From a virus (Duplodnaviria > Caudoviricetes), in IMG/VR virus record IMGVR_UViG_3300037311_000503, positions 1 through 45,135 of that record: a stretch of DNA of 45,135 nucleotides; one strand, written 5' to 3'. This document shows positions 1-45,135 of this stretch, piece after piece. A program made the translations under genes and the position numbers. The notes beneath the pieces were generated by a model. That model did no database searches and was not told where the DNA came from. It saw only the letters and a program-made list of their open reading frames with translations. Each line of letters starts with the position of its first letter. Position 1 is the stretch's first letter.

Positions 1-390
1 TCACTTAGATACTGAGTCAAGCATCACCGCGAGCCCTCGCAGTGCCCTTGCCGTGGCGGCCGCGCCGTGGCGGGTGAGCATGGCAGCAAGCAGGGCCTCC
101 GCCTCCGTGCGTTCTTGCCTGTCGACCTTGGCATCACGTAGCGAGCTCTCAAGTTTTGCTGCCGACCGAAACGCACGATCCTCGGCGGGGCTCAGGGGCT
201 TGAGCCCGTCAAGCGCTGTCAGCAGGCCCTCCGCTGTCCGGATGGACATTACACACTCCTGTCGTGCAAACTGGTGAGGCAGGCTGCTGTGGCTGATCTT
301 TGCTGCACGAGCGATAGCGCGGACGCTGACCTTTCGATCGGCGATGAGCTGTTTCAGGAAGCGTCCGAAATGTGGAGTTGCGGTCGCCAT
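1..390 (-). CDS. XRE-family HTH repressor (cI-like)
   Basis: N-terminal HTH FGRFLKQLIADRKVSVRAIARAAKISHSSL; divergent from the early operon. Confidence 0.75.
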   Translation of the reverse strand: MATATPHFGRFLKQLIADRKVSVRAIARAAKISHSSLPHQFARQECVMSIRTAEGLLTALDGLKPLSPAEDRAFRSAAKLESSLRDAKVDRQERTEAEALLAAMLTRHGAAATARALRGLAVMLDSVSK

Positions 391-442
391 TGTGCATGAT
401 ACTTCGGCGGACTTGCGTCGGCGGGGCCTGTTTGAGCCTGAA

Positions 443-453
443 ATGTACTACAT
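443..453. promoter_or_regulatory. Operator-like palindrome ATGTACTACAT
   Basis: Odd palindrome in the divergent repressor/early intergenic region, with near copies at 24960 and 41242. Confidence 0.5.
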
Positions 454-514
454 GGTTCAAGTGGCGACACACATAGCCGATACGATCCCCCTACTGGTGC
501 TGCTGGGGCTGAAG

Positions 515-802
515 GTGAACACTGAATACATGACCTTTGCGGAGGTCGCTAAGCGACTTTCGACTCACGACAAGCGGATATCTGCGCAAGCGGTCTACAT
601 GTGGACCTATCGCGGGGTGTACGGACGGGGCAAAGCAAGGCGCTCAAGGCCAATCAAGCTGAAGACCACGTGCATGCCTTCGGGCTTGCGTGTTTCTCAC
701 AGCGCCCTCGCGAAGTTCCTGTCGGACCTTCAGCCAGGTATGGCTGTGGTCAAATCACACGACACAATCGACACAAATCCTCTTGACCAGGTGGAGGGCT
801 GA
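515..802 (+). CDS. DUF1580-like HTH protein (Cro/excisionase-like)
   Basis: AVYMWTYRGV...IKLKTT...VSHSALAKFL pattern resembles DUF1580. Start is GTG515 or ATG530; stop overlaps the next ATG. Confidence 0.65.
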   Translation: MNTEYMTFAEVAKRLSTHDKRISAQAVYMWTYRGVYGRGKARRSRPIKLKTTCMPSGLRVSHSALAKFLSDLQPGMAVVKSHDTIDTNPLDQVEG

Positions 803-3525
803 TGGACTGGATACGAACAAGCAAAGCGCGTCCGTGTCCGGTCTGCGGCGGTCACGGCTGGTGTGCGTTCAGACGCGAAGGCATCAACGCCCGCGGAGAC
901 ATTGAAAGCGAATGGTGCAAGTGCATGCGACGGCACGCTGGCGACTCGCCAGATGATCCGTCATACCGCTGGGAAGTTGGCGGCGAAGACCGATGTGGGC
1001 ATTGGTCTAAATGGGTTGCTGCAACGCACAAGATTCAGAGCCTTGACGATGCGTCGCGTGCACGATGGGCGGCTGCTGCTGAAGCTCGCAAGGCGGAGAG
1101 CTTACGACGTGAGCAGGAGAAGCTCCGACGTGGACGCGAGCTGGCGACACGGGAGTGGCGAGCGGCGGAGCAACATCCGGGCGGCGGTAAAGGACACAGC
1201 CGAGTAGTCGAGTATCTGCGAGCGCGGGGAATCGACCTGACGGCAGACGCCGTGCCGCGCACGCTGGCCTTTCACCCGATGGCGATCGAAGCATGGGTCG
1301 CTGAAGCAAATGAGTGGTCCTCCTGGCCAGCAATGGCCGCGTGCGTCACTGATCAGTTTGGCACGCAGTGCGGTATTCACCTGACCTACCTGGACCACAA
1401 TGCACCAAAGAAACGAGCTGGCGACACTCCGCGCAAGAAGTTTGGGCCTTGCGGCGGCGGAGCCGTGCGACTTGTGGACAGGCCGCAATCGCGCGTCCTG
1501 GTCTTGGGCGAGGGGATCGAAACGACGCTAAGCGTTGCCTGGTCGCTTGACATGCGTTGCTCGGCATGGGCGGCGTTGGATGCGACGTCCCTTGCTAATC
1601 TGAAGTTTCCAGCGGACACGTTTGCGCCCAGGACCGGCGTGCACAGCGTCTGGATCGCAGCGGATCTTGACGCGAACAGCGTCGGGGAAAAAGGTGCTCG
1701 CAGCCTTGCGCAAAGACTCGTGAGCGAGTTTCCGCACATCACAGTTGAGATACGTCCGCCGCAGCACGCGGGAGTGCCAGAGCTGGTTGGAAAGGGCGAG
1801 CGACCCTTGCAAGGCAAAGGTGTGGACTGGAACGATGTGCTCATCAAACTTGGGGCGGATCGCCTGAAGGCAGCGTTTCTGCAAGGATTCAGGCCGGAGG
1901 ACGCTGCAAGCAGAAGTGATACCTACGACCCGCAAACCCCCGCACCCCCAGTGAGTGCGACGATGCAGCTCGGGACTCAGGCGGACGAAGTAAAGCTGAT
2001 GCCCGAGCAGCCCATCGATCAGGCTCGCCGGTTCTTAGCTGAAAAGCGACGTCCGGTTGGGGTGGTCGATCAAAGCCGGCATTGGACCCTGCAGCGGTGG
2101 CAGGGTGCGTGGTACGAGTTTACTGACGGTGTGTACGAGGAGTCGTCGCCTGAAATCGTCCGAGCACTTGTGAGCCGATGGGCAAGTGACGGATTTTTGA
2201 TCCGCAAAGGCCGTGAGGAAAAGCAACGCGTTGAAAGCTATGTCGCGACAGATCGGGCCGTGGGGAACGTGGTCGCGGAGCTGCAGGGACTTGTCCAGGT
2301 GCGTGCAGAAACGACACCAGTGTTTCTGCCTGAAATGTTTGATGGGGCGGGAGAGCCGATGTGGTCGTCGACGCTGCGATCAGCAACGCCGATCGCGAAC
2401 GTGCTTGCGTTCGCCGATGGGCTGCTGATGTTAGATGAATGGCGCAAAGGCAAGCTCGTTGTGCTGCCACACACGGAGCGTCTCTTCACCCTTGCAAGAT
2501 TGCCCTACCCAATCGACCTCCCGAGTATTGAACGCGTCATGGCCAGCGATGATCCCGATGAGGCTATCAAGCGAGCTTGCCCCACGTGGCACGCATTCCT
2601 CGAGGACGTCAGCTCCGGCTCGTCTCAATGGATCGCGTCGCTCCAGGAGTGGTTTGGCTACAGCCTTACAACGAGTCGGGAGTTCGAAAAAATACTCGTT
2701 ATTCAAGGCCCGACTCGCTCGGGCAAAGGCACGATCGAACGGACCTGGATGCGCATGCTTGGCGAGCGCAACGTGGGAGCGACCTCATTTTCGCTTTTGT
2801 CGCAGCGGTTTCATTTGAGCACCCTGGTCGGGCGCTTGCTGGCTGTTATGAGCGATGCGCACATCGGTCGCATGACTGACAGCACGCAAGCCGTTGAGCT
2901 CCTCAAAGCGATTAGCGGCGGTGATGCGGTCCCCATCGAAACAAAGTACAGCAGCTACATGCCATCTATCCGTCTGCCATGCAAAGTAGTGATCTATTGC
3001 AACGAGCCCCCATCGATGCAGGACTCAAGCGGGGCGCTCGCAGGGCGATTGCACGTTTTGCCCATGGTCAAGAGCTACCTCGGCAAAGAGGACATCGGAC
3101 TCAAAGCGAGGCTTGCGGGGGAAACACGCGGCGTGTTGTTGTGGGCTCTGATGGGGCTGCGGAGGCTATGGACGCAGGGATACCTCACGGTGCCTGTGGA
3201 GTCGGCCAACGCAGCTGATGACTTCGCACGATCTGCGAGCCCGCTGGTGCAGTTTGTTGCCGATCACTGCGTGATTCAGCCAGATGCGTCGATTGCAACA
3301 AAGGAGCTGTACGAGGCTTGGAAGGTTTGGTGCAGAGCCTCGGGGCACCAGGAAGGAAGCCTGAGCACGCTCAGTCGGCGCCTCAACGGTGCCTATGCGG
3401 TAAGAGCGACGCCTACGAGCCGTGATGGCGGAAGCGTTCGGTTCTATCGCGGTATTAAGCTGCATTCGCCTCCGCCTGGGTTTGAGCCCTCGCGTGAAGC
3501 CTCTGACATGCCATGGGGTCAGTAA
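802..3525 (+). CDS. Primase-helicase (Zn-binding, Toprim, D5/P4-type SF3 helicase)
   Basis: CPVCGG...C zinc motif, Toprim GEGIET and AADLD, DWND, Walker A GPTRSGKGT, LLKAISGGD. Confidence 0.92.
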   Translation: MDWIRTSKARPCPVCGGHGWCAFRREGINARGDIESEWCKCMRRHAGDSPDDPSYRWEVGGEDRCGHWSKWVAATHKIQSLDDASRARWAAAAEARKAESLRREQEKLRRGRELATREWRAAEQHPGGGKGHSRVVEYLRARGIDLTADAVPRTLAFHPMAIEAWVAEANEWSSWPAMAACVTDQFGTQCGIHLTYLDHNAPKKRAGDTPRKKFGPCGGGAVRLVDRPQSRVLVLGEGIETTLSVAWSLDMRCSAWAALDATSLANLKFPADTFAPRTGVHSVWIAADLDANSVGEKGARSLAQRLVSEFPHITVEIRPPQHAGVPELVGKGERPLQGKGVDWNDVLIKLGADRLKAAFLQGFRPEDAASRSDTYDPQTPAPPVSATMQLGTQADEVKLMPEQPIDQARRFLAEKRRPVGVVDQSRHWTLQRWQGAWYEFTDGVYEESSPEIVRALVSRWASDGFLIRKGREEKQRVESYVATDRAVGNVVAELQGLVQVRAETTPVFLPEMFDGAGEPMWSSTLRSATPIANVLAFADGLLMLDEWRKGKLVVLPHTERLFTLARLPYPIDLPSIERVMASDDPDEAIKRACPTWHAFLEDVSSGSSQWIASLQEWFGYSLTTSREFEKILVIQGPTRSGKGTIERTWMRMLGERNVGATSFSLLSQRFHLSTLVGRLLAVMSDAHIGRMTDSTQAVELLKAISGGDAVPIETKYSSYMPSIRLPCKVVIYCNEPPSMQDSSGALAGRLHVLPMVKSYLGKEDIGLKARLAGETRGVLLWALMGLRRLWTQGYLTVPVESANAADDFARSASPLVQFVADHCVIQPDASIATKELYEAWKVWCRASGHQEGSLSTLSRRLNGAYAVRATPTSRDGGSVRFYRGIKLHSPPPGFEPSREASDMPWGQ

Positions 3526-3565
3526 TCGCTCTTGCCCCGCACCTGCCCCGCACCCCAATAAAAAC

Positions 3566-3587
3566 ACACAACTACGCGTAGTTGTGT
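3566..3587. repeat. Perfect 22-bp palindrome, candidate origin element
   Basis: ACACAACTACGCGTAGTTGTGT lies just downstream of the helicase gene; a related GGAAAACTACAC occurs at 3666. Confidence 0.6.
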
Positions 3588-3892
3588 AGTTTTTCCATTG
3601 GTGAAGCCATCGGATTGGCGTCGTCCTGCGCTTTGCGCTTCTGCCTCACAGGTGCGAAGGGAATAGGAAAACTACACACTAGGTGTAGCGCGACGCGTCC
3701 AAGGTACTACGGGCGGCGGGGGGAGGTGTAAAGAGGGCGCGAGGCGACGGAAAGGGGTGTGGAGAGGGGGCGGATGCGGGGCTGAGCACCTGGCGGCTTG
3801 GCGGGCCCTCCTGGTCGATGGCGGGGCGGCGCGAGGGGATGGGGGCGCGGGGAAAAGTGTGGCGGACGGGGGTACGGGGGGCGCGGGGCGGA

Positions 3893-4885
3893 ATGATGTT
3901 ACTAACTGGTGGGCGAAGGGGAGCTGTGATGTTGGACAGGCGAGCGCTTATCGCGATGGTGGTTTGCAACTTAGTGGCGACGCTGCTGGCGCTCTCGATT
4001 GTGAGCGTGCCCAGCTGCGGGAAGCAGCGATCGCCACTGGCTATGCCGGACGAGCTGCGGGCGACGATGCGGCAGGATGCTGGCGTGATTGCACGCGGCG
4101 ATACCGCAAAGGTGGAAACGGCTGCAGCGGGGCCTGCAAAGCAGGACGCGGCAACGGCGCCGGTCAAGGCGCCGGGCAAGGCGAAGGACAGGGCAACGGA
4201 AAAGCCAACGGGCGCGCCTGCGGGCACGCCAACAGTCGATGAGAAGCTTGTCAAGCCCGCAGCTGATGCTGCGGCGGGGATGCGAAAAACCGCACGAGCG
4301 GTGCTGTTGCCGCTGGTGTGGGTGTGCGGGTTGTCGGCGGTGCTGGGCGGCGTTGCAAGCATCTTTGTGCCGGTGATTCCGCGCAGGGCGGTCGCGGCGG
4401 CGGGCGGGGCGTTTGCGGCGAGCCTGGTGCTGCTCTACACGATCGATCGGTATGGGCCACTGTTTGCCGAGATCGTCATTTGGGCGGCGGTCGTGCTGGG
4501 TGTGCTGGTGGCGGTGCCTTGGGCGAGCGCCCTGGTGAAAGTGAGTCGGGCAAGGGCGCGTGAGCGTGAGGCGCTTGCGCTGATTGTCAAAGGGCACCCG
4601 GACGCGGGCGTGGCAATGCTGGCTGCCGAGGTGCCGTCAATCAAGGCCCAGCGCAAGGGGCTCTTGCAAACGGTTCAGGCAATGACGGCGGCCTGGCAGG
4701 GGACAAGCCCTCCGCTACCCGATGTTGCCAAGCGGGTCATGCTCGCTGGGCTTGTGTCTGAGGCGAAGCGCGGCGATGTGCTGGCGCAGTCACCAACCGT
4801 CGATGATCGCGCGGGATGGCCGGGCGGACCTAGCCAAGGGGCCTCCGGCGGGGGCGGCAGCGGCGCGGTGCTCGTCGGCTCGTAA
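3893..4885 (+). CDS. Membrane protein with possible lipoprotein signal (lysis-module candidate)
   Basis: Hydrophobic N-terminus ending VSVPSC, an Ala/Lys/Pro linker, then about three TM segments. Start uncertain. Confidence 0.55.
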   Translation: MMLLTGGRRGAVMLDRRALIAMVVCNLVATLLALSIVSVPSCGKQRSPLAMPDELRATMRQDAGVIARGDTAKVETAAAGPAKQDAATAPVKAPGKAKDRATEKPTGAPAGTPTVDEKLVKPAADAAAGMRKTARAVLLPLVWVCGLSAVLGGVASIFVPVIPRRAVAAAGGAFAASLVLLYTIDRYGPLFAEIVIWAAVVLGVLVAVPWASALVKVSRARAREREALALIVKGHPDAGVAMLAAEVPSIKAQRKGLLQTVQAMTAAWQGTSPPLPDVAKRVMLAGLVSEAKRGDVLAQSPTVDDRAGWPGGPSQGASGGGGSGAVLVGS

Positions 4886-4904
4886 CTGGATTCTTCCTCT
4901 CCTC

Positions 4905-4943
4905 TGCTTGCAGTTTGGCTTCAGGCTGACTGCAAGCATTTTT
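4905..4943 (+). terminator. Rho-independent terminator
   Basis: TGCTTGCAGT...ACTGCAAGCA stem followed by TTTTT. Confidence 0.7.
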
Positions 4944-4987
4944 AACGCAAACAAGCCGGAGCAGCTTCGGTTTGAATAGGGGCACAT

Positions 4988-5398
4988 GTGCAGCAACACA
5001 CGCAGACGCAAGGGCAGAATGAAGGGCAGCTCAAAAATGAGCGTGTATTCTCTGTTGAGTTTTGGCGGCGCATGATCGCAAGTTTGATGGTAGGACTGAT
5101 TCTGCTTGTCATCGGTCAGACCATCGGCGTGATCGCCGCCGCCATGATTTGGAAGAGTGCGTTTGAGCAGCGCATGACGCAGCTTGCTGCGAGCGACATC
5201 GCTCAAACCAAGCTGCTCGAGCAGCATGCGCTCCTGCTTTCCAACCTCTCGACGTTTACCCCATCGAGTCGCGTCGATCGCCTTGAGGACAAGCTTGGCG
5301 AGTTGCGCAGTTCGGTTGATCGTTTGTCGGGCTCATTCGAGCAGTTTGTCAATCAGGCCCGGGGCAGAGGCGGGCAATCGCCCGCCGCAAACCCGTAG
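4988..5398 (+). CDS. Single-TM coiled-coil protein (holin- or spanin-like candidate)
   Basis: TM segment IASLMVGLILLVIGQTIGVIAAAMIW, then heptad coil RVDRLEDKLGELRSSVDRL. Confidence 0.55.
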   Translation: MQQHTQTQGQNEGQLKNERVFSVEFWRRMIASLMVGLILLVIGQTIGVIAAAMIWKSAFEQRMTQLAASDIAQTKLLEQHALLLSNLSTFTPSSRVDRLEDKLGELRSSVDRLSGSFEQFVNQARGRGGQSPAANP

Positions 5399-5452
5399 CA
5401 GGCTGAGCGTGACAAGCACGTTTGGTAGACAACCGCAACACGGAGGTGGTTT

Positions 5453-6037
5453 ATGGGTGGAGACATTACAGTTTCGGCACCGATTCAGTTCAGCGGCCCT
5501 GAGCTGTCCTTGGTGGGAGCGGGCGTGCCGACGCTGTCGCAGTTTCAGTTTGACAGTGTTGCCGCACTGCGGGCCGCCATTCCTATCGCTAGTGCGCACG
5601 TGATCACTCTGGCTGGTTTGGACCCAGACAGCACGCCGATTCGCCTCGAGCTCAACGCGGCTTGCAATCCGAACGGTGCAACGCGGCGGTTGTTCGAGAG
5701 GCTGTATGTCATCCGCGCCGCATCGCTCGACCAGACGCCGAGCGTCATTCTTGAGCCGTGGGCCGACCTCGAATGGACGATCGATCCGGCGGTGGCAATG
5801 CCGCTGACGGTCGCGACTCGTCTCAATCGGCGGCTCGCGTCGAGTGTTGTCGTGGCCGATCACGGGCGGGGTGTCGCAAAGGCGGGCTACCCGGTGCGGA
5901 CGTGCAACAACGTGGGCGCTGCGGGGCCAGCGACGGCGATTGTGTATGACCCCGGCGTTGCGGTAGGCTGGGTGCGGCACATCGCCCGCGAGGCGGGGGC
6001 AACCGCGCACGAAGGGCTGCACACGCATTGGCGGTAA
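5453..6037 (+). CDS. Hypothetical protein
   Basis: GGAGGT SD before the ATG; co-oriented with neighbours. Confidence 0.7.
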   Translation: MGGDITVSAPIQFSGPELSLVGAGVPTLSQFQFDSVAALRAAIPIASAHVITLAGLDPDSTPIRLELNAACNPNGATRRLFERLYVIRAASLDQTPSVILEPWADLEWTIDPAVAMPLTVATRLNRRLASSVVVADHGRGVAKAGYPVRTCNNVGAAGPATAIVYDPGVAVGWVRHIAREAGATAHEGLHTHWR

Positions 6038-6070
6038 GGTGGGCAAAGAGGCTGGGTGGAGGAGGACCAC

Positions 6071-6523
6071 ATGGGCAGGAAGGATGGAAAGCACTGGTAT
6101 CGCAAGGGGCGCGAGCTTTCGGCGTTGCCGCAAGGCACCGAAGAAAGGCTGGCGGCAAAGCTGGTGGCAAACGGGGAGTGTCTGGAGTTTTGTGGGTTCA
6201 AAACTCCCAAGGGCTACGGCCAACTCAAGGTGGGCGGCCAGGCCGAGTACGCGCATCGCATCGCCTACGCCTTGTGGGTGGGCGAGTTGGAAGCGGGGAT
6301 GACCGTCGATCACACCTGCCGCAACTGCAGCTGCTGCAACCCGGCGCATCTGCGGTTGCTGACGGTGGAGGACAACTTACGCGCGCGGTACGCAAACGAG
6401 GCGCAGGATCACGCGCATGCGGCAGATACCGCAGTGGATGCCATGCTTGCCCAGACGAGTGGACCTGCTGGCGTCGCCAGGGGCTGGAAGCCCTGGTATG
6501 GAGAGAACGAACCGTGGTTGTAG
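6071..6523 (+). CDS. HNH endonuclease
   Basis: GYGQL...AHRIAY...VDHTCRNCSCCNPAHL; GGAGG SD. Confidence 0.9.
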   Translation: MGRKDGKHWYRKGRELSALPQGTEERLAAKLVANGECLEFCGFKTPKGYGQLKVGGQAEYAHRIAYALWVGELEAGMTVDHTCRNCSCCNPAHLRLLTVEDNLRARYANEAQDHAHAADTAVDAMLAQTSGPAGVARGWKPWYGENEPWL

Positions 6524-7446
6524 ATGATGCCCAGCAGCAGCTTGCCGAGTTGACGCCCGATGCGGCGGGCAGTCTCGCTGCTAGCCAGCGAACGCTGACT
6601 GCGGTTGCGGTCGCGGAGCAGCTGACGGCGCTTGGGAGAAAGACCAACAAACACACGGTGCTTAGCTGGACCAAGCCGGGCGGGCCGGGTGGAGCAAAGA
6701 CGCTCGCGTTTGCGACGGGGACGGTGGCGGGCGGGACCGCCAAGCTGTTTGCGTTCGCAGAGGTGCTTGAGTATCTTCGCACCAATGGGTTGGCGATGCC
6801 AGTTGCTGCGAAGGCGGCGAGCGATACAACACGTGCGGATGCAGCGGGCAACGGGACCGGCACGACACACCCATCGACTTTGGAAGTGCGGTCGGATGGG
6901 ACGCTTGGTGGACAGGCCTCGGCCAGAAAGTACGTTGTCGATGGCGACGTGGACCTGGACAAGGTGCTGACCGATCTGGATGGCAAGATTCGGCTCCTTC
7001 TGAGCAGCACCCCCGACACGATCAGTGAGACGCAAAAGTTTGCGGCGTCGATCAAAGCGTTGTTTGCCGAGGTGCGCGCGATGATGCTCGCGAGCCACGA
7101 GCACAAGCTTCGGCAGGCCTCAGTGCTGCCGCGCGACAGCGTGACGCGGATGCTGGCCGAGCTGGCGCAGATGTTCCGGTCGCAGGCTGAATCGCTGGTA
7201 GCGGATGTGCCTGCTCGCGCGATGGTCGCGCTGGGAAAGAGCGGTGCGCAAGTGGAAGCGATCGAAGCGGCGTGCGGCATTGGCAAGGGCGAGCTCGCAA
7301 CGACGCTGCGGACAACGACGCAGGGTGCAGTCGAGGCGATGCTGCGGGGCTTGGCCGAGCGGTTTCGCGACTGCGAGCTGCTCACAGGCAAGCCTGACTC
7401 GCAAGGCGACGCCAACCAACAAGACAACACAGGAGCGATGCGATGA
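6514..7446 (+). CDS. Putative terminase small subunit
   Basis: N-terminal winged-HTH-like segment (VAEQLTALGRKTNKHTVLSW...LF) and a helical C-terminus as in Nu1-like proteins; upstream of TerL. Confidence 0.55.
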   Translation: MVVDDAQQQLAELTPDAAGSLAASQRTLTAVAVAEQLTALGRKTNKHTVLSWTKPGGPGGAKTLAFATGTVAGGTAKLFAFAEVLEYLRTNGLAMPVAAKAASDTTRADAAGNGTGTTHPSTLEVRSDGTLGGQASARKYVVDGDVDLDKVLTDLDGKIRLLLSSTPDTISETQKFAASIKALFAEVRAMMLASHEHKLRQASVLPRDSVTRMLAELAQMFRSQAESLVADVPARAMVALGKSGAQVEAIEAACGIGKGELATTLRTTTQGAVEAMLRGLAERFRDCELLTGKPDSQGDANQQDNTGAMR

Positions 7447-8288
7447 CGGAATCAACAAAGCCTGCGATTGTGCCTGCGGTAATGGGTACGCAGTATGAGC
7501 TGATGCACGGGGACTGTTGCGAGGTACTCACCAAAGTTTGTAGCGGCAGTGTTCACTGCATTCTTGCCGACCCGCCGTATGGGATCGCGTACGAGGCGAA
7601 GCAGCTGGCGATGCTGGCCAACGACCAGCAGCCCTATGTGTGGTGGCTCTCGCATGCGTCGCGCGTGCTTGCCGAGGAGGGCGTGCTGGTCTGTTTTTGC
7701 CGGTGGGACGTGGGCGAGGCGTTTCGCCAGGCCATCGCATGGAGCGGGCTGCAGATGGCTGGGCAGCTGGTGTGGGACCGGATGCTGCATGGGCAGGGCG
7801 ACACCAGCCGCATGCCAGCGCCGCAGCATGACATCGCGTGGGTCGCGACGAAAGGAAAGTGGTCGTTTCCAGGGAGCCGTGGTCGCAGCGTGCTTCGGGC
7901 GATGAAAGAGCGAGGAGGCTTTGGGGAGTGTGCCAAGGGCCTCTTGCATCCGACGATGAAGCCCATCGCCCTCATGGAAGAGCTGGTGCTGACATACAGC
8001 GCGCCAGGACAGACGGTGCTGAACCCCACCATGGGCAGTGGCAGCACTGGCGTGGCGGCGGTCAAGCATGGCCGGAAGTTTGTCGGCATTGAGCTCGACG
8101 ACACGTACTTCGCGGTGGCAAAGGCGCGCATCGCGCGGGCGGCGGAGGAGCGGTCGATGTTTTGCGGGATCAAAGAGAGCGGCAACGCGGCATCTCAGGA
8201 TGCCCAGCAGCTGTCGCTGCTCGAGGACGTGTCGGCGGGGCATGAGCCGAGCAAGGCAGGGGACACAACAGAAAGGGGTGAAGGATGA
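7443..8288 (+). CDS. DNA methyltransferase (N6A/N4C, beta class)
   Basis: GDC, DPPY, HPTMKP, VLNPTMGSGSTG and GIELD motifs. Confidence 0.92.
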   Translation: MTESTKPAIVPAVMGTQYELMHGDCCEVLTKVCSGSVHCILADPPYGIAYEAKQLAMLANDQQPYVWWLSHASRVLAEEGVLVCFCRWDVGEAFRQAIAWSGLQMAGQLVWDRMLHGQGDTSRMPAPQHDIAWVATKGKWSFPGSRGRSVLRAMKERGGFGECAKGLLHPTMKPIALMEELVLTYSAPGQTVLNPTMGSGSTGVAAVKHGRKFVGIELDDTYFAVAKARIARAAEERSMFCGIKESGNAASQDAQQLSLLEDVSAGHEPSKAGDTTERGEG

Positions 8289-8737
8289 GCCAGGTGCATC
8301 AGCGGAAGGACCACAATGTGTTTCGCGGAGACGCATCGCCTCATGACGCAGGCGACGCGGCACAGGCAACGCTGCGCACAACCAGCACGGCGGCGAGGCA
8401 CGTGTGTGTGGTGACGCGGCTGCGCGATCATCGGTACTGTGCGATCATCCTCGAGCCTGTGATCGGGCCGGTTTGGGAAGCAATCGCTGATGGTCGAGCG
8501 CCGGAGGTGGTGCTGACGCTGACGGGCAGTGAGGAGCACGAGCTGCTGGCGGCGGTGCGGGATGCTGCGATGCACAGTGGCTGGGCGGTGGACATGCTGG
8601 GCGATGTGCGGAGCCGCGCAGTGTGTGACGAGGTGATGACACGGTGTGGCAGCTTTGGCCTGCGGCAAATTGCCCGGGCGATTGATGCGTGCATGCGGCG
8701 GGGTACAAGCAACGCAAAGGGGGAACGCAGGTGGTAG
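8285..8737 (+). CDS. Hypothetical protein
   Basis: ATGA overlap with the methyltransferase gene. Confidence 0.65.
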   Translation: MSQVHQRKDHNVFRGDASPHDAGDAAQATLRTTSTAARHVCVVTRLRDHRYCAIILEPVIGPVWEAIADGRAPEVVLTLTGSEEHELLAAVRDAAMHSGWAVDMLGDVRSRAVCDEVMTRCGSFGLRQIARAIDACMRRGTSNAKGERRW

Positions 8738-10185
8738 CAAACGACACAAACCAGACGGCGACTGGGCAGGAAGCAACCGGCCAGTCTGCGGCGAACGCGG
8801 TTGCTCACGTGGCCGCCAGCGTGGCAGCCGACGTCGCGGCGGGGGGAATGTGGACCCGCGTGCACACGAACAGCGGCCAGAGCGTGGGCATGTTTGCAAG
8901 TGTGCGTGCGGCTATCGACGCTGCGCCGCCTGGTGCGGTTGTCACGCTGCCAGCGGGGAGCGTCGACCTGGGCGCGAGCCTGCACATCAACAAGCCGCTG
9001 ACCCTGCGCGGAACAACGCGCGTCAGCCCGACCTTTGGGCAGGGTGTGCTGCAAAACCTTACCTGCATCACGGGCATGCCCAAAGATGACGAAGAGGCGA
9101 TGATCTCGATCGCGCAGGGCTCGGGCATGGGAACCAGTGCGCCTCGCAGCGGCGTGGTGATTGAGCGCCTGCGGATTCGCTGCGATCGTGTGCCGGAGGT
9201 GAAGAGCTCTCAGCGTGCCAAGGAGGGCATTGACGGCATCCGCATTCGCGGTGGTGATGTTGGTACGGTGACACGGGTCGACATCATTGACTGCGATCTG
9301 TCGCATGGCAGCGGCGGCATCGCTATTCAGCTGACCAACGAAGGGCAGCCGGACAACAACCTGTTTGTGCGCATCGAGGGGTGCCACATCCACGACACAT
9401 TTCCGTCGATCATCGCGCTGGCTGATGGGCGCTTGCATCGCGCATCGCATTCGCAGGGCGTGTACTTTGCGGGCGGCACGATCACGATGACTCGGTGCGT
9501 GATTGAGCGCATCGGCTACGTGCGCGGATCGCGCATTTTCACACGGACCAACAAGAACCAGGGCGTGTACGGCGCGTCGGGGACATTCCTGCTGACCGAA
9601 AACGTGGTCAGCGACGTTTCGCACTGCTGCTATCAATACCGCGCGTGCATCGTGACCAGCATCGGGAACATCGCGGATTTGTCGCCGATGGGCTTTCAGT
9701 TTGGGCATCGTGAAAACGCGGACTACGCCAGGGCAGGGCGTGGCATTCTGGCCGTGGTCGTGTCTGAACGCGATCGCGTTCGGCGGCCCAGGCCCTTCCC
9801 GGATCGTCAGTTGGGAGGGCCGACGCTCGGCTGCGGCGTGCACTTTGACGACGCCGGGTCGATCCGTGTGCGTGATCTTGTGATCGATGGCGACGGCGGC
9901 ATCTTCGGCGGCTGGGGTGGCCTGCACCTGTCGCGCGTCAACGACACGATCATCGACGTCGATGGCATCGGGGTGCGTGGCTGGGCCAAGGGGCTGCACT
10001 GCAACTGGCCACTGGCTGCAAACGCTCGCCATCGCTGGCGGCGTGTGGTGTTGCGCGACTGCGAGCCGATGCTCTCAGTGCCGTGGCGCGACGAGGGGGA
10101 CCTCACGACCAAGATGGGCGGCAGGTGGGAAGCGTGCGAGCTGGGACCGCTGGCGGAAACGCTGACGGAGCAGCTGGTGGCGTAG
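8731..10185 (+). CDS. Right-handed parallel beta-helix (pectin-lyase-like) protein
   Basis: SVRAAIDAAPPGAVVTLPAG cap, INKPLTLRG, VVIERLRI, IEGCHIHD and HSQGVY motifs. Confidence 0.75.
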   Translation: MVANDTNQTATGQEATGQSAANAVAHVAASVAADVAAGGMWTRVHTNSGQSVGMFASVRAAIDAAPPGAVVTLPAGSVDLGASLHINKPLTLRGTTRVSPTFGQGVLQNLTCITGMPKDDEEAMISIAQGSGMGTSAPRSGVVIERLRIRCDRVPEVKSSQRAKEGIDGIRIRGGDVGTVTRVDIIDCDLSHGSGGIAIQLTNEGQPDNNLFVRIEGCHIHDTFPSIIALADGRLHRASHSQGVYFAGGTITMTRCVIERIGYVRGSRIFTRTNKNQGVYGASGTFLLTENVVSDVSHCCYQYRACIVTSIGNIADLSPMGFQFGHRENADYARAGRGILAVVVSERDRVRRPRPFPDRQLGGPTLGCGVHFDDAGSIRVRDLVIDGDGGIFGGWGGLHLSRVNDTIIDVDGIGVRGWAKGLHCNWPLAANARHRWRRVVLRDCEPMLSVPWRDEGDLTTKMGGRWEACELGPLAETLTEQLVA

Positions 10186-10229
10186 GCGAAGCGAGGCTTG
10201 GCGGGTCAGGTCACGGGACGGATCGGAGT

Positions 10230-12242
10230 GTGCGTGTGAGCGTGTTCGCGGGACACCCAGAGATTGCGCGGACGCTGGCGGATGTGCTCTCGCCGCCACC
10301 GTCGCTGCTGCCCAGCGAATGGGCGGAGCAGCACGTGGTGCTGTCGCGTGTGCAGAGTGCGTCGCGGCCTGGGCCATACTCGGTGGGCCACTGGCCCTGG
10401 CTGCGCGACACGCACGACCTGATGGCGCGTGAGCCGCACAAGCGCGGGCTGATCATGGTCAAGGCCGCGCAGATGGGCATCACGCGCGCGAGCCTGAACA
10501 TCGGCATGCACTTTGCCGCCAGTGTGGGCGGCAACGTGGGGATGTGCATCAAGGAAAAAGATGCGGCGGCGGACTTTGCGACCGACAACTTTGACAGTGT
10601 GGTGGAGCAGTCTCCCAAGCTCCGCCGCATCTTTGGCAAGGATGCACCCGGGGCCAAGGATCGCCGCGAGGTGCTCCTGAAAAAACCGCACCAGACGGGG
10701 GCGTTCTACTTCTTTGGTGCGGGCGCGACGATCGCGAGCTTGCCCTTCACCTTGATCATGGTCGATGAGTATGACATCTTCATGGATAACTACCCGTCCT
10801 CAGCAGCGGGCGATGGCTGGACGATGGTGCAGGGACGCGGCGACGCCAACCGCGCGATCGCGAAGCAGATGGCCTTTGGGCACCCGCGTCGCAAGTATGA
10901 AGGCATTCACGGGCTGTACATGGCCGAGAGCGATATGCGAAGCTGGGTGTGGGACTGCCCGCATTGCGGGCTGACGATCGATCCGCTGTGGAGGCTGGTG
11001 CGCTGTGGGGCGTACGCCGAAGTGACGGCGGGAATGCAGGCGGACTTAGACCCCGAGACCGCCTGGCTGATGTGCCCAGGCTGCAGCCGCGGCATCAGCG
11101 ACAGCGAGCGGGCCGCAACGTGCCAGACGCCACGCGATGGCGGCAGTGCGCGATATGAAACGATCGTGCCGGAGGGGTATCCGCTGACGAAAGAGCAGAT
11201 TGCGCAGCGCGAATACATCGGGCTGCGGCTGCATCGTCTGAGCGATCCTGGCGTGACGGTGCGCGAGATGGCACGCCGGTGGGTTGTCAAGAAAACGCCG
11301 CAGGAACGCATGGCCTGGCTGAACATGCAAGGCGAGCCTTATGAGGATGCGGGGCAGGCGCTGAGCGAGTCGCTGGTGACGGCGAGCATCGCGCGGATGC
11401 CGGTGATTGAGCTGCCCGGTGACCTTTCGCGCGGGGGGGTTGCGTACCTGACCTGCGGAGTGGACGTGCAGGCGCCGCGTGCAAACCCAACGCTGGTGAC
11501 AACGGTGTCGGCGTGGACGGTGCGCGGCATGCAGCTGGTGGTGGCGGCGCAGCGGCTGTCGGGGTTTGCATCTCTGGCCGAGTTTTTGCGGTCATTCCGG
11601 GTGCCGGTGACCTACGACAACCAGCCCAGCGGCGAGCTGCCGATTCGCCTGTGCGCAATCGACTGCGCGTACGAAACTCGCCAGGTGCTGGACTTTTGCA
11701 GGCAAACGATCGTGCCGGTGGCTGGCCACAGGCCGGTGCTGATGGCCGCCCTGCGGTTTGCCCCGCACGTGACGGCGGACGCACCAGCGGTGGAGCCACG
11801 CGAAGAAAAACGCACCGATCCGATGAGGCCGCACCTGGGCCCGCTGCAGATGCGCGAGCTGCATAGGCACAGCTGGGTGGACCGCGCGATCAAACGATTG
11901 CAGGCCGAGCCCGCGCGGGTGCGCGTGCTGTGCGATGTGCCGCCAGACTGGGCTGCTCACCACACGGCCAACGTGATGACGCCGGTGACAACGGCGAAGA
12001 CGCGCTGGGAGCCCGGGCACGAGGAGTGGACGAAGATCAAAGACCGCCGCGATGACTGGATGATGGCCAACGTGTACGCCGAGGCTGGCGCCGCGCTCTG
12101 GTTGCAGCTTGACCGGTTGTTTGAGTTGGTGACAGCACCTGCGCCAAACCACGGGCAGCAGCCCGCGTCAGGCCCGGCAGCACGCAACCGACGCGAGGGG
12201 TACTTGGGGGTCGATCGCAGCCGGGGATGGTTGTCGTCGTAG
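10230..12242 (+). CDS. terL: Terminase large subunit, lambda GpA family
   Basis: PSEWAE, KAAQMGIT, MVDEYD, CPHCG/CPGC zinc motifs, GVDVQ, AIDCAY. Start uncertain. Confidence 0.92.
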   Translation: MRVSVFAGHPEIARTLADVLSPPPSLLPSEWAEQHVVLSRVQSASRPGPYSVGHWPWLRDTHDLMAREPHKRGLIMVKAAQMGITRASLNIGMHFAASVGGNVGMCIKEKDAAADFATDNFDSVVEQSPKLRRIFGKDAPGAKDRREVLLKKPHQTGAFYFFGAGATIASLPFTLIMVDEYDIFMDNYPSSAAGDGWTMVQGRGDANRAIAKQMAFGHPRRKYEGIHGLYMAESDMRSWVWDCPHCGLTIDPLWRLVRCGAYAEVTAGMQADLDPETAWLMCPGCSRGISDSERAATCQTPRDGGSARYETIVPEGYPLTKEQIAQREYIGLRLHRLSDPGVTVREMARRWVVKKTPQERMAWLNMQGEPYEDAGQALSESLVTASIARMPVIELPGDLSRGGVAYLTCGVDVQAPRANPTLVTTVSAWTVRGMQLVVAAQRLSGFASLAEFLRSFRVPVTYDNQPSGELPIRLCAIDCAYETRQVLDFCRQTIVPVAGHRPVLMAALRFAPHVTADAPAVEPREEKRTDPMRPHLGPLQMRELHRHSWVDRAIKRLQAEPARVRVLCDVPPDWAAHHTANVMTPVTTAKTRWEPGHEEWTKIKDRRDDWMMANVYAEAGAALWLQLDRLFELVTAPAPNHGQQPASGPAARNRREGYLGVDRSRGWLSS

Positions 12243-12275
12243 TGCGATGTTTCGCACTCCGGTGTTCTCGTAAGC

Positions 12276-12587
12276 ATGGGTGTGTTTGGTAAGAACAAAA
12301 TGCACTTTTTCAAAGTGCTTTGCTGTACTCGTCGGGGTTTGGGCTCGATGATTTCGCTCACTGGTGCGCCGGGGAATGAGGCTATGGGGAACGATGCGAG
12401 CGCTTTGACGACAAAGCAGCGTGCGGCGGAGGCATGGGCGATTGTGGAGCTGCGGCTGTCCATGCAGCGTGCCGCTTGTCGACGGCAACGACGCAAACAG
12501 ACGAGCCAGGCGATGATTGTCGCGGTGTCACCGACACGATTGCGACGGCAACGGCTCGCGGCGGCGAAGATGCGGGGTGCGGCATGA
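12276..12587 (+). CDS. Small basic hypothetical protein
   Basis: Stop overlaps the ATG of the next gene; the true start may be later. Confidence 0.4.
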   Translation: MGVFGKNKMHFFKVLCCTRRGLGSMISLTGAPGNEAMGNDASALTTKQRAAEAWAIVELRLSMQRAACRRQRRKQTSQAMIVAVSPTRLRRQRLAAAKMRGAA

Positions 12588-13459
12588 TTCGCCGTGGCCA
12601 GTTGTGTGCACCGAGCGCGGGCACGCAAAGGAAGCAAAGCCGACGAGCGACAAAGGGCACGGCGGCAATCATGCGGAGCGAAGGCACTGCGCCGGGGGTG
12701 TACGTCAGTCGGTGGCCGGACAGATTTGCGAATGCAGACGAGGCTGTTTTAGCCGTTCGACACCTGGCGGGGAAGGCGTGGCAAAGTCTGAGGCCCGCGA
12801 TGGACCGCGAGGACTTTGTGCAGGAAGTCTGTGCGGATTTTTTGGCCAAGTTTCGGTGGCATCTGCATCCGCAACCATCGCGCGGACTCGTCATTGCTTA
12901 CTCAAAGCTCTTGTGTGCTTCGGTTCGCACACGATCGATTCGGGGCGCGAGGCTTCGAGCTCGCGTTCAGAGTGCGATGGTGCAAACCAGCGCGTCGGGA
13001 AAGGCGCGAGGAAGGCGAGCGTTGAGCCAAGGGGCCGATGTGCGATTTTCGAGTGGCGATGTTGGCAGCGAAGGGGCGAATCGGGCCTTGCACTTGCGGG
13101 CGGCAATGCTGGCGGTTGCGCTGGTGCCCACACGCTACACGCCAGCGCTCTGGATGCTCATGCGAGGCGAGTCAGTCGCCGGAGCTGCGCGACGGACTGG
13201 CGTGCGGACACAGTCGCTGCAGGGGGTTCTTGTCACACTTGCTGCAAAGATTTCAGTGTTTGCCGATGTGGCAGAGGGATGGGCCCCTGCTGAACGCCTC
13301 GCGGAAAAACACGAGCGAGCAAGGGCGGGCGTGAACGAGAGCAAGCTCGGCGGCGTCGCGCTGGCGGCAAAGCTGCGCGGTGCAAACAGGCTACTCCGCG
13401 CGATTGGGGAGCCGGGCGTCTCTGCGAGCACCACAGCCAACGCAAAGCAGCCGCTGTGA
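12584..13459 (+). CDS. Sigma70/ECF-like transcription factor
   Basis: Region-2-like DREDFVQEVCADFL and region-4-like HTH RGESVAGAARRTGVRTQSL. Confidence 0.55.
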   Translation: MIRRGQLCAPSAGTQRKQSRRATKGTAAIMRSEGTAPGVYVSRWPDRFANADEAVLAVRHLAGKAWQSLRPAMDREDFVQEVCADFLAKFRWHLHPQPSRGLVIAYSKLLCASVRTRSIRGARLRARVQSAMVQTSASGKARGRRALSQGADVRFSSGDVGSEGANRALHLRAAMLAVALVPTRYTPALWMLMRGESVAGAARRTGVRTQSLQGVLVTLAAKISVFADVAEGWAPAERLAEKHERARAGVNESKLGGVALAAKLRGANRLLRAIGEPGVSASTTANAKQPL

Positions 13460-13478
13460 CGGAACGCAGACCGGAGGG

Positions 13479-13509
13479 GGGTACAACTGGCGAGTTGTGG
13501 CATGATTGG
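13479..13509 (+). promoter_or_regulatory. Putative late promoter GGGTAC-N10-TTGTGGCATG-N-TTGG
   Basis: Same motif with identical spacing at 21924; immediately precedes the head operon. Confidence 0.55.
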
Positions 13510-13512
13510 CCC

Positions 13513-13722
13513 ATGAGCCAGACACCAGAGCAGTTGCGAGACAAGTTGGAGGATGGTCTCGCCAAAGCGGCGACGGCCCAGCGGTATCGCCTGCCCGACG
13601 GCACCGAGGTCGTTCGGGCGAATGTCGCGGATTTGGTGTCGGTGCGAGAAAAGCTGAAGATCGAGGAGGCCCGGGCAAAGCGGGGGGCGAAGTTTGTGCC
13701 GGTGGCCCTGCGGCAGGGATAG
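13513..13722 (+). CDS. gpW-like head-tail joining protein
   Basis: 69 aa with AQRYRLPDGTEVVRANVADL, directly before a lambda-type portal. Confidence 0.75.
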   Translation: MSQTPEQLRDKLEDGLAKAATAQRYRLPDGTEVVRANVADLVSVREKLKIEEARAKRGAKFVPVALRQG

Positions 13723-13802
13723 CGGACGGAGATCGGGGTTGGTGCGGGCGAATAGAAGACGGGGACGCGGCGGCAGGACTTTGGGGAAAGGAAACCGGGG
13801 AA

Positions 13803-15695
13803 GTGTCGAAACCAAGCAACGACAACATGTCGGCGGTGGCGGCGGCTGCAAAGGCCGCTGCTGGTTTGTTGTGGTTCCGTCGTCGTTCGGCGAGTGATCG
13901 TGGTGATGGTGCGGGTGGAGTTCGTTTGCTTGCGCGGGTGCACATGCTCCAGCGTCGCTTGCGATCGGCGTTGCGAGGGAAAGCTGGTGAGCTGACCTCA
14001 TGGATTGCCGGAGAGAGCCCGCTGGGTTACGACGCTGGGCGGCATTCGCGCCTCGACGCTGGCTATGTGCCGCGCAACCTGGGGCCCAACGCGCTGGGGC
14101 AAGAAACCCTCGAGCTGCTGCGGGCTCGTAGTCGGCATCTGGTTGACAACAATCCAATCGTCGGCGGGGCGTTGCAAACGCACACCGACAACATCGTCGG
14201 GCGCGGCATCGACGTGCGGCCCATGACGGGGATCGAAGAGCTGGACCGCGAGCTTGCGCGGCGATGGAAGGCCTTTGCCGAGGGTGTGGACCCATCGCGC
14301 ACGCTGACACTGCGGGACCACCAGCGGCTGTTTTGCACCGAGCTGCTTGCGTCGGGTGAGGTGTTGGTCGTTGACAGCATTGTGCCCGCGCGGGCGAGCA
14401 CGCGCGGGGAGTGGGCGCGTGGGCCTGCGGTGGAGCTTGTTGAGGCCGAGCGCCTTGACGTGGGCTTTGTTGCAAGCGGCGGGACAGTGATTGAAAGCGC
14501 GAGCGGCAATGGACGCCAGCGCGTGGCGGCGCAGGTGCCCGAGGAGCACACGGTGCTGCAGAGCGTGGAGCTGGATGCCAGCGGCGTTCCGGTTGCGTAC
14601 TGGGTGCGCGAGGCACATCCGCGCGACCTGGTTGCAGGACTGGTGGCCCAGCCGCTGCTGGTGACGTCGCGGAGGCGTGTGGCGACCGACCGCGCGAGGT
14701 TGTGTTTCGTGATGCGCCGCCCCAAGCAGCTGCGCGGTGTGCCATGGACAGCCAAGATCATCGCCGATAGCCGCATGGAGAGCGGGTTCTTGGAAGCAAG
14801 CCTGGTGCAGGCTCGCATCGCGGCGTGCACCGCGCTGGTGTTTGCCGAGGATGGCGACACGGGCCCGCTGGCGGCGGGTGTCGGCAACGGTGCCAACGGG
14901 GCCAGTGGCGAGGGAGCCGAGAACGAGCACTTTGTCGACTCGACCGGCAAGCCGATTACCGAGCTGTCGCCCGGGCTGATTGGTTTCAGCAGCAAGGGCG
15001 AGCCCAAGGTGGTGGGCAGCAACCTGCCTGCGCCGGGGCTGGAGATGGTGTGCCGGATGATGCACAACCGCCAGGCTGCTGGGCTGGGCATGAGCGCGGC
15101 GGAGGTAAGCCGCAACTACAAAGGCACGACCTTTAGTGCGGCCCGCACCGAGCTGCTGTCGACGATGCGGGGCGTGCATCCCATGCAGGCATACGTGTAC
15201 GAAAACAGCACGCGCCCGCTGTATCGCACGTGGGTGTGGTGGCTTGTGACCAGCGGGCAGTTGCAACTGAAGGCTGAATACCGCAAGAAGCTGGGCCCGC
15301 AGCTCGAGCAGCTGTATGAGTGCATGCCGACCTATCCGGGGACGGATTGGGTGAACCCCGCTCAGGAAGCGGCGGCGGCGGAGACGGAGCTTGCATTGGG
15401 TATTGTGTCGCGCACGCAGCTGTGCGCGGCAAAGGGCCGCAACTTTGAAGAGGTGCTGCAGCAAACGCTGTCGGAAGAGCTCCGCGAGAAGCAGCTGCGA
15501 GAAAAGATGGGACTGCCCCCGCGCGTATCTCCGGCAACCGCCCTCGCACAGAACGGGCAGGCGGCAAACGTGGACGAACAGACGGGTGAGCAGGCCCGTG
15601 ATGATGCTGGTGAGGAGGCTGGTGATCAAGCTGGTCGTGAGCCAGACGAGGAGAACACGCAGGACAACGCACGCACGGAAAGCGAGGCAGCATGA
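13803..15695 (+). CDS. Portal protein, lambda family
   Basis: LRARSRHLVDNNP, GEVL, PVAYW, QLRGVPW, FSAAR and WVNP motifs. Confidence 0.93.
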   Translation: MSKPSNDNMSAVAAAAKAAAGLLWFRRRSASDRGDGAGGVRLLARVHMLQRRLRSALRGKAGELTSWIAGESPLGYDAGRHSRLDAGYVPRNLGPNALGQETLELLRARSRHLVDNNPIVGGALQTHTDNIVGRGIDVRPMTGIEELDRELARRWKAFAEGVDPSRTLTLRDHQRLFCTELLASGEVLVVDSIVPARASTRGEWARGPAVELVEAERLDVGFVASGGTVIESASGNGRQRVAAQVPEEHTVLQSVELDASGVPVAYWVREAHPRDLVAGLVAQPLLVTSRRRVATDRARLCFVMRRPKQLRGVPWTAKIIADSRMESGFLEASLVQARIAACTALVFAEDGDTGPLAAGVGNGANGASGEGAENEHFVDSTGKPITELSPGLIGFSSKGEPKVVGSNLPAPGLEMVCRMMHNRQAAGLGMSAAEVSRNYKGTTFSAARTELLSTMRGVHPMQAYVYENSTRPLYRTWVWWLVTSGQLQLKAEYRKKLGPQLEQLYECMPTYPGTDWVNPAQEAAAAETELALGIVSRTQLCAAKGRNFEEVLQQTLSEELREKQLREKMGLPPRVSPATALAQNGQAANVDEQTGEQARDDAGEEAGDQAGREPDEENTQDNARTESEAA

Positions 15696-16711
15696 GCAAG
15701 CAAGCGGGACAGGTCGCTGTGCTCGCGGGCGCACGTTGGCATCGCAGCATCGCCGATAGCGTGCTGAGCTCGCCCTGGGCAATCGCCCAGGACTATGCCG
15801 CGCAGCTGCGGTACCAGGCGGCGACGGGCGCGTGGGCCAACATCGAGGGCGGGCGGCCCAAGGCGATGGATGATGAGGATGAAGTTGCGGTGATGCGCCT
15901 GCGGGTGGACGAAGACGACAAGCCGCTGTATCTGTCGCAGGGCGGCATCTGCGTGGTGCCGATCGTGGGGCCGGTGACCAAGTATGCGTCCTACTGGCAG
16001 CGGTTCTTTGGGGGCACCAGCAGCGAGCAGATTCGCCGCGCCTTTGATGCGGCCTGCGGCGATAGCACCATGCGAGCGGTGCTGCTCCACATCGACAGCC
16101 CTGGCGGCGAGGTCTACGGCGGGTTTGAGCTTGCCGAGCACATGCTCGAGCGGCGAAGGGCTGGCGTGCCGCTATATGCCCGCGTGTCGGACGTGGGGGC
16201 AAGCCTGGGCTATACGTTCGCGAGCTGCGCCCAAGAGGTGTGGGGGAACGCGACGGCGACAGTGGGCTCGATTGGCGTGTACCGCATGCTGGCAGATAGC
16301 AGCAAGGCGTATGCGGACGCAGGGTATGTGATGCACCTGCTGCGCAGTGGGCCCAACAAAGGCAGCGGCGCAGAGGGCGTGCCAGTCTCGGCTGAAGAGC
16401 TGGCCGTGATGCAAACCGAGATTGATGACCTGCACGCGTGGATGGTTGCGCATATCGCTGCGGGGCGACCCAAGCTCGCCAGGTCGATGGCGACGGTTGC
16501 GGATGGACGAGTGTTTGTCGGAGCACGTGCGGTTGAATCCGGGCTGCTGGACGGCATGTGCAGCATGCAGAGCATGCTGTCGCGGCTGCAATCGCTGCAT
16601 GGTGGCGGACAGGGGCGGACTGAATCGCGGGCGAACGGACACGCTGCGACGGGCACGATGCAGCGTGGTGCAAGCCGAACGGAGATTGGGCTGAGAGATT
16701 TGCTGGGCTGA
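15692..16711 (+). CDS. S49 prohead protease (gpC/SppA-like)
   Basis: IDSPGGEV, ASLGY, GSIGV and GRVFVG motifs. Confidence 0.92.
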   Translation: MSKQAGQVAVLAGARWHRSIADSVLSSPWAIAQDYAAQLRYQAATGAWANIEGGRPKAMDDEDEVAVMRLRVDEDDKPLYLSQGGICVVPIVGPVTKYASYWQRFFGGTSSEQIRRAFDAACGDSTMRAVLLHIDSPGGEVYGGFELAEHMLERRRAGVPLYARVSDVGASLGYTFASCAQEVWGNATATVGSIGVYRMLADSSKAYADAGYVMHLLRSGPNKGSGAEGVPVSAEELAVMQTEIDDLHAWMVAHIAAGRPKLARSMATVADGRVFVGARAVESGLLDGMCSMQSMLSRLQSLHGGGQGRTESRANGHAATGTMQRGASRTEIGLRDLLG

Positions 16712-16819
16712 TGAAGTGATTGGTGGGCGTGATATTTGGGTGTCAGATTTGGGTGAGCGGGGCATTGTGTGCCAGCTGCCCGCAAGTGACCGCCACATGG
16801 CGGCGAAAGGAAGGCACGA

Positions 16820-18484
16820 ATGTTGAGGCGGCTTTTGTCGGGTCTTGCGTTGTTGATGACTCCGGATGCTGGTGGCGGCGGTGGTGCTGGTGGCGGGAGT
16901 GTTGGCGGCGCAGTCGCGGAAGCGCCGCGCCAGCCGCTAGCAGCCGAGGTGCAGCAAGCCATCGGTGCCGCAGTCTCTGAGGCTGTTGCCAAGGCGCTGC
17001 CCGCGATGGCGACGCAGATTGGGCAGGCCACACTTGCCGCTGCTCGTGAGCAGGCTGCGGGGGAAGCTGCTCGAGTGTCGGCTATTGAAACGGCGGCGTC
17101 GCGCTTCGCAAGCGTGCCTGGTGTCGCGGACCTGGTCACACAGGCCAAGGCGGCAGGCATCAGCGAGCAGGCGTTTGCAACCAAGCTGCTCGACGTGGTT
17201 GCGGCGTCGCATCAGCCCCTGGGTGGTGCGCCGGTGGCAGGAGAGTTTGGCAGCTTGACGGCGGCAGACGTGGCTGTTGGCCAGAGCGGGGCGGCCTTGC
17301 AGCGCGAGCGCATCGCCAATGGCTTGGTGGCCCAGCACAACCCCGAGATCATGAATGCACTCATGGAAGGGGGCGAGCGTGGGAACAAGGTGGCGCAGGC
17401 CCTTGGCTACGAGACAAGCAATGCTGGCTTGAATGCGCTGTCGGGCGCGCAGCGTGAGTTTGGCGGGATGCGGCTGCAGCACGCGGCCTCCGCCTGCTTG
17501 CGCGCGGACAAGCTGCCGAGCTGGGCACGCACAGTCAACGGCACGCTGCGCCTCGACGGGCAGCAGCTGGCCGCGTTCGCGTTTAGCCACGGCACCAGCG
17601 ACTTCCCGGAGCTGACGGCGAACGTGATGCGCAAGAGCATGGCGGGCGTGTTTGCGGCGGTCAATCCGATCTGGCGGTCGATTGCTCGCAAGGGCAGCAG
17701 CCCAGACTTCAAAGAGCGCTCGGTTGTGACGCTCTCTGAGATCGGCGATTTGCAGGCGATTCCCGAGGGTGGCAGCGTCGTCAACACGACCATCAGCGAG
17801 CGTGGCGAGCGGATTGGTTTGACGACGTTTGCACGCGGCATCAGCGTGACGCGGCAGCTGCTCATCAACGATGACATGGGCGGGTTTACTGCCTTGCCTG
17901 CGGCCTTTGCGCGAGCGGCGGCCCGCGCACCCGATCAGCTGGTGGCGGACCTCATCAACAACAACAGGAACCTCCGCAGCAACAACCAGCCCTTCTTCAA
18001 CGAATCGGTCCACGAAAACCTCGACCCAACCCCCGCTGCCCTGAGCTTTGCGAGCCTTGAGCGCATGATTACCGCGATGCGGAATCGGCGTGCCTGGATG
18101 AACCCGCAGGCCTTTCAAGAGGTCTCGCCGCACGTGCTGCTGGTGCCCGCGTCGCTGGAGTTTTACGCCAAAAAAATGCTGGCGTCGACGACGGTGTTTG
18201 ATGGGCGCACGGCCAACCGCACGGACAAAGAGCCCAACGTGCTGCCGGGGTACTTGCCGGGCGGCGTCGTCGGCACGGCTCGCCTCACGGGCAACGGCTA
18301 CACGCTGTTTGCCAACCCCAGCGAGCAGCCTGCGATTGAGGTCAACTTCCTCAATGGCAACGAGAGCCCGACGATCTCGTTCATCGACACGGGCAGCCAG
18401 CTGGGCCTGACGTACGAGGTGATCTTTGACCTTGGTGTGGCGTGGGTGACGCCCGAGGCGGCGTACCGCAATGCGGGCGTCTAA
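16820..18484 (+). CDS. Major capsid protein (Mu gpT-like) with N-terminal scaffold-like region
   Basis: TSDFP, PDFK, TRQLLINDD and LLVPASLE motifs; AAGGAAGG SD. Confidence 0.9.
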   Translation: MLRRLLSGLALLMTPDAGGGGGAGGGSVGGAVAEAPRQPLAAEVQQAIGAAVSEAVAKALPAMATQIGQATLAAAREQAAGEAARVSAIETAASRFASVPGVADLVTQAKAAGISEQAFATKLLDVVAASHQPLGGAPVAGEFGSLTAADVAVGQSGAALQRERIANGLVAQHNPEIMNALMEGGERGNKVAQALGYETSNAGLNALSGAQREFGGMRLQHAASACLRADKLPSWARTVNGTLRLDGQQLAAFAFSHGTSDFPELTANVMRKSMAGVFAAVNPIWRSIARKGSSPDFKERSVVTLSEIGDLQAIPEGGSVVNTTISERGERIGLTTFARGISVTRQLLINDDMGGFTALPAAFARAAARAPDQLVADLINNNRNLRSNNQPFFNESVHENLDPTPAALSFASLERMITAMRNRRAWMNPQAFQEVSPHVLLVPASLEFYAKKMLASTTVFDGRTANRTDKEPNVLPGYLPGGVVGTARLTGNGYTLFANPSEQPAIEVNFLNGNESPTISFIDTGSQLGLTYEVIFDLGVAWVTPEAAYRNAGV

Positions 18485-18491
18485 TCGGTAA

Positions 18492-18517
18492 CTGCCCAGG
18501 CAGCGATGCCTGGGCGG
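18492..18517 (+). terminator. GC-rich hairpin after the capsid gene
   Basis: CTGCCCAGGCA-GCGA-TGCCTGGGCGG; weak U-tract. Confidence 0.5.
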
Positions 18518-18619
18518 CCTTGCACGTGTGCAACGGCAAAAGTGGCCTTTGGTTCGGGACAGAACAACACAATGCGTGCATGGTGAGGAACCTGCACGTT
18601 TGGAAAGGACAGGTAGACG

Positions 18620-19189
18620 ATGCGTAGTCAGGTGATTCCGTATCCGCAGTCGCGGATTTTGAACTGGACGAACAACACGGCGGCGGCGGTGCCAGCCGAT
18701 CGTCCGCTGTTTTTGGGTGGGCTTGGGTTTGGCATGCCGGTGACGACGATTCCGGTCGGCGCGCTTGGGGCCGTGCAGTTGGCAGGGCGGTTTACGTTTG
18801 CCAAGGCGACTGGCGTGGGCACCGCGCTGGCGGTTGGTGAGCAGGTGGGCTGGGACTTTGCCAACAACCGCCTGCGAAAGAGCGCGTTTGGCTTGGGCGT
18901 CGTGACGCGAGCGGCGGCGGATGGTGAAAACTCCGCCGAGGTCGAGCTGACGAATCCGGGCGAGTTGTCCGTGCGAGCGGTTGGCAACGCCTCTGGTGCG
19001 GGCGCGACGGTGGACTTTGGCACCGGCATCACGCCCCCTGGTGGCTACACGGTGACGGTGATAGCCGCCGATGGCACGCAGCGTGTGGTGTCGAGCGTGA
19101 CCAGTCTGACTGGCCCCGCTGGGCGCGTGACGATCGTCACTGCGGCAGGTGCGGCGACCGATGTGGTGCTGGTGCGGGCGCTGTACTAG
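18620..19189 (+). CDS. DUF2190-like capsid cement/decoration protein
   Basis: GALGAVQLAGRFTFAK and VGEQVGWD motifs; follows the capsid gene. Confidence 0.75.
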   Translation: MRSQVIPYPQSRILNWTNNTAAAVPADRPLFLGGLGFGMPVTTIPVGALGAVQLAGRFTFAKATGVGTALAVGEQVGWDFANNRLRKSAFGLGVVTRAAADGENSAEVELTNPGELSVRAVGNASGAGATVDFGTGITPPGGYTVTVIAADGTQRVVSSVTSLTGPAGRVTIVTAAGAATDVVLVRALY

Positions 19190-19255
19190 CGGGTGTTTGA
19201 AGACTCCTTTTTCCCACTGCTGCACGTGGCCCAATGGGCCCGTGCGGCGGTTTTC

Positions 19256-19729
19256 ATGAGCGATGACCATGCGAACTTCTTTGACGCCATGGCAAGCGAT
19301 GCGGGGCTTGTGCTGCTTGCCGATGTTGGCCGCGCGGTGCGCGTGCAGCGTTTGCCGACGGTGCTGGGTGATCCGCCCATCGGCGACGCAACCGACGTGG
19401 CCCTGGTGCACGTGACGCCAGCGGCCCGCATGGGCAGCGGCATGGATGCGGCGGGGGAGCGGACGCTGCGGCCTGTGCGCGAGAAGCAGCAATGGATGGC
19501 GATGGTATTGGCGGCTGCGGCGGATGGAAGGCCGACGGCAAGCGGGCTTGTCAAGCGGGACAACCTCAGTGACGCGGCTGGCGGCGTGGTGTCGCTGCGC
19601 CGCGAAGATCGGCTGCTTGTGCCGGGGCACATTGTGGGTGATGAGGCGCCGACGGTGACGCTGCGTGTGGTGGGCAACGTGGTGCTCTCGCCTGGCGGGG
19701 GGTATTACACGTGCCTGCTGGAGCGATAG
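19256..19729 (+). CDS. Putative head-tail connector
   Basis: Synteny and size; alternative start at 19193. Confidence 0.5.
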   Translation: MSDDHANFFDAMASDAGLVLLADVGRAVRVQRLPTVLGDPPIGDATDVALVHVTPAARMGSGMDAAGERTLRPVREKQQWMAMVLAAAADGRPTASGLVKRDNLSDAAGGVVSLRREDRLLVPGHIVGDEAPTVTLRVVGNVVLSPGGGYYTCLLER

Positions 19730-19748
19730 GGCTCAAGGGCTTGACAGC

Positions 19749-20759
19749 ATGGACAGCATGAACACGCAAGACCGGCTGGACCTGGAGGCAACGCGGGAGG
19801 CAACTCGCGAAACCCGCGCATTGAGCGCGATCGGCGAGCTGGACGGTTCGGGCAAAGAGGACGCGATGCTGATCGCGGTCGACGCGTATGTGCATGAGGC
19901 GGCGGCGATGCTGGGGTGCGTGACATCCGCGGTGGCGGCGGCAATGGCAGAACGCAACCGGGACTTTATCGACCACCACAAAAAAACCGTGCTCAAGGGG
20001 CTGCGATTCAAGGCTGGGGATCGAGCCCGGCGGATGATCGCGTCGCGGATGTTTGGCTATGCGCAAGTTGCCGATGTGCTGCGCACCGGAAAGATCGAAG
20101 ACGCGAAGGGCGAGAGCTTTGTCGCAAGCCGTGAAGATGTGCCACAGCTGACGGCAAAGGCGATTCTGACCTTTGAACGCGGCGGGCAAGTGCAGGGCTC
20201 GGGCTTTATGGCGGTGCCGATTGGCGATGGGCTGCCTTACAAGGGGGCGTTTGCGACGCGCCCGATCTGGCAGGGGAGGAACGGGCAGGATTTGCTGGAG
20301 GAGTCGCGGCGGGCGGCGGCATCGGGCGGCGTGCCCCGCTTTGTCATGCGTTACAGCCCGCTGGCCAAGCGCATCCTGATCTTTGATCGCGGCAACACGC
20401 GGACGCAGCGGGCGAATGCACGCTCGCGCATGCCTGGGCAGGCCTTGCCGATGACGCTGGTGGGCATGCTGACCAGGCGACGCATGCAGCCTGCGAAGAT
20501 GGGCGTGATGGCGGCGGCGAGCAAGATTCTGCCCAAGCACATGGCCAAGCTCGATGAGGCGGTGTCGCTTGCGACGACGGCGGCGGGGCAGCAGGAGCTC
20601 GCGCTGCGGACGATCTCGACGATTGCCGCGCGGCGGGCGTACAGCCAGACCTTTCGCGACTACCTCGAGATGAACCCGGAGCGGTTTGCGGCGGCCAAGA
20701 AAGCGGCGCGGCAAGCGCGGAGCATGGTGAAGGCGGCGCGGATCGTGAAGGGTGACTAG
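19749..20759 (+). CDS. Putative tail completion/neck protein
   Basis: Basic protein in the gpZ-like position; FMAVP motif. Confidence 0.45.
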   Translation: MDSMNTQDRLDLEATREATRETRALSAIGELDGSGKEDAMLIAVDAYVHEAAAMLGCVTSAVAAAMAERNRDFIDHHKKTVLKGLRFKAGDRARRMIASRMFGYAQVADVLRTGKIEDAKGESFVASREDVPQLTAKAILTFERGGQVQGSGFMAVPIGDGLPYKGAFATRPIWQGRNGQDLLEESRRAAASGGVPRFVMRYSPLAKRILIFDRGNTRTQRANARSRMPGQALPMTLVGMLTRRRMQPAKMGVMAAASKILPKHMAKLDEAVSLATTAAGQQELALRTISTIAARRAYSQTFRDYLEMNPERFAAAKKAARQARSMVKAARIVKGD

Positions 20760-20800
20760 GCGCGGACAAGACAACACGTGCGACAGAAGGAGCAAGGACA

Positions 20801-21307
20801 ATGAGCATTCCAACCGGGGACACGCAGCGGTCGAAAATCTTGACGCAGATACAGGCGGCGGTGGCAGCACTCCCCTGGGCCGGCTTTGTGTCGGAGGTGC
20901 TGGATGAAAGCCTGACGGCGGCGGCGTTTGCGGCAGGCAAGTGCGTGCTGGAATGGGGCGTGGAGAGCGACCGCAGCCTGCGCGGCGAGGGCGTGGATGC
21001 GGGCTGGGAAGTGGAGCAGCTGCGGTTTGTTGTTTTGTTCAACGTGCTAATCCCGCCTGCGGCATATGCGAGCACCTCGCCGTCGATCGTTGCGTCCAGG
21101 TTGTACGCGTCGCTGGTGGAGACGATGACCGGCCTGGCTGGCCCCAGCCAAGGAGGCGTATGGCCCGATGGCACGGGCGCTGGGCTCGCGCTGCACACGG
21201 AGCTGCTGGGCGGGGGAGCGTGCGGTTTCGTCGATGAACGCCTGGATGTGGCGATGACGGAGGCGAGCTTTGTTGTTACTTACAGGCATCCGCTGGGCAG
21301 GCCGTGA
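20801..21307 (+). CDS. Putative tail terminator
   Basis: RSKILTQIQAAV N-terminal helix, C-terminal FVVTYRH, and synteny. Confidence 0.6.
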   Translation: MSIPTGDTQRSKILTQIQAAVAALPWAGFVSEVLDESLTAAAFAAGKCVLEWGVESDRSLRGEGVDAGWEVEQLRFVVLFNVLIPPAAYASTSPSIVASRLYASLVETMTGLAGPSQGGVWPDGTGAGLALHTELLGGGACGFVDERLDVAMTEASFVVTYRHPLGRP

Positions 21308-21334
21308 TGCGGTGCAAACAAGGTTGGGGCAAAC

Positions 21335-21362
21335 GCGGCCAAGCCCGCTAAGGCTTGGCCGC
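21335..21362. terminator. 11-bp hairpin between convergent genes
   Basis: GCGGCCAAGCC-CGCTAA-GGCTTGGCCGC. Confidence 0.6.
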
Positions 21363-21406
21363 CCTATTCTGCGGCATCACCATGGAACGTGGATTCTCGC
21401 GGTCGG

Positions 21407-21616
21407 TCAGGACTTTTTGAGATGCACGAGCTTTGGTGTGGCCGCTGCCTGCGCGCGGGTGGCTGCATTCATGCAGTTGCCCAAGCGCCGGTAGGCCTTG
21501 CTTTGCTTCACGATCAAGCCGTAGGCATCCTCGGCTCTCCATGTGAACGCTCCGTCGAGCGTTGGCTCGACAACGATGATGAGTCGCGTGAAGGCTAGAA
21601 AACGGGGTGTTTTCAT
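21407..21616 (-). CDS. Small antisense moron, DUF1508/YegP-like
   Basis: AAGGAG SD; DGAFTWRAEDAYGLIVKQSKAYRRLGNCMNA resembles DUF1508. Confidence 0.6.
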   Translation of the reverse strand: MKTPRFLAFTRLIIVVEPTLDGAFTWRAEDAYGLIVKQSKAYRRLGNCMNAATRAQAAATPKLVHLKKS

Positions 21617-21846
21617 AACAATCTCCTTGGCCAAAAGGGGCACGAGCAACGCGCTCGATTCCGGGTGGCCATCGCGATACTACCGATCGCCGCGTGCTTG
21701 ACAAGGCGACTTCCACCGATCGCCCAATCTGTCAACTGTCGGCCTCGCAGGGTGTCAAACCGCCTGCCAGCCTGGGCAAGTTTGTAAAACCCCACCCGCG
21801 TCCTCTTTCCCTCTCATCTTGCACTGCGTCTCTGCGTCTCTGTGCT

Positions 21847-21920
21847 GAGCATCTTGCCTTTGGCATCTGGCCTTCGCATCTTGCCTTCACATTGGGCCCT
21901 GAGCATTTTGCCCTCGCATC
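21847..21920. repeat. Degenerate 13-14-bp tandem repeat (GCATCTTGCCTT core), about 5.5 copies
   Basis: gagcatcttgcctt / tggcatctggcctt / cgcatcttgcctt / cacattgggccct / gagcattttgccct / cgcatc. Confidence 0.8.
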
Positions 21921-21923
21921 GAC

Positions 21924-21954
21924 GGGTACGCAGGCCGGTTTGTGGCATGCTTGG
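21924..21954 (+). promoter_or_regulatory. Putative late promoter, second copy
   Basis: GGGTAC-gcaggccggt-TTGTGGCATG-c-TTGG. Confidence 0.55.
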
Positions 21955-23588
21955 AGGACTTGGCTCGCAGCTCGCAAACTCCTGGCGGGACGGCGATACC
22001 CACGACCTGCGTCGTGGGTGGTGCTGCGCCTGGGGGGAACCAGCGGCCCTGCGAGACGATCGCGGTGGGCTTGGTCGAGGCCTGGAAGATTGACGCGGGG
22101 ACGGGCACCGTCGCGGCGGGCGTGCTGGGGCGGGCTGCACTCACGTTGACGCCGTACACGCTTTCAGCCGAGGATGCTTGGCACGCTGCGGGCGATGATG
22201 ACAGCGGGCGCGGATTCTTTGGCGGCTATGGGTTTGCCACCTTGCCGATGGGGCTCTCGGCGAGCGGCGTGCCGGGGAGTGGTGAAGGGCTGCTCGCGAA
22301 AGTGGGCGACAGCATCACGCTCGCGCAGCGGCGATGGGTGACTGGCTTGCAGCACGTGCGCAGCCCGCTGCCATTTTCGGTGCTTGGCTTTGGCAGTTTG
22401 GTCTACTCGCTGCTCGAGCTGATTGCCGACGGCGGGCCCAGCCCACCCCGCGTGTATTTGCGGCCCAGGCTCAGCGACAGCTCGGGGGGTATGGCGGCGG
22501 TCATTGATCGCGGCGTGTTTCGCGGGGCGTATCCCAATCAGGTGCCGATTCCTGGCACCGAGGGCGGGATGCCGGGCTTTCCGGCGATCGTGCCCTTGAC
22601 TGATGAGCCCGCGCCTGCGCTGTGGATCGTGTCGGCGACGATGATCGCAGCGGACGTGATCAGCTTCAGCCTGTATGGCGGGATGGTGCACGCGGGCGAT
22701 GGGCTGGTGCTGCTGTCGCCGGTGTGTTACAACGGCAATGCCGATGGCAGCGTGAGCGATGTGACAACGCCGAGCACGGGGACGAATCCGTACACGACAG
22801 ACGGTTTGGTGCGGGCGTTTGCGGGTGGATTTGTCGAAGGAAACGCGGTGCCTAACGCATCGGGCGTGGGCGATGATGGGGGCGTGCAGGCCATCGGCGC
22901 GATGCTCACGAATGCGATGCCTGGAGAGGACACGATCTTTGCTCCTGGGCGAGGCGGGGGCGAGCTGCGGACGTTGGCGATTGGAGGCACCATCAGCCAG
23001 GACACAATCCACCAAGCTGCGCTCTGGGCTCGCGCGCTGACGCAGGCCGAAGTGACCTGGCTGCTTGCGGGCGATGCGGCGGGGCTGGGAGCGGCAAGCC
23101 GGTGCTCGCTGGATCGTTTGTTTGCGACCATCGCGGCGGCGGGGAGCCAGTGCCCGCAGCAGCCTGCGGGCTGCACGCTGGCGGGCGGGCTGGGAACGGC
23201 CAACCCGCTGCTGACTGCAACCGGGCTGAATGCCCTGACGCCGACGACGATCGCGCGCGTGGACACGCATGCCATCGTGGTTGATAGCGGTGACGAGCTG
23301 CGGGCGACGCGCCGCGCGGCGGAGGCGGTAACGACGGCGTATGAGCTTACCTGGCAGGCCTCGGACGTGACCAAGGACCAGTATGAGCGTGTGCGGCAGG
23401 CGCTGGCGGTGACGGCGAACGGGGCGACGACAACGCGTTGGCGGCATCCGGCGGATGACGTGCGCACCGATGGGACGGTGTGCAGTGCGCTGCGCTATCG
23501 CATTCGCAACGCGGCGGAGCTTGGGATCACGCGCGGGCGGGGCGGGCATCATGGTGGGATGCGGTTGGTACTTGAGCGAGTGGACTAG
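21942..23588 (+). CDS. Virion protein with LamG-like region and distal-tail-like C-terminus
   Basis: IHQAALWARALTQAEV is LamG-type; YELTW...RWRHP resembles the 30449 product. Confidence 0.5.
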   Translation: MACLEDLARSSQTPGGTAIPTTCVVGGAAPGGNQRPCETIAVGLVEAWKIDAGTGTVAAGVLGRAALTLTPYTLSAEDAWHAAGDDDSGRGFFGGYGFATLPMGLSASGVPGSGEGLLAKVGDSITLAQRRWVTGLQHVRSPLPFSVLGFGSLVYSLLELIADGGPSPPRVYLRPRLSDSSGGMAAVIDRGVFRGAYPNQVPIPGTEGGMPGFPAIVPLTDEPAPALWIVSATMIAADVISFSLYGGMVHAGDGLVLLSPVCYNGNADGSVSDVTTPSTGTNPYTTDGLVRAFAGGFVEGNAVPNASGVGDDGGVQAIGAMLTNAMPGEDTIFAPGRGGGELRTLAIGGTISQDTIHQAALWARALTQAEVTWLLAGDAAGLGAASRCSLDRLFATIAAAGSQCPQQPAGCTLAGGLGTANPLLTATGLNALTPTTIARVDTHAIVVDSGDELRATRRAAEAVTTAYELTWQASDVTKDQYERVRQALAVTANGATTTRWRHPADDVRTDGTVCSALRYRIRNAAELGITRGRGGHHGGMRLVLERVD

Positions 23589-23677
23589 TCGCGGGCGGAC
23601 TCGTCGCGGGTGGATTCGCTGAAAATGGTGATTGGAAACAAAGCGCGGGAAAGCGCGGAAAGGAAACGGGGTGTTGC

Positions 23678-24895
23678 ATGCTGAATAGGAACGTGACTGT
23701 GGGCGTCGCGTTGGAAAACGACGAAGGCGTTGAGGAGTCGCTGGCGGAGGTGGACTACGCGGGAAGTCGCAAGGAAACCAATCACAGCTATGAGCACGAG
23801 GACTACGAGCGTGAGCTCGATCGCGGCGTGCTGAGCAAGCAGGCGCCGGTCAAGAGCCGATTTGGGATGACGCATTCGTGGATGGAAGAGTGCATCGGCG
23901 GCTCTGCGGCTCCTGGGAACATTCAGATTCCGCCCTGGAGCAAGACCCTCCAGGGGATGGGCTTTGCCGCTTCGGGCAATATCTTTCAATGGACCTGTGC
24001 GACCACGGGCGCAACAGCGGAGGTTGGGGACCGCGTGGGGAACAACGCGAACCCGCTGCTGGCGACAAAGACGGCGATTGTGGTGCGCGCAACCGCCACG
24101 ACGATCTGGCTCGCGCCCACCAGGGGTGTGCTGGCAGCCACCGATGACCTGCGCAACTACTCGCGGACGGGGAGCTACGTGCTCAGTGGCACCGGCACAA
24201 ACAAGGGCTGGCGATTCACGCCTCAGACGGAAACAGAATCGGTTGTGCCGCCCAGCCTCACCATCACGCGCGACCTGGGCGGCGAGCTGCACACGGCGGT
24301 GGGCGCACGTGGCACAGGGAGCTTTGTGCTGCGGCAGGGTGAGCCGTGCATGATTGAGGCCGAGTTTCAAGGGGTGCCGAAGTTTGAAACCGGCACCCGC
24401 AGGCCGCGTGTGCGCGTGGGGGCAAGGCCCAACCCACCCGCGACTCTTGCTGCGCCGACGCCGGTCGCTGGCATTCCCCTTCGCATGCGGCATGCTGGGG
24501 GCTCGCATGCGCCGCTGGTCACTGAGCTGACGATTCAGATCAACAACACGCTCGCACGGCGTCGCACGATGACCGATGCCGACATCGACGATACCGGATT
24601 TTTGGCAACGCGAATCACAGATCGCAGCGTGCAGATCTCTATCGACCCCGAGCACGTCGCGTCGAGCGTGTTTGACGTGCACGGCTTTGTGCATGGCCAG
24701 AGCGAGTTTGAGCTCATTGTTCCGTATGGACGCGCAACAGACCCGAACGGGCAGATCGTGTTTTACGCGCCCAGGTGCAGCCTCGTGGGCAGCGTGGAGC
24801 CAGGGGACCGTGATGGAATCACGACCATGCCGCTGACCATCGGGTGCTATGGCGACAACGACGACGAGCTGCACGTGATGCTGCTGTATCCGTAA
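23678..24895 (+). CDS. Major tail tube protein
   Basis: PSLTI, EAEFQG, ITDRSVQISIDPE and GDRDGI motifs; precedes the chaperone genes. Confidence 0.75.
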   Translation: MLNRNVTVGVALENDEGVEESLAEVDYAGSRKETNHSYEHEDYERELDRGVLSKQAPVKSRFGMTHSWMEECIGGSAAPGNIQIPPWSKTLQGMGFAASGNIFQWTCATTGATAEVGDRVGNNANPLLATKTAIVVRATATTIWLAPTRGVLAATDDLRNYSRTGSYVLSGTGTNKGWRFTPQTETESVVPPSLTITRDLGGELHTAVGARGTGSFVLRQGEPCMIEAEFQGVPKFETGTRRPRVRVGARPNPPATLAAPTPVAGIPLRMRHAGGSHAPLVTELTIQINNTLARRRTMTDADIDDTGFLATRITDRSVQISIDPEHVASSVFDVHGFVHGQSEFELIVPYGRATDPNGQIVFYAPRCSLVGSVEPGDRDGITTMPLTIGCYGDNDDELHVMLLYP

Positions 24896-25157
24896 AGGCT
24901 CCGGCTGTTTGCCGCTGATGGCGGCTGGAAAAGATCGGCTGGAAAAAACTTGCCACAAAATGTGCTACATGTGTCAAGACGCGTGCTATGTAGTGCGATA
25001 AAAGGGTCACACCAGTTGGCGACGCGGATGCGAAAAAGGGGTGAAGCAGCCCCCCGCGTCGCTTAAGTTTGGCAGGATATGGACGCGGCCTGCGTGTGGC
25101 GGGTTGTGCAACGTTGGTGGGGCAAAGCGGGCTGGGAAGGCTCATGAGGAGTGCAAT

Positions 25158-25622
25158 ATGGCTGGGAAGTTTGCGATGATTCCGACGGTGAATGTGCCGC
25201 AGCTGGTGGTGCTTTCGTGCGGGGCAAAGGCTCGCGTGCGGGCGGCAACACGGACAGACAAGCGGCGGCTGACGACGGCGTGCGAAGGGAACGGCGAGAT
25301 TGGTTTTTTGGCCAAGCTCACCGAGGCCTCGGTGCGGTTTGGCGTTGTGGGGCTTGACAGCGGGGACAACGGCGAGACGCTGCGCAACGTGCAAACGGGA
25401 AAGCCGGTGGAGGTCAAGCGGGCTGGGGACCGCGAGTATCCGGGGCTGGGGGATATTTGCAGCAGCGCGCTGTATGACGCGCTCTCCAACGAGGACGTCA
25501 AGGCAATCAACGCGGTTGTCATGGGCAACACCGACGCGTTTGGGAATGCGTTTGGTGATGATGGCAGCGGCGAAAGCAGCGGGGAAACAGGCGGAGAGGG
25601 CAGCGACCCAAAAGCGTCGTAG
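25158..25622 (+). CDS. Tail assembly chaperone (gpG-like)
   Basis: GAGGAG SD, position after the tail tube, and slippery CCCAAAA just before the stop. Confidence 0.75.
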   Translation: MAGKFAMIPTVNVPQLVVLSCGAKARVRAATRTDKRRLTTACEGNGEIGFLAKLTEASVRFGVVGLDSGDNGETLRNVQTGKPVEVKRAGDREYPGLGDICSSALYDALSNEDVKAINAVVMGNTDAFGNAFGDDGSGESSGETGGEGSDPKAS

Positions 25623-26236
25623 GGCCTGCTGGCCTCAGCGCACTGCATGGGCTCATGCGGAAGACGGCTGCCTGGGTGCATGCGATGCGGGCCACGGTCG
25701 CGGCGGAGCTTGCTGGGGAGGAAGACAACGCGGCGGAGGCCGCGAGGGCGTTGCGGCCCTGCCCGACGTGCGAAGGAAAAGCGGCGGGCTTTGGTGGGAG
25801 TGAAGGTTGTGGTTTGTGCGATGGGCTTGGATTTGTGCGCGGAGATTCCTCTGGAGGTTGTGGAAAGGAAAGTGGGAATACGTGGGAGGCCTGCGAAGGA
25901 CCTGGGGATGGGAGCAGCTCGGGAGGGAGGGCGGGGGACGGCACGCGATCGCAGGGCGTGCCGCCCGAGCTGGCGGAGGCGTGGGGAGTTGTGGGCGACT
26001 GCCTTGCCGCCTGGCGGGCGATTGAGACTTACGGGATTAGCGATGGGCTCATGGCGCTTGGGGGGCCAGAGGCCCTTGCACACGGCTGGCACCCGGTGAT
26101 GTTGGAGCTGGTGGAGGAGCTGAACCAGGAGCTGTCGCGACTGGAACACGAGGACCGCAAGCTTGAAGCGAGCCGCGCACGCAAGGCTCGCGAGGCGGCG
26201 GAACGCAGAGCACGCTTGGGGCGGGCTGTGCGGTAG
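25607..26236 (+). CDS. gpT-like -1 frameshift extension of the tail chaperone
   Basis: C CCA AAA at 25607-25613; the -1 frame is open from there into ORF 25655-26236. Confidence 0.75.
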   Translation, partial: PKSVVGPAGLSALHGLMRKTAAWVHAMRATVAAELAGEEDNAAEAARALRPCPTCEGKAAGFGGSEGCGLCDGLGFVRGDSSGGCGKESGNTWEACEGPGDGSSSGGRAGDGTRSQGVPPELAEAWGVVGDCLAAWRAIETYGISDGLMALGGPEALAHGWHPVMLELVEELNQELSRLEHEDRKLEASRARKAREAAERRARLGRAVR

Positions 26237-26267
26237 AAGAACCTTGCGTGCGACTGGGAGAAGTGGA

Positions 26268-27077
26268 ATGCAGGCAGAAACGACAACGGATGCGCAGATT
26301 CGGGAAAGTGATTTAGCGAATGAGATGCGCAGCGGCGGCGTGCTGATTGAACCGGCTGTCGCCGAGAACAGCATGCTGGAAGAAAGCCGGTCCGCATCGC
26401 GGGTGGAAGAGGCGGTGCTGAAAGAAGCGGAGCTGATGGCAGAGGCTGCCAAGCTGGCGAGTGTGGTGGAGGTGAAGCCCTTGCGTGCGGACGCAGGCGA
26501 CGTGGACGCTGCGGCGAGCGGTGCTGGCGATGACGTTGGCGATGGCGTGCCGCAGCAGCCGGTGCCGATTCCGCCGCCGACATCGGGATACGTGATCGTC
26601 GGCGAGATTGCGCGTGGGCCCCGCGCGGGGCAGGTGTTTGCGCTTGTGGACCTGGTGGTGCTGGGCGAGTGGCAGAGCGATGGGCATGACACGCGGATGG
26701 CGCACAGGGCGACGCCGGTGTACCGGGACGTGAACGCGGCCCACCTCGATCGCGAGCGGATCGTGGGCTTGCAGCTCGCCAAGCTGCCGACGTGCTTTGA
26801 CGTGGTGCCGCGTTTGACAGTGCGCGAGTTTCGCGGGTTTAGCCCAGCCGACCGGTATGGGCACTCGCTGGTGGTGTTTGGCAGCGAAGCGATCGCTGCG
26901 CCAGAGTGGATGGCGTACACGGTGGGCGTGCACGACGCTGGTGATGCGGCCTCTGCGGCTGATGCGGCTGTTGCTGGCGGCGGGATTGTCGAAGCGATTG
27001 CCAAGGGGCAAATGCAGGCGAACACCCAGGGACAGACGCAGGGCCAAGCACACGCGCAGCCGAACGTGATCGGCTAG
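26268..27077 (+). CDS. Hypothetical protein
   Basis: Acidic low-complexity N-terminus and a globular core; GGGAG upstream. Confidence 0.65.
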   Translation: MQAETTTDAQIRESDLANEMRSGGVLIEPAVAENSMLEESRSASRVEEAVLKEAELMAEAAKLASVVEVKPLRADAGDVDAAASGAGDDVGDGVPQQPVPIPPPTSGYVIVGEIARGPRAGQVFALVDLVVLGEWQSDGHDTRMAHRATPVYRDVNAAHLDRERIVGLQLAKLPTCFDVVPRLTVREFRGFSPADRYGHSLVVFGSEAIAAPEWMAYTVGVHDAGDAASAADAAVAGGGIVEAIAKGQMQANTQGQTQGQAHAQPNVIG

Positions 27078-27101
27078 GCACGCCGCACGTGCGATGGTTT
27101 A

Positions 27102-27171
27102 TGCGGGCGGACTGGTTGTTCGGCGGGGGCTCATATTCCCTGCTTGCCGGGTTCGATTCCCGGGCCCGCTA
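27102..27171 (+). tRNA. Atypical tRNA with CAT anticodon (Met/fMet or Ile2), short D-arm, no encoded CCA
   Basis: Acceptor GCGGGC/GCCCGC with 1:72 T:T mismatch; anticodon arm GGGGG-CTCATAT-TCCCT; T-arm CCGGG-TTCGATT-CCCGG. Confidence 0.8.
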
Positions 27172-27173
27172 TT

Positions 27174-27437
27174 TGGAGCGACGCGGTGAATGAAAAAAAG
27201 TGCACGTTCACTCCGTGCTGTGTAGCAAACAGCAACGCACCGCAACGGCGGAGACAGAGGACGGGAACTGCTCCACGCTTTGACTTTGGAAAGAGAGAGT
27301 GCCGCGTGGGCAAACGACGCTCAACACGAAAGTGAGGTGCTGCATGAAGACCAAGTAAACCGACAGCCCCTGGAGGGATGGAGTGGAAACCTGCTGCTGG
27401 CGCCGCGCAGAGCGCGAGTCTGCGCGGCGTTGGTGGC
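27174..27437 (+). ncRNA. Candidate structured ncRNA downstream of the tRNA
   Basis: Several nested helices, a GAAA tetraloop and a 19-bp terminal hairpin in a ~300-nt gap with no convincing ORF. Confidence 0.45.
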
Positions 27438-27473
27438 TGGGGGGAGAAGCGAAGGCCGCGAAGCAAGGAGACT

Positions 27474-30452
27474 ATGAGCACACAGAAAGTCATCACGGTT
27501 GCCATTAAGGCCAGCGACCAGGCGAGCGGGCCCATCAAGCGGACGATCGCGTCGATTCGCAGCGTGGGCAGCAGTGTGCTCGCAACGGCCCGCACGGTGG
27601 GGAGCGCAGCCAAGGGCACGGCTTCGGCTGCGGTGGCGGCCGCGCGTGCGGCGGCGAGCACGGCCCGCGTGCTGACGAGCCTGCGGACGGTGATGGTGGG
27701 CGGCCTGGCTGCGCTGCTTGCGGGGCGCGTTGTCAGCAGCTTGCGGGCAACGGTGGACGAGCTGGATGAGCTGGGCGAGCGCAGCAAGCGGCTGGGCATA
27801 CCGGCAGAGCTCATGCAGACGCTGGAGTATGAGGCAAAGAAAGCCAACATCGAGAGCAGCCGGTTGTTTGCGACGCTGGGCGTGGGGAGCCGTGTGCTGG
27901 GGGACTTTGCACGCGGACGCAACGACCGCGTGGGCGAGCTGCTGCGGCAGATTGGCATCGATGCGCGGGATGCCAGGGGCAATGTGCTGGGCATCGTGGA
28001 CCTGCTGCCCAAGCTGCAGCAGGCCTTTGCGGTGCAAGGCCTTGGACAAGGGGCTAGGGACAGCATTCTCGCGCAGCTGTTTGGGCGCGGCGGGCCCGAT
28101 GTGATCGGGCGGCTGCTGGCGAGCGGCAACTTTGGCGATGCGACCAAGCGGCTCAGCGAGCTCGGCGGCATCGCGAGCACCGAGGACATTCGCCGCGCAC
28201 AGCTGCTGGCCGATGCGATCGATGACCTGGGCGTGGCGTATCGCGGGGTCAAGCGCGAGCTCGTCGCTGCGCTGGGACCGGCGGCGACAAGCATTCTCCA
28301 GGTGTTTGCGCGGGAGCTTGCCAAGCTACCCGATAGCGTGCGGGGCATCGGCCTGGCGATTGTGGAAAGCCTTGGAGGCGGCCCCAACGGCAAGCTCGCG
28401 ACCGAGCTGCTGGATGACCTGAAGGCGAACTTGCTGGGGGCCCTGCAAACCACTGCGGTGCAGTTGGCGCGAGGATTTGGCACGGCCCTCATCGCGGCGG
28501 TGGACTATGGGCTGGCGGCGATTGGGCCACGGCTTGCCGACATGCTCGGCGACAACCTTGGCCCGACCATCAAGGCCGTGACGCTGGGGGCGGTGGACCT
28601 GCCCAAGAGCATCGCGAAGCAAACTCAGGAAGCGCGGCAGGAGCTCGAGGAGCTGCGGCGGGCTGCGCAGGACTTTGCGGATGAGCAGGACAATCTCATC
28701 AACAACCCTCGCCTGGATGGCGCGGACCGCGTGTTTGCGGAGCAGCAGCTGTCGGCGATGCGGGCGCGGCTGGGGGGTGACCCCGAGCAAGTGGTGAAGC
28801 GTGCAAAGAACGCGGTGGATGTGCTGACAGCCCAGCTCGAGCAGCAGAGCAGGGCACGCGCGGCGGCGGCGGAGGCGGCGTTTCGCGATGGCGTCGCGGC
28901 GACGCAGCAGGCGTGGACCGATGCCTCGAGCAAGATCAGTAAAGAATGGGCGGCGGTGTCGTACACGCTGGATGACTTTGCGGATTTGTACCGGCAGGTC
29001 AATCCGGAAACCAGCGAGGAGGCCAAGCGGGCAGAGGAAGGCGTGAACGCGTTCGCCCAGCGCATTGCTGTGAAGCTGGTGCGCGGCGTGCAAACGGTGC
29101 AGGGGTGGATCGGCGAGCTGCGCGACACGGTGTCGAGCTATGCGCGGGCGATAGCAGACACCGTCGCGGCCAACGAGGCGCTCTCAGACTTGGAGCTGCG
29201 GCGGCAGGCGGCCTTTGGCGGGCGGGCCAACGACAATGCTGTGGCGATGGCGCGGCTGGAAAACGCCCAGGCGCAGGAGCGGATGCGGCTGGCGGGGCAG
29301 TATGGGGCAAAGAACGCGGAGCTGCTGGCGACGCTGCGCGAGGTGCAGGCGGTCGAGCGGCAACGCCTGGGAATTGACCAGCAGCTGGCAATGCAGACCG
29401 AGGCGATGGCGGCTGCACAGGAAGAGTACAACGCGATGCTGACGCGGCGCGCGGAGCTGGTTGAGAGTGGCAGCATGAGCGAGCAGATTGCGCAGCTGGG
29501 CAACGCCAACAGCCAGCGGCGATACATCGCGCAGCTGCGGGAAGCCAAGGCGGCGATCGAGGAGCTGGCGGCGGCGGCTGGGCCAAACTTTGCGGCCCTG
29601 GTGCAGCCTGCGATCGCCAACGTGGGCCGCGAGCTGGACCTGGCGGCGGGCAAGGCCGAGCAGGCCTCGCGCGGCAACTGGAAACAGGGCATCAAGGATG
29701 GCATCCGCCAGATACAGGAAGAGGCGAGCAACCTCTACGGGTTTGCCAAGGGGTTTGTGACAGAGATCGCCAGCAGCATCAGCAGCGGGCTGTCGAATGC
29801 TTTCGTCGATGCGATCGCGGGCGTGCGCAGTCTCAAGGACGCGATGCGGGACTTTGCGGCCAGCACGCTGCGGATGATCAGCCAGATGATCTTGCAGTTT
29901 CTGGTGCTGCGGGCGGTGGCGGGGATCATGGGCAGCTTTGGTGCGAGCGAAAGCACCATCAAGGGCGTGACCGGGCAAACGGGCTTTGGTGTGCCGGGGC
30001 AGGCGGGCGGGCGCAGCGTGCGGCATGCTGGGCGCGGCACGGGCGCACGCATGATTCCGATGGCGGGGCTTGTGCCTGGCAGGCTGGCGTTGGGCGGCTC
30101 TGCACGCGGGTACAACAACGGCGGGCTGGTGATGGGGGGAGCCAACGTGAACGCCGACACGGCCCTGATCGCGGCGGCAACGCGCGAGTATATCGTGTCG
30201 CGCCGGGGCGTTGCGGCCAATGGCACGGCGGTGATGCACCACATCAACGCGGGCGGCAGGGTCGCGCCGGTGGGAGCTGGGGGCGGGCGCATGGCAGGGG
30301 GGACCACGATCAATGTGTCGGTGCACATGGGCAGTGGCAACGCGAGCGCACGCGACTTAGCGGCGGTGGAACAGGCGGCGCAGCGCGGCGTGCTCAAGGG
30401 CTTGCAGCAGCAGCCGGGCTTTCGCGCAGCGATGCGGGAGGGGCTGCGATGA
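27474..30452 (+). CDS. Tail tape measure protein
   Basis: AAGGAG SD, IKASDQASGPIK start, long Ala-rich helices, C-terminal NNGGLV...EYIV. Confidence 0.92.
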   Translation: MSTQKVITVAIKASDQASGPIKRTIASIRSVGSSVLATARTVGSAAKGTASAAVAAARAAASTARVLTSLRTVMVGGLAALLAGRVVSSLRATVDELDELGERSKRLGIPAELMQTLEYEAKKANIESSRLFATLGVGSRVLGDFARGRNDRVGELLRQIGIDARDARGNVLGIVDLLPKLQQAFAVQGLGQGARDSILAQLFGRGGPDVIGRLLASGNFGDATKRLSELGGIASTEDIRRAQLLADAIDDLGVAYRGVKRELVAALGPAATSILQVFARELAKLPDSVRGIGLAIVESLGGGPNGKLATELLDDLKANLLGALQTTAVQLARGFGTALIAAVDYGLAAIGPRLADMLGDNLGPTIKAVTLGAVDLPKSIAKQTQEARQELEELRRAAQDFADEQDNLINNPRLDGADRVFAEQQLSAMRARLGGDPEQVVKRAKNAVDVLTAQLEQQSRARAAAAEAAFRDGVAATQQAWTDASSKISKEWAAVSYTLDDFADLYRQVNPETSEEAKRAEEGVNAFAQRIAVKLVRGVQTVQGWIGELRDTVSSYARAIADTVAANEALSDLELRRQAAFGGRANDNAVAMARLENAQAQERMRLAGQYGAKNAELLATLREVQAVERQRLGIDQQLAMQTEAMAAAQEEYNAMLTRRAELVESGSMSEQIAQLGNANSQRRYIAQLREAKAAIEELAAAAGPNFAALVQPAIANVGRELDLAAGKAEQASRGNWKQGIKDGIRQIQEEASNLYGFAKGFVTEIASSISSGLSNAFVDAIAGVRSLKDAMRDFAASTLRMISQMILQFLVLRAVAGIMGSFGASESTIKGVTGQTGFGVPGQAGGRSVRHAGRGTGARMIPMAGLVPGRLALGGSARGYNNGGLVMGGANVNADTALIAAATREYIVSRRGVAANGTAVMHHINAGGRVAPVGAGGGRMAGGTTINVSVHMGSGNASARDLAAVEQAAQRGVLKGLQQQPGFRAAMREGLR

Positions 30453-30946
30453 GCACGGCGATTGTGTTTGCAAGGATGCGCGGAGGGGCTGAGACGCTGG
30501 TGGCGGAGGCGGGCGCAGATGGGCTTGCGATCTGCCAGCCGACGATTGAGGCGTCGCTAGGGGACCAGCCGCCGATTGCGCCGGTGCTGTGCCGGAGCGT
30601 GCAGCCCATGGCCAATGGGCTGCGCGAGCGGCGGACGGGGACCAATGCGTTGGTCACGAGCCCCCTGCGGGGCAAGGTGCGGGGAACCTGGGAAGTGGCG
30701 TGGTCACCAATGACTACCGGCGAACGCAACGCGATGGTGGCCTGGCTTGCCCAGGGCGTGCGCGGCACGCAGCTGGGGTGGCGTCTGCGGCCTGATGGCG
30801 ATGGGGGCGAGTGGGTGACGGTGCGATTTGTGACGGTGCCGGTGTCGACGTGGATTGAAAAGCACGTGCATGAGGCGCCGGGGACGGCGATGGTGGAAGA
30901 GCTGTACACGGAGGGCGTGGGGGCGGTGGTGGGCAGGCCGGTGTAG
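30449..30946 (+). CDS. Distal tail protein (gpM-like)
   Basis: Follows the tape measure gene; NGLRERR, WEVAW, WRLRP and VRF motifs. Confidence 0.7.
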   Translation: MSTAIVFARMRGGAETLVAEAGADGLAICQPTIEASLGDQPPIAPVLCRSVQPMANGLRERRTGTNALVTSPLRGKVRGTWEVAWSPMTTGERNAMVAWLAQGVRGTQLGWRLRPDGDGGEWVTVRFVTVPVSTWIEKHVHEAPGTAMVEELYTEGVGAVVGRPV

Positions 30947-30951
30947 GGAAG

Positions 30952-31006
30952 AAGAGGGAGCGGGGAGCTGGGAGCGGGGAACAGGAAACAGGGGACAGGG
31001 AACAGG
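30952..31006 (+). repeat. Purine-rich heptamer tract; first 31 bp repeated at 32440
   Basis: GGAGCGG/GGAGCTG/GGAACAG-type units. Confidence 0.85.
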
Positions 31007-31026
31007 TGAGAAGAAAGGGGGCGGGT

Positions 31027-31404
31027 ATGGTGGCGAAAAAGAAGGCGGCAAAGTTTGGTGTGCGGCGAAGTGAGATCGCGCGGGAAATTGCCAGGTATGA
31101 GGCAGAAACCAAGCGTGCGAGCATGGCAGAGCATGCTCCTCGCGTGCCGGTGCCAAAGTCGATGGATGAGTGGGTCAAGGAGTGCAACGCGCTGTTAGGC
31201 TCGAATCGTGAGCTGCTTGCGCCTTGGGAGATTTGCAGGGCGATGGTGGCGACGACGGTGGAGCAGTATGGGGCGGCGCGGACGGTGGCGGCGGTGGTGC
31301 TCTCGGTGGCAGCGAGCGTGGGCGCGGCGGGCAAAAACGTGGTAGTGGGCCTGATCATGGGTCGGCACGGGCTGGAAGCGCGGAACGAAAGGGGGCAGGG
31401 TTGA
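31027..31404 (+). CDS. Hypothetical protein
   Basis: In-operon ORF whose stop overlaps the next start. Confidence 0.55.
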   Translation: MVAKKKAAKFGVRRSEIAREIARYEAETKRASMAEHAPRVPVPKSMDEWVKECNALLGSNRELLAPWEICRAMVATTVEQYGAARTVAAVVLSVAASVGAAGKNVVVGLIMGRHGLEARNERGQG

Positions 31405-32426
31405 GCCAGTTTCATTGGCAGCCTCAGCAGCTGGGGACGAGCTTGTCGGCGATTGTGCAAGGGGACGACGCGCAGGACACGGCGGTGCGCAGCTTAGAGC
31501 GTGGGCCCAACGCCCCGCCCAACCCGACGCCTGGCATGCTGTGGCACTGCACGACCGCAGCGACTGCGGTGTCGGCGGGTGCGCCCAGCGGGACGACCGA
31601 GGCGATTCTGCGGCGCACGGCCAGCGGCACCTGGGCGTTCTTTGCGCGCGTGGATTCGGCAAGCGGTGGGCATGGGCTGCTGTCGCGCAATGGCGGGGTC
31701 GCGCTGACTGGCAACTTGCCTGCGGGCGGCAACACCATTACCGGCTTGCGGGCGGGGGCAGCTGCCGGTGAGGCCGTGCGATTTGAGCAGGCCCTGGTGC
31801 TGACAACCAGCGGCACCATTTGCTTTGATGCGGGGGCACGCACGGTGCGCAGTGGCATTGCTCCGACGCACCCCAACGACCTGGTGCGGCTGGTGGATGT
31901 GAATCCTGCGCAGTTTCCCGCAAGCTGCTACTGGAACACCAATCGCAACGCCCTGGGCGGGGGCAACGTGTATGGCGCGGTGAAGGTGCAGCAGCAGGGC
32001 GTGGCGAGTGACTACACGAAGATGCCCTACACGCCGCGCCGGTTGACGGTGCGGATGTTTGGGGCGCTGCGCGTGCAGGGAGCGGGGCCGCTGTACATCG
32101 GGGGCGATGCCTTTGGTGGGCGGGTGTTCACGCTGCACCGATGGAACAGCGATGGCACGGGCGGCGAGCCGGGCACGGCGGTGGGCGCGGCGGTGGAAGT
32201 GGCGGCGGTGGCGAACACGACGCCGGTGTGGCTGGTGGCAGAATGGAAGTATCCGGGCTCGCCGCCAGGGAACAACGACGCGGGGTGCTGGCTGCGGCTG
32301 GTGCAGGCGGCAAACGAGGCGGATGCGCTGACGGCCAATGGCAACTGGTATGACGTTGTGAGCCCCAGCAACACCAACCTGGCGGGGACGGTGCAGGTGC
32401 TGGCGGAGTATGGGCTGGGGACGTGA
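31401..32426 (+). CDS. Tail fiber-like protein
   Basis: ALTGNLPAGGNTITGLRAG...EAV and APTHPNDLV fiber-type motifs; TTG start after a G-rich SD. Confidence 0.6.
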   Translation: MSQFHWQPQQLGTSLSAIVQGDDAQDTAVRSLERGPNAPPNPTPGMLWHCTTAATAVSAGAPSGTTEAILRRTASGTWAFFARVDSASGGHGLLSRNGGVALTGNLPAGGNTITGLRAGAAAGEAVRFEQALVLTTSGTICFDAGARTVRSGIAPTHPNDLVRLVDVNPAQFPASCYWNTNRNALGGGNVYGAVKVQQQGVASDYTKMPYTPRRLTVRMFGALRVQGAGPLYIGGDAFGGRVFTLHRWNSDGTGGEPGTAVGAAVEVAAVANTTPVWLVAEWKYPGSPPGNNDAGCWLRLVQAANEADALTANGNWYDVVSPSNTNLAGTVQVLAEYGLGT

Positions 32427-32439
32427 GCGGGGGGAAAGA

Positions 32440-32470
32440 AAGAGGGAGCGGGGAGCTGGGAGCGGGGAAC
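32440..32470 (+). repeat. Exact 31-bp copy of 30952-30982
   Basis: AAGAGGGAGCGGGGAGCTGGGAGCGGGGAAC. Confidence 0.9.
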
Positions 32471-32506
32471 GGGAAAAGCAAACAGCTGACAGGAAAGGGG
32501 GATGTG

Positions 32507-33223
32507 ATGGGCATGGAAGGCAAGGCGGCGTTTCCGACGCCGGGGCAACTGGGGATCGTGGCAAACAAGCGTGGCGGCGGTGCGGCTGGTGAGAGCACAG
32601 GGGTGTCGCCGTTTGAGATTTGTCCGATCACGACGGTGGGCGGCGTCATTGCTCGCAGCGTGCGACCGCAAGGCTCGCGCGAGTGGGCGCGGCTGGGGGC
32701 ACGCATCAATCGCGCGATCGTGGCGGCGGTGAAGCGGGAGAGGCGGGCACGCGAGCGGGAGATGAAGCCCGCGATGCGGACGCTGGTGCGTGATTGCAAT
32801 CAGTGGCTGCGGGAGCTGCGCAAGGAACGGGCGGGCAGGCGTGCGTTGCTGCGGAAAGAGTACAAGCGTGGGGTACGTGAGACGAATCGCAAGGTAGCTG
32901 CGGCAAGACAACTTGCGGAGCACCCAACACGGGCTGAGCTCGAGCGTCGAGGATTCACTGTGCGAAGCTGCGCCGTAAGCAAGTTGTGCGAGCGGGCGGA
33001 GCAAATGGCCGCGCTCGTCGATCTGTTGCAGCTGGCAAAGCACCCATTTCCAAACGGCGACGGTGATGCAAGCTGTACTTTGCAGGTGCAGGAGCGTTTG
33101 CAACGGGCGAGTGCGCTTGCCGTCTCTGAACTGAACTGGCTTCAAGCATTGTCGGAGATGACACCCAAACAGAACGGCCTCAAGCCGACAAAGGCTGGAA
33201 CACGCAGCGGAGGTGGACGATGA
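32507..33223 (+). CDS. Basic coiled-coil hypothetical protein
   Basis: ATGA coupling to the next gene. Confidence 0.55.
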   Translation: MGMEGKAAFPTPGQLGIVANKRGGGAAGESTGVSPFEICPITTVGGVIARSVRPQGSREWARLGARINRAIVAAVKRERRAREREMKPAMRTLVRDCNQWLRELRKERAGRRALLRKEYKRGVRETNRKVAAARQLAEHPTRAELERRGFTVRSCAVSKLCERAEQMAALVDLLQLAKHPFPNGDGDASCTLQVQERLQRASALAVSELNWLQALSEMTPKQNGLKPTKAGTRSGGGR

Positions 33224-33894
33224 GTGATCGCTCACAAGGCAAAGCATGGACGGTGCCGACGTGCGCGAAGGGGCTGACGCACCTGGTGCAAGGGGATGGC
33301 GGCAACGACCATGAGGAGCTGCTCAACCGCATGGTGATGCCGGGGACCAACGACATCGTGGTGGCGATGCAGCTGCAGGTACGTGCGCAGTATGCGCTGC
33401 TCGAGCGGCTACATCGCGCGGGCTATTTGCGCAAGGCGGGCAAGCGGGGACCGACGGAGGATGTCGAGGGCGGCGGCGTGGCGGAGGCGGCTGGGGCTGA
33501 AGAGGTTGGGGCTGAGGAGGCTGGCAAACCGGGCCAGGCTGGGCAAACGCGCGAAGAGTGGCCGTGCCCGTGGATGATGTATTGGTGTGTGTCGCAGGTG
33601 CTTGCGATGAAGCCGCTGGAGTTTGACGCGCTGCGGGCGGAGGTGGACAAGCAGGTGGAGGTGGGCCTTGTGGCTGGGGCAAAGAACGTGCCTGCGGTGT
33701 TGGCATCGCTGGGCTTGGAGATGGTGAGGCAGTGCATCTTTGACATCGCTCGCAAGCATGGTCCGGCGACGGACGAAGAGTGGACGGAGGAGGATGGCGC
33801 ACGCATGAAAGTAGCGGTGCGTGCTGAGCTTGCTCGGCGGGAGGGACAACGAAAACGGGCTGCGCATGAAGGGGAGGTGACGGATGGGGGATGA
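33220..33894 (+). CDS. Hypothetical protein
   Basis: GGAGGT SD; overlaps both neighbours. Confidence 0.7.
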   Translation: MSDRSQGKAWTVPTCAKGLTHLVQGDGGNDHEELLNRMVMPGTNDIVVAMQLQVRAQYALLERLHRAGYLRKAGKRGPTEDVEGGGVAEAAGAEEVGAEEAGKPGQAGQTREEWPCPWMMYWCVSQVLAMKPLEFDALRAEVDKQVEVGLVAGAKNVPAVLASLGLEMVRQCIFDIARKHGPATDEEWTEEDGARMKVAVRAELARREGQRKRAAHEGEVTDGG

Positions 33895-34666
33895 GCAAGT
33901 GGACCTGTCGTTTGTGGTGAAACGCATCAGCAAGCTGCTTGCGATGGCGGCGGATGCGGGGGCGAGCCAGACCGAGCGAGAGAGTGCATCGCAGCACGTG
34001 GCGGCGTTGCTCGAGCGATACCAGCTGACGCTGGACCACGTGCAAGCGCAGCAGGTCGACAGGCTCGTCAAGGATGTGGAAAAGGTGCAGGCCCAGTGCT
34101 TGTGGCTGCTGCGGCTGGCGGGTGTGGTGGGCGAGTTTGTTGGTACTGTGGCGATGTTTTGTAGCAGTCGCGGCCATGGTCGCACACTCATCTGGGCGGG
34201 CCGCGCGAGCCAGGTGAGGCTGGCATCCTCTTTGTGGTGGAGCCTTCAGATGCACTTGCGGGCCGAGGCGACCGTGCGGTATGGCAGCTTTCGAGTTGGA
34301 CGCGGGAAGGACTACTGCGAGGGGTTTGTCGCCGGTGCTGCTGAGACTGTGCGGCAATCGCGCACGCATCGCTCGAGCGTGGGCCAGCAGATTGTGGTGC
34401 GCGCAAAGCAAGAGGCGGATGCCTTCGCGCAGCAAGCCTTTGCCGAGGATGGGCAGATTGTGCGGGGCCAACGCAAGCTCGAGCTGGATGTGCCGAGCGA
34501 CTTTGATCGCAAGGCGGCGTTTGCGTCGGGCTTTCGATCAGGAAGAGCAGTGAGCCTCAGCAAGGCCGCGCCGATCGAAAGCGACAACACGCCCACACGA
34601 CGCGCACGCCCAAAGGCTCTGCCGCCTGCGGCAGCGGTGCCGGATGCAACTGCCCCCAATGCCTAG
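33884..34666 (+). CDS. DUF2786 domain protein
   Basis: KRISKLLAMA...ERESA...AALLERYQL; YCEGF and FASGFRSGRAVSL motifs. Confidence 0.8.
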   Translation: MGDEQVDLSFVVKRISKLLAMAADAGASQTERESASQHVAALLERYQLTLDHVQAQQVDRLVKDVEKVQAQCLWLLRLAGVVGEFVGTVAMFCSSRGHGRTLIWAGRASQVRLASSLWWSLQMHLRAEATVRYGSFRVGRGKDYCEGFVAGAAETVRQSRTHRSSVGQQIVVRAKQEADAFAQQAFAEDGQIVRGQRKLELDVPSDFDRKAAFASGFRSGRAVSLSKAAPIESDNTPTRRARPKALPPAAAVPDATAPNA

Positions 34667-34720
34667 TGCCTAGTGCCTCTTTCCCTGTCGCTTGTCCCCT
34701 GTCCCCTATCCCACTCCCCC
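34659..34720 (-). repeat. Heptamer tract (G-rich on the minus strand)
   Basis: tgcctag x2, then ccctgtc/gcttgtc/ccctgtc/ccctatc; reverse-related to 30983-31006. Confidence 0.75.
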
Positions 34721-34723
34721 ACC

Positions 34724-35239
34724 ATGCCCCGCAACTACACACCATCGATCGAGATCGCCCGCAAACTGCTCATGACCGGGCACCCGTGGCTGCTGTTTGC
34801 CATGCTGGACCTGCGCGTGCGGGGGCCGGAGGGGCAGCTGCGGCAGTGGCGGCTGGTGCGGGATACGCAGCATCGTTTGGCGGCGGGGCTGCTGTTTCAG
34901 CGCAGCGGCATGCAGCTGCAGCTGCCTGTCGACGACGCGGGGGCGAGCATGGGCGAGCTGGAGCTGACGCTGCCCAACGCGAGCCAGATACCGGCGGCCT
35001 ATGTGCTTGTCGATCGCGATGTGCTGGGGTGCACGCTGCACATGCAGTTTGCGCACGCGGCGAACCTGGGCCAGTTTGACCCCGCGCTGCGGTGGACGGC
35101 GACGGTGACCAAAGTGACGCTGAGCGAGCGGCTGTGCGTGCTGACGTGCACCACCAAGCCGGGCGTGACCAAAGGGCCCAGGCGGCGGTTTGTGCGGAGC
35201 CGGTATCCGCAGCTGCGGTCGCGCGGCTTTGGTGGGTAG
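34724..35239 (+). CDS. Tail tip/hub protein (gpL-position)
   Basis: HPWLL, RLVRDT, LELTLPNAS and GPRRRF motifs; precedes NlpC and J. Confidence 0.65.
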   Translation: MPRNYTPSIEIARKLLMTGHPWLLFAMLDLRVRGPEGQLRQWRLVRDTQHRLAAGLLFQRSGMQLQLPVDDAGASMGELELTLPNASQIPAAYVLVDRDVLGCTLHMQFAHAANLGQFDPALRWTATVTKVTLSERLCVLTCTTKPGVTKGPRRRFVRSRYPQLRSRGFGG

Positions 35240-35285
35240 GTGGGTGGGTAGGTTGGTGAGTAGGTTGGTGGGAAGGTTGGTGGGG
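35231..35285 (+). repeat. 12-bp G-rich tandem repeat (GGTGGGTAGGTT-like)
   Basis: About 4.5 degenerate copies at a gene junction. Confidence 0.8.
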
Positions 35286-35306
35286 AACACAACGAAAGGG
35301 GAAACG

Positions 35307-35747
35307 ATGGACGCGGTGGAAAGTGCGAAAGCGGATGTGGTGCGTGCGCGGCGAAGTGAGCTGCTGCAGGAGGCGTACACGCGCCTGGCGGGAAGATCGC
35401 ACGAGGAGGTGGGCAAGTGCTACGGCTTTGTCGCGGCGATGATGGCGAGCGTGGGCGTGGTGATGCCAAAGACGCCCGCCGACGCGCTGGCGTGCAAGCT
35501 GCGGGGCTTGCTGCCGACGCAGCTGCTGCCTGCGGGGAACGCGGTGGAGCCGGGCGTGATCCTGGAGTTTGACGTAGACGGCGTGCGGCACCTGGCGGTG
35601 GTGGTGGTGGGCGGCCACCCCGGCTTTGCGGCCTGGAGCACGCAGGATGCGGGCGTGCACCTGGTGCGGATGGAGGATTTGCCGCTGCGTTACCTGGCAG
35701 CGATGCATCTGCCGACGGCGTGGGTGAGCCCGAAGGGGGACGCATGA
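35307..35747 (+). CDS. NlpC/P60-like tail assembly protein (gpK-like)
   Basis: CYGFV (catalytic Cys), HLAVV and GVHL motifs. Confidence 0.75.
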   Translation: MDAVESAKADVVRARRSELLQEAYTRLAGRSHEEVGKCYGFVAAMMASVGVVMPKTPADALACKLRGLLPTQLLPAGNAVEPGVILEFDVDGVRHLAVVVVGGHPGFAAWSTQDAGVHLVRMEDLPLRYLAAMHLPTAWVSPKGDA

Positions 35748-38700
35748 GCGATGGAGGCATTGGCTGCTCATTGCAGCAAGTTGAAAGCCAGGCGGATGTC
35801 GTGACCATCAAGCTGCACGGGAGCGTGCTTGAGGAAAGCCAAGCCCCCCGCGTGCGGAGCGTGTACGTTGGTCGCGGGCTTGTCGATGCCGCCTGGGCGG
35901 TGCGCGAGGCGTGGGGGCTGGACTTTGCCAGCGTTGTCGCGGTCGACGTCGATGGCCGCGAGGTGGACAAGGACGCGCCGCTGTGCTGCGGGGACCATGT
36001 GCACATCGCGCCGGTGCCTGGCGAGCTGTCGACTGGCATCATGATCGCCATCGCGATCGCCAGCGCGGCGGCGAGCGCAGTGATGGCAGGGAGCGTGCGG
36101 TTGCCGCCAGCGCAGGGCAGCGACGATGGCGAGGAGCGGCGGTATGGCTTTGGACGTTTTTCCAACCGGGCATTTAGCGGCGATGTTGAGCCGGTGGTGT
36201 ATGGGGAGATTGCTCGCCATGGGGGCAAGGTGATCGCGACGGTGCCCAGCGAGAGCAGCGATGGCAGCGGCGAAGAACGCATCCGCATGCTGATTGCACT
36301 CAGCCTGGGCGCGCCGTATGGCATCGCGGCGATTGGCAACCAGACGGCGGACTTTGATGGCGTGGCGGCGGCGAACCTCACGGGCATCTATCTGCGCGAC
36401 CAGGAGATCGCGGGGTTTGCGGCCTGCCGCGCGTGGGGGCGGATGGGGACCGTGGACCAGCGGGCGATACCCGGCTTTGCCGACATCAAGCTGCTGCGGG
36501 ATGTGGGCGTTGGGGGAGCGAACTTGCGCAACACCAGCGGGAGCGATCGCACGGGCCTGAGTGAAAGCGCCGAGGCGGTCGCGGTGACAACGCAGGGCAA
36601 TGTGAACGCGGTGGTGGTACGTGTGCGGCTGGAAGAGGGGCTGTATCGCGTGGCGAGCAGCGCGCAGGTGGAGAGCCAGACGGTGCGGTATCGCGTGCGG
36701 TGGCAGCCCTTGGACGACGCGGGCAACCCGGTGGATGGGTATGGGCCCTGGCAAACGATCACGCTGACGCAGGCCAACCAGGCGGGGTTCTGGAGCTCGC
36801 CGCGACTCGAGATTGGCAGTGTTGCGCGGCGGGTGCGCGTGCAGGCAGAGCGCGTGAGCGCGGAGCCCACCGACGTGGCGACGCGCGACAGCCTCAGCTG
36901 GGCGTCGATCATCGAGGTGCGCGACAGCGAGGAGACCTACCCGGGGGTTGCGCTGCTGGCGCTTGAGCTTGTGGCGGGCGAGCAGCTGCAGAGCGTGCCC
37001 GAGGTGTCGGTGCGGGTGAAGGGTCGCAAGGTGCGCGTGCACGATGGCGTGAGCCCGCCGACGGCGATGGCGTTTGTACCTGGCTACAGCAACAACAACG
37101 CCGACATCTTGCTGGACTATGCGACCAACGCGGAGTTTGGCATGGGGCTTGAGGACGCCCAGGTGAACTTCTCGCAGCTGCTGGCTTTGCGTGCACGCTG
37201 CAATGAGCTGGTGGAGCGGCGGACAAGGCCGGGGGAGTTTGCGCCTCGGCATACCTTCAACTTTGTGTTTGCGCAGCAGCGTGAGCACATGGACAACCTG
37301 ATCACGATCGCGCAGGCGGCGCGGGCGATGCCGAGCATGCCGGGCCAAATGCTGGGCATCGTGATGCAGGTGCCCCAGAGCTTGCCGGTGGAGACATACA
37401 CCGATGGATCGATTGCCCGCGATGGCGATGGCGAGCTGCAGCTGACGACAACCATCGAATGGACGCAGGGCGGGCTGACGCGCGCTAACCAGGTGATGCT
37501 GCAATATGAGGCGAGCGAGGCAGATGGTGACGTCGACGACGTTGTGTATCCGCAAGATGGCGAGCTGTGGCTCGCGGAGGAAAGCCCCGAGCAGAGCCAA
37601 GAGCGCCTCGATGGCGTGACCGACGTGGACGAGCTCTATCGCCACGCCGTGTACAAGATGAACTCGCTGCGGTTTGTGGCCGAGGCCGTCCAGCTCGAGC
37701 CGACGCATGCGTTTCCGAGGGTGCGCCCTGGCGAACGCTTTGATGTGGCAACCAGCATGCTGGGGTACGCGGCGGCAAGCGGGCGCGTGCGGCAGAACTC
37801 GACCGTGTCGCAGGTGCGCTTGGACCGCGAAGTGGTGCTGGCGGCATTGCCGGCGGGGCAGAGCTATCGCCTGCGCGTCTATCACCTCGATGGCTCGGTG
37901 GAGACGCAGCTGGTGACGAGCCCGCCTGGTGCGTATGGCATTGGGCAGGGCCTGAGCCTGGCTGCGGCGCTCGCGCAGGCACCGGCGGAGGGGGCGGAGT
38001 ACGCGCTGGAGATTCCGCAGCGGACGGTGGTGCCAAAGCCGTACATCTGCACATCGGTGACCTTCAGCGATGACAACGGCGACATCCGCTGGCGTGTCGC
38101 GGGCACGGAGTATGTGGAGGGCGTGTTTGCGGATGTTGGCGGGCTGGTGGTGCCGCCGCGCTACAGCAGCCTGGGCAGCCCGAGCACGCCGCCTGGTGCG
38201 GTGATTGGGCTACGCATCTTCGATCGCCAGAACCCCACGACGGGCGTGCGCGAAGCGCACCTGGCCTGGGGGCAGCTGCCCGAGGACGCGGCGATCACGG
38301 CGAGCTATCACCTGTATCGACGCATCATGGGCACGGCGGCATGGGTGCGCATGGCCAACGCGGTGGTGACGCGGCGTGCGGCGGTTGTCGAGATCGCTGA
38401 CACGACGCGCGGGTATGAGTTTGTGGTGGTGGCAGTGTCGGCGACTGGGGCGTATTTGAGTGCGGATGACCCCAGGCACCCGAAGGCGACGCTGGTGCTG
38501 GGTGGGGCGGTGCTGCCGCCGCCTGCGCCTGCGGGGCTTGCGATCGCGAGCGTGGGTGGCAACACCTATGACCTGGCGTGGACCGCGGTGGATGGCGCGG
38601 TGGCGTATGTGGTGTTGGCGGGGGGCGTGCCGGGCGGCGGCAACGCCGGGGACAAGGTGTTTGCCAACGCCTGCGACTGCCGCGTGATTGCGCGTGTGGC

Positions 38701-39406
38701 GAGCAATGCTCTGACCGGTCTGCGCCTGCCGCTGGCAAGCCACGGTCCGGGCGGTGCGCCGACGGCGGGGCAGGTGAGCTTTTATGTGCGCAGCGTGGGG
38801 CCAAACGGCAGGATGAGCGAGAACGTGTCGCGCGTGGATGTTGGCAACGCGCTCGCGCCGACGGGGCTTGCGGCCAAGCATGGCTACGCGGCCGACCTGA
38901 GCACGGGGTGGACCAACGCGCAGAGCCTGGCGAGCACGCCGGGCACCGGCGTGGACTGGGTGCCGACGACGGTGGGCACGCCAGCGGTGTGGGAAGGGCC
39001 GATCGTAGACACGGGCAGCGACGTGCCGACGCAGCTGGTGTATCACCTGCGCACGGTGAATCGTGCGACCGACCCGGCCATCGCCGCGACGCCGTTTGTC
39101 GCGCCGGGCATCGAGGCCGATCAGTGGGGCGTGGATGCAATCGATGGCGGTGGCAATCGGCGCGTGGGCATGATCTTTCCGCCGTGGACAGCGGGGCAGG
39201 GCGTGCACAACGGGGATAGCACGCATCGGTGGATCGTGGAGATTGCACTGGAAGTTGGCGGGGTGTGGCAGCCGTACGTGCAGCTCGCGGCGTTTGCGTC
39301 GCTGGCGGGGACGTTTCGGCGGTATCGCGTGCGCGTGTCGCTGAGCAGCGGGGCGAGCCCGTATCGGCCTGGTGTGCGGGCGCTGGCGGTGAGCACGTTT
39401 GCGTGA
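35744..39406 (+). CDS. Tail tip/host specificity protein J with gpI-like N-terminus
   Basis: Ubiquitin-like N-terminus (GDHVHIAP), PVVYG, TYPGVAL, VKGRKV and FnIII-like repeats. Confidence 0.88.
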   Translation: MSDGGIGCSLQQVESQADVVTIKLHGSVLEESQAPRVRSVYVGRGLVDAAWAVREAWGLDFASVVAVDVDGREVDKDAPLCCGDHVHIAPVPGELSTGIMIAIAIASAAASAVMAGSVRLPPAQGSDDGEERRYGFGRFSNRAFSGDVEPVVYGEIARHGGKVIATVPSESSDGSGEERIRMLIALSLGAPYGIAAIGNQTADFDGVAAANLTGIYLRDQEIAGFAACRAWGRMGTVDQRAIPGFADIKLLRDVGVGGANLRNTSGSDRTGLSESAEAVAVTTQGNVNAVVVRVRLEEGLYRVASSAQVESQTVRYRVRWQPLDDAGNPVDGYGPWQTITLTQANQAGFWSSPRLEIGSVARRVRVQAERVSAEPTDVATRDSLSWASIIEVRDSEETYPGVALLALELVAGEQLQSVPEVSVRVKGRKVRVHDGVSPPTAMAFVPGYSNNNADILLDYATNAEFGMGLEDAQVNFSQLLALRARCNELVERRTRPGEFAPRHTFNFVFAQQREHMDNLITIAQAARAMPSMPGQMLGIVMQVPQSLPVETYTDGSIARDGDGELQLTTTIEWTQGGLTRANQVMLQYEASEADGDVDDVVYPQDGELWLAEESPEQSQERLDGVTDVDELYRHAVYKMNSLRFVAEAVQLEPTHAFPRVRPGERFDVATSMLGYAAASGRVRQNSTVSQVRLDREVVLAALPAGQSYRLRVYHLDGSVETQLVTSPPGAYGIGQGLSLAAALAQAPAEGAEYALEIPQRTVVPKPYICTSVTFSDDNGDIRWRVAGTEYVEGVFADVGGLVVPPRYSSLGSPSTPPGAVIGLRIFDRQNPTTGVREAHLAWGQLPEDAAITASYHLYRRIMGTAAWVRMANAVVTRRAAVVEIADTTRGYEFVVVAVSATGAYLSADDPRHPKATLVLGGAVLPPPAPAGLAIASVGGNTYDLAWTAVDGAVAYVVLAGGVPGGGNAGDKVFANACDCRVIARVASNALTGLRLPLASHGPGGAPTAGQVSFYVRSVGPNGRMSENVSRVDVGNALAPTGLAAKHGYAADLSTGWTNAQSLASTPGTGVDWVPTTVGTPAVWEGPIVDTGSDVPTQLVYHLRTVNRATDPAIAATPFVAPGIEADQWGVDAIDGGGNRRVGMIFPPWTAGQGVHNGDSTHRWIVEIALEVGGVWQPYVQLAAFASLAGTFRRYRVRVSLSSGASPYRPGVRALAVSTFA

Positions 39407-39484
39407 GCGGGCGTGATGAGGTGGGCGTGATGAGTGGGCGTATTGGCGTTGGCTGGGGCAAACAGACAGAAAGGGGCGTGGGCG

Positions 39485-40747
39485 ATGGGGCATGTGATTC
39501 GTGGCAACTTTGCACAAGCGGTGTCGATGGGAGCGGCGATGCTGTGGCTGGGCGACAGCATCACCAATCCGTACCAGGTGTGGAGCGTGGCGGGCACGAT
39601 GTACAGACGCTGGCCGACGCCGTGCCTTGGAGGCCGGACCGGGAATCAGAACAGCGGCGGCTCTGGCTGGCCCCTGAACGTGTCGCAATGGAACGGATCG
39701 AACGTCACGCATGTGCAGCTCCGCCCTGGGGAGATCGCTCCCGATGGCACAAGCGGGTTTCATCTCATGATGTGCGGCATAGGGCAAGTCTCTGGTGGTG
39801 ATTTGGCCAACTTTGGTTCGCCGCAAGCCTTGCAGATCAGCCCGGAGACCTCGGCGATTCCCCAGTGGGATACAAACAAAACAGTTGAGGTAATCGTCAG
39901 CGCACGCACGGAGCCTCTAGCCGCCAATCCAGACCAGTGGCGTTTTCAGTTTTGGGATCGCGCAAACGTGCTGCTTGGCCAAGTCTCGCCCATCAGCTTT
40001 GATCAGCCAACAGCGGATCGGTGGTGGAAGTCCGTCGGCTTTCCGCGCGGAGCGGGCGTGTTCAATGTGCCTGCGCGACTGAGCAGCTTCAACGAAGTCG
40101 AGACCGGGGCGCTGCTGAAGACCAATCAGTATGGCGTGCGGGTGCTGAACGGTGGCAGCGGAATCTGTTGGGGCTACACAGGTCACGGTGGATGGAGCAT
40201 CCGGAATCACTCCACCCAAGCGGGGCGAACGATCACCAACGATGGCCCTGCGTACACGGGCCGGTACGACGATTCGTGCGCGATTGCTGACATGCAGGCC
40301 TACGGCTGGAACGTCATCGCGGTGTGGCTTGGCGCGAATGATGCTGATCTAAGCAAGGTGGCATTTCGCGGAGAGCTCGAGTTGCTGCGCACCCGCTATC
40401 GCGCTCTATCCACTGCTGCCTCAAGGCCAATGCCGTGCTTTGTTTTTTTCACGCAGTATGACCTCGCGGATGCCAACATTCTTCAGGTCGAAAAAGCACA
40501 GGCGATGGAGGAGATGGCGGCGGCCTATGACGATTGTGAGTGCGTGGACTTGCGGCAAGAGGTCTTTGCTGCGCTCGGGCCATGGAGTGCATTTCGAGCC
40601 GTTGACCTCCCTGACACCGTTCATCCCAGCGGGACGCGGATTCGCAACCTCATGGCAGATCGGTCCTGGGCGATTCTCAATGGACCGACGACACATGGCA
40701 ACGCGAAAGACCGGGATCGCGCAGTGCGAGGGCGTGCGCTGCGATGA
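39485..40747 (+). CDS. SGNH/GDSL hydrolase (possible virion esterase)
   Basis: WLGDSIT, GHGGW, WLGAND and DTVHP blocks. Confidence 0.85.
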   Translation: MGHVIRGNFAQAVSMGAAMLWLGDSITNPYQVWSVAGTMYRRWPTPCLGGRTGNQNSGGSGWPLNVSQWNGSNVTHVQLRPGEIAPDGTSGFHLMMCGIGQVSGGDLANFGSPQALQISPETSAIPQWDTNKTVEVIVSARTEPLAANPDQWRFQFWDRANVLLGQVSPISFDQPTADRWWKSVGFPRGAGVFNVPARLSSFNEVETGALLKTNQYGVRVLNGGSGICWGYTGHGGWSIRNHSTQAGRTITNDGPAYTGRYDDSCAIADMQAYGWNVIAVWLGANDADLSKVAFRGELELLRTRYRALSTAASRPMPCFVFFTQYDLADANILQVEKAQAMEEMAAAYDDCECVDLRQEVFAALGPWSAFRAVDLPDTVHPSGTRIRNLMADRSWAILNGPTTHGNAKDRDRAVRGRALR

Positions 40748-41247
40748 AGCCAGACCAATCAGCATCGCGTCGGATGGATGGGCTGCCAAGGTTGACCGCG
40801 AAGATTGACCCCGATGTTTACCTCGAGCGCCTCGGGATTGGTGATGATCTCGGCATGCGTGATGGTGAGGCTGCGGCGCATGCACATCGCGTCGCAGAAG
40901 TTGAGGGGGCGTTGGCGGCGTGCCCAGCGCGCGTGCGGACGAACGCGGCGGTGCGGGCTGCGCTGGACTGCTTTGGCGGCGAGGTAGTTTCGGTGCGGGC
41001 TCGGCCAACGCAGGTGTCCGAAGAAAAGACGGAAAGCAACGGCGGACAGCATGAGGCGGGCGACGGGGCAGTAACGCAGCCAATCGAGCGGTCGCGTGCT
41101 GATAGAGCATCGCCCGCACCAGCAAAACTGGTGTCGCCAAGCGAAACCAAGGCAGAACCGATCAAGGTGGAGGTCCGGGCCGTGGGGCAGCAGCAGGCGG
41201 CGGCACTTTGGGCGGATGTCCTCGCAAACAACAAGAACACTATGTAG
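40744..41247 (+). CDS. Hypothetical protein
   Basis: ATGA coupling to the SGNH gene. Confidence 0.6.
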   Translation: MKPDQSASRRMDGLPRLTAKIDPDVYLERLGIGDDLGMRDGEAAAHAHRVAEVEGALAACPARVRTNAAVRAALDCFGGEVVSVRARPTQVSEEKTESNGGQHEAGDGAVTQPIERSRADRASPAPAKLVSPSETKAEPIKVEVRAVGQQQAAALWADVLANNKNTM

Positions 41248-41307
41248 TACAGTTGCGAACTACATGGTACGATATAAGGAGCGGGGGACAAGGCTCTGGA
41301 GGTGCCT

Positions 41308-41868
41308 ATGGCGAGGGTTGAAGTCGTTGTTTCGCTCAGCTCGTGCAACGCGCTGGCGATGCTGGGGAGCGAAGCGTGCACCGTGTCGTTGATGCCTGCG
41401 GTCCGGCACGAGATCGATGACACAAGCGCACCGAGCAACCGGCCTGCGGCATTGCTGCGGGGGTGGTTGATGAGTGGTGGATTTCAGGCGATGTGTGATC
41501 GCACCCGGCAGATGGCGGCGGCGTGCGGTGCGGTGCCAACGGCTGTGATGGTGCGGGGCTCGTGCACAGTGCACGAGCGTGCTGTGGCGTTGGAGATGGC
41601 GGACCTGATGCGCCCCGCGCTGCCGCTGACGCGTGAGGGACGGCTGCGCCTGGCCAAGGCAACGGCGGAAAACTTTGCTCGCCAGCTGCGCCTCGAACAG
41701 CAAGAGCAGATGCTTGCGATGGCGCGGGACATTGCAATCGCGGTGCAGGAGCACACCAGCGTAATTGCCATGCAAGGTGTGGAGGGGGTTTTGGAGCTCG
41801 AGCCCGCGATGGCGTACACGGCGGTGTTTGAGGAGACGCTGGCCGATGCGGCTGGAGGCGCGGCATGA
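41308..41868 (+). CDS. Hypothetical protein
   Basis: GGAGGT SD and an AT-rich upstream region carrying the operator-like motif. Confidence 0.7.
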   Translation: MARVEVVVSLSSCNALAMLGSEACTVSLMPAVRHEIDDTSAPSNRPAALLRGWLMSGGFQAMCDRTRQMAAACGAVPTAVMVRGSCTVHERAVALEMADLMRPALPLTREGRLRLAKATAENFARQLRLEQQEQMLAMARDIAIAVQEHTSVIAMQGVEGVLELEPAMAYTAVFEETLADAAGGAA

Positions 41869-41895
41869 TTGGCCGGGGCGGCTTGGGGGAGCTGC

Positions 41896-42135
41896 TTACT
41901 TGCGTGCCTGCAACACGAGCTCGCAGCCGACAGCATGGGCAAGGCGGACAAGCGTGGAAAGGCGGATATCGGATCGGCCTGCAAAGTGCAGGCTGAGGCG
42001 CGGCTGGGTGGTGCCAGCACGCTCGGCGAGCTGGGCCTGCGTGAGGCCCAACGCCTCGGCCCGCTGCGCGATCGCGGCGAGCAGGGCGTGCTTTGCGGGG
42101 GCGGGCGTTGGCGTTGGCTTGGCTTTGGGGGGCAT
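41896..42135 (-). CDS. XRE HTH regulator or antitoxin-like protein
   Basis: GLTQAQLAERAGTTQPRLS...IRLSTLVRLAHAVG. Confidence 0.88.
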   Translation of the reverse strand: MPPKAKPTPTPAPAKHALLAAIAQRAEALGLTQAQLAERAGTTQPRLSLHFAGRSDIRLSTLVRLAHAVGCELVLQARK

Positions 42136-42154
42136 CGGGGCGCTCGGGGGCAGG

Positions 42155-42388
42155 TCAATCGAGGTTGAGCGTGGCGGGCTCGATGGCAAGGTAGGTCTTG
42201 CGGTCGTTACGCTGCCAGCCCTGGCTGCAGGTTGCGCTGAAGTTGTTTGCAACGTGCGTCCACACGCCGGGGAACGCGAGCTGCTGGTCGCCTGCCGCCT
42301 GGGCGGCCTCAACCGAAGCGAAGTAGCTGGTCGCGCCGGTGTCGATGTTGCGAAGGACGAAAATCTGGACTTGTGTTTCGCTGCTCAT
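42155..42388 (-). CDS. Small hypothetical protein (77 aa)
   Basis: GGAG SD and an upstream promoter. Confidence 0.7.
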   Translation of the reverse strand: MSSETQVQIFVLRNIDTGATSYFASVEAAQAAGDQQLAFPGVWTHVANNFSATCSQGWQRNDRKTYLAIEPATLNLD

Positions 42389-42429
42389 GTGTTTCTCCGT
42401 TTGAAGTTGTGCCGGAATCGGCTTGCATA

Positions 42430-42457
42430 AGTATATCGTATGCGATATAAAAAGCAA
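42430..42457 (-). promoter_or_regulatory. Sigma70 promoter with overlapping operator
   Basis: TTGCTT-16-TATACT on the minus strand; palindrome TATATCG-TATG-CGATATA at 42432-42449. Confidence 0.7.
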
Positions 42458-42495
42458 GGCACAGCAGCGGATTATGCTCGTTTTTGAGCGGTTTT

Positions 42496-42723
42496 TTACT
42501 TCAAAGCGGTTCGGCCTTTGCGGGGTCGGGACGGCGGCGCGCCAAGGGTCAAGCCCACTGCGATTGCAACGCGCTCTAGGTTACTCGACGTCAGATCAGC
42601 TTTGCCCTTTAGGAACTTCGACAACTGTGAAGGCGTAACCCCAGCGATCGTGGCGACAGCCCGCTGGCTGAGGCCCTGCTCTTCCATGGCGATCCGGATT
42701 TGGCGGGGGAACCGACTTGACAC
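42496..42723 (-). CDS. XRE HTH regulator
   Basis: GLSQRAVATIAGVTPSQLSKFLKGKADLTSSNLERVA. Start uncertain. Confidence 0.85.
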   Translation of the reverse strand: MSSRFPRQIRIAMEEQGLSQRAVATIAGVTPSQLSKFLKGKADLTSSNLERVAIAVGLTLGAPPSRPRKGRTALK

Positions 42724-42802
42724 GTCGAATGATTCGCACCCATGACGGTTCCACGAAATAAAGAGAGCGTTATCAAAAAGGACAACTATACCTGCACAAA
42801 AT

Positions 42803-43057
42803 CTACTCCAACACGATGGCGGTGATAGACGACGTGTGCGCTGGCCGGACTTCTGCCCAGCCATTGCCGACGCGTCGGGGCGTGACTTCATACAGAGCCC
42901 AGCCGCGATTGGCCGCGGTTGAAAGCAGCAGTATGGTGGTTTTTCCTGCGTTATCTCGCACAAAGTACATCCGACCAAAGTCGAGGTCGTGCGAGCTGCT
43001 GATCAGCTCGTAGTGGTGGCCGTCAAGAATGATCGTGCGGGTTTCCACGTGCGACAT
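42803..43057 (-). CDS. Small hypothetical protein (84 aa)
   Basis: GAGAGG SD before the ATG; beta-rich sequence. Confidence 0.65.
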   Translation of the reverse strand: MSHVETRTIILDGHHYELISSSHDLDFGRMYFVRDNAGKTTILLLSTAANRGWALYEVTPRRVGNGWAEVRPAHTSSITAIVLE

Positions 43058-43210
43058 ACTACGCCTCTCGGGTGTGCAGTATGTTATCGTATTTGATTCC
43101 AAGTGGTCGCAAAAAGTGCGCGGATTTGTGTAGATAACAGCGTCGGCGGCAAGTTCCACAGATTTGCGGCGCGTGTGGCCGTTCGTCCGCCCGTTCTCAA
43201 CAAAACTGTG

Positions 43211-43849
43211 TTACTTCGACTCAACAGAGTACCAGCGAACCGGTCCAGACCAGCGAGCTTTGCTTCCTGCCTCTAGCTCGACGCGGTCGACAAGGCGATC
43301 GCCGGGCCGCAGCCTGGGTTTGGGGACGCGAACGCTATCGAGGAAGGCTCCGGTTTCGTCATACAGGCGCAACCGAAGCTGGTACAGGCCATCGTCCGTG
43401 CCCGAGCTGCCCAGCTCCCAAGTCACTTGGACGCTGCTCAGGTCATCAAGTAGGCGGATATCGCTGACCCACTGGGCAAGGTCGTCGGGCACGGGAAGCG
43501 TGTGCGAGTAGTCGGCGGCGATCGCTGGCATGGGCCGCAGGTTTGGATACAACGCTTGGATGTTGCCGCTGCGTGCTTGCTCTGCCACAACGCGTGCGGC
43601 GGCGAGCGTTTCTTCCGCAGCTCGCCTGGCGGAGCTCGCTGCTTCGAGCTCGGCGGTGGCTTTGCGTCGGGATGCGTCAAGCTCGGCGACAGCCATGTCC
43701 CTGGCTGCCTCTGCAGCGGCCAGCGCAGCTTGCACGCGTGGGTCGGGAGCAGCGGGCTGCGGTGGACTGGTTGCGGGCCGGTTGCACGCAGAAATGAAAA
43801 CGCCGCCCGCGATGAGCAGGGCGGCGACGGTGAGCGTTGAACGTTGCAT
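43211..43849 (-). CDS. Lipoprotein (superinfection-exclusion candidate)
   Basis: Signal MQRSTLTVAALLIAGGVFISAC with lipobox, then a coiled coil and a beta domain; downstream of the integrase. Confidence 0.7.
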   Translation of the reverse strand: MQRSTLTVAALLIAGGVFISACNRPATSPPQPAAPDPRVQAALAAAEAARDMAVAELDASRRKATAELEAASSARRAAEETLAAARVVAEQARSGNIQALYPNLRPMPAIAADYSHTLPVPDDLAQWVSDIRLLDDLSSVQVTWELGSSGTDDGLYQLRLRLYDETGAFLDSVRVPKPRLRPGDRLVDRVELEAGSKARWSGPVRWYSVESK

Positions 43850-43866
43850 AGGCACCAGAAGAAACT

Positions 43867-45135
43867 TTACGCGCGTCGGCGTGCAAACTCGCGGGCTTTG
43901 TCGTCGGCCCGGACGGTGTACTTGATTGTCGTCGCGACGTCGCTGTGCCCCAGCACGCGGCGTGCGGTGTCGATGTCCATCAGCGGGCTGTTTGCGACTT
44001 CGGTCGCCAGCGAGTGCCGAAGCTGCTTGGGCGTCCAGACGGGCACCCCAGCTCGCTCGCATGCTCGCTCGACGGCAGTGGCGTAGCTGTCGTGGCGGTA
44101 TGGGGTTGATTTCTTCGCGCGCTTCCATTCCGGCTTTTCTGCGTTAGAGTCAAACACGTAGTCGGTCGGTGCCTTGCCCTTGAGGTAGGGCTTGAGCAGG
44201 GCGATGCACTTTGGGCCCAGGGGTACCTCGCGGGTGATGTGCTCGAGGTGGGCGAGCTTTGATCCGCTTTGCGAGACGCGGTAGACCCAGAGCTCGTTGC
44301 TCACGACGTGCAGGTCCTTGGGCTGCATGCTTCGCACTTCGAGCGGTCGCATGCCAACAAGGCGCTGCACCTGGACCATGGTTGCGACGGTTGGCGGCAT
44401 GTGTGCGATCGCGGCGGTGACGTGTTCGTCCCGGGCTGGCTCACCGGGCTTGGGCTCACGCAGGGCGAGGCCGGGTGAGCGGCCGCGCGTGAGCGAGCCG
44501 ATCGTGAGCAGCGAGCGATACTGGGTTTCGGCGACGAGCTCTTTGCTGACGGCATGCTTGAATGCCTGCTGGATGCACCACACATATTTGTTGATGGTCT
44601 CGCGGCTGTACAACCCGACCGGGTTGCCTGCGCTGTCGAGCTTGGGACGCGTCTCGCCTGTGCGGCGGCCTTTGGCGTCAAGAACGTGCTCGCGGCGGAC
44701 CGCCTTGGCCATCAGGGTGCGCAGCTTGTTGAGTGCAACCGGGCCGAACGCGTTGATGGCCATCGTGCCCAGGCCAGCTTTGCCAACAAGCTCGAACGCG
44801 GTGCGGACCCGAAGCGCGTGGGTGGTCGCCTTGCCGCGCTTTGTGTAGTACTGCTCGCAGTGTTCAAGAAACACTGCGCCGAGGTCGGCGACGGTGCGCG
44901 TGCTGATCTGCGACACAATGGAGTCGGGTGTGGCTCGCTCGATGTCCACGTTGCCTGAAAGCAACTCAACAACGATCGCGTCATATGCGGCTTTGCACTC
45001 AGCCGAGCCGTATTTCCCCAGTCGCCGGTGTCGGCCCTGTATGACGACAAACCCACCGCCATCGGGATGGCGGTAGAGCTTTGGGACCAAGTTGCGAGGA
45101 CGGCCAGCAGCCTTCTTGTCTAACAAACTTGTCAT
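43867..45135 (-). CDS. int: Tyrosine integrase
   Basis: GMRPLEV, KQLRHS and LGHSDVATTIKY catalytic motifs; N-terminal LGKYGSAECKAAY. Confidence 0.95.
   Translation of the reverse strand: MTSLLDKKAAGRPRNLVPKLYRHPDGGGFVVIQGRHRRLGKYGSAECKAAYDAIVVELLSGNVDIERATPDSIVSQISTRTVADLGAVFLEHCEQYYTKRGKATTHALRVRTAFELVGKAGLGTMAINAFGPVALNKLRTLMAKAVRREHVLDAKGRRTGETRPKLDSAGNPVGLYSRETINKYVWCIQQAFKHAVSKELVAETQYRSLLTIGSLTRGRSPGLALREPKPGEPARDEHVTAAIAHMPPTVATMVQVQRLVGMRPLEVRSMQPKDLHVVSNELWVYRVSQSGSKLAHLEHITREVPLGPKCIALLKPYLKGKAPTDYVFDSNAEKPEWKRAKKSTPYRHDSYATAVERACERAGVPVWTPKQLRHSLATEVANSPLMDIDTARRVLGHSDVATTIKYTVRADDKAREFARRRA

Follow-up and report, generated by a model that had tools for sequence, protein, structure and literature searches.

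A tRNA-adjacent non-coding insert in the tail operon of a provirus: a plausible but unproven orphan RNA

Does the non-coding DNA that separates a tRNA-like element from the tape measure gene of this provirus give rise to an RNA of its own? The window (the whole stretch of DNA analysed, 45 kb, a provirus 71% complete) has a lambda-like order of head and tail genes, with an integrase gene at its end. A first-pass annotation had placed an unrecognised structured RNA at this site, either released by tRNA processing or acting as a leader of the tape measure gene. Judging from the sequence, a new non-coding RNA released by tRNA processing is plausible.

An accessory cassette in the tail operon

The tail tube has a homolog with 83% identity on a contig of 11.3 kb. 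For the tube gene, the closest named relative belongs to a Phycisphaerae genome (43% identity), and the tube profile matches 8 of 401 Phycisphaerae-class genomes, 2 of them strongly. Since relatives sit in Phycisphaerae genomes, the host of the provirus is probably a planctomycete, which gives indirect support to the host guessed previously. Behind the tail tube gene there is a 262-nt gap (24896-25157) with A-rich tracts and no detectable sigma-70 consensus, where a promoter or another RNA could lie. The next genes, on the plus strand at 25158..26236, probably encode the tail assembly chaperone pair (G, 25158-25622; GT part, 25655-26236). This label is suggested by their position between the tail tube and tape measure genes and by weak tblastn matches that occupy this position in two related phages (L032 and L124). 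The motif GGGAAAC at about 25582, some 40 nt before the G stop codon, recurs towards the 3' end of G in L008, L032 and L124; we take it to be the likely G/GT frameshift site, a role known from lambda.

The chaperone pair forms the left border of an insert of approximately 1.2 kb that consists of an open reading frame (ORF X), the tRNA-like element and the putative RNA. The right border is the tape measure protein gene (27474..30452, plus strand), identified by PHROG and Pfam matches. Its start codon and a Shine-Dalgarno-like AAGGAG together span 27465..27476 on the same strand, as read from the sequence, and the proteins of relatives align from residue 2-4. ORF X, the first part of the cassette (26268..27077, plus strand, 269 aa), has one homolog with 59% identity on a contig of 19.7 kb, and a conserved core at approximately residues 95-225, flanked by low-complexity ends. 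It gave no Pfam or PHROG match, no Atlas hit and no tblastn match in seven related loci.

In the related phages L008, L032 and L124, the chaperone and tape measure genes are spaced by 66, 3 and 15 nt, respectively, and none of the three carries ORF X, the tRNA or the RNA at that junction. Four further, more distant loci did not reach the junction or did not align to it. Because all three related phages lack the insert, we regard the putative RNA as accessory, dispensable to the tape measure gene of the relatives, and not as a conserved tape-measure leader; the same spacings weaken the leader function that had been offered as an alternative. In L008, a GC-rich palindrome is repeated behind the tube gene (~9240-9260) and the GT gene (10165-10190).

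The element starts 3 nt behind the tRNA called by ARAGORN, as annotated, and the gap between this tRNA and the tape measure ATG measures 302 nt. The description of the operon as otherwise tightly packed was overstated: the 396-nt gap at this site is the largest, but 5 of the 26 other gaps in the ORF list exceed 100 nt.

A tRNA-like element, an A-rich core and a terminal hairpin

A small hairpin (27078..27092, plus strand) lies in the leader of the tRNA-like element, which occupies 27102..27171 on the plus strand. ARAGORN identifies the latter as an aberrant tRNA-Met(CAT) of 70 nt; it folds into a cloverleaf (z -2.44) with an intact T arm and a 7-nt anticodon loop. It carries a U1.U72 mismatch and, in its anticodon stem, a GGG/CCC run; its D arm is shrunken and CCA is missing. 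The 1:72 mismatch and the GGG/CCC run, which are initiator hallmarks, are shared with initiator tRNA-fMet along with the CAT anticodon. Unlike the initiator, the element is only 70 nt long, has a shrunken D arm, lacks CCA and has G-U pairs flanking its GC run. It is also missed by RF00005 (cut-off 29 bits), the best score within the tRNA clan being 17.4 bits, and its odd spacing pattern was matched in 2 of 401 genomes, in both cases by ordinary tRNAs. It is best called tRNA-like: what had been annotated as a phage tRNA retains the ARAGORN call and the cloverleaf but is not a canonical tRNA. The shrunken D arm may make it a poor substrate for RNase P.

An odd CAT tRNA accompanies a phage RNA in one further case: in locus L048, a GOLLD RNA is followed directly by an atypical tRNA-Met(CAT)-like element (1365-1438 of the oriented copy). 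A similar sequence follows the GOLLD of L025 and of L047.

At the distal end of the element, a 19-bp hairpin without a U tail (27393..27437, plus strand) was confirmed exactly as annotated, with 14 Watson-Crick and 5 G-U pairs. Its folding z score is -5.65 (none of 200 shuffles folds as well), and it surpasses in stability all 3006 45-nt windows sampled from the plus strand. It is the only part of the element that folds better than chance.

The intervening A-rich core (27174..27392, plus strand) is non-coding and contains many short, partly exclusive helices. All the helix strands previously named were found at their positions: TGGAGC (27174) with GCTCCA (27270), GTGAAT (27186) with GTTCAC (27206), TGCTGT (27216) with ACAGCA (27229), CCGC (27240) with GCGG (27248), GCGGTG (27183) with CACCGC (27238), CAC-GAAA-GTG (27325) and CCC-TGGA-GGG (27368). 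Several of these are mutually exclusive. The sequence 27174-27390 (217 nt) gave a z score of -0.11, 88 of 200 shuffles folding as well, and its first 103 nt (27174-27276) a z score of -1.68, equalled by 11 of 200. Watson-Crick stems of at least 5 bp number 20 in the core against an expectation of 14 +/- 3.4, a count reached in 17 of 300 shuffles. The TGGAGC/GCTCCA helix that would close the structure has a pairing probability of 0.03 or less when longer regions are folded; only the GAAA hairpin at 27325 (about 0.8) and, less so, CCGC/GCGG pair with high probability across fold windows, and no dominant structure emerges. Thus, of the structured RNA proposed at the outset the terminal hairpin stands beyond chance, but the core folds like its shuffles and its ornate fold is putative; the insert, the tRNA mimic and the terminal hairpin are solid.

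The A content of the core is 30% against a mean of 18%, and none of 206 plus-strand tiles is as high. Such A-richness is expected of a loop-rich RNA in a GC-rich genome and equally of plain intergenic DNA. Two small coding candidates lie in it, an 11-codon frame near 27190 and an in-frame ATG at 27378 that has no spaced ribosome-binding site. On the minus strand, a terminator-like hairpin with a T run (an A7 run when reversed) at 27202..27218 is a consensus match only.

These folding data bear on the main rival to a released RNA, namely that there is no discrete non-coding RNA here but the trailer left by a tRNA gene in decay, in which only the 19-bp hairpin functions, as a processing or mRNA-stabilising site before the tape measure gene. 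The unremarkable z score of the core, the non-significant stem count, the failure of the tRNA against its Rfam model and the lack of detected homologs all fit a trailer of this type. Against it stand the extreme A content combined with short GC stems and the probable GAAA tetraloop hairpin. On balance we consider a decaying trailer less likely than a released RNA.

The hairpin also bears on a cis-acting leader, possibly tRNA-responsive, that would tune tape measure expression by setting the 19-bp hairpin against upstream helices. The element lies directly 5' of the ribosome-binding site, and in predicted folds of truncated transcripts the 5' arm of the hairpin is able to pair upstream. However, relatives express the same gene without the element, the plus strand has no U tail, Rfam yields no T-box match and the Shine-Dalgarno sequence is unpaired in minimum-energy folds of the full-length sequence, all of which makes this leader quite improbable.

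Comparison with known RNA families

Searches of Rfam, at gathering thresholds and at E<=10, returned only chance-level matches for the element, so the statement that it could not be matched to a family holds. Three phage RNA classes nevertheless resemble it in their setting. GOLLD (RF02032; Kretsch et al., PMC12286853) is likewise a phage or prophage RNA found beside tRNA genes and provided with A-rich linkers. It was an attractive candidate because the GOLLD env-38 lies downstream of a Met-tRNA, as the element does, and because two short words (AACCGACA and GTGGAAA) occur in the same order in env-38 and in the core. In contrast to GOLLD, the element measures about 270 nt instead of 800 and lacks GAAAGGTGTC and the 3' helices. 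The RF02032 model of the GOLLD 3' domain did not match it (true GOLLDs score 227-316 bits), profiles of the 5' and 3' domains built from ten loci showed no similarity, and in pairwise comparison 213 of 1000 shuffles reached its score. With model, profiles and pairwise tests all negative, GOLLD membership was rejected.

The second class, manA (RF01745), is described as cage-forming (10.64898/2026.07.01.735769) and is similar to the element in size. It can adjoin a tRNA, lying 1 nt behind one in phage S-CREM1, and by eye the start of the element resembles the manA consensus GGGaGUGaCUGAAU. Unlike manA, the element has no GUGGUG/ACCA kissing-loop pair in register. RF01745 gave no match, while the S-CREM1 control scored 96.6 bits, and the pairwise z score was below 0; membership in manA was rejected on these two negative tests.

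Theta ribozymes begin within 5 nt of tRNA ends (PMC10879173), and in this the element, which starts equally close to a phage tRNA end, resembles them. It is far longer than these minimal ribozymes, and no nested double pseudoknot core was found in it. A custom descriptor, run without a positive control, detected no HDV-like P1/P3/L3 core in 27172-27300, and Rfam gave no ribozyme match. The theta analogy drawn in the first-pass annotation failed at this descriptor, and a self-cleaving theta- or HDV-like ribozyme that trims the tRNA 3' end is scarcely credible.

By eye, the closest likeness is to type A RNase P RNA (RF00010) with landmarks in rotated order. Compared with Escherichia coli rnpB, these comprise GGAGC, TGAATGA, GAGGA followed, 8 nt later as in rnpB, by GCTCCA, a GAAA hairpin, GTGC..CA, AAACCG plus a hairpin, and then GTGGAAA. 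This raised the alternative of a degenerate, circularly permuted RNase P-derived RNA behind a tRNA-like substrate, which would bind or decoy tRNA without cutting it, having kept an elbow-binding double T-loop but no longer carrying the canonical P4 sequence. Of 16 family comparisons, the one with permuted rnpB gave the highest z score (1.55-1.60; 20 of 300 shuffles), and an AG..A/UG..A core is present: a possible double-T-loop-like module, matched by descriptor but not significant, at 27342..27394 on the plus strand (AG..A at 27354, a hairpin at 27360-27381, UG..A at 27384 and a closing helix 27342-46/27390-94).

Formal tests were unfavourable. A chain of nine blocks derived from 30 rnpB genes scored 35 bits on the element against 150-177 for five real RNase P RNAs, a score reached by 80 of 500 shuffles, yet by only 3 of 298 genome tiles. 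The CR-I/CR-V core of P4 (GAGGAAAGUCC ... ACAGAANNCGGCUUA, as in rnpB) is absent, and blocks A and I never figured in the best chains. A search with nhmmer gave no hit on the element, and a model of the J11/12-P12-J12/13 module (R1) missed it while finding E. coli (50 bits) and the Microcystis phage MaAM05 (32.5). The AG..A/UG..A descriptor, which matches 27354-27390, found a match in 134 of 500 shuffles too, and in 15 of 334 tiles. The S-domain-like fold reaches -18 kcal/mol, against -37, and the 19-bp hairpin competes with it. Moreover, the landmarks were picked post hoc, after GOLLD and manA had also looked alike by eye, and the permuted-order references were of type A only, type B and archaeal RNAs being covered by linear Rfam scans. 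With P4 and CR-V missing and four formal tests no better than shuffles, filing under RNase P was rejected, and the permuted-RNA alternative appears rather improbable. Its fuller form, also improbable, is a natural tRNA-RNase P conjugate: a permuted RNase P-derived RNA fused, at a distance of 3 nt, to an aberrant initiator-tRNA-like element as its own substrate, with the elbow module kept and the catalytic helix rewritten, acting as a tRNA binder or decoy late in infection. If true, it would be an instance of a ribozyme component put to new use next to a tRNA mimic. The by-eye likenesses to GOLLD, manA and RNase P were not accepted as proof, since none of them passed its shuffle controls.

Several other RNAs surfaced. 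The record of MaAM05 (L112:448-847; MW495066.1) includes a type A RNase P RNA that is full-length but unannotated (251.8 bits); it may be genuine cargo of the phage, or else host DNA that entered the assembly. A 97-kb viral contig bears a divergent tmRNA gene near a GOLLD (L025:193-580), and another viral contig a YrlA-like match of 46.4 bits, below cut-off (L049:1248-1354).

Search for relatives and a proposed mode of release

Diverged homologs did not turn up in any of five viral pattern scans, in a metagenome scan, in two DNA searches of 401 genomes, or in the phage and plasmid collections. The viral scans produced 7, 0, 22, 28 and 5 matches, none resembling the RNA; Rfam was applied to 20 matches from each of the two largest sets (22 and 28) and identified 1 and 10 GOLLDs, respectively. 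The 3 metagenome matches were all unrelated. The 401 class-level and 401 phylum-level genomes, which are overlapping samples, yielded 5 weak matches to the GC-rich hairpin of the element, plus a single one to the T arm of an ordinary tRNA. Viral scans led by single proteins found nothing, and the GOLLD model matched 0 of 151 genomes, a result made uninformative by the absence of any detected control there. We describe homologs as not found, and not as absent, because scans for exact motifs have little power without knowledge of which positions are conserved. Literature titles and abstracts, with subscription papers largely outside their scope, contained no description of this element or of a natural permuted RNase P RNA. 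Four 17-nt words of the element had no match in 3 of the 6 supplementary files of PMC10690425, which reports 8495 candidate RNAs from IMG/VR; a prior listing of the element is possible. Further sources were 10.1101/2024.12.08.627333, PMC6582537, PMC9964418, PMC2864571, PMC11143913 and PMC3664808.

The only outside copy of the sequence came from a pond sample of another study (run X2, labelled DNA by guess), as two 151-nt contigs of depth about 10; no RNA holder of the sequence was listed. One contig (27176-27326) differs at a single letter (1/151) and the other (27329-27478) at 6 letters and 1 gap (7/151), an imbalance that speaks against a decaying trailer but with differences too few to test. 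The outer ends fall no more than 5 nt from the start of the element and from the tape measure start codon. Such ends would fit a discrete RNA and one duplicated DNA read pair equally, and so give a weak hint. No other long piece of X2 was found over 19.9 kb, where missing cover proves nothing. The three listed substitutions are all outside the terminal stem. The variant at 27391 turns a U.C mismatch into a U-A pair and completes the helix 27342-46/27390-94. Of five truncated folds, four then give this helix a pairing probability of 0.98-0.99 and one gives 0.49; with the terminal hairpin included, the value drops to 0.08 or less. A single consistent change is not covariation.

We postulate, with a probability of roughly 45%, an orphan RNA of about 270-300 nt that is released by tRNA-type processing and has a structural role like that of GOLLD or manA. 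What the DNA shows is a cassette that relatives lack, a cloverleaf whose T arm is intact, an A-rich non-coding core and a terminal hairpin; every step beyond this anatomy is inferred. The cassette would be transcribed together with the tail genes, as part of the late transcript. Of the host enzymes that process tRNA, RNase P would cut before 27102 and a 3'-trimming nuclease near 27172, and such cuts around the tRNA-like element would give the downstream RNA a fixed 5' end. The 19-bp hairpin could serve as a 3' barrier or as a double-strand cleavage site. The product, in the least certain step, would be a protein-free structural RNA held by A-rich loops, outside the GOLLD and manA families. In favour of the released RNA we counted the empty site in relatives, the cloverleaf, the top A content, the most stable hairpin, the X2 contigs and the tRNA-adjacent cases of env-38, S-CREM1 manA and L048. 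Counted against it were the core z score of -0.11, the lack of a dominant structure and of a diverged homolog, the ambiguity of X2 and the shrunken D arm.

Overall, the orphan RNA is plausible and unproven, with tRNA-type processing the likely route of its release; it stands at present on one sequence and one proven hairpin. The known tRNA-adjacent phage RNAs, GOLLD, ROOL and manA, are protein-free cages of unknown function. If the proposed reading is true, the element would add an unrelated member of only ~270 nt, carried by a small temperate phage in a cassette for which relatives offer a clean empty-site control, and its small size would make it easy to synthesise, probe and image.
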